Assembly: GCA_035697845.1 (NCBI GenBank)
Contig: DASSCI010000005.1
Span: forward strand, 8,262 to 72,261
DNA: 64,000 nucleotides
Source: Candidatus Limnocylindria bacterium
GTDB lineage: Bacteria > Chloroflexota > Limnocylindria > QHBO01
Reading direction: 5' to 3'
Shown here: positions 1 to 64,000 of the stretch, in pieces
How the letters are laid out: each line of letters opens with the position of its first letter
How positions within the stretch are numbered: the stretch's first letter is position 1
Position numbers and translations under genes: made by a program
Notes under the pieces: generated by a model
The model's input: the letters and a program-made list of their open reading frames with translations, nothing else
Databases searched by the model: none
Told to the model about the DNA's origin: nothing

Positions 1-689
1 TGCGCGATGAACTCCTTGAGGATGTCGTTCTGGAGCGTGCCGGCCAGCTGCGCGCGTGGCACGCCGGCCTTCTCGGCGGCCACGATGTACATCGCCCAGA
101 TCATGGCGGCGGGGGAGTTGATGGTCATCGAGGTCGAGATCTCGCCGACCGGCAGGCCATCGAGCAGGATCTCCATGTCGGCTAGGCTCGACACCGCCAC
201 GCCGCACGTGCCGAACTCGCCGGCGGCCATGGGCTCGTCATGGTCGTAGCCGTACAGCGTCGGCATGTCGTAGGCGATGCTCAATCCCGTGCCCCCGGCG
301 GCGATCAGCTTCTTGAACCGATCGTTCGTGTCCTCGGCCGTGCCGAAGCCGGCGAACATGCGCATCGTCCAGAGGCGGCCGCGATGGCCGGTGGGATGGA
401 TGCCCCGCGTGAAGGGCGGCTCACCGGGCAGGCCGACGTCGGCGATCTCGTCCCAGCCATCGGCTTCATCGGCGGACGGGCTGAACTGATACCGAGGTCG
501 GCCGGCATCGGGATCGTTGGCCGGGTCGTGCAGGTCCGCCGGCGTGTAGACCCGATCGATCTCGACGCCCGATTGCGTGATGAAGCGGGCCTTGCGCTCC
601 GGCGATCGCTCGAGCGCCGGCTCGAGGCGCTCCTTCTCCCAGGAGTCCTCGTGCTCACGCCAGCGCTGCTCGTCACTCATGGGAGCCAT
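1..689 (-). CDS. icmA: Acyl-CoA mutase large (catalytic) subunit, N-terminal ~230 aa only (gene runs off the window); isobutyryl-CoA mutase (IcmA)-like
   Basis: The reverse-strand translation [10 protein letters not shown]...[59 protein letters not shown]...[13 protein letters not shown] matches the methylmalonyl-CoA mutase family substrate barrel. The residues equivalent to MCM Tyr89 and Arg207 are Phe (MRMF) and Gln (FIAQ), which is the isobutyryl-CoA mutase signature. The start codon is at 689. Confidence 0.75.
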
Positions 690-736
690 GATCGGGGCAA
701 TACCGATGCCGCCGCAAGCGGCGCTAGCATGCGCGC

Positions 737-2761
737 ATGACCGATGCCTTCGATTTCGATGCCTATCTGCGCCTGCCGCGTCTCTCGGGGCTGCGTGCTT
801 CGCCCGATGGCCGCCGGCTCATCGCCACCGTCGGACGCCCGGCGCCGGACGGCAAGAAGATGCACAGCTCCATCTGGGAGCTCGACGGGACCGGCGATCA
901 GCGGCCCCGTCGGCTGACGCGGTCCGCGCCCGGCGAGAGCGCCGCGACCTTAGCGCGCGACGGATCGATCCTCTTCACCTCCACGCGTCCGGATCCCGAC
1001 CGCGGCCCCGACGACGATGACGAGGAGGTGAGCGGCCTGTGGATGCTGCCGGCCAACGGCGGCGAAGCGCGCCTGCTGGTCGCGCCATCCGGTGGCGTGG
1101 ACGCGGTGGTGGCGGCGCGCGACGCCGACGTGGTCGTCTATGCCGCGTCCGTCTTCCCGGGCACCGCGGACGCGAAGGCCGATCAGGAGCGGCACAAGGC
1201 GCGCAAGAAGGCGGGCGTGGAGGCGCTGCTGTTCGACACCTTCCCGATCCGGCACTGGGACGCGTTCCACGGCCCGCGGGAGCGCCACCTGTTTGCCGCG
1301 CCGCTGCCGCAGGGCGAGGATCGGATCGCCGACCCCGTCGACCTCACGCCGGCCGCCGGCAACGCGCTGGTCGAGCAGGGCTTCGACGTCACGCCGGATG
1401 GCTCGACCGTCGTGACGGGCATGATCACGTCCGACGACCTGGGCTTCACCGACTTCAGGATCGTCGCCATCGAGCGTGCCACCGGCAAGCAACGCGACCT
1501 GACCCCCGACGATGCCTGGTATGGGGATCCCCGCGTGTCGCCGGACGGCCGCACGGTCGTCTGCGTCCGCCACGAGAAGGACGTTCCCGAGCGGATCGGC
1601 GACGAGACGCTGTGGCTCATCGACCTGGCCAGCGGGGACGGGCGCGATGCGACCCCCGACCTCGACGCCTGGCCGCAGCATCCGACCTGGTCGCCCGATG
1701 GCGCATCGGTCTACTTCACCGCCGATCATCGCGGCGCCGGTGCCGTCTATCGCCACGACGTGGGATCCGGCGAGACGACCCTGATCGCCGACGACGGTAC
1801 GTTCAGCGATCTTGCGCTCGAGGCGCCAGGCGGGCCGATGGCGCTGCGCTCCTCGTACGCGGAGCCGCCGGTGCCCGTCCGTCTCGCCTCCACGCCCGGC
1901 ACGCCGTCGCAGCGCCTGCGCACGTTCCCGGAGCTCGATGCCGATGCGCTCGCTGCGCTGCCCGGCCGCGTCGAGCGCGTCAGCGCCACCGCCGAGGACG
2001 GCCAGGACATCGGCGGCTGGCTGGTGCTGCCGCCGGAGGCATCGGCGGATGCGCCCGCACCGCTGGTGGTGTTCGTCCACGGCGGCCCGGTCGGGACGTG
2101 GAATGCGTGGAGCTGGCGATGGAACCCGCAGCTGCTGGCCGCAAAGGGCTACGCCGTGCTCCTCCCGGACCCGGCCATCTCGACCGGCTACGGGCACGCC
2201 TTCGTCCAGCGCGGCTGGGGCCGATGGGGTGCCGAGCCGTACACCGACGTCATGGCCGCGGTCGACGCCGTCCTCGAGCGACCGGAGATCGATGCCGAGC
2301 GAACGGCCCTGATGGGCGGCTCCTTCGGTGGCTACATGGCCAACTGGGTGGCCGGCAGCACGGATCGGTTCAAGGGCATCGTCACCCACGCCAGCCTGTG
2401 GGAGCTCCGCGGCTTCCACGGCACCACCGACTACGGCCCGGACTGGGAGCGCGAGTTCGGCGACCCGTACGCCGATCCCTCGCGCTACGAAGAGTGGTCA
2501 CCGGCCCGCCTGCTGGCGAACGTCAAGACGCCGATGCTCGTCATCCACGGCGAGCGCGACCTGCGCGTGCCGATCAGCGAGGCGCTCCGCCTCTGGACGG
2601 ACCTGCGTCGCCACAGGGTCCCGGCCCGGTTCCTGTACTTCCCAGATGAGAACCACTGGATCCTGAAGCCGCAGAACGCGCGGCTCTGGTACGAGACGGT
2701 GTGGGCGTTCCTCGACGAGACCGTTCGAGGGGAGGAGTTCCGCCGGCCGGCGCTTGTGTGA
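737..2761 (+). CDS. S9 family peptidase (prolyl oligopeptidase / acylaminoacyl-peptidase-like; N-terminal beta-propeller plus C-terminal alpha/beta hydrolase)
   Basis: 674 aa [14 protein letters not shown] (nucleophile elbow GxSxGG), the WD40-like PD40 repeats SPDG and a C-terminal HGERDLRVP motif indicate an S9 peptidase. Confidence 0.85.
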
Positions 2762-2896
2762 TCCACGGCACGCCGGGTGCAAGAGGATGAGCCGTGTTTG
2801 CCCTGCTTCGTCGCTTCGTGGTCGGTTGGCTTCTCATCCGCCTCGTGAGGCGGCTCACCGGAAACGACCAGGACCGTCGACGACGATGACGCCGGT

Positions 2897-3835
2897 CTAG
2901 CCGGCCCGAGCCGCATCGCGCTCGAGGTTGAGGGCCCGCTTCGCCTCGAACCGCGACGCCTGCGCGTCGAGGTCGGTGAGGAATCGGCGCAGCTCCTCGC
3001 GCCGGAGCTCGGCCGATGCGTCGAGGTTGGTCAGGCCGAAGATGCCCCAGTGGGTGAGCAGCGGCCAGACGACATCGTCGTGGTGGACACGCAGGTCATA
3101 GATCCCGGCCTTCGCCATCTGGGCTGCCTTGCGCGTGAAGCTCACCATGCCGGCGCCGGGCATTCGGAAGCCGATGACCTCGTCGGCGACGGCGTGCACC
3201 GCCGCCGACGGATCGATCTTCATCGCCTCCGACAGCATGTCGCGGTAGAAGACCATGTGGAGGTTCTCGTCGGCCGCGATGCGGGCCATGATCCGATCGG
3301 CGACCGGATCGGCGGAATAGCGGCCGGTGTTGCGGTGGCTGATGCGCGTCGCGAGCTCCTGGAAGGCGACGTAGGCGAGGCCGCGGAGGACGTTGCCACC
3401 GTCGTCGTGGTCGTAAGCGATCTGCAGCTGGTTCATGCGTGAGCGCTCGAGCGCGTACGGGTCGATGTTGCGCGTGACCACGAGATAGTCACGCAGCACG
3501 ATGGCATGGCGTCCCTCCTCGGCGGTCCATCGGTTCACCCAGTTGATCCACGGTCCGTCGCCACGGCCGAACATGCGGTGGATCTCGCGGTGGTAGCTCG
3601 GCAGGTTGTCCTCGGTGAGGAGGTTGACCTCGAACGCGATCTGCGCGACGCCGCTGATCCGCGGCTGGTCCGGCGTCCACGGCTCCTTGTCGTAGTCACG
3701 TCCGAGCGAGTACGGGACGTAATCGTGCGGGAACCACTCTCTCGCCATGCCGAGGTGGCGATTGAGCAGGCGTTCGGCCACGGGCTCGAGCTCGGTGAGG
3801 AGGTCGCGCGGCTGAGTGAAGGCTGGCGTCGTCAT
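2897..3835 (-). CDS. Acyl-ACP desaturase (soluble diiron, ferritin-like; DesA-type)
   Basis: 312 aa. EEGRHAIVLRDYL and EENLHMVFYRD-type diiron-binding helices are present, with overall similarity to stearoyl-ACP desaturase. Confidence 0.8.
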   Translation of the reverse strand: MTTPAFTQPRDLLTELEPVAERLLNRHLGMAREWFPHDYVPYSLGRDYDKEPWTPDQPRISGVAQIAFEVNLLTEDNLPSYHREIHRMFGRGDGPWINWVNRWTAEEGRHAIVLRDYLVVTRNIDPYALERSRMNQLQIAYDHDDGGNVLRGLAYVAFQELATRISHRNTGRYSADPVADRIMARIAADENLHMVFYRDMLSEAMKIDPSAAVHAVADEVIGFRMPGAGMVSFTRKAAQMAKAGIYDLRVHHDDVVWPLLTHWGIFGLTNLDASAELRREELRRFLTDLDAQASRFEAKRALNLERDAARAG

Positions 3836-3932
3836 CGGTGCTCCGGTGGAGTCGGCGCACCGCTGGTACGGACGCGCAGTTGAGCTAGGGCTGGGAGCCT
3901 ATGGTTGCACGAACCGGGCCGGAGCGGGTCGG

Positions 3933-5204
3933 CTAGGGGTAGAGCCCGCGCAGCGTCGTGGCATCGGCGACGCGCGACACGGCGACCATCATCGCCGCGC
4001 TGCGCAGGTCGACCCTCTCGGCGCTGGCCGTCGCGCCGATGTCACCCATCGCCGCGTCCATGATCCGGTCCAGCTGCGCGGTGATCTCGGCCTCGCTCCA
4101 GAAGAACGCCTGCATGTCCTGCACCCACTCGAAGTAGCCGAGCACGGTCCCGCCGGCCGTGGCCACGATGTCCGGGATGACGGTCACGCCGCGATCGGCC
4201 AGCACCAGGTCGGCGGCTGGCATTGTGCCGCCGTTGGCGACCTCGGCCACGATGCGGGCCTTGACGGCGCCGGCGTTGCCATCGGTCACTTCGCCCTGGA
4301 GTCCCGCAAGGACGAGGACGTCGCAGTCGATCGCGAAGATGTCGGCCTTGGCCATCGGCTCCGTCTCGGGCAGGCCGCTGATTGCATCGTGCTCGCGCAT
4401 CCAGTCGATGGCCCGGTCCACGGCGATCCCGGACTCGTTGGCGACGGCATCTCGATCGTCGGCGAGTGCGACGACGCGGACGCCCGCCCCGGCGAGCTCC
4501 TCGGCGAGGGTCATGCCGACGCGCCCGAAGCCCTGGATCGCCACCCGCGACCCCTTCAGCTCGAGGCCCATGCTTGCGGCGCTGGCCGCGATGCACCGAA
4601 AGGCGCCGCGCGCCGTGGCGCTGCGACGTCCGCGCGTCCCGCCGATGGCGAGCGGCTTGCCGATCACCGACGCCGCCACCGTATGGCCCCGGTGCATCGA
4701 GAGCGTGTCCATGATCCAGGCCATGGTCTGCGAGCCGGTGTTGACGTCGGGGCTTGGGATGTCGCTGTCAGGCCCCAGCAGGGGGCCAATCTCGGTCGCG
4801 AACCGGCGTGTCAGGCCCTGCCGCTCGTTCTCGGACAGCAGGCGCGGGTTGACCCGCACGCCGCCGGCCGCCCCGCCGAACGGGATCTGCACGAGCGCCG
4901 CCTTCCAGGTGTTGAGCATGGCCAGCGCGCGCACCTCGTCCAGATCGAGGCCTGGCACGTAGCGGATGCCGCCCGTGGTCGGCCCGCGGTTGACGTTGTG
5001 GTGCACGCGGTACCCGGTGTAGACCTCGACGTGTCCGTCGTCATGCGTGACCGGGAAGTGCACCGTCAGCTCGCGCTTCGGCACGCGCAGCACACGATGC
5101 ATGCCGTCGTCGAGCCCGAGGCGCTCGGCCGCCGCGTCCAGCTCACCCTGGATGTGGGTCCACAGGTCGTTGGCCGATGTCGCGCCGCGTCGCTCGGTCG
5201 TCAT
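3933..5204 (-). CDS. Glu/Leu/Phe/Val-dehydrogenase family protein; glutamate dehydrogenase paralog lacking two conserved active-site lysines (see findings)
   Basis: 423 aa. The full GDH fold is present with GIRY, DIPSPDVNTG, and the NAD-binding IQGFGRVGM motif, but the protein reads GPTTGGIRY and PFGGAAGG where canonical GDH has GPGKGGIRY and GGAKGG. Confidence 0.8.
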   Translation of the reverse strand: MTTERRGATSANDLWTHIQGELDAAAERLGLDDGMHRVLRVPKRELTVHFPVTHDDGHVEVYTGYRVHHNVNRGPTTGGIRYVPGLDLDEVRALAMLNTWKAALVQIPFGGAAGGVRVNPRLLSENERQGLTRRFATEIGPLLGPDSDIPSPDVNTGSQTMAWIMDTLSMHRGHTVAASVIGKPLAIGGTRGRRSATARGAFRCIAASAASMGLELKGSRVAIQGFGRVGMTLAEELAGAGVRVVALADDRDAVANESGIAVDRAIDWMREHDAISGLPETEPMAKADIFAIDCDVLVLAGLQGEVTDGNAGAVKARIVAEVANGGTMPAADLVLADRGVTVIPDIVATAGGTVLGYFEWVQDMQAFFWSEAEITAQLDRIMDAAMGDIGATASAERVDLRSAAMMVAVSRVADATTLRGLYP

Positions 5205-5331
5205 CGGTGTCTAGGCTAGCGCGCGCCGCAAGGCCGCGGTGGCAAGATGAGCCCGTCCATTCCAGACCGATGCGTCGGCGGCACGAGCATCCCGACCGAC
5301 GCTCACGCACAGCCCGAGGAGGACCGTCCCG

Positions 5332-6270
5332 ATGGCGCCACGCGTCATGACCGTCTCCGGACCGATCCCACCCGATCGTCTCGGCTTCACCCTCCCCCAC
5401 GAGCACACCGGCATCTACCTGTGGCACATCGAGAAGCGCTGGGATTACTGGGAGCTCACGCCGGACGAGGAGACGCTGATCGAGGAGCTCCGAGACTTTC
5501 GCCGTCGAGGCGGCGGCACGCTGGTCGACCTGACGCTGGACGGTGTCGGCCGCGACCCGCATCGGCTCCGGCGGCTGGCGAGCGCCACCGGCCTGAACAT
5601 CGTGATGGGCACGGGCTGGTATCGCGGGGCGCACTATCCGGCCGAGGCGCTCATCGACCGCAGGTCGGTCGACGACCTCGCCGACGCCATCGTGGCCGAG
5701 TTCGAGGACGGGGTAGCAGATACCGGCATCCGGCCGGGCATCATCGGCGAGATCGGCACCGACAAGCCGTGGGTCAGCGCGCTCGAGGAGCGCGTGCACC
5801 GGGCGGCGGCGCGGGCATCGCTGCGCACCGGCATGGCGATCACGACCCACGGGGTGCAGTCGGCGGTCGGCCTGGCGCAGCTGAAGATCTTCACCGAGGA
5901 GGGCGTCGACCCGGCCCGCGTCGTCATCGGCCATGCCGATTCCTATCACGACCTCGACTTCTACCTCGCCGTGCTGGCCGCGGGCGCGAACCTCCAGTTC
6001 GACTTCCTGGGCCACCGGTTCGGGACGGAGGAGGCGCTCGAGCCGCGGCTGGTGGAGACGATCGTCGAGCTGCTGGAGCGCGGTTTCGCACCGCAGGTGC
6101 TGCTCAGCCAGGACGTCTGCCACAACAGCCAGCTCAAGGCCAACGGTGGCTTCGGCTACGTATACCTGCACCAGCATTTCCTGCCGACCCTCCGCACCGC
6201 CGCGGTGGGGGAGGGCGAGATCCGAGCGATGACCATCGACAATCCGGCTCGGATTCTGACGCTCCCGTGA
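5332..6270 (+). CDS. Phosphotriesterase-family (PTE / PHP-homology) metal-dependent hydrolase
   Basis: 312 aa. The N-terminal LPHEH (HxH) metal ligands, TIM-barrel amidohydrolase pattern, and the motifs TTHG and HADSYHD indicate a phosphotriesterase-family hydrolase. Confidence 0.75.
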   Translation: MAPRVMTVSGPIPPDRLGFTLPHEHTGIYLWHIEKRWDYWELTPDEETLIEELRDFRRRGGGTLVDLTLDGVGRDPHRLRRLASATGLNIVMGTGWYRGAHYPAEALIDRRSVDDLADAIVAEFEDGVADTGIRPGIIGEIGTDKPWVSALEERVHRAAARASLRTGMAITTHGVQSAVGLAQLKIFTEEGVDPARVVIGHADSYHDLDFYLAVLAAGANLQFDFLGHRFGTEEALEPRLVETIVELLERGFAPQVLLSQDVCHNSQLKANGGFGYVYLHQHFLPTLRTAAVGEGEIRAMTIDNPARILTLP

Positions 6271-6455
6271 GCCGCGCGCCGGGTCCGGTTGGTTCGCCGC
6301 TGGGAGTATCGGCCACTTCTTCGCCGAACTGGTTCGCCCTTGAGAAGAACGGCCAAGCAGGGGGTCCCACGTTGGCTGTTCGTGGTCCGCACATGGGAAC
6401 GAAGGCCAATCATCGGCCGTTACGCCCGGCACCGCACTAGTCGCAGGCGGATCCC

Positions 6456-7493
6456 ATGCCGACGCCGCGCGACCCCGTCGCCGATCTGAAGCGCATCGCC
6501 TTCCTGCTGGAGGCGATGCAGGAGCCCGGCTACCGGGTGCGCGCCTTCCGGAGCGCGGCGACGGCGCTGGCCGGGATCGGTCCGGACGAGGTGGCCGCGC
6601 GCGCGGCCAACGGAAGCCTGCGCGAGCTGACGGGCGTCGGCGAGGTCACCGAGCGGACCATCCTGGAGAGCCTGCGCGGCGAGGAGCCGGTCTACCTTCG
6701 CCGGCTCGAGTCGCTCCCGGAGGGAACGCCGCTGGTCGAGGGCGCCGCGAAGCTGCGGGCCGCGCTGAAGGGGGACCTGCATTCCCACACCGAGGCCTCG
6801 GACGGACACTTCACCATTCGCGAGATGGCGGAGGTGGCCATCGAGCTCGGCCACGAGTACCTCGTCATCACCGACCATTCACCGCGTCTGACCATCGCCA
6901 ACGGCCTGTCGACCGAGCGACTGCTGGCCCAGCTCGACGAGATCGATGGCCTCAACCGTGAGCTCGCGCCGTTCCGGCTGCTGACCGGCATCGAGGTCGA
7001 CATCAACGAGGACGGCTCGCTCGACCAGTCTCCCGAGGTGCTCGGCCGCCTGGACGTCGTGGTTGGCAGCATGCACTCGGCGCTGCGCATGCCGGCCGAG
7101 CCGATGACACGGCGGATGGTGACCGCCCTTGCGAATCCGCACCTCGACGTGCTCGGCCACTGCACCGGCCGCATGAAGCGCAAGCGTCGCAACCGGCCGG
7201 AGTCGACCTTCGACGCGGAGATCGTCTTCGCCGCCGCGGCAAAGCTCGACAAGGCGATCGAAATCAATTGCCTTCCCGACCGCCTGGATCCGCCCAAGCG
7301 GCTCCTGCGCCTGGCGGTCGAATCGGGCTGCCGCGTGTCGATCGACTCCGACGCGCATTACCTCGGCCAGCTGGCCTGGGTCAGGGTCGGGTGCGAGCGC
7401 GGATTCCTGTGCGGCGTGACGCCGGACATCGTCGTGAATGCGCTGCCCGCCGACGAGCTGCTGGCCTGGACCGCGTCGCACGAAGCGGGCTGA
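6456..7493 (+). CDS. PHP-domain phosphoesterase with N-terminal helix-hairpin-helix (PolX C-terminal-like)
   Basis: 345 aa. The His-rich PHP motifs DLHSHTEASDG, ITDHS and DSDAH, plus N-terminal HhH-like segments, place it in the histidinol-phosphatase/PolX PHP family. Confidence 0.65.
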   Translation: MPTPRDPVADLKRIAFLLEAMQEPGYRVRAFRSAATALAGIGPDEVAARAANGSLRELTGVGEVTERTILESLRGEEPVYLRRLESLPEGTPLVEGAAKLRAALKGDLHSHTEASDGHFTIREMAEVAIELGHEYLVITDHSPRLTIANGLSTERLLAQLDEIDGLNRELAPFRLLTGIEVDINEDGSLDQSPEVLGRLDVVVGSMHSALRMPAEPMTRRMVTALANPHLDVLGHCTGRMKRKRRNRPESTFDAEIVFAAAAKLDKAIEINCLPDRLDPPKRLLRLAVESGCRVSIDSDAHYLGQLAWVRVGCERGFLCGVTPDIVVNALPADELLAWTASHEAG

Positions 7494-7553
7494 TCGCTGG
7501 CGCGCGCCGTGCAACCGCTGTCGCGCACCTACCAACCGAATCGAGGAGGAAAC

Positions 7554-7757
7554 ATGTCCGTTGCCAAGGTCACCGAGCTGTCCTGCACGTCGAACGAGAG
7601 CTTCGAGGATGCCGTCCGGCAGGGAATCGATCGTGCCAACAAGACGTTGCGCCAGGTCCGGAGCGCGTGGGTCAAGGAGCAGCGCGTCAATGTCAGCCGC
7701 GACGGCGGCATCGAGTTCCAGGCCAACATCCTCGTGACGTTCGTCCTCGAGGACTAG
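7554..7757 (+). CDS. Dodecin (flavin-binding dodecameric protein)
   Basis: 67 aa, MSVAKVTELSCTSNESFEDAVRQGIDRANKTLRQVRSAWVKEQRVNVSRDGGIEFQANILVTFVLED, aligns with bacterial dodecins (VYKVIEL...TF.LED). A strong SD GAGGAGG lies 7 nt upstream of the ATG at 7554. The track ORF started earlier at 7509. Confidence 0.8.
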   Translation: MSVAKVTELSCTSNESFEDAVRQGIDRANKTLRQVRSAWVKEQRVNVSRDGGIEFQANILVTFVLED

Positions 7758-7790
7758 ACCGATGCGGCCGGCGCCTCGCGCCGGCCGTGG

Positions 7791-8543
7791 TCATTCCGCC
7801 AGGCCGATGCGTCCGTCGGAGCGCACGAACCGCGACCGATAGGTCGGGTTGCTGACCCGCTGGCTGACCATGGCCGCATCGAGCGGCTTGCCGCTGCGCG
7901 GCGGCGCGTAGCGTCCGCGCTCGGCGATCGCGCCGGCAAGCTCTGCGGCGGACATCGGCCCGCGCTCGCGGAGCACCTCGATCATCTCGTCGTGGAGCGC
8001 GACGCGTTGCGTGGCCGGGGCTGCCGCGACGGCATTGCTGCGCACGCGCTTGGTTTCCGCGGGCGGGCCTTCGACCGGCTCGTCGCCGACGGGGGCGGGC
8101 GCCTTCGGTGCGGTGTCGCCGGCTCCTGCCTCGAGCTTGGCGACGCGCGCCGCCAGCTGCTCGAGCTGCGCCGCCAGGTTTGCCGGAGCCTCGGCGGAGC
8201 TGCCGCCGCGCGCCGCGTCGATACGTTCCTCGACCCACTGTCGGACCAGGTCGCCGGGGCGGACGCCGGCGTCTGCAGCGAGCTGCTTCAGCGTCCCGAC
8301 CCGGCGGGGGTCGAGCCGGATCGACATGGCGCCGTCATCCGGCGGTCGATCGAATCGCGGCCGTGGGCTGTACGGCCGCCCGCCGCCACCCTGGTAGGGA
8401 CGGTCGCCACCGCGGTCCCGCGGCGGGTACGAACGGTCGCCCTCGCGCGGTGGAAAGTCGCCTCCCCGCCGCGGCGGACGGTCGGATCGGTCGCGGGACG
8501 GTCGATCGGGGCGGCGATCAGGGCCGCGTCGGTTGAAGCTCAT
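7791..8543 (-). CDS. Hypothetical protein: Arg/Asp/Pro-rich disordered N-terminus, a ribbon-helix-helix-like segment and a C-terminal winged-helix-like domain
   Basis: 250 aa ORF with GC3-rich codon usage. MSIRLDPRRVGTLKQLAADAGVRPGDLVRQWVEERI resembles a CopG/RHH fold. No family could be confidently recognised. Confidence 0.5.
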   Translation of the reverse strand: MSFNRRGPDRRPDRPSRDRSDRPPRRGGDFPPREGDRSYPPRDRGGDRPYQGGGGRPYSPRPRFDRPPDDGAMSIRLDPRRVGTLKQLAADAGVRPGDLVRQWVEERIDAARGGSSAEAPANLAAQLEQLAARVAKLEAGAGDTAPKAPAPVGDEPVEGPPAETKRVRSNAVAAAPATQRVALHDEMIEVLRERGPMSAAELAGAIAERGRYAPPRSGKPLDAAMVSQRVSNPTYRSRFVRSDGRIGLAE

Positions 8544-8588
8544 TGGTTGAAACGATACGCGCTTCGTTTAAATAGCGCCACCGGTAGA

Positions 8589-10310
8589 TTAAAACGAGCC
8601 CGACCCGCCGCCTCCGCCGCCTCCACCTCCGCCGCCGAAGCCACCGCCGCTGCTGCCGGACGAGCTCGACGGTGGCGACGAGCCGACGCTGCCGAGCGCG
8701 CTGAACATGCCGCCGATGTCGGGCATGGCGGATCCGGAAAAGATGCTCCCCGAGCCATAGCTGACGCCGCCCGCAACGTCGCCGGCGGAAGCGCTCCACG
8801 CGGACCCGGGGGTGGATCCGAGCCAGGTCGGGTAGTAGGCGCCGACGGGCGAGCCGGTCGAGTCGCGCTGGTTGGCAAGGCCGCGAGCAAGGAGCGACGC
8901 GACCTCGTCATGCAGCCCGAGCGCCAGGCCCCAGACCACTGCCTTGTCGGGTGTGTTCGCGAGCCGCGCGATGTCGGGCTCGTTCACCACCTCCTCCATG
9001 CTGTGCGCCAACTCCATCGTCTTGCGCAGCGTCCGCCGATAGGCGGACAACATGGCGTCGACGTAGGCACCCGCGGCGGTGCGTTGGCTCATGGCGCGCC
9101 CGAACCCGACGGTCCCCGCGCCGCCGAGCACCAGGGCGGCGCCCAGCAGGACGGCACCACTCATCGGGATCGAGACGCCGATGAAGATGGCGATCCCGCC
9201 CGCGATGGCCAGCCCGACCCCGATGACGGTCATGCGCGTGATCTCGGGTCCTGGCATGCGCGCCAGCCAGCCGAGGCGAACGGCCTCGGACTCGAGCGTC
9301 CCCTTCACGTCGTCGAGCTCCGAATTGACACGCCACAGCCGTTCGCGGCGCAGCGTGTCGCTCCCTCCGGCCAGCGAGCGCAGGGACGACCAAGCCTGGC
9401 GCTCCGGCGTCGCGAGGTCATCGTCGTCGCCGGGCGCCGCGTTGACGGTGATGGCCGGATCGGTCAGGGGATCGGGCTCGTCGTCGCTCTTGACCTCACG
9501 CACCCGGTCGAGGTTCTGGAACGTCAGGCGTCCGGTGCTTGCCAGCTCCGCGAGGACGGTGTTGATGCTGTGCTGGTTCGCCGTCCCGTTGCGGACGACG
9601 GTTGCCAGCGGTGGCGTCATCTCGGCCGGCGGACCGGCCATGAGGATGGACGGCGAGTCGATCAGCTCGGGATCGTCGCCCTCCCGCCGCCACTTCCACC
9701 AGGCCAGGCCGAGAATGACGATGAGTGCCAGCGGCGCGACGATGATGCCGAGCGCCGCGTTCACCACCCGGGCGACCGTCAGGGGCACCGTGTCGGGTGC
9801 CATGCGCCCCTGGATCGCGTCGATCGTGTCGAGCGTCGCGGAGTTGAGATCGCCGTCGGCCGCCCGGGGCACGAAGCGGTCGTCGATGATCGACTGGAGG
9901 CCATCCTCGTCGATGTGCTGGGCAAGGAAGCCCGACCCGCCGTACAGGCTGATCTTCCCGTGCACGCGGTCCTCGTTGAGGCCGACCATCAGCACCAGGC
10001 CGTCGTCGAATCCCTCCCGACCGATGCCCCATTGGTCCATCAGGGCGCGGGCGTTGGCCAGGTTCTCGTCCTCGCTGATGCCGGGATCGACCTGGGTGTA
10101 GACCACGATCTCGGCACCGACCGCGGCCTCGATGGCGTCGACCCGGGACTCGACCTCGGCGACGGTCTCGGCTCGCAGCACACCGGCCTCGTCGTACACC
10201 GCGCGGTCGCTCTGCGGATCGGGGAATGGCGGTCCCGCCGCGAGCGCGGCGCCGGCCAGCAGGGCCAAGAGCACGAGAGCGCTCGGGAGGGCACGAGCCC
10301 ATCGGTGCAT
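8589..10310 (-). CDS. TPM-domain (TLP18.3/Psb32/MOLO-1) plus DUF2207-type membrane protein with a Gly-rich C-terminal tail
   Basis: Start trimmed to MHRWARALPSALVLLALLAGA (signal peptide). The TPM domain (YDEAGVL...VVYTQVD...GLVLMVGLNEDRVHGKISLYGGSG) is followed by TM helices and a C-terminal GGGFGGGGGGGGGGGSGSF tail typical of this family. Confidence 0.75.
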   Translation of the reverse strand: MHRWARALPSALVLLALLAGAALAAGPPFPDPQSDRAVYDEAGVLRAETVAEVESRVDAIEAAVGAEIVVYTQVDPGISEDENLANARALMDQWGIGREGFDDGLVLMVGLNEDRVHGKISLYGGSGFLAQHIDEDGLQSIIDDRFVPRAADGDLNSATLDTIDAIQGRMAPDTVPLTVARVVNAALGIIVAPLALIVILGLAWWKWRREGDDPELIDSPSILMAGPPAEMTPPLATVVRNGTANQHSINTVLAELASTGRLTFQNLDRVREVKSDDEPDPLTDPAITVNAAPGDDDDLATPERQAWSSLRSLAGGSDTLRRERLWRVNSELDDVKGTLESEAVRLGWLARMPGPEITRMTVIGVGLAIAGGIAIFIGVSIPMSGAVLLGAALVLGGAGTVGFGRAMSQRTAAGAYVDAMLSAYRRTLRKTMELAHSMEEVVNEPDIARLANTPDKAVVWGLALGLHDEVASLLARGLANQRDSTGSPVGAYYPTWLGSTPGSAWSASAGDVAGGVSYGSGSIFSGSAMPDIGGMFSALGSVGSSPPSSSSGSSGGGFGGGGGGGGGGGSGSF

Positions 10311-10462
10311 GGGCGCCAGCATACCGGCTGGCACCCTTCTTGCGACCAACGCCGCGCTCAACGGGCGGCGAGTGTCCCGGTCGCGATCCACGCTGCGCGA
10401 CCTCGCCGCCCGCCCTTCGGTCCGCGCGCCCATCGCCGCGGACCCGTGCCTGGAGATGAACC

Positions 10463-10954
10463 ATGCAGCTTCGCGTCGGCGTCGTCACCGCGGTCTTCGT
10501 GTGCGCCGCGCTGCTCGTGGCCGACGTCGGCACGGCCGCGACGGCGATCGGGCCGCCGCTCCCAAAGGGCGCGAGCCCTCCGGCGCCGGCCGTGGAGCTG
10601 CCGCAGGCCCGGCCGCCGGAGCGTGGAGCAGTGCTCGCCGGCCATCCCGAGGGCTCGCCCAGCGACGAGATCGTCGGCACCGCGAGCAACTACGCCGGCA
10701 CCGCCGGCTGGATGGGCCAGGCGACGGTCGCCCTGCCGGGCGCGCTCGGGGGTCGCTATGACGGCCAGGTGAACGGCCACGTGACCGTCTGCGCCGAACG
10801 CTGCGCGCGGCTGCCGGTGGTCGACTGGTGCCACTGCTACTGGGACACCGGTGACGAGCGCATCGTCGACCTGTCGCACGCCGCCTGGGAGCTCGTCAGC
10901 GACGCCCCACTCGCGGAGGGACTGATCGAGGTTCGCCTCCAGCTCGACGACTAG
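10463..10954 (+). CDS. Secreted protein with RlpA-like double-psi beta-barrel domain (putative)
   Basis: 163 aa with an N-terminal signal/TM segment. GTASNYAGTAGWMGQATVALP...RIVDLSHAAW resembles the RlpA/DPBB pattern (G.ASWYG...TA.GE...IDLS.AA). Confidence 0.45.
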   Translation: MQLRVGVVTAVFVCAALLVADVGTAATAIGPPLPKGASPPAPAVELPQARPPERGAVLAGHPEGSPSDEIVGTASNYAGTAGWMGQATVALPGALGGRYDGQVNGHVTVCAERCARLPVVDWCHCYWDTGDERIVDLSHAAWELVSDAPLAEGLIEVRLQLDD

Positions 10955-10957
10955 CGG

Positions 10958-11404
10958 CTAGGAGCAGCTGACCGTCACCTCGGTCGGCTCGACCTGGAGC
11001 CCGGGGATGGTCTCGGTCTGCTCGGTCGTCGCGCCGCCCTCGATCGGCAGCGTGATGGCGCTGCGCGTGCGCAGCCGCTCGCCGGCATCGCCAAGCGCGA
11101 CCAGCTGGCACTTGGCGCGGCCCGCGCGCGTGCCCTCGTTCGTGACGGCGAAGGTGATCGACCAGCCCGGATCGGCGGCGTGAACCTCGTTCACCTGTGC
11201 CGCATACGGCCCCACGCCGCGGAACGAGAGGCTCGCGGCGAAGGCGAGTGCGGCCACGGCCAGCACGATGGCCACGGCCACGGTGCCGTGATACTGGGAC
11301 GCGGACGGCGCCACCATGCCAGCGCGATTGCAGACCTCGCAGATGGATTCGTCGGCGCCGATCTCGCGCCCGCACTTGATGCAGTTGCGCGTTTCGGCGC
11401 TCAT
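10958..11404 (-). CDS. Hypothetical membrane protein with N-terminal zinc ribbon (CxxC...CxxC)
   Basis: 148 aa. It has CIKCGREIGADESICEVC, a TM helix and an extracytoplasmic domain. Its start overlaps the stop of the upstream DUF1684 gene (ATGA), suggesting translational coupling. Confidence 0.55.
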   Translation of the reverse strand: MSAETRNCIKCGREIGADESICEVCNRAGMVAPSASQYHGTVAVAIVLAVAALAFAASLSFRGVGPYAAQVNEVHAADPGWSITFAVTNEGTRAGRAKCQLVALGDAGERLRTRSAITLPIEGGATTEQTETIPGLQVEPTEVTVSCS

Positions 11405-12081
11405 GCGGCCTCCTCGCCGGCCGCGCGGTCGAGCCGCTCGCCGGCCTGGATCGGGACGTCCAGCCAGTTCTCCTGCGGCGCCAGCGGACAGCTCCAGCGA
11501 GGGTCGAACACGCAGGACGGGTGGTAGGCGTAGTTGAAGTCCAGGACCAGCTTGCCGTCATCGGTCGTTCCGAGGTCCGCGCCCTTGGCCGAGTCCCACA
11601 GGTAGCGCCCGCCGCCATAGCTCGTTGAGCCGCTGGTGCCGTCGCGGAAGGGGATGAAGATGCCCCCGGCGTACTCCTCCAGCCAGAAGACCGAGAGGCG
11701 GCAGGCGGTGTCGCCGACGCGGAAGCTCACCCAGCCGATGCGCCGGAACGGGATGCCGAGGCCCTCTCCGGAGCGCGGAACGCCGATCGCCGGCGCCCCT
11801 GGGTCGGGCTCGAGTGTCGCGCGCAGGATCAGGTCATCGGCGTGGCGCCAGTAGGCGAGCCCGCGGAAGTCGCGCCGGACGGTGGTCGGGACCGGTGACG
11901 ATGGATGTTCGGCCACCAGGCGATCCTTCGCCGCTCGGAAGGCGACCGCGCGCATCGGGCCGGGGCGCTCATCGGCGCGAAGCGCGGCGTACATGGCGTG
12001 CACGCGGCGGCGCCAATCGGCGAGGGCCAGGTGCTCGGAAAGGGGGTCGGCTGGAGTCATCGGTGCGGGTTGATGATGCAT
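11401..12081 (-). CDS. DUF1684 domain protein
   Basis: Start trimmed to MHHQPAPMTP at 12081, because the longer track ORF overlaps the upstream SBP gene. The C-terminal FRDGTSGSTSYGGGRYLWD...LDFNYAYHPSCVFDPRWSCPLAPQENWLDVPIQAGE matches the DUF1684 consensus. Confidence 0.7.
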   Translation of the reverse strand: MHHQPAPMTPADPLSEHLALADWRRRVHAMYAALRADERPGPMRAVAFRAAKDRLVAEHPSSPVPTTVRRDFRGLAYWRHADDLILRATLEPDPGAPAIGVPRSGEGLGIPFRRIGWVSFRVGDTACRLSVFWLEEYAGGIFIPFRDGTSGSTSYGGGRYLWDSAKGADLGTTDDGKLVLDFNYAYHPSCVFDPRWSCPLAPQENWLDVPIQAGERLDRAAGEEAA

Positions 12082-12134
12082 GAGAAGGGGCGAGCCGGCG
12101 AACCGGCCCGCCCCGTGGCGTTGAGAGGAGGGAG

Positions 12135-13070
12135 CTAGTTCAGGCCGTTGTCGCTCAGCCAGCCGCTGGCGATGTCCGCGTAGCTCTCCTGGTCGGCGAT
12201 GCGCAGGTTCAGTGCGGTGAGCTCGTCGGTGGTGAGCAGCTCGGTCACCGCGTTGAGCGCGCCGGCCAGGGCGTCCCCGCCGGCATCGGCCAGCTCCTGG
12301 GTCATCACCGGGGCGAGATTCTGCGCCGGGGCCAGGCCCTTGTCGTCCTCCATGAGGACGAAGTTGAAGCCCGCGATCTCCGCCTGGGTGGTGCAGACCT
12401 GCGCGACGTCGATGGCGCTGTTGTTCAGGGCCTCGGCGATCTCGGCACTGCACGGCGTCAGCGACTCGGTGTCGAGCGTGCTGATGTCGATGCCGTAGAC
12501 GTCGTTGAGGCCGGGTCCGCACAGCGGGTTGTCGGGGCACCCGGAGGCGAGGCCCCACACCAGCTGATCGGCCACGCCGGCGAGGTCGCTCATGGTCGCC
12601 AGACTGAGCTCGTCAGCGGTCTCCTGCCGGACGACGAAGCCGTCCGCATCGGTGCCGGGCGAGTAGTCGAGCGCCGTCTGGGGCGGGTCCTCCTCACCCA
12701 GCGCGGCCACCATGGCGTCGTGGGTCGCATCGGCATCCGATGACACCTCCGCACCGAGCAGGCTGGCCAGGCCACCGAGGTAGTCGGGCGCCAGGTTGAT
12801 CTCGCCGGCGCCGAACGCCGCCCGGACGGCGTCGCGTTCGCCCAGCTCGAGGTGGCGGTCGACGGTGAATCCGTTGGCCTCGAGCGCCTGGGCATAGATC
12901 TCGGCCACCAATGCTGCCTCGGGGAACGCGGCCGAGCCGATCGAGACGGAGGGCAGGTCCGCCGGCTGGCTCGCACCAGCCGAAGCGCTCTCGCCCTCAC
13001 CCGACGAGCACGCGCTGAGAACCAGCGCGAGCGACGCCGCCCCGAGGGCGAGCTTGCGGTGCATCCGCAT
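12135..13070 (-). CDS. Glycine betaine/choline ABC transporter substrate-binding lipoprotein (OpuAC/OpuBC family)
   Basis: 311 aa with a lipobox LSAC. It shows substrate-binding family similarity and lies in an operon with two OpuB-type permeases and a CBS-containing ATPase. Confidence 0.8.
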   Translation of the reverse strand: MRMHRKLALGAASLALVLSACSSGEGESASAGASQPADLPSVSIGSAAFPEAALVAEIYAQALEANGFTVDRHLELGERDAVRAAFGAGEINLAPDYLGGLASLLGAEVSSDADATHDAMVAALGEEDPPQTALDYSPGTDADGFVVRQETADELSLATMSDLAGVADQLVWGLASGCPDNPLCGPGLNDVYGIDISTLDTESLTPCSAEIAEALNNSAIDVAQVCTTQAEIAGFNFVLMEDDKGLAPAQNLAPVMTQELADAGGDALAGALNAVTELLTTDELTALNLRIADQESYADIASGWLSDNGLN

Positions 13071-13193
13071 GGGTTATCTCCTCCAGTGGGTTGACATGGC
13101 GCGAGCCGTGAGCCGGTTCGCGGTGGGCGGCAGTCTACCGCAGGGTTCTGGACAGGCCCTGTCATGCATATACGCACGACGTGGCGAATTGGA

Positions 13194-13937
13194 TCAGCCG
13201 GCGACCCGCGGGAGGGCCACTCCGCCGGGCTCGATCGGCGCGGCTTGCCCACCTCGTCGGATGCCTGGCGAAATCGCCCTGCGCTCGAGGAGGCTGAAGG
13301 CGAGCTCGGTGAGAATGGCCAGGATCGCGACCAGGATGGCGGCGCCGACGACTCGATCGAGCGCGCGCACGAAGATGCCCTGGATGATGAAGTCGCCCAG
13401 CGTCCCGCCGCCGACGATGGCGGCCAGGGTCGCGGTTGCCACGATCTGGACCGCGGAGACGCGAATGCCGGCCAGGATCACCGGCAGGGCGACCGGGATC
13501 TCGACCTGGCGAACCACGTCCATCTCGCGCATCCCCATGCCCCGGCCCGCCTCGACGAGGTCCGCATCGACCTCGCGCATGCCGGCGTAGGCGTTCGTCA
13601 CGATGGGTGGGATGCCGAGCGCCGTCAGAGCGATCACGGACGGCACGAACCCGAGCCCTCCGCGACCGAAAGCAACGAGGGTGAGCGGGAAGACGATGCC
13701 CAGCCACCCGATCGACGGCACAGCTCGGCCGATGTTGGCGATCGCAATGACCGCGGTCGCTCCGCGCCCGGTGTGGCCGATCCAGACGCCGATCGGCAGG
13801 CCGATGGCGATGGCGGCGGCCAGCGCGGCAGCTGACAGCGACACGTGCTCCCACAGCCGCAGGAAGATGCCATTGCGTGGATCGGTCCAGTTCGCCGGAT
13901 CGGCGAGCCAGGCGATGCCCTGGCCGAACAGCTCCAT
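13194..13937 (-). CDS. Osmoprotectant ABC transporter permease (OpuBB/OpuCB-like)
   Basis: 247 aa polytopic membrane protein of the BPD-transporter family. Confidence 0.8.
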   Translation of the reverse strand: MELFGQGIAWLADPANWTDPRNGIFLRLWEHVSLSAAALAAAIAIGLPIGVWIGHTGRGATAVIAIANIGRAVPSIGWLGIVFPLTLVAFGRGGLGFVPSVIALTALGIPPIVTNAYAGMREVDADLVEAGRGMGMREMDVVRQVEIPVALPVILAGIRVSAVQIVATATLAAIVGGGTLGDFIIQGIFVRALDRVVGAAILVAILAILTELAFSLLERRAISPGIRRGGQAAPIEPGGVALPRVAG

Positions 13938-13940
13938 CGG

Positions 13941-14603
13941 TCAGCGGCCCTGGGCCGCAGCCCACGGCGTCAGGCGACGCTGCAGCCAGAGCAGAAGCAG
14001 GTCCGCCACGACGGCCAGGACGACGCACAGGGCCACGCCAACGTAGATGGAGGTCGGGAAGAACCTGCGCGTCCCGCTGTTGATGATCAGGTAGCCGAGC
14101 CCGCCAAGGCCGATGAAGGTGGTGATCGCCACGAGGCCGACGGTGGTGACGGTTGCGATGCGCAGCCCCGCGACGATGACCGGGGTGGCGACCGGCAGCT
14201 CGACGCGCCAGAAGCGCTGGAGCGGGCCGTAGCCCATGCCGGTGGCCGCCTCGACGACCTCGGGGGGCACGCCGTCGAGGGCGACGACGATGTTGCGCAC
14301 CAGGATCAGCAGCGTGTACAGCACCAGCGCCACGATCCCGGTGGTCAGGCTCAGCCCGGTGATCGGGATGAGCAGGACGAACAACGCGAGCGATGGGATC
14401 GCGTAGAGCGTGCTGGTGACGGCGATGATCGGCCCGTACGTCCACCGATGGCTCCGCGCCAGCAGCGCCAGCCCGAAGCTGATCACGAAGCCGATGAGCA
14501 CGGAGGCGACGACCATGAGGACATGCTCGCCGAGGCGCTGGCCGATCTGACCGAGGTTGTCGATGATCCAGTCGAAGCGGATGAACGGCTCGTCCGCGTT
14601 CAT
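13941..14603 (-). CDS. Osmoprotectant ABC transporter permease (OpuBD/OpuCD-like)
   Basis: 220 aa polytopic membrane protein. Its stop overlaps the ATPase gene by 4 nt. Confidence 0.8.
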   Translation of the reverse strand: MNADEPFIRFDWIIDNLGQIGQRLGEHVLMVVASVLIGFVISFGLALLARSHRWTYGPIIAVTSTLYAIPSLALFVLLIPITGLSLTTGIVALVLYTLLILVRNIVVALDGVPPEVVEAATGMGYGPLQRFWRVELPVATPVIVAGLRIATVTTVGLVAITTFIGLGGLGYLIINSGTRRFFPTSIYVGVALCVVLAVVADLLLLWLQRRLTPWAAAQGR

Positions 14604-15742
14604 GTGGGCGACCCGGCCTTGCGGAGCCGATCGCTGATGCTCTCGACGCTGACGAGGCCGATGACCCGCTCGCGCTCGTCGACCACCACGCCGAGCATGA
14701 CGCTCGAGCCGAGCAGTGCGGACAGCGCGTCGCGCAACGTCGTCTCCGGTTCCACCGTCACCGCTCCCGCCCGTGCCGCGTCGGCGGTGATGGTCCCGTC
14801 ACCGGCCAGCTCGTCGTCGTCGATCCAGCCGATCGGCCGCCCCTCGGCGTCGACCAGCAGCGCGTACCCTGCTCCGTCGCCGTCGCGCAGTCGACCACGT
14901 GCTGCGGCGCGGTCGTCGCCCGCTCGCACGACGATCGGGCGGGTCAGCTCCAGATCGCTCACGCGATTGAGCGAGAGGCGTTTGAGGCCGCGGTCCGCGC
15001 CGACGAAGTGCTCGACGAACTCCGACGCGGGCTCGGCCAGGATCGCGGCCGGCGCGTCGTACTGGGCGAGCGTGCCGCCACGCTGGAGGATCGCGATGCG
15101 GTCGGCCATCTTGATCGCTTCGTCCACGTCGTGGGTCACGAAGATGACCGTCTTGCCGACTTTGTCCTGCAGCCGGAGGAACTCGTTCTGCAGGCGGTCG
15201 CGCCGGATCGGATCCACCGCGCCGAATGGCTCATCCATGAGCATGACCGGGGGATCGGCCGCCAGCGCGCGCGCGACGCCGACGCGCTGACGCTCGCCAC
15301 CGGACAGCTCGGCCGGATAGCGGTCGGCGTAGGAGCCGGCCTCGAGGCCGATGAGGTCGAGCAGCTCCTCGACTCGCGTCCGGATGCGCGGCTTGTCCCA
15401 GTCCAGAAGGCCCGGGACGACGGCGATGTTCTCCGCGACGGTGAGGTGTGGAAACAGGCCGACCTGCTGGATGACGTAGCCGATGCGCCGGCGCAGCTCG
15501 ACGGCCGGCAGGCTCATGACGTCCTGCCCGTCGATGGTGATCCGCCCCGAGGTCGGCTCGATCAGCCGGTTCACCATCTTCATGGTGGTGGTCTTCCCCG
15601 ATCCCGACGGGCCGACCAGCACGCAGATCTCGCCCGCGGCGACGGTGAAGGTCAGATCGTCGACCGCCGGTGGCCCACCGCTCCGGCCATATCGCTTGGT
15701 GACGTGCTCGAAGGCGACGACGGCACCGGCGGCATCCTGCAT
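14600..15742 (-). CDS. Glycine betaine/proline ABC transporter ATP-binding protein with tandem C-terminal CBS domains (OpuAA/OpuCA-like)
   Basis: 380 aa. Walker A GPSGSGKTT, ABC signature LSGGERQRV, Walker B MLMDEPFGAVD, plus C-terminal CBS pair. Confidence 0.85.
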   Translation of the reverse strand: MQDAAGAVVAFEHVTKRYGRSGGPPAVDDLTFTVAAGEICVLVGPSGSGKTTTMKMVNRLIEPTSGRITIDGQDVMSLPAVELRRRIGYVIQQVGLFPHLTVAENIAVVPGLLDWDKPRIRTRVEELLDLIGLEAGSYADRYPAELSGGERQRVGVARALAADPPVMLMDEPFGAVDPIRRDRLQNEFLRLQDKVGKTVIFVTHDVDEAIKMADRIAILQRGGTLAQYDAPAAILAEPASEFVEHFVGADRGLKRLSLNRVSDLELTRPIVVRAGDDRAAARGRLRDGDGAGYALLVDAEGRPIGWIDDDELAGDGTITADAARAGAVTVEPETTLRDALSALLGSSVMLGVVVDERERVIGLVSVESISDRLRKAGSPT

Positions 15743-15751
15743 CGGCTCATC

Positions 15752-17752
15752 TTATGGGTCGCGCAGGTGCCAGATGCGCGGGCCGGCGTCGTAGACGAGC
15801 TCGAAGGCCGGATCACTGGCGAAGTCGACCGCTGCAACGCACGGCGTCGGACGCGCTCCATCCACCACGTAGCTCGCCCCGTAACGCCGCATCAGCTCGG
15901 CCGACAGGGCGGTGTCGCCGCCGCAGTAGATGCTGATCACGTTGCTGATCCGCTCATCTGGGCGGTAGCCAAGGTTGGCGACGTACGGCCCGAAGGTCGT
16001 GAGCCGCTTGCGTCCCGCCGCATCGGTCAGCGAGTTGACCCAGCCGTCGGTCACGAAGACGGCGTCCGGTGGCGAGTAAGCGGCCACCCAGTGGGCCGCC
16101 TCCAAGTCGGCCGTCGAAAGCACCTGGAGATTGCTGGTCGCAGTCCATCCCGCAACGAGGAGCGGCGACGGCACGCTGAGCGCGATGACCGCCGCCATCG
16201 CGGGCGCCGGCCAGCGACGGATCAGCCACGCGGCCAGGACGGCGACGGCGATCCACATCGCCTGGAAGTACTTGTTCATGTCGAAGTCGATGACGCTGAG
16301 CTGCACGACGTTCGGGACCAGGAACAGGCCGATGACCCAGGCCGCGACGAAGCCGCGTTGCGGCACGCGGGGCAGCAGCAGGGCGGCCAGTGCGAGCACG
16401 AAGGGGACGCCGAGGTTGGTGAGGTAGAAGAAGAGCACGGCAGCCAGGCCGTCCTCGCGAGGAGCCGACGGCCAGACGCTCACCACCTGGACCGCGCCCG
16501 AACCACCCGCCTGCAGCGCCGGCGCGATCACGAAGGGCAGCGCCAGCACGTACGGCGCGAGGAGCATGAGCGCGTTCCGCGGCGCCGACGCGTCGAGCAG
16601 CCGCCGGTTGGCCACGACCCAGGCCAACGCGATCAGCGGGAAGACGGGGAAGAAGAAGAAGTGGAACGGCGCCAGCAGGGCCGCGAGCACGCCCGCGGCG
16701 CCGATGACCAAGGGCCGATCGCGCCAGCCACGCGCACGCTGGCGCGCCGATGGAAGCCCGGCGATGAGCAGCAGCACCGCACCGATGAGCATCGGCAGCC
16801 CGGCCGTCGTTGCGCGGTGCGCCAGCAGACCGGTGCCCATGACCGACGGGATTCGGAAGTACGGCCAGCCGGTGAGCCACTGGTTGTCGTAGCTGTTGTG
16901 CGCGATGAGCTCGAGCGGCGAGAGCTGGCCCGCGCCGACGTCGCCGATGAAGCGGATGTAGCCGAGGCCGCCGCCGAACACGGCCAGCGTCGCCGCCAGC
17001 AGCGCGACGCGACGGGCGTCGCGACCGCGCATCAGGCGGCGCGCGAGCGATGCGACGACGAGGACCAGCGCGAACGCAAGCAGCGCCGACTGGAAGACCA
17101 TGGCCGGAACGCTGAAGATGCCGGCGGCGGCGGCCAGGATGGCGGCGTGGAAGTCGGCGAACCAGTGATAGGTCAGTGGCACACCGGCGAAGTACGGCAC
17201 CTCCGGCGGGAAGTTCGCGCCGGCATTGAGCGTCTCGGCAATCGAGAGGTGCACGCCGAGGTCGCTCCAGTTCGAGCCGCCTGACGAGACGCCGTCCGGC
17301 GTCACGCGCCAGATTCCGACCGCGAGCGTCACTCCCACGACCAGCGCCGCCAGTGCGCCGAGCGCCACGACCGCAACGGCGCCGCGGCCGAGCCGCGACC
17401 GATGAGGAGCCGCCCACGCGGCCACCGGCAGCGGCGTCGCGAGCAGCGCCGCAGCCAGGAAGAGCGTCCCGCGCGTGTACCCACCGGTCAGCTGGGAGAG
17501 CCAGTACACGAGGTGCGTCGACAGCGCCACCGAGCCGACGACGGCGAGGCCCAACCTGCCGGCCGTGTCGATGCGGGGACCGAGACGGGCGAGCAGGAAC
17601 CAGCCCGGCACGATCACCAGGAGCGGCCACACCAGCAGCGGCGCAGTGGGCGGAGCAAGCCACGCCACAACGAGCGCGGCCGCGACGATCGCCGTCGCCA
17701 CCACGGCTCGGCCGGCCGGGGTTCTCATCGGCTGCGGATCATGTCGAGCCAA
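15752..17752 (-). CDS. Large polytopic membrane protein (more than 10 TM helices plus a C-terminal extracytoplasmic domain); putative GT-C-type glycosyltransferase, function unknown
   Basis: 666 aa hydrophobic ORF with periplasmic loops. The fold class was not assigned from sequence. It is divergent from the PAP2 phosphatase gene, with only 18 bp between start codons. Confidence 0.6.
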   Translation of the reverse strand: MARHDPQPMRTPAGRAVVATAIVAAALVVAWLAPPTAPLLVWPLLVIVPGWFLLARLGPRIDTAGRLGLAVVGSVALSTHLVYWLSQLTGGYTRGTLFLAAALLATPLPVAAWAAPHRSRLGRGAVAVVALGALAALVVGVTLAVGIWRVTPDGVSSGGSNWSDLGVHLSIAETLNAGANFPPEVPYFAGVPLTYHWFADFHAAILAAAAGIFSVPAMVFQSALLAFALVLVVASLARRLMRGRDARRVALLAATLAVFGGGLGYIRFIGDVGAGQLSPLELIAHNSYDNQWLTGWPYFRIPSVMGTGLLAHRATTAGLPMLIGAVLLLIAGLPSARQRARGWRDRPLVIGAAGVLAALLAPFHFFFFPVFPLIALAWVVANRRLLDASAPRNALMLLAPYVLALPFVIAPALQAGGSGAVQVVSVWPSAPREDGLAAVLFFYLTNLGVPFVLALAALLLPRVPQRGFVAAWVIGLFLVPNVVQLSVIDFDMNKYFQAMWIAVAVLAAWLIRRWPAPAMAAVIALSVPSPLLVAGWTATSNLQVLSTADLEAAHWVAAYSPPDAVFVTDGWVNSLTDAAGRKRLTTFGPYVANLGYRPDERISNVISIYCGGDTALSAELMRRYGASYVVDGARPTPCVAAVDFASDPAFELVYDAGPRIWHLRDP

Positions 17753-17769
17753 CCCTAGACTGGCTGCCC

Positions 17770-18486
17770 ATGTCCTCGCTTCGACGTCGCTCGGGCATCG
17801 AGCTCGCCCTCGCCGCGGGCGGGGTGCTGCTGGTCATCGGGTTGGCCGTCCTGGTCAGCGCGGATCTCACCGACTCGTTCGACGCCTCGATCATCGCGCT
17901 CGTTCGCGCTCCGGAGGTGGCGGCGGTGCTCTCGCCGTTGCGCCCGATCACGGAGCTCGGGTCGACCGCAGCGGTGGCCGCCGTCGCCATCGTCGTCGCC
18001 GCGGTCGGCCTGCTGCTGCGGGCGTGGCGCAGCGGGCTGGCCGGTGCGCTCGCGATCACGCTGGCGTCGCTCGGCAACAGCGCGTTCAAGATCGGGATCG
18101 CGCGTGAGCGTCCCGACCTGCTGGAACCGGTGATCGTCGAGCATGGCTTCAGCTTCCCGTCCGGCCATTCGGCGCTCGGCATGGTCGCGTACGGGGTGCT
18201 GGCCGTGGTGGTCAGCCGCTCAGCCCTGCCACGTGCGGCGCGGAGCGCCATCGTCGTCGCGCTCGGCCTGCTGGTGGGGCTCATCGGCCTGTCGCGCATC
18301 TGGCTCGGGGTCCACTATCCGACCGACGTTCTGGCCGGCTGGAGCGCCGGCGCCGTCGTCGTGCTGGTCTACGCGGCCCTCACCCGCCCGGAGTCGCCTG
18401 GGCCAGCCGCGGCAGCGGCTGCCGAGGATCCAGCAGCGCAACGATCCGATCCACCTGCGCCAGCGTCAGGCGCTCCTCCCGGCTGA
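17770..18486 (+). CDS. PAP2-family (type 2 phosphatidic acid / polyprenyl-diphosphate) phosphatase
   Basis: Start trimmed to MSSLRRRSG. The three PAP2 motifs KIGIARERPDLL (KxxxxxxRP), FPSGHS (PSGH) and SRIWLGVHYPTD (SRxxxxxHxxxD) are present. Confidence 0.8.
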   Translation: MSSLRRRSGIELALAAGGVLLVIGLAVLVSADLTDSFDASIIALVRAPEVAAVLSPLRPITELGSTAAVAAVAIVVAAVGLLLRAWRSGLAGALAITLASLGNSAFKIGIARERPDLLEPVIVEHGFSFPSGHSALGMVAYGVLAVVVSRSALPRAARSAIVVALGLLVGLIGLSRIWLGVHYPTDVLAGWSAGAVVVLVYAALTRPESPGPAAAAAAEDPAAQRSDPPAPASGAPPG

Positions 18487-18949
18487 CGAGGGCGCCGAGC
18501 CGATCGGGATCGGCCTCCACCCTCAGGCCGATGTCGTCGCCCCGCGGGATCTCGACCGACATGTCGGGCGGCGCCACCAGCACCCCGTCGACCGTGCCAT
18601 CCACCCCGGCGCGCTCGAGGACCAGGGCGAGGCTGCGGGCCGCCAACCGCGACGCGGTGATCGGCGCCGGATCCCACGGCACCCACGACTCCGTCGAGCG
18701 GTTGAACCGGTACCAGTGGCCCGTGTTGCGGCGGGTGAAACGGCCGCGCTCGCCGGCCAGCGTCAGCGTCCAGACGCCGCCGGGGCCCACCACCACGGCA
18801 TCGATCGGTCCCGCGCTGCCGGAGGCGACGTGGCTGAACCAGTGATAGTCGTCGTCCAGGCGGCGGGCCAGGGCGCTCGAGAGGCGATCGGTGGCCGACA
18901 GCCCCGGGATTGCCAGGCGTCGCGGACGCGAGGGCGGGTGGAGGATCAT
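18380..18949 (-). CDS. NERD-domain protein (nuclease-related domain)
   Basis: Start trimmed to MILHPPSRP at 18949. [32 protein letters not shown] matches the NERD core pattern. The 3' end overlaps the PAP2 gene convergently. Confidence 0.55.
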
Positions 18950-19058
18950 TCCGGCGTCGAACCTCCTCTCGTCAAGGCGTCGGATGGGCGCTTCGAGTGT
19001 ACCGAAGGCCGGGCGCGGCGAACAGGTCCGAATCGGCTCCCAAGCCACCCGGGGTCCT

Positions 19059-19646
19059 ATGATGCGGCGCATGGTCGAGACCAGGGCTTCGCTCGAGGAT
19101 GCCGTTCGCACATTGCTGTCCGAGATCGGCGAGGACGCCGGCCGCGAGGGGCTGCTTCGAACCCCCGAGCGGGTTCGGCGCATGTACGACGAGCTGACGG
19201 CCGGCTACCACGTCGACCCCGACCGGCTCATCAACGGGGCGACGTTCGCGGTCGAGTACGACGAGATGGTGGTCGTGCGCGACATCGAGTTCTTCAGCCT
19301 GTGCGAGCACCACCTGCTGCCGTTCATCGGCAAGGCGCACGTCGGCTACCTGCCGCGCGGCCGGGTCATCGGCCTGTCGAAGATCCCGCGCATCGTCGAC
19401 ATGTACGCGCAGCGCCTCCAGGTCCAGGAGCGGCTGACCGTGCAGGTCGCCGACTTCCTGATGGAGAAGCTGGAGCCGAAGGGCGTCGCGTGCGTGATCG
19501 AGGCAACGCATCTGTGCACGATGATGCGTGGCGTGAAGAAGCAGGAGGCGACGATGGTCACTTCCAGCATGACCGGAACGTTCCGGCGCGACGCCAGGAC
19601 CCGTGCCGAGTTCATGGGCCTCATCGGCAAGGGCGGCGCACAATAG
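19059..19646 (+). CDS. folE: GTP cyclohydrolase I
   Basis: [20 protein letters not shown]...[22 protein letters not shown]...[15 protein letters not shown] contains the canonical FolE motifs (CEHH, HxC). Confidence 0.9.
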
Positions 19647-19650
19647 AGCG

Positions 19651-19944
19651 ATGCCGTACGCCGAACCACTGACCGAGGACCAGCTGACCGATGCGCTCGC
19701 GCGCCTGCCCGAATGGAGCCGCGACGGCGTCTCGCTGACCCGGACCGTCGAGGTGGGCGGCTTCACCGCCGCGGTCCGGCTCGTGAACCAGGTGGCGGAG
19801 GCCGCCGAGGCGGCCAATCACCACCCCGACGTCTGCATCCACGGCTACAGGAAGGTCACCTTCACCCTGTCGACGCACGCGGCGGGCGCCATCACCGCGC
19901 GCGATACGGAGCTCGCCGAGCAGATCGACCGACTGGCGCCTTGA
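19651..19944 (+). CDS. 4a-hydroxytetrahydrobiopterin dehydratase (pterin-4a-carbinolamine dehydratase, PCD/DCoH)
   Basis: 97 aa from MPYAEPLTEDQ...ANHHPDV...YRKVTFTLSTHAAG. The EWS...HHP motif is typical of PCD. It immediately follows folE. Confidence 0.8.
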   Translation: MPYAEPLTEDQLTDALARLPEWSRDGVSLTRTVEVGGFTAAVRLVNQVAEAAEAANHHPDVCIHGYRKVTFTLSTHAAGAITARDTELAEQIDRLAP

Positions 19945-19954
19945 CGTCGTCCCC

Positions 19955-20140
19955 GACTTGAAATCTGCTCCGCATCGGCACGTTATGCCGGTCACGGCGC
20001 GCGACTCGAAATCTGCGCGCTCACCGGGACGTCATGCGGCCGATGAGACGCGTTCGCGGGCGATTCACGCTCGGATCGGCGCCCGCTGCGGCGCATTCGC
20101 CGGATAACGCTCTCTCAGCCGCACAAATTTCCAGTCGCGA
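19955..20140. repeat. MITE-like intergenic repeat element, copy 1, with a ~46 bp tandem duplication of the left end
   Basis: GACTtGAAATCTGC (19955..19968) recurs at 20003..20016, and its inverse CACAAATTTCCAGTCGCG lies at 20122..20138. The interior (..TTCACGCTCGGATCG..CGGATAACGCTCTCTCAGCCGCACAAATTTCCAG) is homologous to the second copy at 60282..60422. Confidence 0.6.
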
Positions 20141-20181
20141 CGGCGGGCACCCACGCGGAGCCGGGTAGAATCGGCCCGCCG

Positions 20182-20598
20182 ATGATGAACGACCGCTCGA
20201 CCGACGCGCCCATCCGCGTCCTCATCGCGAAGCCCGGACTCGACGGGCACGATCGCGGCGCCAAGGTGCTCGCGCGCGGACTGCGCGACGAGGGCTTCGA
20301 GGTGATCTACACCGGCCTGCGCCAGACGCCGGAGATGATCGCCGATGCCGCCGAGCAGGAGGATGTCGACGTCGTCGGGCTGTCGATCCTGTCCGGCGCG
20401 CACATGGCGCTGCTGCCGCGGACCGTCGAGCTCCTCCGCCAACGGGGCATGGACGATGTCCTGGTCGCCGCGGGCGGAATCATCCCCGATGCCGACGTCA
20501 CCAAGCTGAAGGCGGCGGGCGTCGCGGAGATCTTCGGGCCGGGCACCAGCATCGGACAGATCGCGCGCTACTTCCGCGAGAACGCCCGGCGCTCATGA
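20182..20598 (+). CDS. icmB: Acyl-CoA mutase B12-binding small subunit (IcmB / MCM C-terminal-domain-like)
   Basis: 138 aa. [19 protein letters not shown]...GLSILSGAH...AGGIIP contains the DxHxxG cobalamin-binding motif (DGHDRG) and is very similar to stand-alone isobutyryl-CoA mutase small subunits. Confidence 0.85.
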
Positions 20599-20616
20599 CC
20601 CCCGGCGGCGCCCTGG

Positions 20617-21573
20617 GTGCACGACTGGCAACTGCCCAGGCACGTACATACGTCGCCAATGCTCGGTGAGCTCAGGACGGGGGAGCGCAGGCCACTCGCC
20701 CGGCTGCTGACCCGGGTCGAGGGCGGCGATCCATCGGTCCGGGCCCTGCTGCCGGACCTCTTCGCCGCCGGCCACGGTGGCCACCTGGTCGGCATCACCG
20801 GGCCGCCGGGCAGCGGCAAGTCGACGCTCGTCAGCGCGCTGATCGGTGAGTGGCGGAAGCGGGGAAGACGGGTCGGCGTGCTGGCGGTCGATCCCAGCTC
20901 GCCGTACACGCGCGGCGCGATCCTGGGCGATCGGATCCGGATGATGGAGCACGCAGCCGATCGCGACGTCTTCATGCGCTCGATGGCGTCGCGCGGCGAG
21001 CTCGGCGGGCTGGCGGCGACGACCTGGATCGCCGCCGCCGCGCTCGATGCGGCGGGCTTCGACCCGATCCTGATCGAGACGGTCGGGGCGGGGCAGTCGG
21101 AGGTGGAGATCGCCCGGCTCGCCGAGACGACCGTCGTGGTCGAGGTGCCCGAGATGGGCGACGAGGTGCAGGCCATCAAGGCAGGGCTGCTCGAGGTGGC
21201 CGACATCATCGCCGTGAACAAGGGTGACCGCCCGGGTGCCGATCGGGCGGCGAGGCAGCTGCGCGCCATGCTGTCCACCGCCGGTGGGCGGATCGAGCGC
21301 AAGCCGCCCCCGGTCCTGGTGACGACGGCCACGACCGCCGAGGGCGTGCCCGCGCTCGTCGACGCCATCGAGGCGCATCGGTCCACCGCGCGCTCGCCGA
21401 TGCGGGCGCGCGAACGCGCCGCGAGCCAGGTGCGGCGCGCACTGGCCGACCTCGCCGCCAGGCATGCGGAAGCGGATCCGGGCTGGGAGGCATCGGTCCA
21501 GGCCGTTGCGGATCGCGAGCTGGACCCGTTCACCGCGGCCGAACGCCTGCTCGACGCTGGTAGGCTTGAATGA
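20617..21573 (+). CDS. meaB: Methylmalonyl-CoA mutase-associated GTPase (MeaB/ArgK family G-protein chaperone)
   Basis: 318 aa. GITGPPGSGKSTL (P-loop), VLAVDPSSPYTRGAILGDRIRM and NKGD match the MeaB/ArgK family. Confidence 0.85.
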   Translation: MHDWQLPRHVHTSPMLGELRTGERRPLARLLTRVEGGDPSVRALLPDLFAAGHGGHLVGITGPPGSGKSTLVSALIGEWRKRGRRVGVLAVDPSSPYTRGAILGDRIRMMEHAADRDVFMRSMASRGELGGLAATTWIAAAALDAAGFDPILIETVGAGQSEVEIARLAETTVVVEVPEMGDEVQAIKAGLLEVADIIAVNKGDRPGADRAARQLRAMLSTAGGRIERKPPPVLVTTATTAEGVPALVDAIEAHRSTARSPMRARERAASQVRRALADLAARHAEADPGWEASVQAVADRELDPFTAAERLLDAGRLE

Positions 21574-21574
21574 G

Positions 21575-22447
21575 ATGAGCATCGATCGCGTTTTCGTCAT
21601 CGGCGCCGGGCTGATGGGCCACGGCATCGCCCAGGTCAGCGCTGCCGCCGGCAAGCGGGTGACGCTCTCCGACCGAACGGCGGAGCTGGCCGACAAGGGC
21701 AAGGCCCGCATCGGCTCCAACCTGAAGCGACAGGTGGACAAGGGCAAGCTCGAGCAGTCGGCCGCGGACGAGATCCTCGAACGCATCAGCACCGGAGAAG
21801 GGGCCGATGGCGCCGCCGGGCACGACATCGTCATCGAGGCCGTGTTCGAGGACGAGTCGGTCAAGCGACAGACCTGGGAGGCGCTGACGAAGAGCGCCGA
21901 CGCCGATGCGATCTTCGCCTCGAATACCAGCAGCATCAGCATCACCGGCCTCGCCACGGCGACCGACCGCGCGCCGAGGTTCATCGGCCTGCACTTCTTC
22001 TCGCCCGTGCCGGTGATGGGCCTCATCGAGATCATCCGCGGGCTCGAGACCGACGACGAGACCTACGACGCCTGCCGCACGTTCGCCGAGGAGCTCGGCA
22101 AGACGGTCATCGAGTCGAAGGACTACCCTGGCTTCCTGGTGAACCGGATGCTCGGCCCGTTCATCAACGAGGCCGTCTTCGCGCTCATGGAGTCGACCGG
22201 CACGGCGGAGGACATCGACACCGGAGCGAAGCTCGGCCTGAACCATCCGATGGGGCCGCTCGAGCTGAGCGACTTCATCGGCAACGACGTGATGCTCGGC
22301 GTCATGGACGTGCTGTACCGCGGCTTCGGCGACCCGAAGTTCCGCGCCGCGCCGCTGCTGCGCCAGATGGTCACGGCCGGGCATCTCGGCCGCAAGACGG
22401 GACGCGGGTTCTACACCTACGACGAGACGGGCAAGAAGGTCGAATAG
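21575..22447 (+). CDS. hbd: 3-hydroxybutyryl-CoA dehydrogenase (3-hydroxyacyl-CoA dehydrogenase, NAD-binding)
   Basis: Start at MSIDRVFVIGAGLMGHGIAQV (Rossmann GxGxxG). The family motifs ...FASNTSSISIT and ...HFFSPVPVMGLIEIIRG are present. Confidence 0.85.
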   Translation: MSIDRVFVIGAGLMGHGIAQVSAAAGKRVTLSDRTAELADKGKARIGSNLKRQVDKGKLEQSAADEILERISTGEGADGAAGHDIVIEAVFEDESVKRQTWEALTKSADADAIFASNTSSISITGLATATDRAPRFIGLHFFSPVPVMGLIEIIRGLETDDETYDACRTFAEELGKTVIESKDYPGFLVNRMLGPFINEAVFALMESTGTAEDIDTGAKLGLNHPMGPLELSDFIGNDVMLGVMDVLYRGFGDPKFRAAPLLRQMVTAGHLGRKTGRGFYTYDETGKKVE

Positions 22448-23629
22448 GTGGCGGTCGAGACGGCGCCCACCCGCGACTCGTTCGCGCTGACGGAGGAAGA
22501 GCGGGTCGTCCGCGACACGGTCCGCGATTGGGCGCGGCGGGAGGTGCTGCCCGGCGCCGCGGAGCGTGACGAGGCCGAACGCTACGACGTCTCGCTCTTC
22601 CATCGCGCCGGCGAGCTCGGGCTGACCGGGCTCCCGTATCCCGAGGCGTACGGCGGTGCCGGGATGGGCAGCTTCGCGTGGGCCGTCGCTGCCGAGGAGA
22701 TCGGCGCCGCCGACATGGGCCTGGCCGTCAGCTTCTCGGTCCACATCCTGAGCCAGCTGTGCATCTTCGCCAGCGGCAGCGACGAGCAGAAGCAGCGTTT
22801 CCTCCCGCCGATGACCGCCGGCCGCGAGCTCGGCGCCTTCGCGCTCACCGAACCGGGCGCCGGCTCCGATGCGGCGGCGCTCTCGCTCTCCGCGCGCCGC
22901 GACGGCGACGCGTACGTCCTCAACGGCACGAAGATCTGGATCACGAACGCCGGCGAGGCGGCCCGCTACGTCGTCTTCGCCACCGTCGACCGCAGCAGGG
23001 GAAAGGACGGCATCACCGCCTTCGTCGTCGAGGCCGACACCCCCGGCTTCCGCCTCGGCTCGAAGGAGCGGAAGATGGGCATTCGCGGCACCACCGGGTA
23101 CGAGATCGTGTTCGAGGACGCCCGCGTCCCGGCCGACAACCGTCTGGGCGAGGAGGGCGAGGGCCTGCGCGTGGCGCTCTCGTCGCTCGGAGCGGGAAGG
23201 ATCAGCATCGCCGCCTGCTGCGTTGGCCTGGCGCGCAACGCGCTCGAGCTCGCGACGCGCTATGCGCTCGAGCGGCGCCAGTTCGGTCGCGCCATCGCCG
23301 ACCAGGAGATGATCCAGGCGATGCTGGCCGAGATGGCGGTCCAGGTCGATGCCGCGCGGTTGCTCACCTGGCGGGCGGCCCGCATGCGTGACGCGGGTCA
23401 GCCGATCAATTCAGCCTCGAGCATGGCCAAGTGGTACGCCTCCGACACGGCCATGCGCGTGACGACCGACGCCGTGCAGATCTACGGCGGCGCCGGCTAC
23501 TCCCGCGACAACCCGGTGGAACGTCTCATGCGGGACGCCAAGGGAGCGCAGATCTACGAGGGGACCAACCAGATCCATCGGCTCATCGTGGCGCAGGGCC
23601 TGCTCGACGGCATGGGCCGGGAGGGATGA
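22448..23629 (+). CDS. Acyl-CoA dehydrogenase (short-chain/butyryl-CoA dehydrogenase-like)
   Basis: 393 aa with a GTG start. FALTEPGAGSDAA...YEGTNQIHRLI contains the catalytic-Glu region YEGT and the FAD/acyl-CoA DH fold. Confidence 0.85.
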   Translation: MAVETAPTRDSFALTEEERVVRDTVRDWARREVLPGAAERDEAERYDVSLFHRAGELGLTGLPYPEAYGGAGMGSFAWAVAAEEIGAADMGLAVSFSVHILSQLCIFASGSDEQKQRFLPPMTAGRELGAFALTEPGAGSDAAALSLSARRDGDAYVLNGTKIWITNAGEAARYVVFATVDRSRGKDGITAFVVEADTPGFRLGSKERKMGIRGTTGYEIVFEDARVPADNRLGEEGEGLRVALSSLGAGRISIAACCVGLARNALELATRYALERRQFGRAIADQEMIQAMLAEMAVQVDAARLLTWRAARMRDAGQPINSASSMAKWYASDTAMRVTTDAVQIYGGAGYSRDNPVERLMRDAKGAQIYEGTNQIHRLIVAQGLLDGMGREG

Positions 23630-23701
23630 CGACCGGACCGTAGCCCCGCAGCGCGCCCGCGAAACCGATGACGCCCACATCAACCAGGAGACGCCAGACC
23701 G

Positions 23702-25624
23702 ATGACGACCCCCGCCGCCACCGCCGTGCCGCGCGTCCTGCAGACCCCGGAGTTCGAGCCACTGATCGTCGCTCCCGAGGACCGCGCCAGCAGCGTGGTC
23801 GACCTCATCCACCGATCCGTCGAGCGCAACTCCGGGCGCGAGGCGATGCGCTGGAAGCTTCCCAAGTCGCAGCGGCCGGAGGGCGCCACCGAGGCGGTCT
23901 GGACCAGCCGGACGTATCGCGAGATGTGGGACTGGGTCACCAGCGTGTCGCTCGGCCTCAAGGACATCGGCATCCATGACGGGGACTCGGTCGCGATCAT
24001 CGCGCGCACGCGTCCGGAGTGGGCGATCGCCGATCTGGCGTCTATGGCGCTCGGGGCGGTCACGTGCCCGATCTATCCGCAGTCGGAGGCTGGCCAGGCC
24101 GCGTTCGTCATCAACAACGTCAGCGCGCGCCTGATCTTCGTCGAGAATGCGCAGCAGGCCGCCAAGATCGAGTCGATCCGAGCCGAGTGCCCGACGCTCG
24201 AGCACGTCGTGGCCTTCGAGCCGAGCGGCAAGCTTCCGGCGGGCACGCTGACCCTGGACGACGTCATGGCCCGAGCCGATACCCACGCCGCCAACCGCCT
24301 CGAGTGGCAGGACGCCTGGAAGGCCATCGACCGCGACCACATCGCGACCGTCATCCACACCTCGGGCACCACGGCCAACCCGAAGGGAGCGGTCCTCAGC
24401 CACGGCAACGTGCTGTTCAACTACGAGGCGGCCAACCAGGTCGTGGACTTCTACGAGACCGATATCTTCCTGAGCTTCCTGCCGCTGTCGCACATCTACG
24501 GCCGGATCGTCGACGAGGTCATCGCGCTCGGTCGAGGGGCCGCAGTGGTGTACGCGGAGGCGGTCATCGAGCGGCTGCCCGCGAACATGGTCGAGGTGCG
24601 TCCGACCGTCATGGGCGCGCCACCGCGGCTGTACGAACGCGTCTACGCTCGCGTGCTGTCCGCCGTCGAGGCCGGCTCGCCGATGCGCCAGCGCATCTTC
24701 CACTGGGCCGCCGGGCTGGGGCGCCGGAAGTACGCCAACCACCTTGCAGGACGCGGCGACTCGCCCTGGCTCGCGCTGCAGCTGAAGGTCGCCGACGCCC
24801 TGGTCTTCGGCAAGATCCGTGACCGGACCGGCGGCCGCGTGCGCTACTTCGTCTCGGGGTCGGCGGCGCTGTCGAGCGAGATCGGTGAGTTCTTCTACGC
24901 CATGGGCATGCTGGTCCTCGAGGGATACGGCCTGACCGAGACTTCGCCGTTCGTCAGTGTCAACCGTCCTGACGACTTCGTGTTCGGGACGGTCGGCCGC
25001 GCCGCACCGGGTTCCGAGGTGCGCATCGATCCGGACACCGGCGAGATCCTGGTCCGCGGCCCGCAGGTCATGCAGGGCTACCTCAACCAGCCGGAGGAGA
25101 CCGCCCGCGCCATCGACGCCGATGGCTGGTTCCACACCGGCGACATCGGCGAGCTGGACGAGATCGGCCGCATCCGCATCACCGATCGGCTCAAGAACAT
25201 CATCGTCCTCGGCAACGGCAAGAACGTCTCGCCCGGGCCGATGGAGGCGGCGCTCTCGAGCTCGCGGTTCGTGGCCCAGGCGGTCATCCTCGGCGATGGC
25301 CAGCCGTACACCGGGGCGTTGATCGCGCCCGACTTCGACGAGCTCGGCGCCTGGGCCGCGGCCAACGGCATCGCCGAGATGCCGCCCGAGCAGCTGGTCG
25401 AGCAGCCATCCGTCGAGAAGCTGTACGACACCGAGGTGAAGCGCACGCTCGACGGCTTCGGCGTGCACGAGCGGCCGCGGCGGGTCGCACTCCTGCCGCG
25501 CCTGCTGTCCGAGGAAGAGGGCGAGCTGACACCGTCGCTGAAGACGAAGAACCGCGTCGTGGTGAAGAACTGGGCCGACAAGGTCGCGTACCTGTTCGAC
25601 GAGCGCCCCGCCGACTCGAAATAG
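23702..25624 (+). CDS. Long-chain fatty-acid--CoA ligase (AMP-forming, ANL superfamily)
   Basis: 640 aa. TSGTTANPKGAVLSHGNV (AMP-binding motif I), YGLTETS and GWFHTGDIGELDEIGRIRITDRLKNII match the ANL ligase family. Confidence 0.85.
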   Translation: MTTPAATAVPRVLQTPEFEPLIVAPEDRASSVVDLIHRSVERNSGREAMRWKLPKSQRPEGATEAVWTSRTYREMWDWVTSVSLGLKDIGIHDGDSVAIIARTRPEWAIADLASMALGAVTCPIYPQSEAGQAAFVINNVSARLIFVENAQQAAKIESIRAECPTLEHVVAFEPSGKLPAGTLTLDDVMARADTHAANRLEWQDAWKAIDRDHIATVIHTSGTTANPKGAVLSHGNVLFNYEAANQVVDFYETDIFLSFLPLSHIYGRIVDEVIALGRGAAVVYAEAVIERLPANMVEVRPTVMGAPPRLYERVYARVLSAVEAGSPMRQRIFHWAAGLGRRKYANHLAGRGDSPWLALQLKVADALVFGKIRDRTGGRVRYFVSGSAALSSEIGEFFYAMGMLVLEGYGLTETSPFVSVNRPDDFVFGTVGRAAPGSEVRIDPDTGEILVRGPQVMQGYLNQPEETARAIDADGWFHTGDIGELDEIGRIRITDRLKNIIVLGNGKNVSPGPMEAALSSSRFVAQAVILGDGQPYTGALIAPDFDELGAWAAANGIAEMPPEQLVEQPSVEKLYDTEVKRTLDGFGVHERPRRVALLPRLLSEEEGELTPSLKTKNRVVVKNWADKVAYLFDERPADSK

Positions 25625-25638
25625 CGGGGGTTTCGTCA

Positions 25639-25818
25639 GATACCAACCACGGCGACCTTAGGCGAGCACGAGCGGGTGCGTTTCGCTCCCACGCCCGTTG
25701 CGACTCGCACATCGTCGCCAGGCACCAATGCGAATGGCAGATGACGGGCCGTCCCCATCGTCGGGCTGGCGGACTGCGCCTAAGCCGCCCCTGGTTGGTA
25801 CCTGACACCAACGGCGCC
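25639..25818. promoter_or_regulatory. Putative operator / structured leader upstream of the thiolase gene: TACCAACC...GGTTGGTA inverted repeats with repeated ACCAAC(N)GGCG
   Basis: TACCAACCACGGCG lies at 25641..25654. Its exact reverse complement GGTTGGTA is at 25793..25800 and is followed by CACCAACGGCGCC. All sit inside a 268 bp intergenic region. Confidence 0.3.
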
Positions 25819-25892
25819 AACGACCGGCACGTGCGTCTTCGGATCCGGCTCTGCCGAACCCGGCGGACGGCGCCGACGAGTACCATCACCAC

Positions 25893-27068
25893 ATGCGTGA
25901 CGTGTACATCCTCTCCGCCGCCAGGACGCCGATCGGCAAGTTCGGCGGTGGGCTCTCGACCACTCCGGCCACCGACTTGGGCGCGGTCGCGATCCGCGCC
26001 GCCGTCGAGCGAGCCGGCATTGCGCCCGAACGGGTCGACGAGGCGATCATCGGCCAGGTGCTCCAGGCGGGTGCCGGCCAGGCGCCGGCACGCCAGGCCG
26101 CCCTGAAGGCAGGGCTGCCGGAGGGCGTCAGCGCAACGACCATCAACAAGGTCTGTGGCTCGGGCCTGAAGGCGGTGATGATGGGCGCATCGGCCATCCG
26201 TGCCGGCGACGCCGATCTCATCGTGGCGGGCGGCATGGAGAGCATGAACATGGCGCCTTACCTGCTGCCCCAGGCCCGCACCGGCTACCGTCTCGGCAAT
26301 GGCGTGCTCGTCGACGCTACGGTCCACGACGGACTGTGGTGCGCGACCTGCGACGTCCACATGGGCCTGCACGCCGAGCGTGTGGCAGCCAAGCATGACG
26401 TGACGCGCGAGGCCCAGGACGAGCTGGCCCTGCGCTCGCACCAGCGAGCCATCGCGGCACAGGAGGCGGGGCGCTTCGACGACGAGATCGTGCCGGTCAC
26501 CGTGGCCGGCAAGAAGGGTGACACCGTTGTATCGGCCGATGAAGGGCCACGGGCCGATACGAGCGCCGAGGCGCTCGCGAAGCTCCGGCCGGCCTTCCAG
26601 CCCGATGGCGGGACCGTCACCGCGGGAAACGCTCCGGGGATCACGGATGGCGCGGCTGCCGTCGTCATCGGCTCCGAAGAGGCCATCAACGGCGCCCAGC
26701 CGATGGCGCGCATCACCGGCTACGCCCAGGCCGACGTCGCCCCCGAGTGGCTGTTCGAGGCGCCGATCCATGGCGTCCGGCGCCTGATCGAGAAGGTCGG
26801 CGGGACGCTGGACGACTTCGACCTGATCGAGATCAACGAGGCCTTCGCAGCCCAGGTCCTGGCCGACGGCAACGAGCTCGGATTCGACTGGAACCGCGTC
26901 AACGTCAATGGTGGCGCGATCGCGCTCGGCCATCCCATCGGCGCCTCCGGCGCCCGCGTGCTGACGACGCTCCTCTACGAGCTGCGCCGCCGGGGTGGCG
27001 GCAAGGGCCTGGCGACGCTCTGCCTCGGCGGCGGTGGAGCGGTGGCGATGGCGATCGAAACCGTCTAG
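25893..27068 (+). CDS. Acetyl-CoA C-acetyltransferase (thiolase II)
   Basis: 391 aa. [27 protein letters not shown] (active-site Cys), and C-terminal ...[18 protein letters not shown]...[10 protein letters not shown] match the thiolase family. Confidence 0.9.
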
Positions 27069-29437
27069 CGCTCGAGGTCCGTCAGCACCTGGCCGAGGCG
27101 GGTGGGGATCACGACTGCCTCGTCGGCGGTGATCGCGAGCGGGGGACGGATCTTCAGGATGTTGCCATGGCGGCCGGTCGTCCCGACCAGCACGCCGCGC
27201 TCGCGCATCTCGTCCTTGACACGAGCGGCCAGCTCACGATCGGGATCGCGGGTGACGCGGTCGAGCACCAGCTCGACGCCGGCGATCAGCCCGCGGCCGC
27301 GCACGTCGCCGATGGACGAATGGCGGTCGGCGAGCGCCGACAGGTCGCCTCGCAGCGAGTCGCCGACGGTGGCTGCCCGAGCCACCAGGTCCTCGTCCTC
27401 GAGCACGTCCAGCACGGCGAGCGCCGCGGCGCACGCCACCGGATTGCCGCCGAACGTGCTGAAGAACGTCGTCGCCTTCGCGAACCGGTCGACGAGGTCC
27501 GAGCGGGTGACGACCGCAGCGATCGGATAGCCGTTCCCCATCGGCTTGCCGAGCGTGACGAAGTCCGGCGTGATGTCCCACGTGCTGAAGCCCCACAGGC
27601 CACCGCCGGTGCGACCATGGCCGGACTGGACCTCATCCGCCACCCATAGCGCACCGGCCTCCCGCGCCGTGGCCACCAGCGCCCGAACGACCGCGGGATC
27701 CGGCGTAAAGATGCCGTCGGCGCTGAAGAGCGAGTCGATGTACAGCGCGGCCGGTCGCGCGCCACGCTCGCGCAGTCGCGCCACGGCGGCTTGCACCTCC
27801 TCGGCGGCGATCGCTGGCGCGTCAGCAGCGTCGGCGAACGGGCCTCGGTACGTGTTCGGTGCCGCGAAGGTCTCGACGCCATCGGGCCGCACGTCGTCGT
27901 TCCACTCCGACGGTGAGAAATCGGCGATCCGGGCGGTGACGCCGTGGTACGCCCAATCCGTCACGAGCCCGGCGTCGCCGCCGGTCACGGTCGAGGCGAT
28001 CCTCCAGGCGAGGTCGTTCGCCTCGCTGCCGGAGTTCACGAACATGACGGTGTCGAGCTCGTTCGGCATCGACGCAGTGATGCGCTCCGCCAGCTCGACC
28101 ACGTGCTGGTGCAGGTAGCGCGTGTTCGTGTTCAGCAACGATGACTGGCGCGCGATGGCGTCGACCACCCGAGGGTGCGCATGACCGACGACCGGCACGT
28201 TGTTGTAGGCGTCGAGGTAGCGCCGTCCATCGGCGTCCTCCAGCCAGGCGCCGCGCCCGCGGACCAGGTGCAGCGGACGCCGATAGCTCAGCGGCTCGAG
28301 CGCGCTGCCGAGCACGGCGCGCCGCGCGACGAGGGCCTCGTCGCTCGCGACGGAGGAGCGCATCGGCTGTATCGCCATGGCCGCGAGCCGGCGTGAGGCC
28401 TCGTCGAAGCCGACGGCGTCCAGCTGCTCGAGCAGCACCCAGGCCGGCTCGGACCAGCCGTGGATGTAGGCGTTGTCCGGGTACTGCCGGGTGCGAAACG
28501 CGCTGATCAGGATCGTCTGCGCCATGCGCCCGGCCAGCAGATCGCCGAGCAGCGCCGCCTCCAGCTCCTCCAGCGGCACGACCGACGCATAGCCGGCCAG
28601 GAATGCCTGTGCCACGTCGAAGATGTCATCGCGCTCACGTACGAGCGATTGGAGCGTGGCGGGGATGTCGAGCACCAGCGCGGTGTGGGCCATGTCGCCG
28701 AAGTCGATGACGCCCGTCACGTGCCCCGCCTCGTCCACCAGGAGGTTGTCGAGCGTCAGGTCGTTGTGAATGACCTGCGACCGGAGCGTCAGCAGCGCCG
28801 GCAGGACCCGGTCGCGGAAGCGCTCGATGACTCGTTCCAGGAGATCGCGACGCGGTCCCGCTTCGACCAAGGCGCTGTGCCTGAAGAGAAGCGGCAGCCG
28901 CTGCTGGTCCCACAGGATCGTCCTGCCCGCGGCGGGATGGAAGAAGCCACGCAACGCATGGCCGATGCGCGCCACCAGCTCGCCGATATCGCGGACGCTG
29001 ACCGCGTCCAGCTCGCCCGGCCCGGCGTTGCGGCCGGGCAGGAGCGGCAGGAGGCGCACGAGGTGATGCGTTTCACCGATGTGGGCCGTGGCGATCGAGG
29101 ATCCGTCGAGCGCGGGCCGCGCCACCGGCAGCGGCAGGCTCGGTTCGACCAGTGCGATCCGCTCGACGGCCGCAACCTCCATCTCCACCACGCCGGGGTC
29201 CTCCGCAGCGTTGGAGACCTTCAGGACCCATCCGGCGCCGGCGGCATCGGTGAGCCGGAAGTTCTGATCGCGCTCGCTGACGAGTGGCTTCGCCGTGGCC
29301 TCGATGCCGAACGCGGTTCGGGCGACGCCCTCGGCATCGGCGGTGGTGAGGCGGGGTGGGGGAGCCTCGAGCACGTCGGCGGTTGTCATCGGCGTGATGC
29401 TAGCGGGACGGACGTCGGCGGAGCGCTCGGCGCGCAT
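27065..29437 (-). CDS. Fusion protein: N-terminal APH/choline-kinase-like phosphotransferase domain plus C-terminal class-III (AGXT2-like) PLP enzyme; resembles hydroxylysine-kinase / phospho-lyase fusions
   Basis: 790 aa. The kinase part has [13 protein letters not shown] (HxDxxxxN) and IDFGDM (DFG). The PLP part has [13 protein letters not shown] and [13 protein letters not shown] (Schiff-base Lys). Confidence 0.75.
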
Positions 29438-29578
29438 CCCTCGTTCGTACCGGTGCCGCGCACGAGACCTGCGCTAGAATCGGGAACCGTCACCGCGATC
29501 CGGCCTGCTTCCGCCTTCGGACCATGCGGCGCGTAGAGGCGCCGGCGTCGCGTCGCATAGGAGGCACTCAGCGCACCT

Positions 29579-30847
29579 ATGGCCAGCCAGAACCCCGTGG
29601 CGGAGGCGCCGAACATCTGGGCAGTCGCCCAGTCGCAGTTCGACCACGCAGCCGACAAGCTCGATCTCGACGACGGCATGCGGCGCGTCCTCCGCGTTCC
29701 CCAGCGCGAGCTGACGGTCAACTTCCCCGTCACCATGGACGACGGATCCGTCCGCGTCTTCACCGGCCACCGCGTCCAGCACAACGTGAGCCGCGGGCCG
29801 GGCAAGGGCGGCATCCGCTACCACCAGGACGTCAGCCTGGACGAGGTCCGCGCGCTGTCGATGTGGATGACGTGGAAGTGCGCGTGCGTCAACATTCCGT
29901 ATGGCGGCGCCAAGGGCGGCGTGGTCGTCGATCCCAAGCAGCTGTCGATGCGCGAGGTCGAGGGGCTGACGCGCCGCTTCACGACCGAGATCAGCCCGCT
30001 CATCGGTCCCGAGCGCGACATCCCCGCGCCGGACGTCAACACCAACGCCCAGACCATGGCCTGGATCATGGACACCTACTCCATGCACCACGGCTTCACG
30101 ATCCCGGGCGTCGTGACCGGCAAGCCGATCGCGGTCGGTGGCTCGCTCGGCCGCAACGAGGCCACGGCGCGCGGCGCCGTCTTCACGCTCCAGCAGTGGG
30201 CGGCGGCGAAGAACCAGCCGCTCCACGGCGCGCGCGTCGCGATCCAGGGCTACGGCAATGCCGGCAGCATCGCGGCGACGCTGCTGCGCGAGCAGGGGGC
30301 CACGATCGTGGCCGTCAGTGACTCGAGCGGCGGCATCCACAACGCGAACGGCCTGGAGCCATCCAAGGTAGGGACGTGGAAGCAGGAGCACGGCACCGTG
30401 GTCGGCTTCCCCGGCGCCGACGAGGTCAGCAACCAGGAGCTGCTCGAGGTCGACTGCGACATCCTCGTCCCGGCCGCGCTCGAGAACCAGATCACGCGGC
30501 ACAACGCCCCACGCATCAAGGCCAAGGTCGTGGCCGAGGCCGCCAACGGGCCGACCACTCCCGAAGCCGATGCGATCCTCTACGACCGCGGCGTCTTCCT
30601 CATCCCCGACATCCTCTGCAACGCCGGCGGCGTGACGGTCAGCTACTTCGAGTGGGTCCAGGACATGCAGAGCTTCTTCTGGACGGAGGAGCGCATCAAC
30701 GAGAGCCTCAAGGAGATCATGGACCGCGCCTTCGAGGCGGTCTACGCCATGAGCGAGCGCCACGAGGTCGACATGCGGACCGCGGCCTACATGGTCGCCG
30801 TCGCCCGCGTCGCCGAGGCGACCACGCTGCGCGGGCTCTACCCGTAG
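29579..30847 (+). CDS. gdhA: Glutamate dehydrogenase (canonical, all catalytic residues present)
   Basis: 422 aa. GPGKGGIRYH, PYGGAKGGV, DIPAPDVNT and IQGYGNAGS are all present. SD AGGAGG lies upstream. Confidence 0.9.
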   Translation: MASQNPVAEAPNIWAVAQSQFDHAADKLDLDDGMRRVLRVPQRELTVNFPVTMDDGSVRVFTGHRVQHNVSRGPGKGGIRYHQDVSLDEVRALSMWMTWKCACVNIPYGGAKGGVVVDPKQLSMREVEGLTRRFTTEISPLIGPERDIPAPDVNTNAQTMAWIMDTYSMHHGFTIPGVVTGKPIAVGGSLGRNEATARGAVFTLQQWAAAKNQPLHGARVAIQGYGNAGSIAATLLREQGATIVAVSDSSGGIHNANGLEPSKVGTWKQEHGTVVGFPGADEVSNQELLEVDCDILVPAALENQITRHNAPRIKAKVVAEAANGPTTPEADAILYDRGVFLIPDILCNAGGVTVSYFEWVQDMQSFFWTEERINESLKEIMDRAFEAVYAMSERHEVDMRTAAYMVAVARVAEATTLRGLYP

Positions 30848-30851
30848 AGCC

Positions 30852-31457
30852 ATGCTCGATCACGAAGAGCGCTTCCTGTTTCGCGAGGAGATCCACAACC
30901 TCGCGAACGCGCTCGCCGATCCTGGCCAGCTCGACAACGTCGAGGACCTGCTGGCCGAGGTCACGACCAGCCCACGCTTCGACGCCGACGTGTTCACGCT
31001 GGAGCGGTCGCTCCAGGTCATGCTCGGCGGCCGTGCCGGGTCGACGCTGGTGGGGCTGCTGACCGTCGACCGCGGCGTCTTCGAGGAGCTCGGCGAGATG
31101 GGCCTGCCGTCCGACGTGCAGGAGCGGCTGGTGTCGTGGCGCGCCCGCTTCGGCCTCGTCATCGACAACGCGCTGAACTTCCTCAACAACCCGGACGGCA
31201 TCCAGGGCCACAACTTCGGCACGCAGCTGTCGCACACCGAGTCCGGGCTCACGCTCCAGGGCCGCCTGACGCTCGTGCGCTACAACAACGAGCCGCAGTT
31301 CTTCATCGCCGATGCGGACGTGCTGCTGTCCGTCGCGGCCGACATGCTCGAGCGGCTCGGCGAGCACCTCGAGCCCGAGATGATCGACGCGGAGCTCATC
31401 GGCCGGCTGCGCGAGGGCGTCGAGCTGGTGGAGCGCCGCACGAAGTCCCGTTCGTAG
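30852..31457 (+). CDS. Hypothetical protein
   Basis: 201 aa ORF starting 4 nt after the gdh stop. Codon usage is GC3-rich and no family was recognised. Confidence 0.5.
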   Translation: MLDHEERFLFREEIHNLANALADPGQLDNVEDLLAEVTTSPRFDADVFTLERSLQVMLGGRAGSTLVGLLTVDRGVFEELGEMGLPSDVQERLVSWRARFGLVIDNALNFLNNPDGIQGHNFGTQLSHTESGLTLQGRLTLVRYNNEPQFFIADADVLLSVAADMLERLGEHLEPEMIDAELIGRLREGVELVERRTKSRS

Positions 31458-31511
31458 CTGGTGGGTAGGTGACGAGTCGGGGCCAAGCCCTGAGGCCGTA
31501 GACTCCGAAGC

Positions 31512-32603
31512 GTGAGCTCGGCGAGGCGCGTCTTCCTGGCCGCCACCGGTCAGAACCGTGGCAAGACGACGACCAGCCTCGGTCTGCTCGCCGCGATCCG
31601 CGAGCGCGGGCTGCGGCTCGGATTCCTGAAGCCGGTCGGTCAGCGCTACCTCGTGGTCGACGGCACGCGCGCCGACGAGGACGCGGTCCTGATGAGCGAG
31701 GTGTTCGGGCTGCCCGACGCGCTGAACGACATGTCGCCGGTGACCCTGCCGCGGCGCTTCACCACCGACTTCATCATGGGACGCATCGGCGACGACCTCG
31801 CGGCGCAGGTCGCCACGGCGTACGACCGGGTCGCCCGCAACCGCGACGTGGTCGTCATCGAGGGCACCGGGCACGCGGGCGTCGGGGCGGTCATCGGCCT
31901 CTCGAACGCCCAGGCGGCGGCCATGCTGGATGCGCCGGTCATCGTCGTCAGCGAGGGGGGCGTCGGGCGGCCGATCGACGAGATCGTGCTCAATGTCTCG
32001 CTCTTCGCCGCCAACGGCGTGCGCGTGCTGGGCGCGGTGGTCAACAAGGTCGACGTCGTCTCGCACCCCGACCTGCCGGCGATCCTTGCCCGCGGCCTGG
32101 CACAGCACGGCGTCGAGCTTCTCGGGTGCATCCCGTATTCCGAGCTGCTGGCCAACCCGTCGCTCGAGCTTGTGGCGACGCACCTCGAGGGAGAGCTGCG
32201 CAGCGGCGAGGCGGCACCGGGCGAGACGATCGGCTGGGTCGCCATCGGCGCCATGGAGGCGGTCCACGCCGTCGAGCTGCTGCGCGACCGAACGCTGCTC
32301 ATCACGCCCGGGGATCGCGACGATCTCCTGCTGGCGGCGATCGAGGCGAACCGCGGCGCGCGCGTCCCGCGGGTCATCGGCGTCATCCTGACGGGCGGAT
32401 TCGAGCCCCGCCCCCCGATCCTGGCCGCCCTCAGACGAGCCGGGCTGTTCGCCTACCTCGTCCGGACCGATACGTACCGCACTGCCCAGGCGGTGGACGA
32501 GATCCTGGTCAAGACCCACCCGGCTGACACGGAAAAGATCGCGACCATCATCGACCTGGTCGATGGCGCGATCGACGTGGACGGGCTGCTCCAGCGCCTG
32601 TAG
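31512..32603 (+). CDS. Stand-alone Pta-N-terminal-like protein (BioD/CobQ-like P-loop AAA_26 domain plus DRTGG domain)
   Basis: 363 aa. The N-terminal P-loop region (RVFLAATGQNRGKTTTSLGLLAAI, GxGKT) and C-terminal ...LITPGDRDDLLLAAIEA... resemble the regulatory N-terminal half of phosphotransacetylase. No acetyltransferase domain follows. Confidence 0.55.
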   Translation: MSSARRVFLAATGQNRGKTTTSLGLLAAIRERGLRLGFLKPVGQRYLVVDGTRADEDAVLMSEVFGLPDALNDMSPVTLPRRFTTDFIMGRIGDDLAAQVATAYDRVARNRDVVVIEGTGHAGVGAVIGLSNAQAAAMLDAPVIVVSEGGVGRPIDEIVLNVSLFAANGVRVLGAVVNKVDVVSHPDLPAILARGLAQHGVELLGCIPYSELLANPSLELVATHLEGELRSGEAAPGETIGWVAIGAMEAVHAVELLRDRTLLITPGDRDDLLLAAIEANRGARVPRVIGVILTGGFEPRPPILAALRRAGLFAYLVRTDTYRTAQAVDEILVKTHPADTEKIATIIDLVDGAIDVDGLLQRL

Positions 32604-32770
32604 GGGATCGGCGGGCACGAAGAAGGGAGGCCGGACGTGGGCACCCGCCGGCCTCCCAAGGGCACCGTTGGCGCACGCGGCCGGGAGACGGCCGGCACCG
32701 CGGTGACAGGCCGCATCATACGGTGGCCGATACGGACCGCACTAGTACTTTGGATGGTCGGGCGGCGCCG

Positions 32771-33625
32771 CTATGCCACGTCCCAGGCAAGCGGCATGTT
32801 GTCGGTCAGCCGCGCCCGCCCGATCCAGATCGCGACGAGCGCCAGCGCCGGACCGGACACGCGCTGCAGCTCGGCCAGGGTGGCCGCGTCCGCGACGCTG
32901 ACGTAGTCGATGCGCGCGCGATGCTCGGCCGCCAGCACGTCGGTCATGCGCCAGCGCAGCACCTCCGCCGAGCGCTCGCCGGCGTCGTAGGCGGCCTTCG
33001 CCGCGTTGAGCGCGTTGTACAGGCACGTCGCGGCGTGGCGCTCCTCGATGCCGAGCAGGGCGTTGGCGCTCGACAGCGCCAGCCCGTCGTCATCGCGGAT
33101 CGTGGGGCAGATGACGAGCTCCACGTTCATGAACAGGTCGCGCAGCATGCGGCGGACGATCACCACCTGCTGGGCGTGTCGCTGGCCGAGGTACAGGCGG
33201 GCCGGGCCGACCAGATGGAGCAGCTTGAGCATGACCGTGGTCAGCCCGTCGAGGTGTCCGGGGCGAGACGCGCCCTCCAGCTGCCGCGTCAGGCCCTCCA
33301 CCGTGACGCGCGTCGTGTCGTCGGGTGGGTAGAGCGTCGTGACCTCCGGCAGGAACGCGATGTCGACCTCGGCGTGGTCGAGCAGCGCAAGGTCGCGAAC
33401 GTGATCGCGAGCGCCGGGCTGGCCCTCGTCCAGCGTGCTGAAGGCATGCGGGTTCACGAACGACGAGACGACCACGCAGCCGTTGTCGGCGCGCGCGCGC
33501 CGCACGAGCGACAGCTGGCCGTCGTGGAGCATGCCCATCGTCGGCACGAAGCCGACGCTGTCGCCGGCGATCCGGCGCTGGAGGATCGCGTCTCGCAGCT
33601 CGTCCGCGGTGTGGACGACGATCAC
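32771..33625 (-). CDS. panC: Pantoate--beta-alanine ligase (pantothenate synthetase)
   Basis: 284 aa. GFVPTMGMLHDGQLSLV (canonical PTMGxLHxGH region), and ...LHLVGPARLYLGQRHAQQ with VICPTIRDDDGLALSSAN (KDFQQ- and SSRN-like, the second with a conservative substitution) match PanC. Confidence 0.85.
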   Translation of the reverse strand: MIVVHTADELRDAILQRRIAGDSVGFVPTMGMLHDGQLSLVRRARADNGCVVVSSFVNPHAFSTLDEGQPGARDHVRDLALLDHAEVDIAFLPEVTTLYPPDDTTRVTVEGLTRQLEGASRPGHLDGLTTVMLKLLHLVGPARLYLGQRHAQQVVIVRRMLRDLFMNVELVICPTIRDDDGLALSSANALLGIEERHAATCLYNALNAAKAAYDAGERSAEVLRWRMTDVLAAEHRARIDYVSVADAATLAELQRVSGPALALVAIWIGRARLTDNMPLAWDVA

Positions 33626-34890
33626 GAACGGCGGCGGCGCGGGGAGGTGGTGCTCTCGGTCGCCCCCCTCGAGTGTCTGTATCGGTCAGCGATGAGATCC
33701 CACAGGCGCTCGGCGACCTGGCGCTTCGGCAGCATCGGCCAGTCGGTCAGTGCGCCCTCGGCAGCGAAGACGGTGACCTTGTTCTCGTCTGAGCCGATGG
33801 CGTCGAACGGCCCGCCCACCACGTTCCCGACGATGAGGTCGAGCCCCTTGTCGCGTAGCTTCGCAGCCGCGTTCGCCTCCAGGTCGTTCGACTCGGCCGC
33901 GAAGCCGATGAGGAACGGACGCACCTCGTCGGGCATCTCGCCGACCTCGGCCACGATGTCCGGGTTCGGCACGAGCTCGATCTGGAGCGTGTCGCCGGAG
34001 CGCTTGATCTTGCGCTGGCTGGCGCGGGCCGGCGCGAAGTCGGCGACGGCGGCGGCCATGACCAGGATGTCGGCGTTCGGCGCCGCCCGCAGGACCGACT
34101 CGCGCATCGCGTGCGCGGTCGTTGCTTCGATCACCGTGACGCCCCGCGGTGGCGTGACGCTCATGACGCCGGCGATCAGGGTCACCGCCGCACCGCGATC
34201 GCGGGCGGCCTCTGCAAGGGCGGCGCCCATCTTGCCGCTGCTGCGATTGCCGATGAAGCGGACGGGGTCGAGCGGCTCCCGCGTGCCGCCGGCGCTGACC
34301 ACGACGTGCAGGCCCTCGAGGTCGCCCGCACGCGCGAACAGGTGCTCGACCGCGGCGACGATGGTCGGCGGCTCCGCCAGGCGGCCGATGCCCGTCAGCC
34401 CCGACGCGAGCTCGCCGACCTCCGGCTCGACCAGGATGTAGCCGAAGTCTCGCAGGGTGGCCACGTTCCGCTGCGTGGCCGGGTGCGTCCACATGCCGGC
34501 GTCCATTGCCGGCGCCACGATGACCGGCGCGCGGCTGGCGCACGCGATGGCGGTCACCGCGTCACCCACCAGGCCGGCCGCCAGCTCGCCGATGAGGTTG
34601 GCGGTCGCAGGGGCGAGGACGATCGCATCGGCCGCCTCGGCCAGCTCGATGTGCGCGATCTGCTGTTCAGCGTCGAGCTCGAAGACGTCGTCGAGCACGG
34701 GCCGGTGGGTGAGGCTCTCGAAGGTCAGCGGACCGACGAAGCGCGTCGCCGCGGCGGTCATGGCGACGTCGACCACGGCGCCTCGGTCCCCCAGCATGCG
34801 GACCAGGCTCACCGCCTTGTAGGCGGCGATGCTGCCCGAGACGCCGACGACGATGCGCCGACCGGCGAGTGGGCCCAGGCCCTCGTTCAT
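33622..34890 (-). CDS. coaBC: Bifunctional phosphopantothenoylcysteine decarboxylase / phosphopantothenate--cysteine ligase
   Basis: Start trimmed to MNEGLGPLAGRRIVVGVSGSIAAYK (flavoprotein domain). The C-terminal CoaB ligase domain has the ...GNRSSGKMG motif. The upstream Arg-rich extension in the track is an artefact. The gene stop overlaps the panC start (ATGA). Confidence 0.85.
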   Translation of the reverse strand: MNEGLGPLAGRRIVVGVSGSIAAYKAVSLVRMLGDRGAVVDVAMTAAATRFVGPLTFESLTHRPVLDDVFELDAEQQIAHIELAEAADAIVLAPATANLIGELAAGLVGDAVTAIACASRAPVIVAPAMDAGMWTHPATQRNVATLRDFGYILVEPEVGELASGLTGIGRLAEPPTIVAAVEHLFARAGDLEGLHVVVSAGGTREPLDPVRFIGNRSSGKMGAALAEAARDRGAAVTLIAGVMSVTPPRGVTVIEATTAHAMRESVLRAAPNADILVMAAAVADFAPARASQRKIKRSGDTLQIELVPNPDIVAEVGEMPDEVRPFLIGFAAESNDLEANAAAKLRDKGLDLIVGNVVGGPFDAIGSDENKVTVFAAEGALTDWPMLPKRQVAERLWDLIADRYRHSRGATESTTSPRRRRS

Positions 34891-35708
34891 CGCTCGCCTG
34901 CCGCGGCGCGTGACCGATCGCGGATGGCGGCCCATGCGTATCGGATGCCGCGCAGGGTGAGGTCGGGCTCGACCCGGTCGATGCCGGGCACCTCGGCCAG
35001 CCACGGCTGGTGGGTGTATCCGCCGGTCGCCACGACCGTGATGCGGGTCTCGCGCGGCGACCGCTCGATCAGCTCGCCGCGCAGCGCGGTCAGCAGCCCG
35101 CTGACCAGGCCGATGTAGCCGAGCACCGCTCCGGACTGCATGGCGTGGATGGTGTTGGCGCCGATCGCCGACGGCGGACGCCGCAGCTCGATGCGCGGCA
35201 GCTTGCTGGCGCGCCCGACCAGCGCCTCCAGGCTGAGGCCCATGCCCGGCGCGATCGCCCCGCCGATGTAGGCGCCATCGGCGTCGACGAGGTCGAAGTT
35301 CGTGCTGGTGCCGAGGTCGATGACGATGGCCGGCCCGCCGAACTCGGTCCGCGCGGCCAACGCGTTGGCCAGGCGGTCCGCACCGGCCTCCGACGGCCGA
35401 TCGATCCGGATGTCGAGGATGCCGTCGAGCGAGGCGGCGTCGACGATGGCGGGCGCCACGCCGATCCGATCGGCACTGAGGCGCTCCCACGTCTCGGTCA
35501 GCGGCGGGACGACGCTGGCGAGTGCAACCGCGTCGAGCTCGTCGAGGCGGTGCCCGTCCAGCGCGAGCAGGCCGGTGAGCATGGCCGCAACTTCATCGGA
35601 GGTCGCGTTCGCACGCGTGATGGCGCGCCAGGAGCGCGCCAGTCGGTCGTCGGTGAAGAGCCCGATCGAGACGTTCGTGTTGCCGATGTCGGCCGCCAGC
35701 AGCTTCAC
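34887..35708 (-). CDS. coaX: Type III pantothenate kinase
   Basis: 273 aa. MKLLAADIGNTNVSIGLF (ASKHA N-terminal motif), DLGTSTNFDLV and ATGGYT match CoaX. Its stop overlaps the coaBC start. Confidence 0.85.
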   Translation of the reverse strand: MKLLAADIGNTNVSIGLFTDDRLARSWRAITRANATSDEVAAMLTGLLALDGHRLDELDAVALASVVPPLTETWERLSADRIGVAPAIVDAASLDGILDIRIDRPSEAGADRLANALAARTEFGGPAIVIDLGTSTNFDLVDADGAYIGGAIAPGMGLSLEALVGRASKLPRIELRRPPSAIGANTIHAMQSGAVLGYIGLVSGLLTALRGELIERSPRETRITVVATGGYTHQPWLAEVPGIDRVEPDLTLRGIRYAWAAIRDRSRAAAGER

Positions 35709-35788
35709 GGGCCGTATCGTAGCAGTCGTTCCCGGCGGGACCTTCCGGCGCGGAGGGCGGTGCTAGACTCGCCCGCGATCCCCCTACC

Positions 35789-36307
35789 ATGAGCCCGATG
35801 TCAGACGCGCGCGCCAAGCTCTACATCAACACCGGCGTGGTCACCGGAAAGAGCGACATCTACAACATCCTGCGCCCGCTCCTGAAGCAGACGGTCAGCT
35901 ACACCTACGTTCGGGGATCGAAGGTCGAGTCGAGCGGCACGGGGTGGGTTGAGCGCATCGTGGTGGATCACCCGGAGATCGCCTCGTACTTCACGCCGCT
36001 CGCCATCTGCGTCAACCTCGACTCGTTCGACTACCTCCAGTTCGACACCACCTCGGAGCAGCTCCTGGTCTACACACTGACCGTCGGCAACGAGCGCGTC
36101 GTGCTCGAGTTCGCCGCGAGCGGCCAACCGCGCCTCGCCGCCGACGGAGAGACCGATGCGGCACACCCACCGAACGGCCGGCCGCTCCCCCGCAACGCCG
36201 AGGAGCTCGCTCGCGACCTGCGCTTCATCCAGATGGAGCTGCTCATGTCGGCCGACGCCGACGCCGCCGACGGTGAGCGGTCGGACGAGGACGAGGACGG
36301 GCCGTGA
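35789..36307 (+). CDS. Hypothetical protein with an acidic C-terminus
   Basis: 172 aa GC3-rich ORF. A TAGACT -10-like element lies 20 nt upstream. It overlaps the next gene by 4 nt. Confidence 0.5.
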   Translation: MSPMSDARAKLYINTGVVTGKSDIYNILRPLLKQTVSYTYVRGSKVESSGTGWVERIVVDHPEIASYFTPLAICVNLDSFDYLQFDTTSEQLLVYTLTVGNERVVLEFAASGQPRLAADGETDAAHPPNGRPLPRNAEELARDLRFIQMELLMSADADAADGERSDEDEDGP

Positions 36308-37641
36308 CCGCCACGCCCGTGCGCGCGCGGCCACGGGCCGTCGCCGCGGCAGCGCCCGGGCACCAGCGGAGCGTGCTCGAGAGCGGCCTTCGCGTCGTCA
36401 CCCAGTCGATGCCCGGCGCCCGCTCGGCCAGCGTGGCCATCTTCGTGCCGGTGGGGTCCCGCCACGAGGACGAGCAGCACGCCGGCCTCTCACACTTCCT
36501 CGAGCACCTCGTCTTCAAGGGAACGCGCGCCCATCCGGAGGCGGGCTCGCTGTCGCAGGTGGTGGAGGGCATCGGCGGCAGCGTCAATGCCAGCACGGAC
36601 CGCGAGCTGACGGTCTTCAGCTCCAAGGTCCCGGCCGAGCACGTCGACACGGCCCTCCACGCCGTCAGTGAGCTGGCGCTCCACCCGCTGCTGAGGCGCC
36701 GCGATCTCGCCGCCGAGAAGCCGGTGATCGTCGACGAGATCCGGATGTACGTCGACTCGCCGTCGGACCACGTCTTCACCCTGTTCGACGAGCTGCTGTA
36801 CGGGCGGCATCCGCTGGGGCGTGAGATCGCCGGCACCATCGGCTCGGTGCGGCGCGCCACGCACGAGGCCGTCGTCGGCCACTGGCGGGCCGCCTACCGG
36901 CCGGGCGCGATGGTCCTCGCGGCCGCCGGCCGCGTCGACCACGACGAGGTCGTCCGCGCCGCAGCCGAGTGGCATGCCGCCGGCCCGCCCGACGTGGGCG
37001 GCCCGCGTCGTCGGCCGCCGGTCGCCGCCCCGGCCCCCGCCCCGGCGCCCGGTGGCGCCCTGCGCGTCTCGCATCGGCGACTGAGCCAGGGCAACCTGTG
37101 CCTGGGCATGCCCGGCGTCGCCCGCGATCATCCGGACAGGTGGGCGCTGGACCTGCTTGGCGCCATCCTCGGCGACGGGATGGGCAGCCGGCTCTTCCTG
37201 GAGCTTCGCGAGCGGCGCTCGCTGGTGTACGACGTCTCGACCTTCAGCGCCAGCTACGCCGATACCGGCACCTTCGGAGTGCATGCCGGCTTCAACCCGG
37301 AGGACGCCGAGCGCGTCGTTCGCGCCGTCCTCGAGCAGCTCGACCGCATCACGACCGATCCGGTCGACGCCGACGAGCTCGAACGTGCGCGCGCCTACAC
37401 TCGCGGCCGCCTCGAGCTGCGCATGGAGGACTCCGGTGCTGTTGCTGGCTGGATCGGCAGCGGCGAGTCGCTGCTGCCGCGAATCCTCACCGTCGACGAG
37501 GTCATCGAGCGCCTCGAGGCCGTCACCGTGGACGACCTCCTTCGCGTGGCGCAGCGCTTCATCGCGCCGTCCGAGGCGAGGCTCGCCGTCCTGGGTCCAT
37601 TCCGATCCCGGAAGCCGTTCGCCCGAGCGCTGCGCTCGTGA
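36304..37641 (+). CDS. M16 family zinc metallopeptidase (insulinase/pitrilysin-like)
   Basis: 445 aa with the inverted zinc-binding motif HFLEHLVFKGT (HxxEH). Confidence 0.8.
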   Translation: MTATPVRARPRAVAAAAPGHQRSVLESGLRVVTQSMPGARSASVAIFVPVGSRHEDEQHAGLSHFLEHLVFKGTRAHPEAGSLSQVVEGIGGSVNASTDRELTVFSSKVPAEHVDTALHAVSELALHPLLRRRDLAAEKPVIVDEIRMYVDSPSDHVFTLFDELLYGRHPLGREIAGTIGSVRRATHEAVVGHWRAAYRPGAMVLAAAGRVDHDEVVRAAAEWHAAGPPDVGGPRRRPPVAAPAPAPAPGGALRVSHRRLSQGNLCLGMPGVARDHPDRWALDLLGAILGDGMGSRLFLELRERRSLVYDVSTFSASYADTGTFGVHAGFNPEDAERVVRAVLEQLDRITTDPVDADELERARAYTRGRLELRMEDSGAVAGWIGSGESLLPRILTVDEVIERLEAVTVDDLLRVAQRFIAPSEARLAVLGPFRSRKPFARALRS

Positions 37642-38447
37642 CCGACGATTCGCACCTCATCGACCTGGTCGCCGATGAGCTCGGCCTTGCGCGCGCCCAG
37701 ATCGACGCCGGCCTCTCGTCGCTGGCCGAGGGCACGCTGCGTCGACGCCTGGCACGGATCGAGGCCGACGGGGGTGCCGACGACGAGGCCGATGCCCTGC
37801 GGCTCCTGCTGGCCGAGGCGCTCTGGCGGCAGGGCCGGTCGATCTCGGCCCGCCACGCGCTGGACGGCATCCGGCCGTCGAGCCCGCAGCGCCGTCTGCC
37901 CATGGCGCTTTTGATCGACGCCGAGACGCTGGCGAACGCCGGGGAGGCGGATCGCGCGGCCGGCGCGCAGGAGCGGCTGCTGGCCGCCATCGGGGTCGAC
38001 GAGGCATTCGCGCTGCGTGGCGGCGTCGAGGGTCGCCTGGCGTGGCCGTTGCCGAGCGCCATCCGGCCCGGCCCGGCCGAGCCGGCGCGGCCGCCATGGT
38101 CGCAGCCCGCTGCCGAGGCGAACGGGGAAGGGAGCCCGGCTGCCGACGACGGGCGCCTCGCGGCGGGGCGCGCGAGGCTCGAAGAGGCGCGCGTCGCCTA
38201 TGTCGCAGGCGACCTCGCGCGCGGCGACTCCGAGATGTCGCTCGCGGTTCGGCTCGATCCGGCCCTCGCCTCCGACGGCGTCGCGATCATCGAGCCGACC
38301 CTCGGCCGGCAGGCGGCGGCGGAGCGTCTGCTACTCTACGGCGACCTGCTCCGTGCCGCGGGACGCGACGTCGAGGCCACCGACGCCTACGACCGCGCCG
38401 CGAACCGCCGGAGCGGATCCACTCGCACCGGGAGACGTTCTTCGTAA
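37638..38447 (+). CDS. Hypothetical Ala/Arg-rich protein, TPR-like repeats (putative)
   Basis: A GTG start at 37638 overlaps the peptidase stop. It ends 1 nt into ndk (taATG). The long upstream extension in the track overlaps the peptidase and was rejected. Confidence 0.45.
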   Translation: MTDDSHLIDLVADELGLARAQIDAGLSSLAEGTLRRRLARIEADGGADDEADALRLLLAEALWRQGRSISARHALDGIRPSSPQRRLPMALLIDAETLANAGEADRAAGAQERLLAAIGVDEAFALRGGVEGRLAWPLPSAIRPGPAEPARPPWSQPAAEANGEGSPAADDGRLAAGRARLEEARVAYVAGDLARGDSEMSLAVRLDPALASDGVAIIEPTLGRQAAAERLLLYGDLLRAAGRDVEATDAYDRAANRRSGSTRTGRRSS

Positions 38448-38914
38448 TGCAGCGCACCCTCGTCCTGGCCAAGCCCGACGCCGTGCAGCGCGGCCTCATC
38501 GGCGAGATCATCGGCCGCTTCGAGCGCAAGGGCCTGAAGGTCGTCGGACTGCGCCTGCTGTCCGTTTCCCGCGAGATGGCGGAGGAGCATTACGCCGTCC
38601 ACGCCGGCAAGCACTTCTACGCGGGCCTCGTCGAGTTCATCACCTCCGGCCCGGTGGCGGCGTTCGCCCTGGAAGGGCCGGATGCGATCGCCGTGGTGCG
38701 CAAGATGGTGGGCAAGACGATGCCGAACGAGGCGGAGCCGGGAACCATCCGTGGCGATCTCGGCATCAGTGGCCTTCGCAACCTCATCCACGCGTCGGAC
38801 GCGCCCGAGACGGCCGCCGCCGAGCTGGCGCTGTGGTTCGGGGCCGATGCGCTCGTCTCCTACGAGCGCGAGATCGATGCGTGGATCGTCGCCGAGGAGC
38901 CGGCCCGCACCTGA
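38447..38914 (+). CDS. ndk: Nucleoside diphosphate kinase
   Basis: MQRTLVLAKPDAVQRGLIGEIIGRFERKGL...NLIHASD (active-site His in NxxHxSD). Confidence 0.9.
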   Translation: MQRTLVLAKPDAVQRGLIGEIIGRFERKGLKVVGLRLLSVSREMAEEHYAVHAGKHFYAGLVEFITSGPVAAFALEGPDAIAVVRKMVGKTMPNEAEPGTIRGDLGISGLRNLIHASDAPETAAAELALWFGADALVSYEREIDAWIVAEEPART

Positions 38915-38930
38915 CCACGCGGACCCGCGG

Positions 38931-39659
38931 CTAGTTCCCCGCCGTCACCGTGTCCAACGCCGGATAGTCCGGGCGCTCGATCAGTCCGACGCGCTCGAGC
39001 GGGAAGTAGCGCAGCCAGGCGCGACCCAGGATGAGGTCCTCGTCGACCGGCCCGAAGACGCGCGAGTCCTGGCTGGAGGGGCGGTTGTCGCCCATCACGA
39101 AGTACTCGTGCTCGCCCACGATCCAGCTCAAGGGGCAATCGGGTCGGCTGCAGATCGTGGGCGAGGTCTCGCCCGAATCGGTCTTGCGCACGTAGGGCTC
39201 GTCGATGCGGACGGGATTCTGGCCCGGCTGCGTGACGAACACGCGCCCGTTCTCCAGGCTGACCGTGTCGCCCGGCATGCCGATGATGCGCTTGATGAAC
39301 GGGACCCCATCGGTCGACAGCCCGGAGCTCGACGGCGGGTTGAAGACGACCACGTCGCCGTAGTGGTAGCCGTCGAACCGGACGGTCAGCTTGTCGATGA
39401 GGATGTATTCGCCGTCGGCGATGGTCGGGAACATCGACGTCTGCTGCACCTCGAACGGCTGGGCCACGAAGTTGTGGATGACGAGGTAGATCAGCAGGGT
39501 CAGGACGAGCGTCTCGACGATCTCGAAGGCGCATCCCAGGGCACGGCGCGAACCGGCGCGCTCGCCGGTGGCGGGCGCGCCGGAATCATCGGTGTCGTCG
39601 GGGACGTAGGTCATGACGCCTGGGCTGCGGGGGACGGCCGCGACAGGATAGCGCACCAC
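38931..39659 (-). CDS. lepB: Signal peptidase I (S26 family)
   Basis: 242 aa with a TM anchor. QTSMFPTIADGEYILIDK (catalytic Ser box SMxPT), VVFNPP, FIKRIIGMPGDTV and FVMGDNRPSSQDSR (box E) match LepB. The alternative start at M16 is 39614. Confidence 0.85.
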   Translation of the reverse strand: MVRYPVAAVPRSPGVMTYVPDDTDDSGAPATGERAGSRRALGCAFEIVETLVLTLLIYLVIHNFVAQPFEVQQTSMFPTIADGEYILIDKLTVRFDGYHYGDVVVFNPPSSSGLSTDGVPFIKRIIGMPGDTVSLENGRVFVTQPGQNPVRIDEPYVRKTDSGETSPTICSRPDCPLSWIVGEHEYFVMGDNRPSSQDSRVFGPVDEDLILGRAWLRYFPLERVGLIERPDYPALDTVTAGN

Positions 39660-39679
39660 CCGGCTAGACTCGCAGGCCC

Positions 39680-40321
39680 ATGGGCAGCCTCATTTTGGTG
39701 CGTCACTCGACCACGGCCGCCTCGGCCGCGGGCCGCAATCTCGGTCGGAGCGACGACCCGCCACTGGCCACCGAGGGCGCGAATCTTGCCGCCCGCCTGG
39801 CCCAGACGCTGTCCACCGAACTGGCCGAGCTGCCCCACGACGAGCTGCGGCTGCTGAGCAGCCCCGCACTCCGCTGCCGCCAGACGGCCGCGCCGATCGC
39901 GACGGCGCTGGGGATGCCGGAGCGTGCGGTCGAGCTCGACGGCCGGCTGATGGAGATCGACTACGGCGCCTGGGACGGGCTGACCGCCGAGGAGTGCCAC
40001 GCTCGCGACCCGGAGCTTCGCGCCGCGTGGGAGGCGGACCCGTACGCGACCCGCTGCCCCGATGGCGAAAGTGGCGCGGATGTTGCATTGCGGGCCTTCG
40101 CGATACTCGAGCCGCTCGAGGCCTGGCTTGCGGAGGACCGTGCCCGATGTGCGATCGTCGTGGCTCACAACCACGTGAACCGACTTCGGTTATGCGCCCT
40201 GCTGGGTTGGCCGATGCGCGAGTACCGCGACCGGCTGGCGCAGGATCCGGCCGGCTACAGCCTCATCGGCCTCGGCGGCGACACGCCGGTCATCCGTCGC
40301 GTCAACGCCGCTCCGGCCTGA
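39680..40321 (+). CDS. Histidine phosphatase superfamily protein (phosphoglycerate-mutase-like)
   Basis: 213 aa. LILVRHSTT (RHG-type motif) and a downstream His at AHNH suggest the family. A TAGACT -10-like element lies 9 nt upstream of the ATG, suggesting a leaderless mRNA. Confidence 0.65.
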   Translation: MGSLILVRHSTTAASAAGRNLGRSDDPPLATEGANLAARLAQTLSTELAELPHDELRLLSSPALRCRQTAAPIATALGMPERAVELDGRLMEIDYGAWDGLTAEECHARDPELRAAWEADPYATRCPDGESGADVALRAFAILEPLEAWLAEDRARCAIVVAHNHVNRLRLCALLGWPMREYRDRLAQDPAGYSLIGLGGDTPVIRRVNAAPA

Positions 40322-40386
40322 CCGCCTTGGGGCCGATCGGGCCCCGGAACCTATAATTCTTCCTTCCCACACTCTTGCGAGGTCCG

Positions 40387-41805
40387 ATGTCCGTCGAGAT
40401 CAGCCAGCAGCTTCAGCCGGTGATGCACGTCAAGGTCACCCCGAAGCAGATCGCGGCGAACTACATCCTCCAGATGAGCTCCGTCGAGCTTCAGGAGGCG
40501 ATCGCGCAAGAGCTCGACGAGAACCCTGCGCTCGAGATGCAGGAGCAGGCGACCTGCCCGATCTGCGGCAGCCCGATCGCGGGCAACTACTGCACCGAGT
40601 GCATGCCGCGCAAGGCAGAGGACGCCGAGGACGGCGGTCGCCTCACGAGCGCCGATGACCTCCCTGGCGACGGTCAGACCCGGCTGCGCGACGAGGCCGA
40701 CGAGTTCGACCCGATCGCTCGGGCCGAGGCCGACTTCACGCTGGAGGACCACCTGACCTGGAACCTGCATGCGCTCCTGCCGTCACGCCTGCACCCGGTC
40801 GCCGACCACGTCATCGGCGCGCTCGACTCGAACGGCTTCCTGACCCAGACCGATGTCGAGATCGCCGACGCCACGGGCGTCACGGTCGACGACGTCGAGG
40901 AAGTGCTGGCAGCGATGAAGGGGCTCGAGCCGATCGGCATCGGCTCACGCTCCATCACCGAGTCGTTGCTGGCGCAGATCGAGTACCTGCGCGAGCAGGG
41001 CGAGGTGGAGATTCCGGCTCGCGCCGAGGAGGTCGTCGGGCAACACCTGGCGGACCTCGGCGAACGCCGTTTCCGCGAGGTTGCCGCATCGGTCGGGATC
41101 ACCCAGCGCGACGTCATCGGCGTCTGGGAGTTCGTGAAGGGCAACCTCAATCCCTATCCGACGGCCGCCTTCACCGCCGCGGTCAGCCCCGACGCCTCCC
41201 GCCCGATCATCCGGCCCGACGTCCTGATCCGGGACATCGACGGCGAGCTCACCGTCGAGGTCGTCGAGTCGCGTCGCTTCAGCCTCCGCGTGGCGCCGAT
41301 CTACTCGAGCCTGAGCTCGAAGCTGCGCAGCAACGAGACCACCGAGGTCGAGAAGCAGCACGTCCGCCAGTACGTGGGCCGCGCGAAGTTCTTCATCGAC
41401 AACATCAATCGCCGCCGTGCCACGATCCAGCGCATCGCCGAGGCGCTGGTGGATCGTCAGCGCGACTATCTCGTCAACGGCGTCCAGCACCTCGTGCCCC
41501 TGACGCGAGCCGAGGTCGGCGAGCTGATCGGCATGCATGAGTCCACCGTCAGCCGTGCCACCGCCGAGAAGTACGTGATGATCCCATCCGGCGAGGTCGT
41601 GCCCTTCAGCCACTTCTTCACCGCCTCGCTGGGGGTGAAGGACCAGATCAAGCGCATGATCGAGGCCGAGGATCCGAAGCATCCGCTCTCGGACCAGGAG
41701 ATCGCCGACGCGCTGGCCGAAGAGGGGATCGCGCTGGCACGTCGAACCGTCGCCAAGTACCGCGACGAGCTGCAGATCCTCCCAGCGCGCCTCCGACATC
41801 GCTAG
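40387..41805 (+). CDS. rpoN: RNA polymerase sigma-54 factor with a C4 zinc-ribbon insertion in the variable region II
   Basis: The Gln-rich region I (SQQLQPV...LQMSSVELQEAIAQELDENPALE), the C-terminal HTH and the RpoN box ARRTVAKYRDELQI are present. CPICGSPIAGNYCTEC is inserted after region I. Confidence 0.85.
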   Translation: MSVEISQQLQPVMHVKVTPKQIAANYILQMSSVELQEAIAQELDENPALEMQEQATCPICGSPIAGNYCTECMPRKAEDAEDGGRLTSADDLPGDGQTRLRDEADEFDPIARAEADFTLEDHLTWNLHALLPSRLHPVADHVIGALDSNGFLTQTDVEIADATGVTVDDVEEVLAAMKGLEPIGIGSRSITESLLAQIEYLREQGEVEIPARAEEVVGQHLADLGERRFREVAASVGITQRDVIGVWEFVKGNLNPYPTAAFTAAVSPDASRPIIRPDVLIRDIDGELTVEVVESRRFSLRVAPIYSSLSSKLRSNETTEVEKQHVRQYVGRAKFFIDNINRRRATIQRIAEALVDRQRDYLVNGVQHLVPLTRAEVGELIGMHESTVSRATAEKYVMIPSGEVVPFSHFFTASLGVKDQIKRMIEAEDPKHPLSDQEIADALAEEGIALARRTVAKYRDELQILPARLRHR

Positions 41806-41826
41806 CGACCGTCGGTCGCGGCGCCG

Positions 41827-43869
41827 ATGCGGTCGGTGATCCTCCGCAGCCTCCTCGTCATCGGCGTGGGAGGGTTGGTCCTGGCTGGCCTCCTGTACGT
41901 CGCGAGCACGATCGATGCTCGCGCGCCGCAGGTGCTGGAGGTGAACCTGACCCAGCCGGTCGAGGGCGAGCCCGACGTCGCGCTCATCACCACCAGCCTC
42001 GAGATCGTCTTCAGCGAGCCGGTCGAGCCGGACACCGCCTCCGGGGCGCTTGAGGTGCAGCCCGACGTCGACGGGGCGGTGAGCTGGAGCGGGAGCACCA
42101 TGATCTTCACGCCGAGCGAACCGCTGACGCTCGACGCCGCCTACCGTCTCGAGCTCGGGGCCGGCATCCGCGACCTTGCCGGCAACGAGATGAGTGAGCC
42201 GCCGCCGCCATTCGAGTTCCGCACGGCCGGCCGGCCGACCCTCGTCGAGGCGTCCCCGGCCGATGGCGCCACCGACGTGCCGATCGACGAGCCGATCGCG
42301 CTGACCTTCTCGAGCCTGATGGACACCTCGTCCGTCGAGAGCGCCCTGCGTCTGCGGCCCTCGTTCCCTCACGAGCTGCGCTGGAGCGGCGAGCTGCTGG
42401 AGATCGTTCCGATGCAGCCGCTTCGACCGGGCTCGTCGTACGAGGTGAGCATCCAGGACGATGCCACCGACGTCGCCGGCGTCGCCCTGTCCGAGCCGAT
42501 CTCCCTCCGATTCACGACCGTCGCACCCGGTCTCGCGGTGGAGACCCTCGTGCCGGCCGATGGCATCGACGGCGTGGCGCCCTTCTCGCCCATCGCCATC
42601 GTCTTCGACCGGCCGGTCGACGCCGACTCCGTCGACGGCGACGCACTCACCATCACGCCGGATGTCGCGGGCAGCGTCTCGGTCACGACCCTCCCCGGCG
42701 AGGAGGCGACCGACGACGGCGGTGGCCGCGTGCTGCAGTTCGTGCCGTCAGGGCCGCTTCCGGCGAACACCACCTTCGAGGTGGCGCTGGGCACCGGCGT
42801 CACGAGCGCGGGAGGCGGCGGGCTGGGTCGAACCACGGAGTGGAGCTTCACGACCGGCGCGCCCGTGGCCGCCATCTCGAACCAGGTCACCTTCGTGACC
42901 GACCGCGCGGGCATCGCCAACGTGTGGGCAATGAACCCCGATGGCACCGGCAAGCGCCAGCTGACCGTCGAGCTCGCCCCGGTCCTCGACTATGCGGTCG
43001 CGCCGGATGGCAGCTCCCTGGTGGTCAGCGACGGGCGGCGCCTCGTCTACCAGCGCGCCGATGGGACCGAGCGGCGCGTCCTGACCGACGCCGCCAGCGT
43101 CGAGTACGACCCCGCCTACGCGCCGGATGGGCAACGCATCGTCTTCGGCCGCGCGGACGCCGAATCGGGCGCCGGCCGCGGCCTGTGGCAGTGGCAGGTC
43201 GAGGGCGGCGAGCCCACGGAGCTCGAGCTGCCATCGGCGGAGGTCGCCTCGCCGTCGCCCAGCACCGCCGACGCCGAGTCCTCGATCCTGCGCGCGCCGC
43301 GCTTCTCCCCGGATGGGCAGGCGCTGGCCTTCGTCGACGCCAGCGGTGCGGTCGGCATTCTCGAGCTGGCCGCGGAACGCCTGACTGTCGTGCCGTTCGT
43401 CGCCGGCGGGCCGCCGCTGTGGCTGCCCTCATCGAGCGGCATCCTCATCACCGGCCACACCACCCAGGGTGCCGGTCAGGGCGACGGCGACGAGCTCGAC
43501 GTGCCGGTGACGCCGCTGGCGCCCGGCCGCGCGGACCAGGTCTTCCGTGTCGCGCGGTCCGGCACGGCAGCCGCCGCGACCGCGTTCGGCATCGGCTCGC
43601 GACTGGTCGCGGTGTCCCAGGAGGGCGAGGTCGCCTACGTCGATGGCCTGGGCAGGCTGCACGTGGCGGCGCGCTCCGGGTCGACGAGCGGGGAGGAAGT
43701 GCTCGGTGGAGAGGCGGTCGCCGACGCGGCGTTCGCCCCCGGCGAGCCGGCGCTCGTGGTCGTGCTGGAGCGCGGCGAAACCGATGGTCCGGTCGAACGC
43801 GTCGACCCGGCCAGCGGCGCTCGGACCGAGATCGCCCCTCGCGGCTCGCTGCCGCGCTGGGTGCCGTGA
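41827..43869 (+). CDS. Membrane-anchored surface protein with repeated bacterial Ig-like domains and a C-terminal TolB-like (PD40) beta-propeller
   Basis: 680 aa with an N-terminal TM helix. The Ig-like units (...VEASPADGATDVPIDEPIALTFS...) recur three times, and C-terminal ...PDGQ..., ...SPDG... repeats are propeller-like. Confidence 0.6.
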   Translation: MRSVILRSLLVIGVGGLVLAGLLYVASTIDARAPQVLEVNLTQPVEGEPDVALITTSLEIVFSEPVEPDTASGALEVQPDVDGAVSWSGSTMIFTPSEPLTLDAAYRLELGAGIRDLAGNEMSEPPPPFEFRTAGRPTLVEASPADGATDVPIDEPIALTFSSLMDTSSVESALRLRPSFPHELRWSGELLEIVPMQPLRPGSSYEVSIQDDATDVAGVALSEPISLRFTTVAPGLAVETLVPADGIDGVAPFSPIAIVFDRPVDADSVDGDALTITPDVAGSVSVTTLPGEEATDDGGGRVLQFVPSGPLPANTTFEVALGTGVTSAGGGGLGRTTEWSFTTGAPVAAISNQVTFVTDRAGIANVWAMNPDGTGKRQLTVELAPVLDYAVAPDGSSLVVSDGRRLVYQRADGTERRVLTDAASVEYDPAYAPDGQRIVFGRADAESGAGRGLWQWQVEGGEPTELELPSAEVASPSPSTADAESSILRAPRFSPDGQALAFVDASGAVGILELAAERLTVVPFVAGGPPLWLPSSSGILITGHTTQGAGQGDGDELDVPVTPLAPGRADQVFRVARSGTAAAATAFGIGSRLVAVSQEGEVAYVDGLGRLHVAARSGSTSGEEVLGGEAVADAAFAPGEPALVVVLERGETDGPVERVDPASGARTEIAPRGSLPRWVP

Positions 43870-43889
43870 ATCGCCCGGGCGCGACCTGC

Positions 43890-43917
43890 TAGAATCCGCC
43901 CGCCAGCGCTGGCGGGC
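43890..43917 (+). promoter_or_regulatory. Putative promoter -10 element (TAGAAT) followed by a perfect 20 bp palindrome GCCCGCCAGCGCTGGCGGGC, ~100 nt upstream of hppA
   Basis: TAGAAT is at 43890..43895 and the palindrome at 43898..43917. Similar GC-rich hairpins follow the -10 elements of greA and rrn. Confidence 0.4.
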
Positions 43918-44015
43918 ACGAGACATGCTCCGTCCCCCGCCGGCGTTTCGTGTGCGACAAACCCCGGCCGTTCAGCGCGCCCACTTGGAGGCCGCCGGCC
44001 GCACTCGGAGGATCC

Positions 44016-46235
44016 ATGGAGCTCCAGCCCATCACGTTCGTGATCCCGCTCGCCGGGCTCGCCGCCATCGCCTTTGCGCTCTACCTCGCCTGGGACGTCC
44101 TGCGGGCCGACACGGGCACCGATGCGATGCGCGACATCGCCGGCATCATCTTCGAGGGCGCGGTGGCCTTCATCCGCCGCCAGTACCTGACCATCGGGGT
44201 GCTTGCCCTCGGTGGCGCGGTCGTCATCGGCGCCGTCATCAGCCTCGTCGAGGGCAGCGAGGTGGCCGACACGAGCATCTTCGGCTTCGACCTCGGTTGG
44301 CGCACGGCCATCGCATTCCTCGTGGGAGCGGCGTGCTCGATGGCGTCGGGCATCATCGGCATGTACATCAGCGTCAAGGCGAACGTGCGCACCGCGGCTG
44401 CGGCCCAGCACAGCCTGGTTCGCGCGGTGCAGGTTGCCATGCGCGGAGGGGCCGTCTCCGGCTTCCTGGTGGTCGCGCTCAGCCTGCTCGGGGTGTACGG
44501 GATCTTCGCTGCGTTCGGCGGCTTCACGAATCCCGATGAGGCGCCATTCCTGATCGTGGGCTTCGGCTTCGGCGCCTCGTTCGTGGCGCTCTTCGCGCAG
44601 CTCGGCGGCGGAATCTACACCAAGGCCGCCGACGTCGGTGCGGACCTCGTCGGCAAAGTGGAGGCCGGCATCCCCGAGGACGACCCGCGCAACGCGGCCG
44701 TCGTGGCGGACCTGGTTGGCGACAACGTCGGCGACTGCGCGGGACGCGGCGCCGACCTCTTCGAGTCGACGGCGGCCGAGAACATCGGCGCCATGATCCT
44801 CGGCGTGGCGGTCTACGGGCTGGCCGTCGCCAGCAACTGGCCGCATCCGGAGCTGTGGATCTTCTTCCCGCTCGTCGTCCGCGGCTTCGGCCTGCTGGCG
44901 ACCATCGTGGCCATGTTCTTCGTCCGCGGGCGCGAGGACGAGAACCCGATGAACATCCTGAACCGGGGCTACTGGGCCACCACGATCCTGTCCGTCGCAG
45001 GCCTTGCCCTCACCACGTACGTGATGATGGACACCGGTGGTCAGCTGCCGGACAACGGCATCCCGCCGTGGGTCTGGTTCTTCGGCGCCGGCATCATCGG
45101 CCTCGCCACCAGCGTCGCGTTCGTCTACATCACCCAGTACTACACCGCCGGCTCGTTCCGTCCGGTGCGCGAGATCGCCGAGGCCTCGAAGACGGGTCCG
45201 GCGACGAACATCATCAGTGGAACGGCGGTCGGCTTCGAGACGACGGCGGTGACCGCCATCACCATCGGCATCGCCCTGTTTGCGAGTCACTGGCTCGGCG
45301 AGCAGGCCTTCGCCGGCATCGAGGGCGCCCGTAACGGCGGCATCTTCGGGACGGCGGTGGCCACCATGGGCATGCTCATGACGACCGCCTACATCCTGGC
45401 CATGGACACGTTCGGCCCGATCACCGACAACGCCGGCGGCATCGCGCAGTTCAGCCATGCCGAGGCGGGTGCCCGTGAGATCACGGACAACCTTGATGCG
45501 GTCGGCAACACGACGAAGGCGCTCACCAAGGGCTACGCCATCGCGTCGGCGTCGCTGGCCGCCTTCCTCCTGTTCAGCGCCTACATCGACAAGGTCAACC
45601 TCATCCTGGAGCGCCAGATCGAGAACGGCCTGCGCGAGGCCGGGACGCTGCTCGAGTCGGTGGACCTCGCCAACGTGGACGTGTTCATCGCGGCCATGAT
45701 CGGCGCCATGCTGGTCTACTTCTTCTCCAGCCTTGCCATCCGGGCCGTCGGCACGGCGGCACAGGCGATCATCATCGAAGTGCGGCGCCAGTTCCGCGAG
45801 ATGCCGGGGATCATGGACTACACCCAGCGCCCGGACTATGCGCGCGTCGTCGACATCACAACGCAGGCCGCGCTGCGCCAGATGGTCCTGCCCGGCGTCG
45901 TTGCCGTCGCCACGCCCATCATCGTCGGGCTGCTGCTCGGCCACGAGGCCGTCGCGGGCCTGCTCATGGTCGGCACCATCGCCGGCGTCCTGCTCGCCAC
46001 CGTCCTCAACAACGGCGGAGGTGCGTGGGACAACGCCAAGAAGTACATCGAATCGGGCCAGCTGAAGGACGCGGCCGGCAACGTGCTCGGCAAGGGTTCA
46101 GAGGCACACGCGGCCGCAGTCGTGGGTGACACGGTCGGTGACCCGTTCAAGGACACGGCCGGCCCGTCGCTCCACGTCCTGGTGAAGCTGCTGGCGACGA
46201 TCACCCTGGTGCTCGCACCGCTCTTCATCCGCTAG
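44016..46235 (+). CDS. hppA: Membrane-bound pyrophosphate-energised proton/sodium pump (K+-type H+-PPase family)
   Basis: 739 aa from MELQPITFVIPLAG with ~16 TM helices. GGGIYTKAADVGADLVGKVE, DNVGDCAGRGADLFES and the C-terminal GDTVGDPFKDTAGPSL are H+-PPase motifs. SD GGAGGA lies upstream. Confidence 0.9.
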   Translation: MELQPITFVIPLAGLAAIAFALYLAWDVLRADTGTDAMRDIAGIIFEGAVAFIRRQYLTIGVLALGGAVVIGAVISLVEGSEVADTSIFGFDLGWRTAIAFLVGAACSMASGIIGMYISVKANVRTAAAAQHSLVRAVQVAMRGGAVSGFLVVALSLLGVYGIFAAFGGFTNPDEAPFLIVGFGFGASFVALFAQLGGGIYTKAADVGADLVGKVEAGIPEDDPRNAAVVADLVGDNVGDCAGRGADLFESTAAENIGAMILGVAVYGLAVASNWPHPELWIFFPLVVRGFGLLATIVAMFFVRGREDENPMNILNRGYWATTILSVAGLALTTYVMMDTGGQLPDNGIPPWVWFFGAGIIGLATSVAFVYITQYYTAGSFRPVREIAEASKTGPATNIISGTAVGFETTAVTAITIGIALFASHWLGEQAFAGIEGARNGGIFGTAVATMGMLMTTAYILAMDTFGPITDNAGGIAQFSHAEAGAREITDNLDAVGNTTKALTKGYAIASASLAAFLLFSAYIDKVNLILERQIENGLREAGTLLESVDLANVDVFIAAMIGAMLVYFFSSLAIRAVGTAAQAIIIEVRRQFREMPGIMDYTQRPDYARVVDITTQAALRQMVLPGVVAVATPIIVGLLLGHEAVAGLLMVGTIAGVLLATVLNNGGGAWDNAKKYIESGQLKDAAGNVLGKGSEAHAAAVVGDTVGDPFKDTAGPSLHVLVKLLATITLVLAPLFIR

Positions 46236-46283
46236 GGAATTCCGAGGCCGCCGCGTTCCCGACGCGGCGGCCTCATCACACGC

Positions 46284-47129
46284 ATGGATATCGTCATCCA
46301 GGCCGCGCTCGTCGGGCTCCTGCAGGGGCTGACCGAGTTCATCCCGATCAGCTCGTCGGCCCACCTCGAGCTCGCGCCGTGGATCGCCGGATGGGACGCC
46401 GATGGGCTCATCGGATCGCTGGCGTTCGACGTCTTCCTGCACCTCGGCACGCTCGTCGCGCTGCTGATCTACTTCGCCCGCGACTGGGTCCGCTATGCGC
46501 GCGCCTGGTTCGCGAGCATAGGCGAGCGGCGCATCGGCGATGATTCGGACCGGCGCATCGCCTGGCTCCTGGTCGTGGCCACCATCCCGGCCGCCATCAT
46601 CGGGTTTGCGCTGGAGGGCGTCATCGAGGACGTCTTCCACGGCGACAACGACGCCGCGCGCCTGATCATTGCGGGCTTCCTGGTCATCGGCGCGACGGCG
46701 CTGTGGATCGCCGACCGCCTCGGCAGCCGCCGGCGCGAGCTCTCGGAGCTCACGACGGGCACGGCGGTCACCATTGGCTTCTCGCAGGCGTTGGCGCTGC
46801 TGCCGGGCATCAGTCGCTCGGGCGCGACCATCACCGCGGGGCTGGCGCTCGGCCTGACCCGCGAGGCCGCCGCCCGATTCAGCTTCCTGCTGGCCACGCC
46901 GATCACGCTCGGCGCCGGCCTGTACGGCTCGCGCAAGCTCCTGACGGAGACGCACACGTCGACCGAGTGGCTGGCGATCGGCGTCGGCTTCGCGGTGGCC
47001 GCACTGGCGGGCCTCGCCGCCATCGGCTTCCTGCTGGCGTGGCTTCGTCGCCGATCGGTCGCGATCTTCAGCCTCTACCGCATCGGTTTCGCGGCGGTCA
47101 TCGTTCTGCTGGTCGCCACCGGGAGGTAG
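46284..47129 (+). CDS. uppP: Undecaprenyl-diphosphate phosphatase
   Basis: 281 aa. LLQGLTEFIPISSSAHL and LLPGISRSGATITAGL match the UppP/BacA family. Confidence 0.9.
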   Translation: MDIVIQAALVGLLQGLTEFIPISSSAHLELAPWIAGWDADGLIGSLAFDVFLHLGTLVALLIYFARDWVRYARAWFASIGERRIGDDSDRRIAWLLVVATIPAAIIGFALEGVIEDVFHGDNDAARLIIAGFLVIGATALWIADRLGSRRRELSELTTGTAVTIGFSQALALLPGISRSGATITAGLALGLTREAAARFSFLLATPITLGAGLYGSRKLLTETHTSTEWLAIGVGFAVAALAGLAAIGFLLAWLRRRSVAIFSLYRIGFAAVIVLLVATGR

Positions 47130-47204
47130 CCCGGCCGCCGGATCGCGTCGGGTGGAGCGACGGTAGGAGCTCGCGCGAGGGCCGCACCGAGTGGCCGCAG
47201 ACCT

Positions 47205-47233
47205 TTGACTTCGCCGGGGCGCCGACCTACAAT
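47205..47233 (+). promoter_or_regulatory. Sigma-70-type promoter: TTGACT - 17 bp - TACAAT
   Basis: TTGACT is at 47205..47210 and TACAAT at 47228..47233. It drives a ~210 nt leader before greA. Confidence 0.6.
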
Positions 47234-47302
47234 CTGCCGGCGCTGGCAGCCGCCGGCGCAAGACGCCTGGCCCGCATCTCTCGCAGATTGGGGGTACGGC
47301 CA

Positions 47303-47359
47303 GCTTCAGGAGATGCCGCACCACGTCATGGGACGAGGGCGGGGCCTGGAGCGTTTTTT
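47303..47359 (+). terminator. Terminator/attenuator-like element in the greA leader: 8 bp stem (GCTTCAGG/CCTGGAGC) followed by GTTTTTTG
   Basis: A run of six T is very rare in this ~70 % GC sequence. The stem is at 47303..47310 and 47345..47352, and the T-tract at 47354..47359. Confidence 0.4.
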
Positions 47360-47446
47360 GTTATCAGATTGTGCGGAATGCCGGCCTGTCGAACCCCATG
47401 ACAGGACGACCCGACCGCGGGGCCGCCGCAGGAGGATGAGGGGGTC

Positions 47447-47914
47447 GTGACGATGAACACCAAGCCTGTCTACCTGACCGCCGAGGGGCTCGAGAAGCTC
47501 AAGGCCGAGCTGAACGAGCTCGTGACCGTCGAGCGTCCGCGCGTCGCCGCGCGCATCCACGAGGCCAAGCTGGACGGCGACCTCAGTGAGAACGCCGAGT
47601 ACGAGGATGCCAAGCAGGAGCAGTCGTTCCTGGAGGGCCGAATCGCCACGCTCGAGCTTCAGCTGCGCAACGCGGCGGTCATCGAGAAGGGCAACGGCGA
47701 CAAGGTCGGGATCGGCTCGAAGGTCGTCATCAAGGGCAGCGACGGCGAGGAGACCTTCACCATCGTCGGTTCGGCCGAGGCTGCGCCCCGCGAGGGCCGC
47801 ATCAGCAACGAGTCCCCGGTCGGGTCGGCGCTCATGGGCCTGAAGAAGGGGGAGACCTTCACGGTGCAGGCGCCGTCGGGCCCGATCGAGTACACGCTGC
47901 TCCGCATCGGCTAG
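47447..47914 (+). CDS. greA: Transcription elongation factor GreA
   Basis: KPVYLTAEGLEKLKAELNELV...EYEDAKQEQSFLEGRIATLE matches GreA. GTG is at 47447 with an in-frame ATG at 47453, and GGAGGA lies 10 nt upstream. Confidence 0.9.
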   Translation: MTMNTKPVYLTAEGLEKLKAELNELVTVERPRVAARIHEAKLDGDLSENAEYEDAKQEQSFLEGRIATLELQLRNAAVIEKGNGDKVGIGSKVVIKGSDGEETFTIVGSAEAAPREGRISNESPVGSALMGLKKGETFTVQAPSGPIEYTLLRIG

Positions 47915-47920
47915 GCACGC

Positions 47921-49513
47921 GTGTTCTGGGCTGACGAGCTCGCGGCGTCGGCCGTCGGCCGCCAAGTCGTCAACGACTCGAAGACCCCGTCGGGGACCGT
48001 CCACGTCGGCAGCCTGCGCGGGCCGGTGGTGGTCGACACCATCGCCCGCGCGCTCCGCGACGCGGGCGTCGAGGTCGAGCTGCGCTACGGCGTCGACGAC
48101 CTCGATCCGATGGACGCTCAGGCGCTGCTCACCCCCGACGCCATCGAGCGCTCGATGGGCGTGCCGCTGGCGCACGTTCCGGATCCCGCGGGCGACTGCC
48201 ACGCCTCGTACGCGCGGCACTTCGCCGGCGTCTTCATCGACACCTTCGACGGGCTCGGCATCCGCCCCGATACCTACTACTGGATGAGCGAGGTGTATGG
48301 CTCGGGCGCCATGGACCGATACATCCGCGCCGCCCTCGACGCGGCCGCCACGATCCGCGAGATCTATCGGCGAGTGGCGAACGTCAACCATGCCGATGAC
48401 TGGCACCCACTGTTCGTCATCTGCGAGAGCTGCGGCCGAATCGGCACCACCATCGTGACCGGCTGGGATGGCGAGCGCGTTCACTACGAGTGCCGTGCCG
48501 ATCTCGTCGAATGGGCGACCGGCTGCGGCCACGCCGGCGACGTCTCGCCCTTCGGTGGCCGTGCCAAGCTGCCGTACAACGTCGACTGGGCCGCGAAGTG
48601 GGACCTGTTCGGGGTCACGATCGAGCCGGCCGGCAAGGACCTGTCGACCAGGGGCGGCTCGCGCGACCGATCCGATGCCATCGCGCGCGAGGTCTTCGGC
48701 AACGAGCCACCGCTGAACGTGCCGTATGAGTTCCTCAACATCCGCGGCAAGAAGATGTCGACCTCCAAGGGACTGGGCGCGTCGGCGACGCGGGTGGCCG
48801 AGGTCATCCCGCCCGAGCAGCTGCGCCTCCTGTTCCTGCGCCCCGGCCCGAACACGGCCATCGAGTTCGATCCCGACGGGACCGACGCCGTCCCGCGCCT
48901 GTTCGACGAGTCGGATCGCCTCGCCGCCGCGACGGCCGGTCGCGAGGTCCGCGGCGAGCTGCCGGCCGATCACGAGCGCCTCTTCGCCGTGAGCCTGGTC
49001 GAGCCCGATGCCGATGTGCGCGCCGAGGCGGCCGCCTACCGGCCTGCCTTCAGCCATCTCGCGCTCCTCGAGCAGGTGCCCGGCGTGGACCCGGTGGAGC
49101 GCGTGACCGCGGAGAAGGGCGCCGCCCTGACCGATCGCGAGCTCGCGATCGTCGACGAGCGGCGGGCGGCCGCGCGAGCGTGGCTCGAGGCGTACGCGCC
49201 CGACTCGGCGCGCATCGCCGTGCAGCCGGAGCTGCCGGACGTCGCCGCGGAGCTCGACGAGTCGCAGCGCACCTACCTGGCGACGCTGCGCCCGGCGCTC
49301 GAGGCGGCCGAGTGGGACGGCGAGGCTGTCCAGGCCGCCATCTTCGGCACCGCAAAGGAGCGCGGCCTGCCGTTCGGCCGAGCGTTCGCCGCGCTCTACC
49401 TGGCCTTCCTTGGCCGCAGCTCCGGCCCGCGCGCGGGCTGGCTCCTGGCTGCGCTCGACCGCTCCTTCGTCCTCGATCGGCTGCGCGACGCCGCCGGGGC
49501 GGTGGCCGCATGA
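47921..49513 (+). CDS. lysK: Lysine--tRNA ligase, class I (archaeal-type LysRS)
   Basis: 530 aa with a GTG start. HVGSLRG (HIGH-like) and KMSTSKG (KMSKS) give class I LysRS topology. Its stop overlaps the serS start (ATGA). Confidence 0.8.
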   Translation: MFWADELAASAVGRQVVNDSKTPSGTVHVGSLRGPVVVDTIARALRDAGVEVELRYGVDDLDPMDAQALLTPDAIERSMGVPLAHVPDPAGDCHASYARHFAGVFIDTFDGLGIRPDTYYWMSEVYGSGAMDRYIRAALDAAATIREIYRRVANVNHADDWHPLFVICESCGRIGTTIVTGWDGERVHYECRADLVEWATGCGHAGDVSPFGGRAKLPYNVDWAAKWDLFGVTIEPAGKDLSTRGGSRDRSDAIAREVFGNEPPLNVPYEFLNIRGKKMSTSKGLGASATRVAEVIPPEQLRLLFLRPGPNTAIEFDPDGTDAVPRLFDESDRLAAATAGREVRGELPADHERLFAVSLVEPDADVRAEAAAYRPAFSHLALLEQVPGVDPVERVTAEKGAALTDRELAIVDERRAAARAWLEAYAPDSARIAVQPELPDVAAELDESQRTYLATLRPALEAAEWDGEAVQAAIFGTAKERGLPFGRAFAALYLAFLGRSSGPRAGWLLAALDRSFVLDRLRDAAGAVAA

Positions 49514-50829
49514 GCGTCGGCCTGCAGCGGCTCCGCGACGACCCCGACGCGCTCCGGCGCGGCGCCGCGGACAAGGGCGAGGATCCGTCCGTCGTCGATC
49601 GCGCCGTCGAGCTCGACGAGCGGCGGCGCTCGCTGCTCGCCGCGTCCGACGCCCTCAAGGCGGAGCGCAACGACGCCAGCCGCCGCGTCGGCGAGGTCAT
49701 TCGCGGCGGCGCCGACCCCAACGGCGGCGAGGTCGCCGAGCTCAAGGAGGCGTCGCGCCGGGTCGGCGAACGCATCGCGCAGCTCGAGACGGAGCTCGAG
49801 AGGATCCAGGCCGAGCTCGCCGACGCCATGCTGCGTATTCCGAACCCGCCCGACGCCGACGTGCCGATCGGCGGCGAGGAGGCGAACGTCGTCGTGCGCG
49901 AGGTGGGGGAACCGCTCCTCCGCGTCGACGACTCGGATCCCGAGTACGGCCCGTGGGCGCGGCGCCCGCACTGGGAGATCGCGGACGACCTCGGCCTGAT
50001 CGACAACGCGCGCGGCGCCAAGATCACGGGCTCCGGCTGGCCGGTCTACATCGGCGATGGCGCCCACCTCCAGCGCGCGCTCATCAGCTGGTTCCTCGAC
50101 GTCCACGCCAACGAGCACGGCATGACCGAGGTTTGGCCCCCGGTCCTGGTCAATGCCGACTCGGCGCGCGGCACCGGGCAGATCCCGGACAAGGAGGACC
50201 AGATGTACGTCGCGACGCGCGACGATCTGTATCTGATCCCGACCGCCGAAGTCCCGGTGACGAACCTCCATCGCGACGAGATCCTCGAGGCCGATGCGCT
50301 CCCGCGCCGCTATGCCGCCTACTCCGCGTCCTTCCGGCGCGAGGCGGGAGCTGCCGGGCGCGACACGCGCGGCATCCTGCGGGTCCACCAGTTCGACAAG
50401 GTCGAGATGGTCAGCCTCGTTCGTCCGGGTGAATCGGAGGCCGAGCTGGAGTGGCTGACCGAGCGCGCCGAGGTGCTCCTCCAGCGGCTCGGCCTCGCCT
50501 ACCGGGTGCTGCTCATGAGCACCCGCGAGATGGGCTTCGTCCAGGCGCGGAAGTACGACCTGGAGGTCTGGGCGCCCGGCGTCGAGCGCTGGCTGGAGGT
50601 GAGCAGCGTCAGCAACTTCCGCGACTACCAGGCTCGTCGCATGGCCATCCGCTACCGGCCCGAGGCCGGCGCCAGGCCGGAGCTGGTCCACACGCTCAAT
50701 GGTTCGGCGCTGGCGCTGCCGCGGACCGTCGCCGCCATCATCGAGACGTACCAGCAGCCCGACGGGTCGGTCGCCATCCCCGACGTCCTCCAGCCCTACT
50801 TCGGCGGCCGCGAACGGCTTGGCGCCTGA
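49510..50829 (+). CDS. serS: Serine--tRNA ligase
   Basis: Start at MSVGLQRLRDDPDALRRGA (N-terminal coiled-coil arm). The class II motifs ...FRREAGAAGRDTRGILRVHQFDKVE... are present. Confidence 0.9.
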   Translation: MSVGLQRLRDDPDALRRGAADKGEDPSVVDRAVELDERRRSLLAASDALKAERNDASRRVGEVIRGGADPNGGEVAELKEASRRVGERIAQLETELERIQAELADAMLRIPNPPDADVPIGGEEANVVVREVGEPLLRVDDSDPEYGPWARRPHWEIADDLGLIDNARGAKITGSGWPVYIGDGAHLQRALISWFLDVHANEHGMTEVWPPVLVNADSARGTGQIPDKEDQMYVATRDDLYLIPTAEVPVTNLHRDEILEADALPRRYAAYSASFRREAGAAGRDTRGILRVHQFDKVEMVSLVRPGESEAELEWLTERAEVLLQRLGLAYRVLLMSTREMGFVQARKYDLEVWAPGVERWLEVSSVSNFRDYQARRMAIRYRPEAGARPELVHTLNGSALALPRTVAAIIETYQQPDGSVAIPDVLQPYFGGRERLGA

Positions 50830-50848
50830 GGACGATCAGGCCGCCGCG

Positions 50849-51595
50849 GTGGTGGCCGCCGCCATCGACGTCCTCGGTTCGAACGTCCTGGCGGCCTATC
50901 TGTATGGCTCCTCGGTGGCCGGCGGGCTACGGCGTCGCAGCGACCTGGATGTCGTCGTGATTCTCCAGCACGCCATGACGCCCGCCCAGCGGCGCGACCT
51001 CATTGAGCGCCTGACGCCGATCTCGCGCCTCGGCCAGCGCCCGGCGTCATGGCGCCCGGTCGAGCTGACTGCCGTCGTGCTCGATGAGGCCCGGCCCTGG
51101 CGCTACCCGCCGCGCCATGACTTCCAGTACGGCGAGTGGATGCGCGATGAGCTCGACGTCGGCGACACGCCGACGATGGCGGCTTCGAATCCTGACCTCG
51201 CCGTCCTCATCACGACTCTCCTCGAGACCGGCCGATCACTGCTTGGTCCACCGCCGGAGGATCTCCTCGATCCCGTCCCGGCAGACGACCTCCGACGCGC
51301 CATGCTCGATGGCCTGGATGGCCTGCTCGCCGACCTGGAGGGCGACGAGCGGAACGTCATCCTCACCCTGGCGCGAATCTGGACCACGCTCGTCACCGGT
51401 GCGATCCGTCCCAAGGACGAAGCCGCCGACTGGGTCCTCGAACGCCTGCCTGGCGAGCACCGGCCGGTCCTCGAGCGCGCGCGGGCGATCTACATCGACC
51501 AGGCGCCAGAGGGCTGGGATGACCTGGCCGAGCGCATCGGTCCGTTCGTCGAGCACATCGTCGGCGAGATCCGTCGCGCTGCCGCAGAGGCCTGA
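50849..51595 (+). CDS. Nucleotidyltransferase-domain plus DUF4111 protein (aminoglycoside adenylyltransferase ANT(3'')/AadA family)
   Basis: AAYLYGSSVAGGLRRRSDLDVVVIL has the GS...DxD nucleotidyltransferase motif, and the C-terminal DUF4111-like region has ...TLARIWTTLVTG.... There is no in-frame ATG, so the start is probably GTG at 50849/50852 or TTG at 50819. Confidence 0.65.
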   Translation: MVAAAIDVLGSNVLAAYLYGSSVAGGLRRRSDLDVVVILQHAMTPAQRRDLIERLTPISRLGQRPASWRPVELTAVVLDEARPWRYPPRHDFQYGEWMRDELDVGDTPTMAASNPDLAVLITTLLETGRSLLGPPPEDLLDPVPADDLRRAMLDGLDGLLADLEGDERNVILTLARIWTTLVTGAIRPKDEAADWVLERLPGEHRPVLERARAIYIDQAPEGWDDLAERIGPFVEHIVGEIRRAAAEA

Positions 51596-51624
51596 AGGCG
51601 CTCATGCGACAATGGCGCGCCCCC

Positions 51625-51714
51625 GGAGGGGTGGCAGAGCGGACGAATGCGCCGGTCTTGAAAACCGGAGAGGGTGCAAGCCCTCCGTGGGTTCGAATCC
51701 CACCCCCTCCGCCA
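51625..51714 (+). tRNA. tRNA-Ser (anticodon TGA)
   Basis: GGAGGGG acceptor, anticodon loop CTTGAAA, long variable arm, T-loop GGGTTCGAATCCCAC, discriminator G, and an encoded CCA. Confidence 0.9.
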
Positions 51715-51718
51715 TCGC

Positions 51719-51913
51719 TCAGAAGCGGTCGCAGGTGCAGGCGGCGGTGCGCGTGGCGGTCGGCTTCCACCAGTGGTCGGGGCAGCCACCCACGATCGAG
51801 CGCCGCATCGAGCGACGCTCCCACCAGGTCGCGCTGCGGCGCGTCGCGCCACCGTCGATCACGCGCAGGGTCACGGTCGTCGCGGCCGGCATGGCCAGGG
51901 CATTCATCGTCAT
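51719..51913 (-). CDS. Small hypothetical protein (64 aa, Cys-containing C-terminus)
   Basis: MTMNALAMPAATTV...GGCPDHWWKPTATRTAACTCDRF. 60 of 64 codons end in G/C, a strong coding-like bias in an otherwise intergenic interval. GGAG lies 9 nt upstream. Confidence 0.35.
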   Translation of the reverse strand: MTMNALAMPAATTVTLRVIDGGATRRSATWWERRSMRRSIVGGCPDHWWKPTATRTAACTCDRF

Positions 51914-52040
51914 CGGTCTGTCGGCTCCATCGGTGTGTCAGCTGGACCGATCCTGACGCCGCGTTCCGCGGATCGACACGCGCAGGCCGCCGATCCGCCC
52001 GCCGACAAGCGACGGCCGGCATCTACGTCATTCGCAGGAC

Positions 52041-52622
52041 CTACGAGCCCAGGCCGGGGACCTCGTGATGCAGCCGGCACCGCGCCTCGTAGGTCTCGTC
52101 GCCCATGCCGCCGATGACGATCAGCGGCGAATCGGCCGGCGCCGGCGCGCCGTCGATGAGCCGCTGCGTTCGCGTCGCGGGCTCGCCGCAGACCACGCAT
52201 ATGGCGGTCAGCTTCGTGACCTGGTCGGCCAGCGCCAGCAGGCGTGGCATGGTGCCGAACGGGATGCCGCGGAAGTCGCGATCGAGGCCGGTGGCGACCA
52301 CCTGCTTGCCCATCTCGGCCAGCCGCTCGACCGCCTCCGGCAGGCGCTCGTCGAAGAACTGGGCCTCCTCGATGGCCACGATATCGGCGTCGCCGATGAC
52401 GCCCTCGATCTCCGACGACGCGTCCACGCTGATGGCGTGGTGCTGGGCACCCGAGCGGGAGACGACGGTCACGCGATCGGTGCGCGTGTCGAGCCGTGGC
52501 TTGACGAGCACGACCCTTCGGCCGGCGATCGAGAAGCGGCGTAGGAGCCGCAGCATCTCGTCGGTCTTGCCGCAGAACATGCAGCCCGCGATGACGTGAA
52601 CCCACCCGTGGGTGTAGAACAT
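52041..52622 (-). CDS. tdk: Thymidine kinase
   Basis: GCMFCGKTDEML (P-loop), ...VIGDADIVAIDEAQFF and the C-terminal CxxC...CxxH zinc ribbon (CVVCGEPA...CRLHH) match Tdk. Confidence 0.9.
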   Translation of the reverse strand: MFYTHGWVHVIAGCMFCGKTDEMLRLLRRFSIAGRRVVLVKPRLDTRTDRVTVVSRSGAQHHAISVDASSEIEGVIGDADIVAIEEAQFFDERLPEAVERLAEMGKQVVATGLDRDFRGIPFGTMPRLLALADQVTKLTAICVVCGEPATRTQRLIDGAPAPADSPLIVIGGMGDETYEARCRLHHEVPGLGS

Positions 52623-52626
52623 CCCG

Positions 52627-53517
52627 TCAGTCGCCGACGACGGCGATCGCGTCCTCCGGGACGCCGAGCTCGCCCGCCAGCGCGGTGCGGAGCCCCGCAG
52701 GCGCAGGCGCCGTCCCGCTGAGCAGCTTGACCGTCGCCGCGGTCGACGCCAGGAAGGCGCCCTGGCCGTTGGTGACGGTCCCTCCGCGGGCCTTGGCCTC
52801 GTCCATCAACGGCGTCGTCGCCCGATTGAGCACGAGGTCCAGGACGTAGCGCTCCGGTGGCAGCAGCTCGGGCGGGATGGGAGCCTCCCCATTTGCACCG
52901 ATGCCGGACGCATTCACGAGCAGCTCGGCGCGGGCCAGCTCGACCTCGATGATCGCGTCGTGCCATGGGCGCGCGCGAAGCTCCATGTGCCGCGCGGATC
53001 GGCTGAAGTGCGAGACGAGCGCCTCGGCGCGATGGAGGTGCCGGTTGAGGACGGCGACGTGCTGAAAGCCCGACCCGATGAGCACGGCCACGACCGCCCG
53101 CGCGCCACCTCCGGCGCCGAGCACCACCGCGTTGCGCGGCCACTTGCCCTTGACGCGGGGGAGGATCGAGGCCAGGCCGGCACGGATGCCGTCGGCATCG
53201 GAGTTGTAGCCGCGCAGGCGACCATCGGTCCGGACGAAGACGTTGACCGCACCGCTGACGCGTGCGTCGTCACTGAGCCAGTCCGACAGCGGGGGAGCCT
53301 TCTCCTTGTGCGGCGAGGCGATCAGCGCGCCGGCAAAGTCGTCGCCGGCGCGGACCTCGCGCAGGGCATCGGCCAGCTGGTGCGGCCGTCGCTCCCAGCG
53401 CTCGATCTCGATCTCGCTGCCGGCCTCGCCGAGCGCGGCGCGCACGACGCCCTCCAGCGCCGAATGCGCCAGAGGGTGACCGATGATGGGGAGACGGGTG
53501 GAGGGCATTGTGAGCAC
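52627..53517 (-). CDS. aroE: Shikimate dehydrogenase
   Basis: PIIGHPLAHSALEGV, SPHKEKA (catalytic Lys), GYNSDADG and VLGAGGGARAV (NADP Rossmann) match AroE. Confidence 0.85.
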   Translation of the reverse strand: MLTMPSTRLPIIGHPLAHSALEGVVRAALGEAGSEIEIERWERRPHQLADALREVRAGDDFAGALIASPHKEKAPPLSDWLSDDARVSGAVNVFVRTDGRLRGYNSDADGIRAGLASILPRVKGKWPRNAVVLGAGGGARAVVAVLIGSGFQHVAVLNRHLHRAEALVSHFSRSARHMELRARPWHDAIIEVELARAELLVNASGIGANGEAPIPPELLPPERYVLDLVLNRATTPLMDEAKARGGTVTNGQGAFLASTAATVKLLSGTAPAPAGLRTALAGELGVPEDAIAVVGD

Positions 53518-53603
53518 GCTTCGCGGGTGGTTCGGAGGGTATGGAGGGCCGGGGCCGAGAGTCGTCCGTGCCGGGGCTCCATGCTATCATCGGCGCCGAT
53601 CGC

Positions 53604-53696
53604 GGAGAGGTCGCATAGTGGCCTAGTGCGGCGGTTTGCTAAACCGTTGAAGGGGGTAAACCTCTTCCGAGGGTTCGAATCCCTCCCTCTCCGCCA
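53604..53696 (+). tRNA. tRNA-Ser (anticodon GCT)
   Basis: GGAGAGG acceptor, anticodon loop TTGCTAA, long variable arm, GGGTTCGAATCCCTC, and an encoded CCA. Confidence 0.9.
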
Positions 53697-53727
53697 CCCG
53701 ATCGGCGTACGCAGATCGGACGTACGG

Positions 53728-53803
53728 GTGCCCGTAGCTCAGTGGATAGAGCGTCAGGTTGCGGACCTGAAGGTCGGAGGTTCGAGTCCTCTCGGGCACG
53801 CCA
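53728..53803 (+). tRNA. tRNA-Arg (anticodon GCG, i.e. G34 rather than the usual bacterial A34/ACG)
   Basis: GTGCCCG/CGGGCAC acceptor, D-arm GCTCAGTGGATAGAGC, anticodon stem TCAGG/CCTGA with loop TTGCGGA, T-arm GGAGGTTCGAGTCCTCT, and an encoded CCA. Confidence 0.85.
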
Positions 53804-53813
53804 CCCAACCCCG

Positions 53814-54452
53814 CTATGAGCGCAGATAGGCGAGCACGGCGCGGACCCGCCGGTCGTCATCGGGGCCGGGGAAGAGCTCCAGCTTGCTGAAGATGGTGCC
53901 GATGTGGGTCTCGACCGTCTTCAGGCTGATCGAGAGACGATCGCCGATGGCCGTGTTCGAGTGCCCCTCCGCGATGAGTCCCAGCACCTCGCGCTCCCGC
54001 GCCGTCAGGTCATCGAGCAGGCCGCGCTGGCGCCGGCCGCTGAGCAGCCGCGACACGACGTCGGGGTCGACCACCGATCCCCCGGATGCCACGCGACGGA
54101 TCGCGTCGGCCAGCGTATCGAGATCGCTGACGCGGTCCTTGAGGAGGTAGCCGACGCCGCGAGCGCCATCACCGAGCAGGTGCGCGGCCTGCACCGCCTC
54201 GACGTAGTGCGACAGCACCAGGACACCGAGCTCGGGCCGGGCCCGCTTGAGCTGGCGTGCCGCAACCAGCCCTTCATCGGTGTGAGTCGGCGGCATGCGG
54301 ACGTCGACAATCACGACGTCGGCCTCCGCTACGCGCTCCATGAGCGCCTCGACCGTCCCCGCCTGGAAGACCACCTCGAAGCCGAGCTCGCCCACCAGCC
54401 GCGCGAGGCCCTCGCGGAAGAGGACCGAGTCGTCGACCAGGCCTACTCGCAT
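53814..54452 (-). CDS. NarL/FixJ-family response regulator (REC plus LuxR-type HTH)
   Basis: MRVGLVDDSVLFREGL..VVIVDVRMP (receiver) and the C-terminal LTAREREVLGLIAEGHSNTAIGDRLSISLKTVETH (LuxR HTH). Confidence 0.85.
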   Translation of the reverse strand: MRVGLVDDSVLFREGLARLVGELGFEVVFQAGTVEALMERVAEADVVIVDVRMPPTHTDEGLVAARQLKRARPELGVLVLSHYVEAVQAAHLLGDGARGVGYLLKDRVSDLDTLADAIRRVASGGSVVDPDVVSRLLSGRRQRGLLDDLTAREREVLGLIAEGHSNTAIGDRLSISLKTVETHIGTIFSKLELFPGPDDDRRVRAVLAYLRS

Positions 54453-56272
54453 GGGATCTCGGCGACCAGCCGCGTGCCGCGGCCGGCGAAGCTCTCGATC
54501 GACAGCCGCCCACCGACGGCAGCGACACGATCCAGCAGGCCGCGCAGCCCGCTCCCGGTTGACGGATCGGCGCCACCCACTCCGTCGTCGGCGACGGTCA
54601 CGTGCAGCCAGCCTTCGGCCTCCTCGGCTGCCAGCTCGACCGACGACGCCGATGCATATTTCACGACGTTGGTAAGCGCTTCGGCGGCCACGAAGTAGGC
54701 GGTTGCCTCCACCAGCGGCGAATGGCGGTGTGACAGCGCGCAGCGGAAGCGAACCGGCACGGGCGATCGCTCGGCGAGCGCCTCCAGCGCCGGGCTCAGT
54801 CCCGCCTCGCCGAGGATCGCGGGGTGGATGCCGCGCGCCAGCTCGCGAAGCTCGCCGATGGCCAGCTTCAGCTCCTTCTCGGCCTCGGCGATGGTGGCGG
54901 CGGCCTGTGGCGACGCCTCCTTCATCTGCGCCTGCGCCATGGTGAGCGCGAGCGACAGGCTGACCAGCCGCTGCTGCGCCCCGTCGTGGATGTTGCGCTC
55001 GACCCGGCGCCGTTCCTCGTCGGCTGCGCGCACGATCCGCTCCCGGGAAGCCCGCACCTCCTCGAGCTGAGCGCGGACCTCCGCGTGGAGCCGCTCGTTC
55101 TCGATCGCCAGCCGAGCCACGGCCGCGACGCCGTCGACAAGCGCCCGCTGCTCGTCGAGGGCGGGATCGTGGATGAGCGCCGCGAGCGGGGCGTCGTCTC
55201 CGGCAAGCTTGGTGACCGATCTCGTCGCGTCGTCGGTCGGCAGCTCCATCCGTTCGCCGGCTGGACTCACGTATCCGCTCGCCGGCCGAGACCAGTACGC
55301 CACTTCGAGCGACGGGTCGCCGAGCGCCCGGCGCAGTGCGTTGATGAGCGAGCCGGGCGTGCCGATGCGCCCGAGATCAACGGCGAGCGCGGCGACCTTC
55401 GACTGACGCAATCGGACCCCGAGCAGACCCCACAGCAGGGCGGCGGGGACGAGGAGGAGCGAGAGGGACTGCACCCAGGGGAGGACCGCATAGACCACGG
55501 GATCGCGATCGCCCCAGACCACCTTCGCGAGGCTCGGAATGGTGGAGAGCCAGTCGGCGTTCAGGTTGCGCGCCGCCGTCCAATAGGACTCGCCGGTGAC
55601 GGCGATCAGGGTCATGGCGGCGCCAGCGATCCAGACGGGCGCGGCAGCACTGCGCGCAGGACCGGTCGCGACCATCCAGCGCCGAACCAGCACCACCAGC
55701 AGAACGACGGCCATGGCGGCGAACCACAGGTCCGCCAGGTTGACGAGCTCCACGGACATGGGTTGGTCGTAGCGCAGGATGAGTGCAGACCGGCACTCGC
55801 AGTTCCCGCGGCGGCCCGGTGAGAGGACGGCGACGGCGAGCTGCAGGATGAGGTAGCCGGCCGAGAGGGCGATCCAGACCCTGACGGCGCGCGAGCCGAG
55901 CCGGCCGCCGGGGTAGGTGAGGATGAGCAATCCGAGAAGGACGCCGAAGAGGCCGGCGCCGGCGGCCAGCCACACGCCGACCGTGGTCCACGGCGAGGTC
56001 GGCAGGAACTCCAGTCCGTTGAGAAGCCACGCAGCACCGACGGCGACCATCAGCAAGCCGGTCCGGCTCGCCGGCCGCCGGTGCCATGCAATCAGCCCGG
56101 CCGCGATGAATGCCCAGGCGGGAAGCACCTCTCGCGCGATGTCGAACGGCCCGTGGCCCAGACGATGGACGGTCGTGGACGCCGGCTCCGGGATGTCGTT
56201 GAGAAAGCCGTACGCACTCACCACGGTGAGACCGACCAGTCCGATGAGCGCCAGGGCCATCCATCGGCTCAT
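54443..56272 (-). CDS. Sensor histidine kinase (HisKA_3/NarX-LiaS type) with a polytopic N-terminal membrane sensor
   Basis: 609 aa. The H-box ERNIHDGAQQRLVSL and HATPase_c (..TNVVKYA.., DDGVGGA, GSGLRGLLDRV) are present. Its stop overlaps the RR start. Confidence 0.85.
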   Translation of the reverse strand: MSRWMALALIGLVGLTVVSAYGFLNDIPEPASTTVHRLGHGPFDIAREVLPAWAFIAAGLIAWHRRPASRTGLLMVAVGAAWLLNGLEFLPTSPWTTVGVWLAAGAGLFGVLLGLLILTYPGGRLGSRAVRVWIALSAGYLILQLAVAVLSPGRRGNCECRSALILRYDQPMSVELVNLADLWFAAMAVVLLVVLVRRWMVATGPARSAAAPVWIAGAAMTLIAVTGESYWTAARNLNADWLSTIPSLAKVVWGDRDPVVYAVLPWVQSLSLLLVPAALLWGLLGVRLRQSKVAALAVDLGRIGTPGSLINALRRALGDPSLEVAYWSRPASGYVSPAGERMELPTDDATRSVTKLAGDDAPLAALIHDPALDEQRALVDGVAAVARLAIENERLHAEVRAQLEEVRASRERIVRAADEERRRVERNIHDGAQQRLVSLSLALTMAQAQMKEASPQAAATIAEAEKELKLAIGELRELARGIHPAILGEAGLSPALEALAERSPVPVRFRCALSHRHSPLVEATAYFVAAEALTNVVKYASASSVELAAEEAEGWLHVTVADDGVGGADPSTGSGLRGLLDRVAAVGGRLSIESFAGRGTRLVAEIPCE

Positions 56273-56718
56273 GACGCCGCTCCGAGGAGATCACGCAGCC
56301 GTGCGCCGCTCAGCTCCGGCTTCGGGATGAAGCCAATCGCGGCCGCGGCGTCCAGGCGGCGTCCGAAGTCGGACTCGTCGTGGCTCGAGACGAGGATCAC
56401 CAAGGGTGGCGCAGCGATGCCGCGCAGGCGCTCCGCGACCTCGAATCCGCTTGAGTCGGGCAGCATGACGTCCAGCAGGACGAGATCGGGCTCCAGCGCG
56501 ATCGCGCTCGACAGCGCCGATGCGCCGCTCGATGCCTCGCCGATCACGGCATAGCCCTCCGATTCGAGCAGCGACCGCGCCCATGCTCGGAACCCGTGAT
56601 GGTCGTCAACGATCAGGACGGTGGTCGCCACAGCCCGATGCTGCCATCGAAGCACAGACCGGTCGTCAGGGCCAGCCCTGAGATGAAATTCGGTGCGGGC
56701 CACCGCGCCGATTTCCAT
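56269..56718 (-). CDS. Single-domain response regulator (receiver only)
   Basis: VLIVDDHHGFRAWARSLLESEGYAVIGEASSG...DLVLLDVMLPDSSGFEV...LVILVSSHD. The start is uncertain; ATG at 56718 was chosen, while the track ORF extends to 56796. It overlaps the HK start (ATGA). Confidence 0.7.
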   Translation of the reverse strand: MEIGAVARTEFHLRAGPDDRSVLRWQHRAVATTVLIVDDHHGFRAWARSLLESEGYAVIGEASSGASALSSAIALEPDLVLLDVMLPDSSGFEVAERLRGIAAPPLVILVSSHDESDFGRRLDAAAAIGFIPKPELSGARLRDLLGAAS

Positions 56719-56814
56719 GCCCGCCCCGATGGTTCGCATCGGTGCTGTCCCTAGCGTGATGTTCGAACGCGGCCGGCCACTCGGGCGCACAAACACACCA
56801 AAGGAGACAGACCG

Positions 56815-57114
56815 ATGGCACAGGCAACCACCGTCAAGCCCCGCACCTTCTCGTTCGGATCGGCGTCAGCGCTGACCCTGGGAGGGCTCATCCTCGCCGC
56901 CATGATCACGCTGGCGGCGGTGTTCGCGATCACCAACGTCCCGACCGATACCGTCGCCCCTCGCAGCGAGGCGGTCCTCGAGGCCGGCCGCGCCTGGCAG
57001 CGGCAGTACGAATCGATGAGCGGCCTCGAGGCGCGCCGCGAGCGCTACGAGAACGCCGTCCTGCAGTCGGGTCGCGAGTGGGAGCGGCAGCAGAAGCAGA
57101 TCAGCGGCGATTGA
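56815..57114 (+). CDS. Small hypothetical membrane protein (one TM helix plus charged C-terminal helix)
   Basis: 99 aa. SD AAAGGAG lies 7 nt upstream. About 90 % of codons end in G/C. It is divergent from the two-component operon. Confidence 0.55.
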   Translation: MAQATTVKPRTFSFGSASALTLGGLILAAMITLAAVFAITNVPTDTVAPRSEAVLEAGRAWQRQYESMSGLEARRERYENAVLQSGREWERQQKQISGD

Positions 57115-57334
57115 GGTAACCCCCCGATGCCGAAGATCGCCGAGCTGACGGATGAGCGTCCTCCACGGGACGCTGGCCCCCCACGACCGACGAGGTCGAC
57201 GCCGGCGGCCGACGTCGACACCAGGACAGTGCGGTTCATCAGGTCGCGCATCGCCGTGGCCAGCGGCGACGGCGACGAATCAGAGGGCCCGGAGACCACT
57301 CCGGGCCTTCTTCACGCCCGCTGAAAGCGCGCGC

Positions 57335-58837
57335 TCAGATCCAGCACCACCCGCGCGGCGGATCGCCCTCGCTGGTCGAGTCGTCCGGCAATGACCGCGT
57401 CGCCGTCCCACTGCCGGCGCAATCGGAGAACAGGATCCGCGTCCGCCAGGCGCCGGGGTCCATCGGCAGAGCGGTCAGCATCGGCAGGTAGAAGGCGAAG
57501 CTGGCGACCACCAGCGCGCCAAACGCGATCGTCGTGACCCGCCCCGCCATCCGCGACCAGGCCCACCCCGCGAAGCAGCCCATGGCGATGCACAGGAACG
57601 GCACGGTCGGCAGGAAATACCAGATGAACGTCTGGCTGCGATCCCCGGACAGGATCAGCCAGGGCAGGTAGGTTGCCGCCGCGGCAAACAGGACCGCTGG
57701 CTCGGGACCCAGGATCCGCCAGCCGCTGCGCCACCACGTGACGAGCAGTCCCGCGAAAGCCACCAGGCCTGGCCACCACACCAGTGGATTTCCCAGCGCA
57801 AGGATCTCGCGGTAGGTCCCGCCCTCGGCGCTGAACCAGAAGGCCACCGGTCGCTTCAGCAGCGGCCACGCCCACGGTGGCGACTGATACGGGTGGTTGC
57901 CACCGAGCTGCGTGTGGAAGTCGAGCATCGCCTGCTGGTGGTCCCAGATGCCGCGCCACACGGAGCCGGCCTGCCAAGGCAGTGCGACGATCGCGCCGGG
58001 CATGCGCCCGGTGTAGCTGGCCATGTACACGAGCACGGGCACCATGCCCAGCAGGATCAGCGTTGGCAGCGCCTCGCGGCGGACCGCCTGCGTGATCCAG
58101 CCGCTCCAGCCATCGTCCGGTGCCGCGCGGCGCCTCTCGGCGATCTCCCAGGCGATGACCAGGCCGATGACCGCTGGCGCGACGTAGGCTCCGGACCACT
58201 TCGTCGCCGCGGCAGCGCCGATGCAGACGCCGGCAACCAGCCGCCACGGCCGTCCGAGCGTCAGGCGCCACCACCACTCCTCGCGCTCGATTCGCGGCCG
58301 ATCGCGGTCGAGCACGATCGCCAGGACCGCGCCAATGACGAACAAGGTGATGAAGGCATCCAGCATTGCGATGCGCGAGTGGACCAGGTGCAGGAAATCG
58401 GTCGCCAGCAGGCCGGCCGCCGCGAATGCGCCGACCGTGGCGCCGCGCGGTCCGGTCAGGCCGCGCAGCAGACCCCAGGCGAGCAGGTAGACGAGCGCGA
58501 CGCTGATGATGCCGGCCACCGCGGACGCCACCCGCCAGCCGAAGGGCTCGTATCCGAAGGCAGCGATCCCCGAGCCGATGAGCCACTTGCCCAGCGGTGG
58601 ATGCGCGCGGCTGACGAGGTCGGTGATCCCGCACGCTGACTCCGTGCCATACACGTACCAGCACGCATCCTGAGCGTAGAAGATCTCATCGAACACCAGG
58701 CCGATCGGCCGGCCCAGGCTGACCAGCCGCAGGGCACCTGCCCCGACGACCAGCAGCGCGAGCAGCGCCGTGTCGATCCGGGTCCAGGCGGGTCGCGACG
58801 CATTGGACACGTCGCACATCCTAGGCGTGGCCGCCAC
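57335..58837 (-). CDS. Dolichyl/polyprenyl-phosphate-mannose--protein mannosyltransferase (GT39, PMT family)
   Basis: 500 aa polytopic membrane protein. LVFDEIFYAQDA (PMT DE motif in loop 1), the GT-C topology and a C-terminal luminal region match the PMT family. Confidence 0.75.
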   Translation of the reverse strand: MAATPRMCDVSNASRPAWTRIDTALLALLVVGAGALRLVSLGRPIGLVFDEIFYAQDACWYVYGTESACGITDLVSRAHPPLGKWLIGSGIAAFGYEPFGWRVASAVAGIISVALVYLLAWGLLRGLTGPRGATVGAFAAAGLLATDFLHLVHSRIAMLDAFITLFVIGAVLAIVLDRDRPRIEREEWWWRLTLGRPWRLVAGVCIGAAAATKWSGAYVAPAVIGLVIAWEIAERRRAAPDDGWSGWITQAVRREALPTLILLGMVPVLVYMASYTGRMPGAIVALPWQAGSVWRGIWDHQQAMLDFHTQLGGNHPYQSPPWAWPLLKRPVAFWFSAEGGTYREILALGNPLVWWPGLVAFAGLLVTWWRSGWRILGPEPAVLFAAAATYLPWLILSGDRSQTFIWYFLPTVPFLCIAMGCFAGWAWSRMAGRVTTIAFGALVVASFAFYLPMLTALPMDPGAWRTRILFSDCAGSGTATRSLPDDSTSEGDPPRGWCWI

Positions 58838-58890
58838 CCCCCTTCAGCGCCTCGTCCCCTTTCCCGCCGTGCGGGAATCCGGTACGCCCC

Positions 58891-59331
58891 TCAGTCGAGG
58901 CCGGGGGCGTGAACCGGCAGATCGCCGGTGCGCGCCAGCTCCTCCTGGCAGGAGAGCCGATCGAGATCGCGCGGCTCGGCGCGCCACAGCAGATACCGAT
59001 AGTGATCCGAGACGTGGCGCAGCCGCTCGCGCGTGTACTCATTGGTTGGGCGCAACCAGGCGTCCTGTGCGGGCAGCCCGTGGCCGGGCACGAACTGGAA
59101 GGACACCTGCTTGCCCGCGCAGCTGGTGACGACGGTGTAGCCACCCTCCCAGGAGGGGTCGAGCTTCTGGACCGTCCAGCCGGGCAGCCGATCGCTGACC
59201 TCGCCGAGCACGGTGGCACGACCGAGATCCGGAACCACCGGAATCGGCGCGAGGTATGCGATCAGGAAAGCGGCAGCGAGGGACGCGGCGACGACCAGCG
59301 CCCGCGATCGGCCGTGCAGGATGCGGGACAT
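58891..59331 (-). CDS. Hypothetical membrane-anchored protein
   Basis: 146 aa with an N-terminal TM helix, immediately upstream of the PMT gene on the same strand. Confidence 0.45.
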   Translation of the reverse strand: MSRILHGRSRALVVAASLAAAFLIAYLAPIPVVPDLGRATVLGEVSDRLPGWTVQKLDPSWEGGYTVVTSCAGKQVSFQFVPGHGLPAQDAWLRPTNEYTRERLRHVSDHYRYLLWRAEPRDLDRLSCQEELARTGDLPVHAPGLD

Positions 59332-59477
59332 ATGAGCTCGTTCGAAGGCTATGGAAGCGGCAGCATCACGCCGCCGGATGCCAATCTCCGAATGCAGGAT
59401 CCGTACCGACCCTCTGCTAGACTCGCTCGACCGGCGCCACGGAATCGGTGACGTCGGATCGCCAGAGGCGGACCGAG

Positions 59478-59918
59478 ATGAACTACGAACTTTTCATGGC
59501 CGAGGCGATCGCCGAGGCGCGACGAGGCGGCGAGGAAGGCGAGGAGCCGATCGGCTCGGTCGCCGTGATCGACGACGCGATGATCGCGCGCGACCATGAC
59601 CGATCTGCCCTCCAGGGCGACCCGACCGCGCACGCCGTCCTCCTCACCGTGCAGGCCGCGGCCCGCAAGCTCGGGACTCGACGCCTGACGGAGGCGACGA
59701 TCTTCACCACCCACGAGCCGTGCGCGATGTGCGTCGGCGCCCTCGTCGAGGCGCGCGTGCGGGCCCTCGTCTTCGCCGTCCCCGATCCCGAGCGCGGCGC
59801 CGCCGGCAGCGTCCTCCAGCTCGCGCGCGAGTCGTCGCTGCCGCACCAGATCTCGGTCGTGTCCGGCGTGCGCGAATCGGAGGCGCGGCGGCTGGCGACG
59901 GAGTCCGCATCGGTCTAG
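59478..59918 (+). CDS. tRNA-adenosine-deaminase (TadA/CDA-fold) homolog with the catalytic Glu replaced by Val (HAE->HAV)
   Basis: MNYELFMAEAIAEARRG...PIGSVAVID...DPTAHAVLLTVQAA...THEPCAMCVGAL aligns with E. coli TadA (DPTAHAEIMALRQ...TLEPCVMCAGAM). The zinc ligands H/C/C are kept, but the Glu codon is GTC (Val). The alternative GTG start is at 59448. Confidence 0.75.
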   Translation: MNYELFMAEAIAEARRGGEEGEEPIGSVAVIDDAMIARDHDRSALQGDPTAHAVLLTVQAAARKLGTRRLTEATIFTTHEPCAMCVGALVEARVRALVFAVPDPERGAAGSVLQLARESSLPHQISVVSGVRESEARRLATESASV

Positions 59919-60028
59919 CCTCGCCCATCTCGTTCTCGGGGAGCCACGAGTCGCCCGCCGTAGGGCAGCCCACGCGTCGGAGCGCCTTTTGGCGGCACGA
60001 CAGCACTCGGCTAGAATCTCGTCGGCGC

Positions 60029-60118
<90 letters not shown>

Positions 60119-60134
60119 TCGTCACATCAAGCCC

Positions 60135-60222
60135 GGAGAGGTCGCCTAGAGGCCTATGGCGCGGCACTGGAAATGCCGTTCGGGGCAACCCGTCGAGGGT
60201 TCGAATCCCTCCCTCTCCGCCA
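60135..60222 (+). tRNA. tRNA-Ser (anticodon GGA)
   Basis: GGAGAGG acceptor, anticodon stem CGGCA/TGCCG with loop CTGGAAA, long variable arm, GGGTTCGAATCCCTC, and CCA. Confidence 0.9.
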
Positions 60223-60281
60223 GCAACTCGGAATCGGGACTGCTCAACCGCGTCGTGCTCCAGGGCGTTGGCATCGAGCTG

Positions 60282-60422
60282 CCGGCTGGAAATTTGCTCA
60301 AATGGCGGCACATTACCCGGCCGATTGCGCCGATCCGGCGCCACTTCACGCTCGGAACGACCTGGTGAACGCTCCATCGTCCGGCTAACGTCTCGACCAG
60401 CGCGCAAATTTCCATTCGCGAC
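60282..60422. repeat. MITE-like intergenic repeat element, copy 2 (~130 bp, 10 bp perfect terminal inverted repeats GGAAATTTGC)
   Basis: GGAAATTTGC is at 60286..60295 and GCAAATTTCC at 60401..60410. The interior (..TTCACGCTCGGAACG..CCGGCTAACGTCTCGACCAGCGCGCAAATTTCCAT) is ~75-80 % identical to the element at 19955..20140. Confidence 0.6.
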
Positions 60423-60498
60423 CCGCCGACTCGCAGTCTGCTGGGTCAGCGCGCAGCCTTCCAGTCAGGGTATGTCCTCGACGGACCCGGAACGCCCG

Positions 60499-60527
60499 AT
60501 TGACCGATGCCGCCGCGCAACCTACCA
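60499..60527 (+). promoter_or_regulatory. Putative promoter of SRP RNA: TTGACC - 17 bp - TACCAT
   Basis: The -10 ends 8 nt before the predicted 5' end of the SRP RNA (60536). Confidence 0.5.
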
Positions 60528-60535
60528 TCGCGGCC

Positions 60536-60805
60536 GGTCGTGCTAGGCGGGGAACTAGCGGTGCCCTGTATCCGCAATCCGCTACAGCGGAGCTGAACTC
60601 CCGGTCGAGGTCCGCACCGTTCGCCAACCACCACCGTGCCCGACGTTGAAGGTCGGGTCCCGCGCAGCGTTGGTCCGTGAACCCCGTCAGGTCCGGAAGG
60701 AAGCAGCGGTAAGCGATCGCCTTCGGGTGCCGCGGGACAACCTGGCCGGAGCCGGGCACGTGGGTGAGTGCGAGCTGGTGCGGTTCGACACCGGGTGCAC
60801 GACCT
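60536..60805 (+). ncRNA. ffs: Signal recognition particle RNA, long (Bacillus scRNA-like) form with Alu domain
   Basis: The helix-8 core GTCAGGTCCGGAAGGAAGCAGC is at 60687..60708. The 5' Alu-domain segment GTCGTGCTAGGCGGGGAACTAGCGGTGCCCTGTATCCGCAATCCGCTACAGCGGAGCTGAACTCCC closely matches B. subtilis scRNA (GCCGUGCUAAGCGGGGAGGUAGCGGUGCCCUGUACCUGCAAUCCGCUCUAGCAGGGCCGAAUCCC). The 3' end GGGTGCACGACC pairs with the 5' end. Length is ~270 nt, and the gene sits immediately upstream of dnaX as in Bacillus. Confidence 0.8.
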
Positions 60806-60865
60806 ACTCATCCTCCTCTCGCCGGCCGATGCGGCCGCGCCAATCGGTGTACGGTAGCCCTCGTC

Positions 60866-62464
60866 ATGCCCGCAGCCCCGTCCACGCCCGACGCCGTGCC
60901 CGGCGAGCCGGCCATCGCGCACCGCGCCCTGTATCGGCGCTTCCGCGCCCAGCGTTTCGGCGAGCTGGTCGGGCAGGATCCGATCGTCACCACCCTTCGC
61001 CACGCGGTCAGCGGCGAGCGCCTGGCGCACGCCTATCTCTTCGTCGGGCCGCGCGGCACGGGGAAGACCTCCACGGCGCGAATCCTGGCCAAGGCCATCA
61101 ACTGCACGAACCTCGGCGATGATGGCGAGCCGTGCGACACCTGCCCCTCCTGCGTCGCCATCCGGGACGGCCGCGCGCTCGATGTGATCGAGATCGACGC
61201 CGCGTCGCACGGGTTGGTGGAGGACGCCCGCGACCTCGTGATGCGGGCGCTGACCGCGCCATCGGAGCTGCGAAAGCGGGTGTACATCATCGACGAGGTC
61301 CACATGCTGAGCACGCACGCCTTCAATGCGCTGCTCAAGCTCATCGAGGAGCCTCCCGACCACGTCGTCTTCATCCTGGCCACCACCGACACGCACAAGG
61401 TGCCGGCCACGATCATCAGCCGCACCCAGCGCCACGACTTCCGTCGCCTTCCCGAAGCGACGATCGTCGGCAAGCTGCGCCGCATCATCGCCACGGACGG
61501 CCTCGACGCCGATGACGACGCCCTCGCCCTCGTCGCGCGCCTGGCCGATGGCGGCATGCGCGACGCCGAGTCCCTGCTCGACCAGGTGCTCGCCTTCACC
61601 TCAGGTCGCCTGACCATCGACGACGTGCGCGAGGCCGTCGGCCTGGCCGACGAGGCGGTCATCAGCGAGCTCCTGGACGCGTATGAGGCCGCTGACGCCG
61701 CCGCGGCGCTCGACCATCTGGCCGCCATGGCCGATGCCGGCCGCGACCTGGCGCAGGTCGCCGCGCAGGCCGAGGCCGAGGCACGCCGCCGGCTGCTGGC
61801 CTCCGCGTCCGATCCCGCGGCAGCCCGCCGGCTGGCATTCACGCTCCGGTCGCTGGCCGAGGCCGCGGGCGCCGGCGCGCGCGAAGGACGCGCCCGGCTC
61901 CTTCTCGAGCTGCTCGCCGTCGAGCAGCCTGGAGCCGCGCCAACACTGCCGGTCGCCACGGTCGCACCGGCACCACGCGCACCCGCCCCCAAGCCGCCAC
62001 CCGTTGCGAAGCCGGCCGACCCGCCTGCGGCGCGCGTGGAGCCGGCAGCGCAGACGACCCCGACGCCAGTGCCGATGGCGGCCGGCGGTGGCGCCGATGT
62101 TGCCGAGATGCGCTCACGGTGGGTCGACGTCGTCGAACGCGCCAGCCCCGTCATCAAGCCGCTGCTCAAGGAATGCCGTCCCGTCGCCCGCGACGGGGCA
62201 CGCCTGACGCTCGCATTCCCGGAGGGGCGCGACTTCATGCGTTCGCGCATTGCCCAGCGCTCTGCGCAGATCGAGGCGCTGCTGACCGACATGTTCGGCG
62301 GCTCGTTCGCGATCGAGTGCGTCGCCAGCAATCTCGAGCTCGAGCCGCTCACGGTGGCCCAGGCCGTTGGCAACCCCGACGACGACCCCGAGGCGCGGGC
62401 GCTGCTCGAGGGCGTCCTGAAGATCACCGGCGGCGAGCTGGTCGACGCGCCCGAGGTGCGTTGA
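60866..62464 (+). CDS. dnaX: DNA polymerase III subunits gamma/tau
   Basis: Start at MPAAPSTP. YRRFRAQRFGELVGQD, LFVGPRGTGKTSTARILAKAINC (Walker A), the zinc module CDTCPSCVAIRDG, DEVHMLS and SRTQRHDFRRL match DnaX. A Pro/Ala-rich linker and C-terminal tau domain follow. Confidence 0.9.
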   Translation: MPAAPSTPDAVPGEPAIAHRALYRRFRAQRFGELVGQDPIVTTLRHAVSGERLAHAYLFVGPRGTGKTSTARILAKAINCTNLGDDGEPCDTCPSCVAIRDGRALDVIEIDAASHGLVEDARDLVMRALTAPSELRKRVYIIDEVHMLSTHAFNALLKLIEEPPDHVVFILATTDTHKVPATIISRTQRHDFRRLPEATIVGKLRRIIATDGLDADDDALALVARLADGGMRDAESLLDQVLAFTSGRLTIDDVREAVGLADEAVISELLDAYEAADAAAALDHLAAMADAGRDLAQVAAQAEAEARRRLLASASDPAAARRLAFTLRSLAEAAGAGAREGRARLLLELLAVEQPGAAPTLPVATVAPAPRAPAPKPPPVAKPADPPAARVEPAAQTTPTPVPMAAGGGADVAEMRSRWVDVVERASPVIKPLLKECRPVARDGARLTLAFPEGRDFMRSRIAQRSAQIEALLTDMFGGSFAIECVASNLELEPLTVAQAVGNPDDDPEARALLEGVLKITGGELVDAPEVR

Positions 62465-62502
62465 CCCGTCGCCCTTCCACCCGCCCCAGCAAGGAGACCG
62501 GA

Positions 62503-62829
62503 GTGAACATCGGTCAGATCGCCAAGATGGCGCAGCAGATGCAAACCCAGATGGCCCAGGCCCAGGAGGAGCTCAAGCAGACGACCCTCGAGGCCACGGC
62601 CGGCGGGGGCGCGGTGCGAGTGGTGATCACCGGCGCGCAGGAGGTGCGCAGCGTCGAGATCGATCCATCGGCCGTCGATCCCGACGAGGTCGAGATGCTG
62701 CAGGACCTGGTCATGACGGCCATCAACGAGGCGATCGGCCGCAGCAAGGACCTCGAGCGCGAGCGCATGGCCGGCATTGCCGGCGGCATGGGCCTCCCGG
62801 GCATGCCGGGCCTGCCAGGCTTCGGCTGA
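62503..62829 (+). CDS. ybaB: Nucleoid-associated protein YbaB/EbfC
   Basis: GTG start with SD AAGGAG 7 nt upstream. MAQQMQTQMAQAQEELKQTTLEATAGGGAVRVVITGAQEVRSVEIDPSAV and a C-terminal GMPGLPGF tail match YbaB/EbfC. Confidence 0.85.
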   Translation: MNIGQIAKMAQQMQTQMAQAQEELKQTTLEATAGGGAVRVVITGAQEVRSVEIDPSAVDPDEVEMLQDLVMTAINEAIGRSKDLERERMAGIAGGMGLPGMPGLPGFG

Positions 62830-62836
62830 CCCATCC

Positions 62837-63448
62837 ATGGCCGGTCTGATCGCACCGGTCGCCCGCCTGATCGAGGAGTTCAGCAAGCTTCCGGGGGTGG
62901 GGACCAAGACGGCGCAGCGCCTCACGTATCACGTCCTCCGCGCCTCGACCGACGACGCGCGCGCCCTCGCCGCCGCCCTCGTGGGAATCAAGGAGCAGGT
63001 CGCGTACTGCAGCGTGTGCTGCAACATCACCGAGGCGGGTGTCGACCCGTGCGATATCTGCGCCGATCCGCGCCGCGAGGCGGGACGGATCTGCGTGGTC
63101 GAGGAACCGCTGGACGTGCTCGCCATCGAGCGCACCGGTGAGTTCCGGGGCCGCTACCACGTGCTGCACGGAGCGATCAGCCCCATCGACGGCATCGGCC
63201 CGGATCGGCTCCGAACCCGCGAGCTGGTCGTTCGCGTCAGCGATGGCGGCGTCGAGGAGCTCATCCTCGCCACGAACCCCAACCTCGAAGGCGAGGCGAC
63301 CGCGATGTACCTCGCCGACCTGCTGGCGCCGCACGTGCCATCCATCACTCGCATCGCACGCGGCCTGCCGGTCGGCGGAGACCTCGAGTACGCCGATGAC
63401 GTGACGCTGATCCGCTCGTTCCAGGGCCGTCGCGCCATCGAACGCTGA
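62837..63448 (+). CDS. recR: Recombination protein RecR
   Basis: MAGLIAPVARLIEEFSKLPGVGTKTAQRLTYHVL (HhH), the zinc finger CSVCCNITEAGVDPCDIC, and Toprim ...ICVVEEPLDVLAIERT match RecR. Confidence 0.9.
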   Translation: MAGLIAPVARLIEEFSKLPGVGTKTAQRLTYHVLRASTDDARALAAALVGIKEQVAYCSVCCNITEAGVDPCDICADPRREAGRICVVEEPLDVLAIERTGEFRGRYHVLHGAISPIDGIGPDRLRTRELVVRVSDGGVEELILATNPNLEGEATAMYLADLLAPHVPSITRIARGLPVGGDLEYADDVTLIRSFQGRRAIER

Positions 63449-63464
63449 GCGGGGCGGAGCTCGC

Positions 63465-63493
63465 TTGACGGGCCAGGTGGCCTGATCTATAGT
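63465..63493 (+). promoter_or_regulatory. rRNA operon promoter: TTGACG - 17 bp - TATAGT
   Basis: TTGACG is at 63465..63470 and TATAGT at 63488..63493, ~265 nt upstream of the 16S 5' end. A GC hairpin CCGGCAG-gttc-CTGCCGG follows. Confidence 0.65.
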
Positions 63494-63758
63494 CCGTGTT
63501 CGCGCCGGCAGGTTCTGCCGGTCGATGAACCACGAACGGCGGCCAGTCGGCCGCGCAGCGTGATCATCGCGAGTTCGCCTCAAGAGGAGTACTCGAATCG
63601 AACGAAGCCGAGTCCGCTCAGGCGGATGGAGCAGAGTGGCTTACCAGCTGAAGAGTGACAGGAATCCACACGAGTCAGCGGGACAACGTCGAACTCTAAA
63701 CCGGTGGAAGAGCTGCCAGAACGTCTGGACGCAAGACCACTGGTTTCGTTTTGTACGG

Positions 63759-64000
63759 AGAGTTTGATCCTGGCTCAGGACAAACGCTGGCGGGGTGCGT
63801 GAGACATGCAAGTCGAACGAGGTGCCATCGGGCTTGCTCGATGGTTACCTAGTGGCGGACGGCTGAGTAACGCGTAGGTGACCTGCCCGGAAGTGGGGAA
63901 TAACTGCCCGAAAGGGTGGCTAATACCGCATGTGGTCGGCGATTCGGTTCGCCGTCTAAAGGAGTAATCCGCTTCCGGAGGGGCCTGCGTTCGATTAGCT
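63759..64000 (+). rRNA. rrs: 16S ribosomal RNA, 5' portion (continues beyond the window)
   Basis: AGAGTTTGATCCTGGCTCAGGACAAACGCTGGCGG...CATGCAAGTCGAACG...GGCGGACGGCTGAGTAACGCGT are universal 16S 5' elements. Confidence 0.95.

Follow-up and report, generated by a model that had tools for sequence, protein, structure and literature searches.

We found that the window, a 64,000-nucleotide stretch of a Candidatus Limnocylindria genome, encodes a glutamate dehydrogenase (GDH)-family protein, here called GDHx, which has lost catalytic residues of the family, is under purifying selection, retains the residues of the subunit interface and of an allosteric site, and co-occurs with a canonical GDH (GDHc). 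On balance, we lean towards the explanation that GDHx is an independently evolved, non-catalytic pseudo-GDH that resembles GdhA of Thermus thermophilus and acts on or together with its catalytic paralog. GDHx would then be predicted to lack activity, to form hetero-oligomers and to play a regulatory role.

Active-site residues of the two GDH-family proteins

GDHx is a GDH-fold paralog of 423 amino acids without the catalytic lysine, encoded on the minus strand at positions 3933..5204 (end coordinate including the stop codon). GDHc, encoded on the plus strand at 29579..30847, has all catalytic residues and is the candidate catalytic partner of GDHx, with which it shares 54% identity over 413 residues without gaps. 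An initial sequence-only reading had pointed out both proteins, one canonical (GPGKGGIRYH and PYGGAKGGV) and the other reading GPTTGGIRYV and PFGGAAGGV at the same places; translation, for GDHx on the minus strand, gave the same motifs, and the codons were acc-acg (window positions 4979..4974) and gcg-gcc (4871..4866), as described. GDHx matches PF02812, the N-terminal dimerisation and substrate domain (2.8e-48, 163.3 bits), and PF00208, the C-terminal NAD(P) domain (2.6e-57, 194.8 bits), both above the gathering score and over the full profile. Its GxGxxG motif is present as GFGRVG, with G225, G227 and G230 invariant, and this together with the two domains places it in the ELFV superfamily. 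It scored under the cut-offs of all NCBIfam GDH equivalog models (best NF040817, 415 bits where the cut-off is 750), a test that is weak on its own because the canonical paralog also fails it (575 bits), and the Trp_DH model, whose cut-off is 600 bits, gave 52. Canonical hexameric (50-kDa) GDHs, such as that of Thermotoga maritima (1B26) and GDHc, have the same length and both Pfam domains and are 47-54% identical to GDHx in ungapped alignment, but their Lys125, Lys89, Ser380, Asn373, Val377, Thr193, Ala163 and Met110 (Met or Gln) equivalents are all replaced in GDHx.

We mapped these replacements onto the residue roles known from CsGDH, in which K89 and Ser380 bind the γ-carboxylate of the substrate and set glutamate specificity. 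The Lys89 position is Thr77 in GDHx (codon ACG, minus strand, 4974..4976) and the catalytic Lys125 position is Ala113 (codon GCC, minus strand, 4866..4868). Both are lysine in 71/71 canonical GDHs, whereas GDHx orthologs have S, T, M, N or Y at the former and A, M or F at the latter. The two lost lysines had been proposed to be the α-carboxylate binder and the catalytic base; the catalytic lysine is indeed lost, but K89 binds the γ-carboxylate, and the α-carboxylate binder, Lys113 of CsGDH ('TWK'), is retained as Lys101 (codon AAG, minus strand, 4902..4904) and is lysine in 34/34 non-redundant orthologs. Catalytic Asp165 is likewise retained and invariant, as Asp153 (codon GAC, minus strand, 4746..4748). 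Because Lys113 and Asp165 are kept, the two substitutions lend no support to a non-carboxylate substrate, which had been put forward on their basis. The Ser380 equivalent is Gly356, so that both γ-carboxylate binders are gone. It is part of TAGGTVLG (residues 349-356, minus strand, 4137..4160), which stands in place of canonical NAGGVTVS and carries the changed Asn373, Val377, Val379 and Ser380 equivalents; among orthologs, the Ser380 position varies between G, A, S and N and the Asn373 position between T, A, G and S. The dinucleotide-fold loop GFGRVG (residues 225-230, minus strand, 4515..4532) keeps its glycines and has Arg228 in place of the canonical Asn. Asp249 and Arg193 are invariant in the clade, and R128, R191, R194, R203 and R228 are arginines specific to it. 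Set against a competent GDH, then, GDHx lacks the catalytic lysine of GGxKGG and the Lys89/Ser380 pair and has Lys113 and Asp165.

We also looked for a residue that might take over from the missing lysine, and in the alignment of orthologs against canonical enzymes found no clade-specific Lys or His in the pocket columns of GDHx. Arg117 is common to the canonical Thermotoga and Thermus enzymes as well, and Lys286 falls within an NAD-domain segment that varies. The Leu, Phe, Val and Trp dehydrogenases resemble GDHx in having residues other than Lys and Ser at the Lys89 and Ser380 positions, and therefore do not recognise the glutamate side chain. In these enzymes the catalytic lysine and the equivalent of Asn373 are still present, and the two specificity sites are occupied by hydrophobic Leu and Val. 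GDHx differs from them, as it has Ser or Thr and Gly at the specificity sites and lacks both catalytic features.

Conservation and selection in the GDHx clade

Both lysines were absent from 131/131 GDHx orthologs (120 best database homologs and 11 genomic orthologs, 59-99% identical, from Limnocylindria/Chloroflexota), although the residues that replace them vary; the exact GDHx protein of the window was not found in the contig index. The loss of the two lysines is thus a real observation. The sequence-only reading had judged a sequencing error unlikely on the grounds that each change needs two or more substitutions. The judgement holds, but the codon argument does so only in part, as K to A needs three substitutions (AAG to GCC) and K to T needs one (AAG to ACG); the orthologs exclude a sequencing error and are the stronger argument. 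More than 120 independent GDHx sequences have an intact frame of 422-423 amino acids, and dN/dS was about 0.17-0.25 for GDHx versus 0.08-0.19 for the canonical gene. GDHx is under purifying selection; its changes are no error, and the gene is not in decay. Its evolution is about 1.6 times faster than that of the canonical paralog of the same genomes (81% versus 87-89% identity to the window).

The changes are concentrated in the active site. Of 96 sites that are invariant in 71 canonical GDHs, GDHx keeps 82, at about 97% conservation, and changes 14, 12 of which lie within substrate or nicotinamide pocket motifs. The description of the rest of the fold as intact fits the DIPSPDVNTG and IQGFGRVGM segments, both of which are present, but understates the divergence. 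Mean conservation of the 14 changed sites among GDHx orthologs is just 0.72, whereas the residues of the hexamer core and of the inter-subunit leucine site stay invariant. The residue roles in this leucine site are known from Thermus GDH, and its GDHx equivalents are Arg134, Asp166 and the C-terminal RGLYP (residues 419-423, minus strand, 3936..3950); R134, D166, R419, Y422 and P423 are invariant within the clade, as is the whole R-G-L-Y-P. The within-clade conservation profile of GDHx is otherwise close to that of canonical GDHs, with 0.85 versus 0.83 for domain I and 0.90, on par with the canonical enzymes, for the pocket region of residues 92-121. An AlphaFold2 model of GDHx built on a 34-sequence alignment had a mean pLDDT of 62.6, with the NAD domain above 90 and the pocket-bearing domain I below 50, too low for the model to be of use in that domain.

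Likeness to the inactive GdhA subunit of Thermus

In Thermus thermophilus, GdhA is the experimentally inactive regulatory subunit of a GdhA-GdhB heterohexamer (PDB 3AOE, chains E-H), and we compared GDHx with its sequence (3aoe_E) as read from a PDB alignment whose query was P0214, a tandem-encoded lysine-less representative. Both are full-length GDH-fold paralogs beside a catalytic GDH of the same genome, and both have Ala instead of Lys125, within an identical PFGGAAGG. They also share LVLAA and EVANFG, with Leu in place of the Pro of (L)VPAA and Gly in place of the Pro of ANGP, as well as changes at the Asn373, Val377, Val379 and Ala163 equivalents, and both retain Lys113, Asp165, the Arg and Asp of the leucine site and the C-terminal R-G-x-Y-P. 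In total, 9/17 sites changed in GDHx are changed in GdhA as well (hypergeometric P=0.003), with an identical residue at three. GdhA has, however, retained the Lys89, Ser380, Met110 and Thr193 equivalents that GDHx has lost, and the two are not orthologous: GDHx has 54% identity with GDHc, 48.5% with GdhB and 39% with GdhA. In a neighbour-joining tree, GDHx was sister to the canonical GDHs of Limnocylindria, branching within GDHs. GDHx has thus converged with GdhA and acquired the key Lys-to-Ala change independently. GdhA is part of a heterohexamer with leucine activation; for GDHx, both features are putative. The sequence-only reading had left the choice between a pseudo-enzyme and a dehydrogenase with a different substrate; the former has a direct precedent in this inactive Thermus protein with the same PFGGAAGG.

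Canonical GDH genes accompany GDHx on the same contig in the three genomes that allowed a check, a small number, the third of them with a putative pairing: the window, ERZ25039494:contig_1634, in which the same arrangement spans about 26 kb, and a 61,044-bp JGI contig with a putative GDHx and canonical GDH pair (P0052 and P0306). Some 25 kb separate GDHx from GDHc, and the two, which are on opposite strands, share no operon, whereas Thermus gdhA and gdhB reportedly form one; the position of GDHx outside any operon with a canonical GDH counts against the GdhA-like reading.

In the mechanism that we propose, GDHx would have originated by duplication of a canonical GDH within the Limnocylindria lineage of Chloroflexota. 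It has lost the water-activating Lys125, the γ-carboxylate binders Lys89 and Ser380, the carboxylate or nicotinamide contact of Asn373 and several pocket residues. Domain I, which forms the hexamer, is still in place, as are the GxGxxG fold, Lys113 and Asp165 and the allosteric site of leucine type between subunits. The resulting protein may co-assemble with GDHc, or act on it in some other way, and so could make GDHc activity depend on amino-acid ligands and possibly on nucleotides.

Gene neighbourhood and alternative functions

GDHx is flanked by a phosphotriesterase (PTE)-family gene (5332..6270, plus strand; PF02126, 8.1e-70), which is divergent from it across a 127-nt spacer, and by a soluble diiron acyl-ACP-type desaturase gene with two ExxH motifs (2897..3835, minus strand; PF03405, 1.2e-63), which is co-directional and 97 nt downstream, as had been noticed before. 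Beyond this, the 5' part of a methylmalonyl-CoA-mutase-family gene (3..680, minus strand) runs past the window edge. The PTE-family gene is upstream of GDHx in 13/13 loci, and the mutase-family gene is downstream on the same strand, also in 13/13. An intact desaturase adjoins GDHx in just 7/13 orthologous loci, with only a divergent copy at L001; this rules out the desaturase as an obligatory partner and leaves the suggested functional pair weak. What is inserted between GDHx and the mutase gene differs from locus to locus and can be the desaturase, an S9 peptidase, an AraC gene or other DNA of 5 kb. Because spacing and content vary in this way, the linkage resembles synteny within a lineage more than it does an operon, and because all compared genomes are from one class, conserved gene order carries little weight. 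A 429-aa open reading frame (5143..6432, minus strand) that might have been a conserved upstream neighbour is the antisense shadow of the PTE-family gene. A promoter and terminator scan of 2700..5500 gave no match and is uninformative in a Chloroflexota genome of 70% GC.

It is conceivable, though in our judgement unlikely, that GDHx is a neofunctionalised oxidoreductase that works with NAD(P)H and through Lys113 and Asp165, without a water-activating lysine, on another α-carboxylate substrate, for example a cyclic imine, a ketimine or a 2-oxo acid that it would reduce. The pocket is as conserved as in canonical GDHs; Asn98 (33/34), Leu355 (33/34), Thr190 (33/34) and Arg228 (34/34) are nearly fixed among orthologs; GxGxxG, Asp249, Lys101, Asp153 and Arg193 are invariant; and GDHx is part of a conserved block with the PTE-family hydrolase, the desaturase and the acyl-CoA mutase. 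Because these four residues, and mostly Ala113, are newly fixed, the pocket could bind a new ligand or substrate, which speaks against the GdhA-like reading. However, the K125, K89, S380 and N373 positions vary among orthologs, where fixation would be expected if they formed a new catalytic site; the pocket columns have gained no Lys or His, nicotinamide-side residues that are invariant in canonical enzymes have changed (the Asn of GxGN and the Pro of VPA and of NGP), and inactive GdhA shows the same pattern of change. To our knowledge, every characterised ELFV dehydrogenase retains the Lys125 equivalent.

Alternatively, and in our view rather improbably, GDHx may be a stand-alone ligand sensor, a homo-hexameric pseudo-dehydrogenase that binds NAD(H), an amino acid or both and regulates a different protein. 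Its target could be an enzyme encoded nearby, for example the acyl-CoA mutase or the desaturase, or a transcription factor, which it would control as trigger enzymes do. The precedent is the alanine-dehydrogenase-like protein (ADLP) of Thermus, which has no catalytic lysine, binds NAD(H) and, as a sensor of NAD+, controls a CoA transferase. Like GDHx, ADLP is an amino-acid dehydrogenase paralog that has lost the catalytic lysine and kept a nucleotide-binding fold, but it belongs to the AlaDH superfamily rather than to ELFV, and its target is an unrelated enzyme. The lack of linkage to a canonical GDH, the mutase-family gene at 13/13 loci and the preserved dinucleotide fold fit such a role, whereas the variable interval before that gene and the restriction of the comparison to one class argue against it. 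We give little credence to the broader proposal that GDHx is not a silent GDH partner and is instead a lysine-independent catalyst or dedicated sensor on a GDH scaffold. One version would be a reductase that acts on cyclic imino acids or 2-oxo acids with NAD(P)H and works through Lys113 and Asp165 only, and another a sensor of NAD(H) and amino acids that controls the accompanying acyl-CoA mutase and desaturase genes; if true, either would add to the functions known for the ELFV fold. The loss of catalytic residues and the faster evolution of GDHx might finally suggest a decaying pseudogene or a sequencing or assembly artefact, an idea refuted by the intact frames, a dN/dS well under 1, the canonical-invariant sites still conserved and the presence of the substitutions in every ortholog.

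In the searchable literature, Thermus thermophilus is the only organism for which inactive GDH paralogs are described as regulatory subunits, and the arrangement is regarded as unique to it. In soil Chloroflexota, a whole class has evolved, independently, a second GDH with the same hallmark exchange of Lys for Ala and with secondary changes that overlap. The catalytic lysine is also missing from about 19 other clusters among the 150 nearest GDH representatives, and 3/6 of the lysine-less clusters examined are in tandem with a canonical GDH gene. If all lysine-less GDHs were regulatory subunits, bacteria would commonly control GDH allosterically through dead paralogs, a strategy at the junction of carbon and nitrogen metabolism that they would have invented repeatedly. 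Genes of the GDHx type carry the JGI label 'glutamate dehydrogenase (NAD(P)+)', which inflates metabolic reconstructions for these abundant soil and freshwater bacteria.

The lysine-less GDH paralog and its orthologs

The paralog under study, here GDHx, is a 423-aa ORF (3933..5204, -) with full-length matches to the Pfam ELFV-dehydrogenase domains PF02812 (2.8e-48) and PF00208 (2.6e-57). It aligns without gaps, at 54% identity, to the canonical GDH of the window, GDHc (29579..30847, +). Translation confirmed the sequence-only reading of both genes: GDHx carries GPTTGGIRYV (codons acc-acg) and PFGGAAGGV (codons gcg-gcc), with both lysines gone, and GDHc carries GPGKGGIRYH and PYGGAKGGV. The accompanying statement that each lysine loss needs at least two substitutions holds for Lys to Ala (AAG to GCC, three) but not for Lys to Thr (AAG to ACG, one).

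A database search found orthologs with the same loss, bearing out the earlier judgement that a sequencing error was unlikely. Both lysines are absent from all 120 best database homologues of GDHx (78-99% identical), in which the motifs read GP[TAVK][STMN]GG and PFGG[AS]AGG. A scan with one genome for each species yielded 10 orthologous loci, to which contig look-ups added two; all come from Limnocylindria/Chloroflexota MAGs (64-81% identity), and none retains the lysines. Every remaining locus in the scan encodes a canonical GDH, with Lys, Lys and Ser in place. Pairwise dN/dS was 0.17-0.25 for the closest GDHx ortholog pairs and 0.08-0.19 for the canonical gene. Conservation along GDHx parallels that of canonical GDH (domain I, 0.85 vs 0.83; NAD domain, 0.66 vs 0.67), and where genomes hold both paralogs GDHx evolves somewhat faster (81% vs 87-89% identity to the window). 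GDHx is a functional gene maintained by purifying selection: the lysine loss in every ortholog, the dN/dS values and the canonical-like conservation profile rule out both a pseudogene and a sequencing artefact. GDHx is also held by the records L008 (CAYVCE010000171.1) and P0059, named 'Steroidobacteraceae' and 'Candidatus Binatia'; these are probably mis-binned contigs, and L008 has Limnocylindria-type neighbour genes at 76-86% identity.

Active-site residues in the GDHx clade

In the GDH mechanism, the catalytic water is activated by Lys125 (CsGDH numbering). In CsGDH, Lys89 and Ser380 bind the γ-carboxylate and determine specificity, Lys113 and Gln110 are directed toward the α-carboxylate, Asp165 is catalytic, and Ala163, Val377 and glycines line the pocket (literature summarised in bioRxiv 10.1101/2024.12.26.630402). 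The first missing lysine had been taken for the α-carboxylate binder, which is wrong: it occupies the Lys89 position, that of the γ-carboxylate lysine, and the true α-carboxylate lysine (Lys101 of GDHx, in TWK, equivalent to Lys113) is invariant across the GDHx clade, as is Asp153 (equivalent to Asp165).

We compared 34 non-redundant GDHx orthologs with 71 canonical GDHs and found that, of 96 canonical-invariant sites, 82 were the same in GDHx and still 97% conserved, and 14 were altered. Twelve of the 14 lie within known substrate/nicotinamide pocket motifs (equivalents of Lys89, Trp, Met110, Lys125, Ala163, Thr193, the Pro of ANGP, Leu, Asn373, Val377, Val379 and Ser380), and a slightly looser threshold adds the Ser of GGS and the Pro of VPAA. 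No new Lys or His was found in the pocket columns of the ortholog alignment. Mean conservation of the 14 altered sites among GDHx orthologs was only 0.72, with A, M or F at Lys125, S, T, N, Y or M at Lys89, G, A, S or N at Ser380 and T, A, G or S at Asn373. This pattern shows that ancestral catalytic constraint was lost, rather than that an active site was precisely rebuilt, and counts against the less likely rival reading of GDHx as a lysine-independent oxidoreductase with a remodelled pocket. Some replacements are, even so, near-fixed in the clade (Asn98, Leu355, Thr190 and Arg228).

Also invariant or nearly so are the GxGxxG glycines, Asp249, Glu321 and Asn324, together with Arg134, Asp166 and the C-terminal R-G-L-Y-P. 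Equivalents of the last three build the leucine-binding allosteric site at the subunit interfaces of Thermus GDH (PMC9570180). Because this site is present only between subunits, its retention argues that GDHx still forms a GDH-type oligomer.

Comparison with Thermus GdhA

The GDH of Thermus thermophilus is a heterohexamer in which GdhB is joined by GdhA, a catalytically inactive regulatory subunit. The GdhA sequence (from 3aoe_E) retains Lys89 in GPAKGGVR, which GDHx does not; within MTLKAAVYDLPFGGAAGGI it retains Lys113 and has Ala at Lys125, the PFGGAAGG motif being common to both proteins. GdhA and GDHx likewise share Pro to Leu (LVLAA in GdhA) and Pro to Gly (EVANFG in GdhA), and the Asn373, Val377 and Val379 equivalents are altered in GdhA (SGGGGLLASYLEW). 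In a re-count with GdhA added, 17 of 106 canonical-invariant sites were altered in GDHx, 24 in GdhA and 9 in both (hypergeometric P=0.003), with an identical residue at 3 of the 9. The likeness is convergent rather than inherited, since GDHx shares only 39% identity with GdhA but 48.5% with GdhB and 54% with its own canonical paralog. Unlike GdhA, GDHx has a more thoroughly dismantled pocket, has lost the specificity residues and has no catalytic gene in the same operon.

Most likely, GDHx is a GdhA-like pseudo-GDH of independent origin within Limnocylindria. The original choice between a pseudo-enzyme and an altered-substrate dehydrogenase therefore shifts to the former, favoured by the GdhA precedent and the lost catalytic constraint, with the latter kept only as a rival. 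We think it highly probable that GDHx lacks GDH activity; that this pseudo-GDH would, like GdhA, partner the canonical GDH and regulate it is a proposal that we rate as likely as not. Less probably, GDHx would sense NAD(H) or an amino acid on its own and act on another target, for which the Thermus alanine-dehydrogenase-like protein is a precedent. As to a GdhA-like pseudo-GDH, the searchable literature describes no inactive GDH regulatory subunits outside Thermus and yielded nothing linking Limnocylindria with GDH, and databases name GDHx-type proteins GDH or generic Glu/Leu/Phe/Val dehydrogenase. GDHx would be a new, independently evolved counterpart of the known GdhA-type inactive subunit.

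Gene neighbourhood, candidate partners and recurrence

The true upstream neighbour of GDHx, in 13 of 13 loci, is a divergent phosphotriesterase-family gene (PF02126; 5332..6270, +). A 429-aa ORF overlapping the GDHx start (5143..6432, -), with no family match, was rejected as its antisense shadow; it gives tblastn matches of 45-62% in all related loci, and such ORFs are misleading at 70% GC. Downstream, a diiron desaturase (PF03405; 2897..3835, -) begins 97 nt past the GDHx stop codon on the same strand, as originally described. Its suggested association with GDHx recurs only in part: 7 of 13 loci have an intact desaturase between GDHx and a methylmalonyl-CoA-mutase-family large-subunit gene. 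In locus L001, a divergent desaturase downstream of GDHx (12042-12983; 45% identical to that of the window, with a Pfam match over the first ~90 residues only) may be a degenerating copy. The mutase-family gene, whose 5' part (3..680, -; 680..<1) is truncated by the window edge, follows GDHx on the same strand in all 13 loci, is 88-94% conserved and in L007 starts at most 85 nt beyond the GDHx stop. Between the desaturase and mutase genes, in opposite orientation, lies an S9 prolyl-oligopeptidase/Dpp5-like peptidase gene (737..2761, +); only the window, L002 and L003 have it, which suggests that it was recently inserted or brought there by rearrangement. L009 has an inserted AraC gene. As spacing varies and the genomes compared are all of a single class, the conserved neighbourhood resembles lineage synteny more than an operon.

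GDHx and canonical GDH are about 25 kb apart in the window and ~26 kb apart on contig ERZ25039494:contig_1634, and a third contig (61,044 bp), identified by its matching length alone, putatively carries both. Divergently adjoining GDHc is a gene for a 790-aa protein that fuses an APH-type phosphotransferase domain to a class-III aminotransferase (27065..29437, -), an arrangement kept in L086.

A neighbour-joining tree built from 150 cluster representatives and references places the GDHx clade as the sister group of the canonical GDHs of Limnocylindria; GDHx is a lineage-specific duplicate. Of the 150 nearest representatives, ~19 others likewise lack the Lys125 equivalent. As these are dispersed over the tree, the loss is recurrent, and dead GDH paralogs appear to have arisen repeatedly and to be widespread. 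We inspected the gene context of six other lysine-less representatives. Three, on three metagenomic contigs, directly adjoin a canonical Lys/Lys GDH gene in tandem: P0197 (L087 6001-8510, 9-bp gap), P0214 (L091 693-3302, 58-bp gap) and P0208 (L092 4788-7305, 8-bp overlap). A fourth lies 4.4 kb from a canonical GDH, and the other two have none within 6-8 kb. With P0214 53% identical to GdhA and GdhB-like motifs in its neighbour, the L091 pair looks like a Thermus gdhA-gdhB-type operon. Such recurrent pairing of lysine-less paralogs with canonical GDHs is a more valuable lead than GDHx alone. In L025, a Limnocylindrales MAG, tandem GDH genes (7854-9116 and 9239-10501) are both canonical (Lys/Lys/Ser) and may represent the duplication stage that precedes degeneration of one copy.

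Follow-up and report, generated by a model that had tools for sequence, protein, structure and literature searches.

A TadA ortholog with valine in place of the catalytic glutamate, and a G34 tRNA-Arg, in Candidatus Limnocylindria

The tadA-like locus and its product

The window, the whole 64-kb stretch of DNA that was analysed, comes from a member of Candidatus Limnocylindria (Chloroflexota). It carries a tadA-like gene upstream of two tRNA-Ser genes, the large SRP RNA, and dnaX, and it also carries a single tRNA-Arg gene. The features are listed below with the basis on which each was called.

53604..53696, + strand: tRNA-Ser(GCT), the conserved upstream neighbour of tRNA-Arg(GCG); the pair also occurs at 52 related loci
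53728..53803, + strand: tRNA-Arg(GCG), with G34 at 53761 and an encoded CCA end (ARAGORN; Rfam, 70.6 bits)
59478..59918, + strand: tadA ortholog of 146 aa, with HAV replacing HAE (ORF, translation, NCBIfam, AlphaFold, Foldseek, orthologs)
59631..59633, + strand: codon of the zinc-binding His52 (HAx motif), with 100% conservation across both the HAV clade and canonical TadA
59637..59639, + strand: GTC codon of Val54, where E. coli TadA has its proton-shuttle Glu, E59 (sequence and TadA structure alignments)
59721..59723 and 59730..59732, + strand: codons of Cys82 and Cys85, the PCAMC zinc ligands, with 100% conservation across both the HAV clade and canonical TadA
60029..60118 and 60135..60222, + strand: tRNA-Ser(CGA) and tRNA-Ser(GGA), a pair conserved at nearly all related loci
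60538..60802, + strand: large SRP RNA (Rfam RF01854, 178 bits)
about 60764..62464, downstream of the SRP RNA: dnaX, then ybaB-like and recR-like ORFs (called as ORFs)
63752 onwards: start of the 16S rRNA (Rfam RF00177)

The tadA-like ORF starts with ATG, ends with TAG, and encodes a TadA-fold product. The ATG at 59478 is preferred over a GTG at 59448 because the orthologs share the N-terminal sequence MNYEL. Both the DPTAHAV and HEPCAMC motifs can be read in the protein. A first-pass annotation of this DNA had described conserved zinc ligands, a catalytic Glu replaced by Val, and a tandem tRNA-Ser(CGA)-tRNA-Ser(GGA) pair 110 nt downstream. All three descriptions proved correct: H52, C82, and C85 are intact, residue 54 is Val encoded by GTC, and tRNA-Ser(CGA) begins 110 nt past the stop codon, with the pair occupying 60029..60222. 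Its description of an alignment with TadA along the whole length holds for residues 2-140, but the protein has no counterpart to the final 15-25 residues of canonical TadA, among them the FFxxxR stretch of the C-terminal helix. Val54 is not a chance change because Glu is invariant at the E59 site of canonical relatives (125/125 HAE-motif cluster representatives and 114/114 Rhodothermus-type relatives), and Val is found in 80/80 related genomes.

The best family match of the protein is the NCBIfam TadA equivalog NF008113, whose cutoff of 150 bits was taken as the criterion for the bacterial TadA family; the score of 111.8 bits lies under it. Pfam matches are MafB19-deam and dCMP_cyt_deam_1, and orthologs in NCBI records are named "nucleoside deaminase". 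The solved structures closest by sequence are bacterial TadAs (7cph, 1.3e-31; 2b3j, 3.3e-27). In the AlphaFold model (pLDDT 90.8), the C-terminal helix covers residues 133-144 only, and the best Foldseek match is B. subtilis TadA 7cph (TM 0.93), with 2b3j matching likewise. The TadA-type CDA fold and the H(A)x...PCxxC zinc ligands are thus both present. The protein is acidic, with a pI of about 5.2 and a net charge of -5.3 against +0.4 for canonical representatives. Canonical bacterial TadAs (E. coli 1z3a, S. aureus 2b3j, and B. subtilis 7cph) share its fold, its zinc ligands, 30-42% identity, and a genomic position by tRNA-Ser, SRP RNA, and dnaX. In contrast to them, it lacks not only the catalytic Glu but also N46, K110, N127, F148/F149, and R153 (E. 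coli numbering).

The gene order is tadA-like, two tRNA-Ser, SRP RNA, dnaX, ybaB, recR, and rRNA, which matches B. subtilis tadA-scr-dnaX-yaaK-recR. The HAV gene occupies this ancestral tadA locus and is therefore a tadA ortholog rather than a paralog. It appears to be monocistronic; separate promoter-like sites were seen for the tRNA and SRP genes downstream, with that of the tRNA-Ser pair at 59989..60017. The divergent ORFs upstream are partly conserved (36/67 and 49/67 loci). The neighbours and operon context at related loci gave no clue to a partner, ligand, or function.

tRNA-Arg(GCG) and CGN decoding in the class

Related loci were read with flanks of ±10 kb each, about 1 Mb in total. 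H-A-V together with PCxxC was found at all 80 species-level Limnocylindria genome loci retrieved, at 57-98% identity, and the closest protein clusters (n = 120) carry HAV, with one HAI. A deeper member at 54% identity (L083) has HAV, tRNA-Arg(GCG), and a gene order equal to that of the window. Ten further metagenome contigs combine tRNA-Arg(GCG) with a TadA-like gene, in which the motif is HAV in eight and unresolved in two. Several candidates for an HAE sister of this group were rejected. L082 has a canonical HAE tadA in the same neighbourhood, including the tRNA-Ser pair and with dnaX-ybaB-recR on the opposite strand, but no tRNA-Arg lies within 10 kb, so it could not serve as a sister with a syntenic tRNA-Arg(ACG). 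The source organism of L084 and L085 is unrelated and low-GC, and P0179, although nearest in the neighbour-joining (NJ) tree, lies on a chimeric 888-bp contig.

The only tRNA-Arg of the window had been described as G34, and this was confirmed: its anticodon loop reads UUGCGGA, with GCG at 53761..53763. Across 50 genomes the anticodon loop of this tRNA is invariant, and its anticodon stem carries compensatory changes. The tRNA-Arg genes found in the Limnocylindria flanks were GCG in 56/56 cases, and no A34 tRNA was found in about 1 Mb of these flanks. The link between HAV and tRNA-Arg(GCG), which the first-pass annotation had proposed to check in relatives, is therefore upheld by HAV in every genome and GCG in every tRNA-Arg gene found. 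The HAV plus G34 trait is class-wide and not a local oddity. A metagenome search for an A34 form of the same tRNA body returned 80 loci with G at position 34 in 79, C in one, and A in none, a count that is weak evidence because the pattern fixed U32, which is rare in canonical ACG tRNAs, and matched low-GC lineages. A BLAST of the tRNA-Arg against E. coli genomes for orthology gave only six weak matches and was uninformative.

Limnocylindria decode CGU and CGC by G34 tRNA-Arg(GCG) and not by I34; the evidence is direct at the conserved tRNA locus, and we infer the same of the genome as a whole. Of the Arg codons in the window, 8.5% are CGA; therefore, CGA and CGG would need other isoacceptors, and tRNA-Arg UCG and CCG are the predicted decoders. 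The predicted tRNA-Arg(UCG) was not seen, except on contigs of 44% GC that belong to a different lineage. Isoacceptors with A34 and those with G34 reportedly exclude each other (PMC8007984). Thermotogae and Spirochaetes likewise have tRNA-Arg(GCG) and decode CGN without inosine. In Mollicutes of the Pneumoniae group, tRNA-Arg(ACG) was switched to GCG, with UCG in addition, and tadA was lost (PMC3711424). In contrast, Limnocylindria share the replacement of ACG by GCG and keep the gene in 80/80 genomes in a catalytically disabled form; retention here therefore needs a lineage-specific reason. Literature searches returned no account of tRNA-Arg(GCG) in Limnocylindria or of the trait in Chloroflexota.

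Selection on the gene and the residues lost and kept

Complete reading frames were recovered from 78 loci, and 77 of them encode 144-150 aa. In 78 orthologs the Val codon is GTC in 39, GTG in 35, and GTT in three, with one frameshifted entry reading CAC, and the codons of the Cys zinc ligands alternate between TGC and TGT. The dN/dS ratio falls to 0.04 in the most closely related pairs and averages about 0.2; these absolute values are approximate, since some saturation or compression of dS is likely at 70% GC. In 58 genomes where both proteins were compared, mean identity to the window protein is 80.0%, compared with 79.1% for the DnaX ATPase core (r = 0.91), and at the deepest splits the TadA-like protein retains 61-62% identity versus 52% for that core. 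At loci where the TadA-like protein shows 82-88% identity, the divergent ORF upstream reaches only 54-67%. The HAV gene is thus under purifying selection, and Val is held across synonymous codons.

These data bear on the possibility that the gene is a decaying relic, no longer under selection since the tRNA switch and heading for loss. The loss of the catalytic Glu, several tRNA-contact residues, and the C-terminal helix motif would fit such decay, as would the disappearance of tadA from the GCG-switched Mollicutes. However, intact frames of uniform length throughout the class, the low dN/dS, an identity equal to that of the DnaX ATPase core, a Val kept over three synonymous codons, zinc ligands and a pocket scaffold conserved at 98-100%, and lineage-specific conserved residues all argue against it. 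The decaying-relic reading is strongly disfavoured and appears highly improbable. The first-pass annotation had offered a degenerate TadA in an organism that no longer needs A34 editing; the loss of the editing need is supported by the HAV and GCG counts at the loci read, but the degeneracy is contradicted by the selection data. Conservation equal to that of DnaX probably implies a second, non-catalytic role, and the HAV TadA is very likely retained for a selected function.

Val occupies the E59 position in 100% of the HAV clade. At N46, a position with 99% conservation in TadA, the clade varies, with Asp as the replacement in 68%; conservation of R98 drops to 55%; K110 and N127 have been lost; F148/F149 vary; and R153 falls in a deletion. 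R98, K110, N127, and the F149 region are tRNA contacts of TadA (PMC3711424), and the anticodon-loop contact set of TadA as a whole (N46, R98, K110, N127, F148/F149, and R153) is relaxed, replaced, or deleted in the HAV clade. The C-terminal shortening was considered as decisive proof of lost RNA binding and rejected, since the Agrobacterium TadA chain 2a8n is equally short; the argument for lost tRNA recognition therefore rests on the loss of conserved residues. Judged from the sequence, the HAV protein is in all probability inactive as an A34 deaminase.

In contrast to the contact residues, the pocket scaffold DPTAH, EPCxMC, and GAAG stays at 98-100% conservation within the HAV clade. In the GAAG loop, A109 is conserved at 99% compared with 30% in TadA. 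Residues conserved only in the HAV lineage are N2, Y3, E4, L5, E9, D32, A34, M35, R42, K64, and E91. At the pocket-lining Leu84 position, His is found in 68/77 orthologs and Cys in five. A zinc site and pocket kept more strictly than a structural role might need, this His, and the close structural relationship to guanine and guanosine deaminases are what might be expected if the protein were still an enzyme, with its zinc site acting on a new substrate (a free base, a nucleoside, or another RNA position) through a different general acid/base. To our knowledge, every characterised CDA-fold deaminase requires the Glu of HxE/CxE, and canonical relatives keep it without exception. No HAV-only conserved acidic residue was found near the zinc site in the linear motifs, where the Asp replacing N46 reaches only its 68%, and His/Cys at position 79 could equally be a fourth zinc ligand, like Asp348 of ADAT3, which closes the site (PMC8216470). 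A new enzymatic activity is therefore quite improbable.

Comparison with ADAT3 and the proposed role

Eukaryotic ADAT3 has Val instead of the Glu but retains the zinc ligands; its C-terminal helix is shorter, and it has lost tRNA determinants (PMC8216470, PMC3239186). The HAV protein, likewise TadA-derived, shows each of these features, so that the Tad3/ADAT3-type change named in the first-pass annotation is indeed present. ADAT3 chains are also detectable homologs (7nz7_B, 3e-15 by sequence and TMq 0.83 by fold). They are, however, a weaker match than TadA, which does not agree with common descent with eukaryotic Tad3. In the NJ tree the HAV proteins form a single clade that lies within the bacterial TadAs, which places its origin apart from that of ADAT3. 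A second bacterial HAV clade arose separately in that tree; this second E-to-V lineage, among Rhodothermus-type TadAs, varies at N46, R98, K110, N127, F149, and R153. At the level of sequence, the protein truly resembles the deaminase domain of ADAT3, and the likeness is convergent. No description of a Glu-less bacterial TadA was returned by literature searches.

The resemblance raises the possibility of a bacterial Tad3/ADAT3-like arrangement, in which the HAV subunit would pair with a second, active CDA-fold deaminase and edit an A34 tRNA or mRNA. The shared inactivation features and the detectable homology favour it, and the conservation is strong enough for an obligatory subunit. Engineered TadA dimers with one E59A-dead subunit were functional in early adenine base editors, which also counts for this arrangement. 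Several findings speak against it. ADAT3 is a eukaryotic paralog that needs active ADAT2 and has an essential N-terminal domain, required for tRNA binding (PMC8216470), whereas the HAV protein is a bacterial ortholog at the tadA locus, not an added paralog, and begins two residues before helix 1; it has no extra domain, and its orthologs are 144-150 aa long. No active partner was detected: an HMM built from 71 canonical TadAs found no second TadA in the six-frame translation of the 64-kb window, and tblastn over about 1 Mb of flanks gave no further strong TadA-like match. An extra CDA-fold ORF with HPE/CPMC adjoins the gene in just 2/80 genomes (L010 and L012); with only 31.8 bits against TadA and absence at the other 78 loci, it was rejected as a general partner. 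The uniform GCG anticodon, set beside the reported mutual exclusivity of A34 and G34 isoacceptors (PMC8007984), also counts against it. Unlike the ADAT2/ADAT3 system, the HAV lineage appears to have no A34 substrate. The Tad3-like partner put forward in the first-pass annotation thus found no support in the window and the flanks read, and the arrangement is unlikely.

A selected pseudo-deaminase, retained after the switch from ACG to GCG, is the best reading of these data and is reasonably probable. The class would have adopted G34 tRNA-Arg(GCG) for CGU and CGC in place of I34 derived from tRNA-Arg(ACG). With A34 gone, deamination by the tadA ortholog would no longer have been required. It lost the proton-shuttle Glu, now Val, and subsequently its grip on the anticodon loop through the contact residues; both losses are visible in the protein sequence, and the loss of activity is suggested by the known chemistry of the CDA fold. 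The gene has nevertheless persisted under strong purifying selection, with an intact zinc site, a strictly conserved base-pocket scaffold, and lineage-only residues. As a mode of action, the protein would most likely be a non-catalytic, zinc-containing TadA-fold binding module, a pseudoenzyme that is probably still a dimer. Through its retained pocket and a new conserved surface it would bind some ligand or partner in place of the canonical anticodon loop of tRNA-Arg. Non-catalytic binding is somewhat favoured as the selected function over new chemistry or ADAT3-like partnering.

It can also be hypothesized, more speculatively, that the dead TadA is an essential non-catalytic factor with a role that can be separated from deamination, either an ADAT3 analogue working with an active deaminase or a zinc-pocket "reader". 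The reader may bind G34 or another nucleotide and so control tRNA-Arg(GCG) or translation. This proposal is doubtful. The E-to-V change is independent in ADAT3, Limnocylindria, and the Rhodothermus-like lineage; if the proposal is true, the TadA fold would harbour a latent capacity for binding, general to the fold, that comes to light each time catalysis can be dispensed with.

TadA is usually treated as a near-universal, essential, and single-purpose bacterial enzyme, and comparative surveys take any detected TadA homolog as active (PMC6063277). An abundant soil and freshwater class, Candidatus Limnocylindria, appears to have moved to inosine-free CGN decoding; therefore, the annotation "tRNA(adenine34) deaminase" would be wrong for hundreds of genomes. 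The catalytic death of TadA need not mean the loss of its gene. Limnocylindria would naturally isolate a non-catalytic role of TadA, akin to a separation-of-function allele. Several features reported for the inactivation of ADAT3, namely Glu replaced by Val, a short or altered C-terminal helix, and lost tRNA determinants, recur independently in bacteria, and the TadA of Limnocylindria may serve as a tractable model for a possible origin of the eukaryotic pseudo-subunit.

The TadA-like gene and its locus

The gene under study encodes a TadA-like protein with the motifs DPTAHAV and HEPCAMC, in which the canonical catalytic HAE reads HAV. The first-pass annotation had described this Glu-to-Val (GTC) change, and the alignment confirmed it. 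The main features are as follows:

59478..59918, + strand: TadA-like ORF, 146 aa
59637..59639, + strand: GTC codon of Val54, aligned with the proton-shuttle Glu of every TadA aligned
53728..53803: tRNA-Arg(GCG), the sole tRNA-Arg of the window, anticodon loop UUGCGGA

Among family models, the NCBIfam TadA equivalog fits best, at 111.8 bits (under its 150-bit cutoff); the Pfam families matched are MafB19-deam and dCMP_cyt_deam_1. Solved structures matched are TadA of B. subtilis (7cph, 1.3e-31), S. aureus (2b3j, 3.3e-27), and E. coli (1z3a, 1e-23). AlphaFold models the protein with high confidence (pLDDT 90.8, pTM 0.88), dropping only in the 101-120 loop and the C-terminus, and in structural comparison the model is closest to bacterial TadAs (TM 0.93). 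All facts given in the first-pass annotation hold except whole-length alignment with TadA: the alignment ends near residue 140 and the canonical last 15-25 residues are missing.

The window order is tadA-like, two tRNA-Ser genes, large SRP RNA, dnaX, ybaB-like, recR-like, and 16S rRNA. The tRNA-Ser(CGA)/tRNA-Ser(GGA) pair does begin 110 nt past the stop codon, as previously noted. At locus L082, a canonical HAE tadA is also followed by two tRNA-Ser genes and adjoins SRP RNA, dnaX, ybaB, and recR. The B. subtilis order is tadA(yaaJ)-scr-dnaX-yaaK-recR-rrnA. By gene order, the TadA-like gene is the tadA ortholog, not a paralog.

With its GTG start at 60764, the longest dnaX ORF (60764-62464) shares about 40 nt with the 3' end of the SRP RNA (60538..60802), so dnaX translation probably begins further downstream. 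There are promoter-like sites ahead of the tRNA-Ser pair (59989..60017) and ahead of the SRP RNA (60500..60528), with 0.1 expected in shuffles. Upstream and divergent lie a fast-evolving 146-aa ORF (58891-59331, -) that looks membrane-anchored and is present at 36/67 loci, and a 500-aa ORF (57335-58837, -) that resembles a PMT-type glycosyltransferase (49/67 loci); no functional link of either to the TadA-like gene is apparent. Elsewhere in the window, 3450-3517 (+) matches the Rfam mycobacterial sRNA ASdes at 51.8 bits, with a gathering score of 40. The match is antisense to an ORF of 312 aa (2897..3835, -) that looks like an acyl-ACP desaturase, and it may reflect coding-sequence conservation rather than an sRNA.

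Distribution of HAV and arginine decoding

Close homologs with a named source assign the window to Candidatus Limnocylindria, a class of Chloroflexota. When 1.84 billion cluster representatives were searched, the best 150 matches included 19 with HAV, which are the ones with 47% or more identity to the query, and all 125 others with a readable motif had HAE. The 120 closest 90%-identity protein clusters (82-98% identity) all read H-A-V, one H-A-I among them. In a neighbor-joining tree built with the catalytic column masked, the Limnocylindria HAV clade is monophyletic with zero HAE members inside.

When one genome per GTDB species was scanned, 80 loci came back (57-98% protein identity), and H-A-V followed by PCxxC was found in all 80. 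A tRNA-Arg lies in the readable flank of 56 of these and is GCG in every case, so HAV and tRNA-Arg(GCG) go together as the annotation had proposed to check. No A34 tRNA of any kind occurs across 998 kb of flanking sequence. A deeper member (L083, 54% identity) has the same gene order and GCG, and 10 more JGI metagenome contigs join tRNA-Arg(GCG) with a TadA-like gene (HAV in 8, motif unresolved in 2). Two of the 80 genomes carry an extra 160-aa CDA-fold ORF with intact HPE...CPMC, which adjoins the HAV tadA and separates the tRNA-Ser pair from the SRP RNA; it lies at 10680-11162 (+) in L010 and at the corresponding position in L012. It scores only 31.8 bits against TadA and is absent from the window.

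ARAGORN and Rfam found five tRNAs in the window, and the loop of the only tRNA-Arg gives anticodon GCG, which upholds the earlier G34 assignment. This loop is unvarying in 50 loci with compensatory changes in the anticodon stem, indicating a working tRNA. Arginine codon fractions in 46 long window ORFs are CGC 0.54, CGG 0.24, CGT 0.09, CGA 0.085, AGG 0.04, and AGA 0.01. Since G34 cannot decode CGA, a tRNA-Arg(UCG) is predicted; it was seen solely on 44%-GC contigs of another lineage. tRNA-Arg(GCG) is reported to replace ACG in Thermotogae, Spirochaetes, and some Mycoplasma, and A34 and G34 isoacceptors are reported to be mutually excluding (PMC8007984, PMC3711424). A literature search found no account of this replacement in Chloroflexota, nor of a bacterial Glu-less TadA.

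A pattern (D-stem plus anticodon arm) derived from the Limnocylindria tRNA also matched metagenome contigs of 41-48% GC (L088, L090, L093, L102, L104, L117, L132, L138, L142, L154, and L165). Their tRNA-Arg is GCG, except for CCG in L142; UCG stands beside GCG in L117 and beside CCG in L142. These contigs come from at least one other lineage, bacterial or archaeal, with inosine-free CGN decoding.

Selection and the residues kept and lost

Reading frames are complete at 78 loci (144-150 aa in 77); two further loci are truncated by contig ends, and one long-read MAG has a frameshift. The Val codon is GTC in 39 orthologs, GTG in 35, and GTT in 3; Val is kept while its codon drifts. By the Nei-Gojobori method, dN/dS comes to about 0.04 between the closest pairs and to about 0.2 at dS 0.3-1.0, values that are approximate because dS is probably compressed at 70% GC. 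Across 58 genomes, mean identity to the window protein is 80.0% vs 79.1% for the DnaX ATPase core (r = 0.91), and at the deepest splits 61-62% vs 52%. The divergent upstream ORF reaches only 54-67% identity in comparisons that give 82-88% for the TadA-like protein. These data show a gene under selection, not in decay, and a decaying relic, the last of three rival explanations, is effectively excluded.

In E. coli numbering, D53-P54-T55-A56-H57-A58, E85-P86-C87-x-M89-C90-x-G92-A93, and G112, A114, and G115 of the GAAG loop are 98-100% conserved in the HAV clade (A114 99% vs 30% in canonical TadA), and E59 is Val in 100%. Leu84, which lines the pocket before EPC, is His79 in the window (59712-59714) and His in 68, Cys in 5, Arg in 3, and Asn in 1 of 77 orthologs. 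As His and Cys are both zinc-ligand residues, position 79 could close the zinc site as a fourth ligand, by analogy with Asp348 of ADAT3. New chemistry at this zinc site, with its ligands kept and its Glu lost, ranks second among the rivals.

Other positions are lost or relaxed. N46, with 99% conservation in TadA, has become Asp in 68% of the HAV clade and varies in the rest. R98 is conserved in just 55%, K110 varies among Glu, Arg, and Asp, and Pro takes the place of N127 in 69%. V28 and F148/F149 also vary, and R153 is absent. In the S. aureus TadA-RNA structure, R70 and R94 touch the G37 and G36 backbone, and K106 and N123 touch the C32-A38 pair (summarized in PMC3711424); the region near E. 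coli H57, K111, and F149 touches the anticodon loop (PMC3711424). The relaxed contacts are S. aureus R94, K106, N123, and the F149 position, equivalent to E. coli R98, K110, N127, and F149. Mean net charge is -5.3 in the acidic HAV proteins vs +0.4 in canonical representatives. About 20 positions are conserved solely in the Limnocylindria lineage, including N2, Y3, E4, L5, E9, D32, A34, M35, R42, K64, and E91.

ADAT3, a second HAV lineage, and the proposed history

The mouse ADAT2/ADAT3 structure paper ascribes ADAT3 inactivity to Val in place of Glu, to a C-terminal helix so shortened that the C-terminus can cap zinc, and to lost tRNA determinants, an N-terminal domain having taken over tRNA binding (PMC8216470). 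Of these features, the Val, a shortened helix, and the lost determinants recur in the Limnocylindria protein, which lacks an added domain. The most plausible of the three rivals, though an unlikely one, is that it serves as an ADAT3-like subunit beside an active deaminase encoded outside the sequence covered.

A second, independent bacterial HAV clade of six clusters (P0135, P0281, P0283, P0288, P0292, and P0309) is nested among Rhodothermus/Longibacter-type HAE TadAs at 62-80% identity. Its six sequences vary at V28, N46, L84, R98, K110, N127, F149, and R153, all essentially invariant in 114 HAE relatives, and most of these positions are relaxed in Limnocylindria. In this clade the EVPVG motif and the C-terminal helix are each still partly present. 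P0135 is encoded at 3276-3740 of L081, a 6-kb contig (62% GC) with an ADI-family gene upstream and no tRNA. The positions shared by the two lineages mark Glu-to-Val replacement followed by erosion of the tRNA-contact surface as a repeatable path.

All of the evidence is comparative. In the best-supported account, tRNA-Arg would have switched from A34 to G34 in the class ancestor at a conserved tRNA-Ser(GCT)-tRNA-Arg locus, after which TadA catalysis would be dispensable. The tadA ortholog would then have lost Glu and its anticodon-loop contacts and been retained under strong selection as a predicted zinc-binding pseudoenzyme of the TadA fold, keeping its pocket conserved and gaining a new conserved surface. 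The protein is judged to be a putative non-catalytic binding module with some partner.
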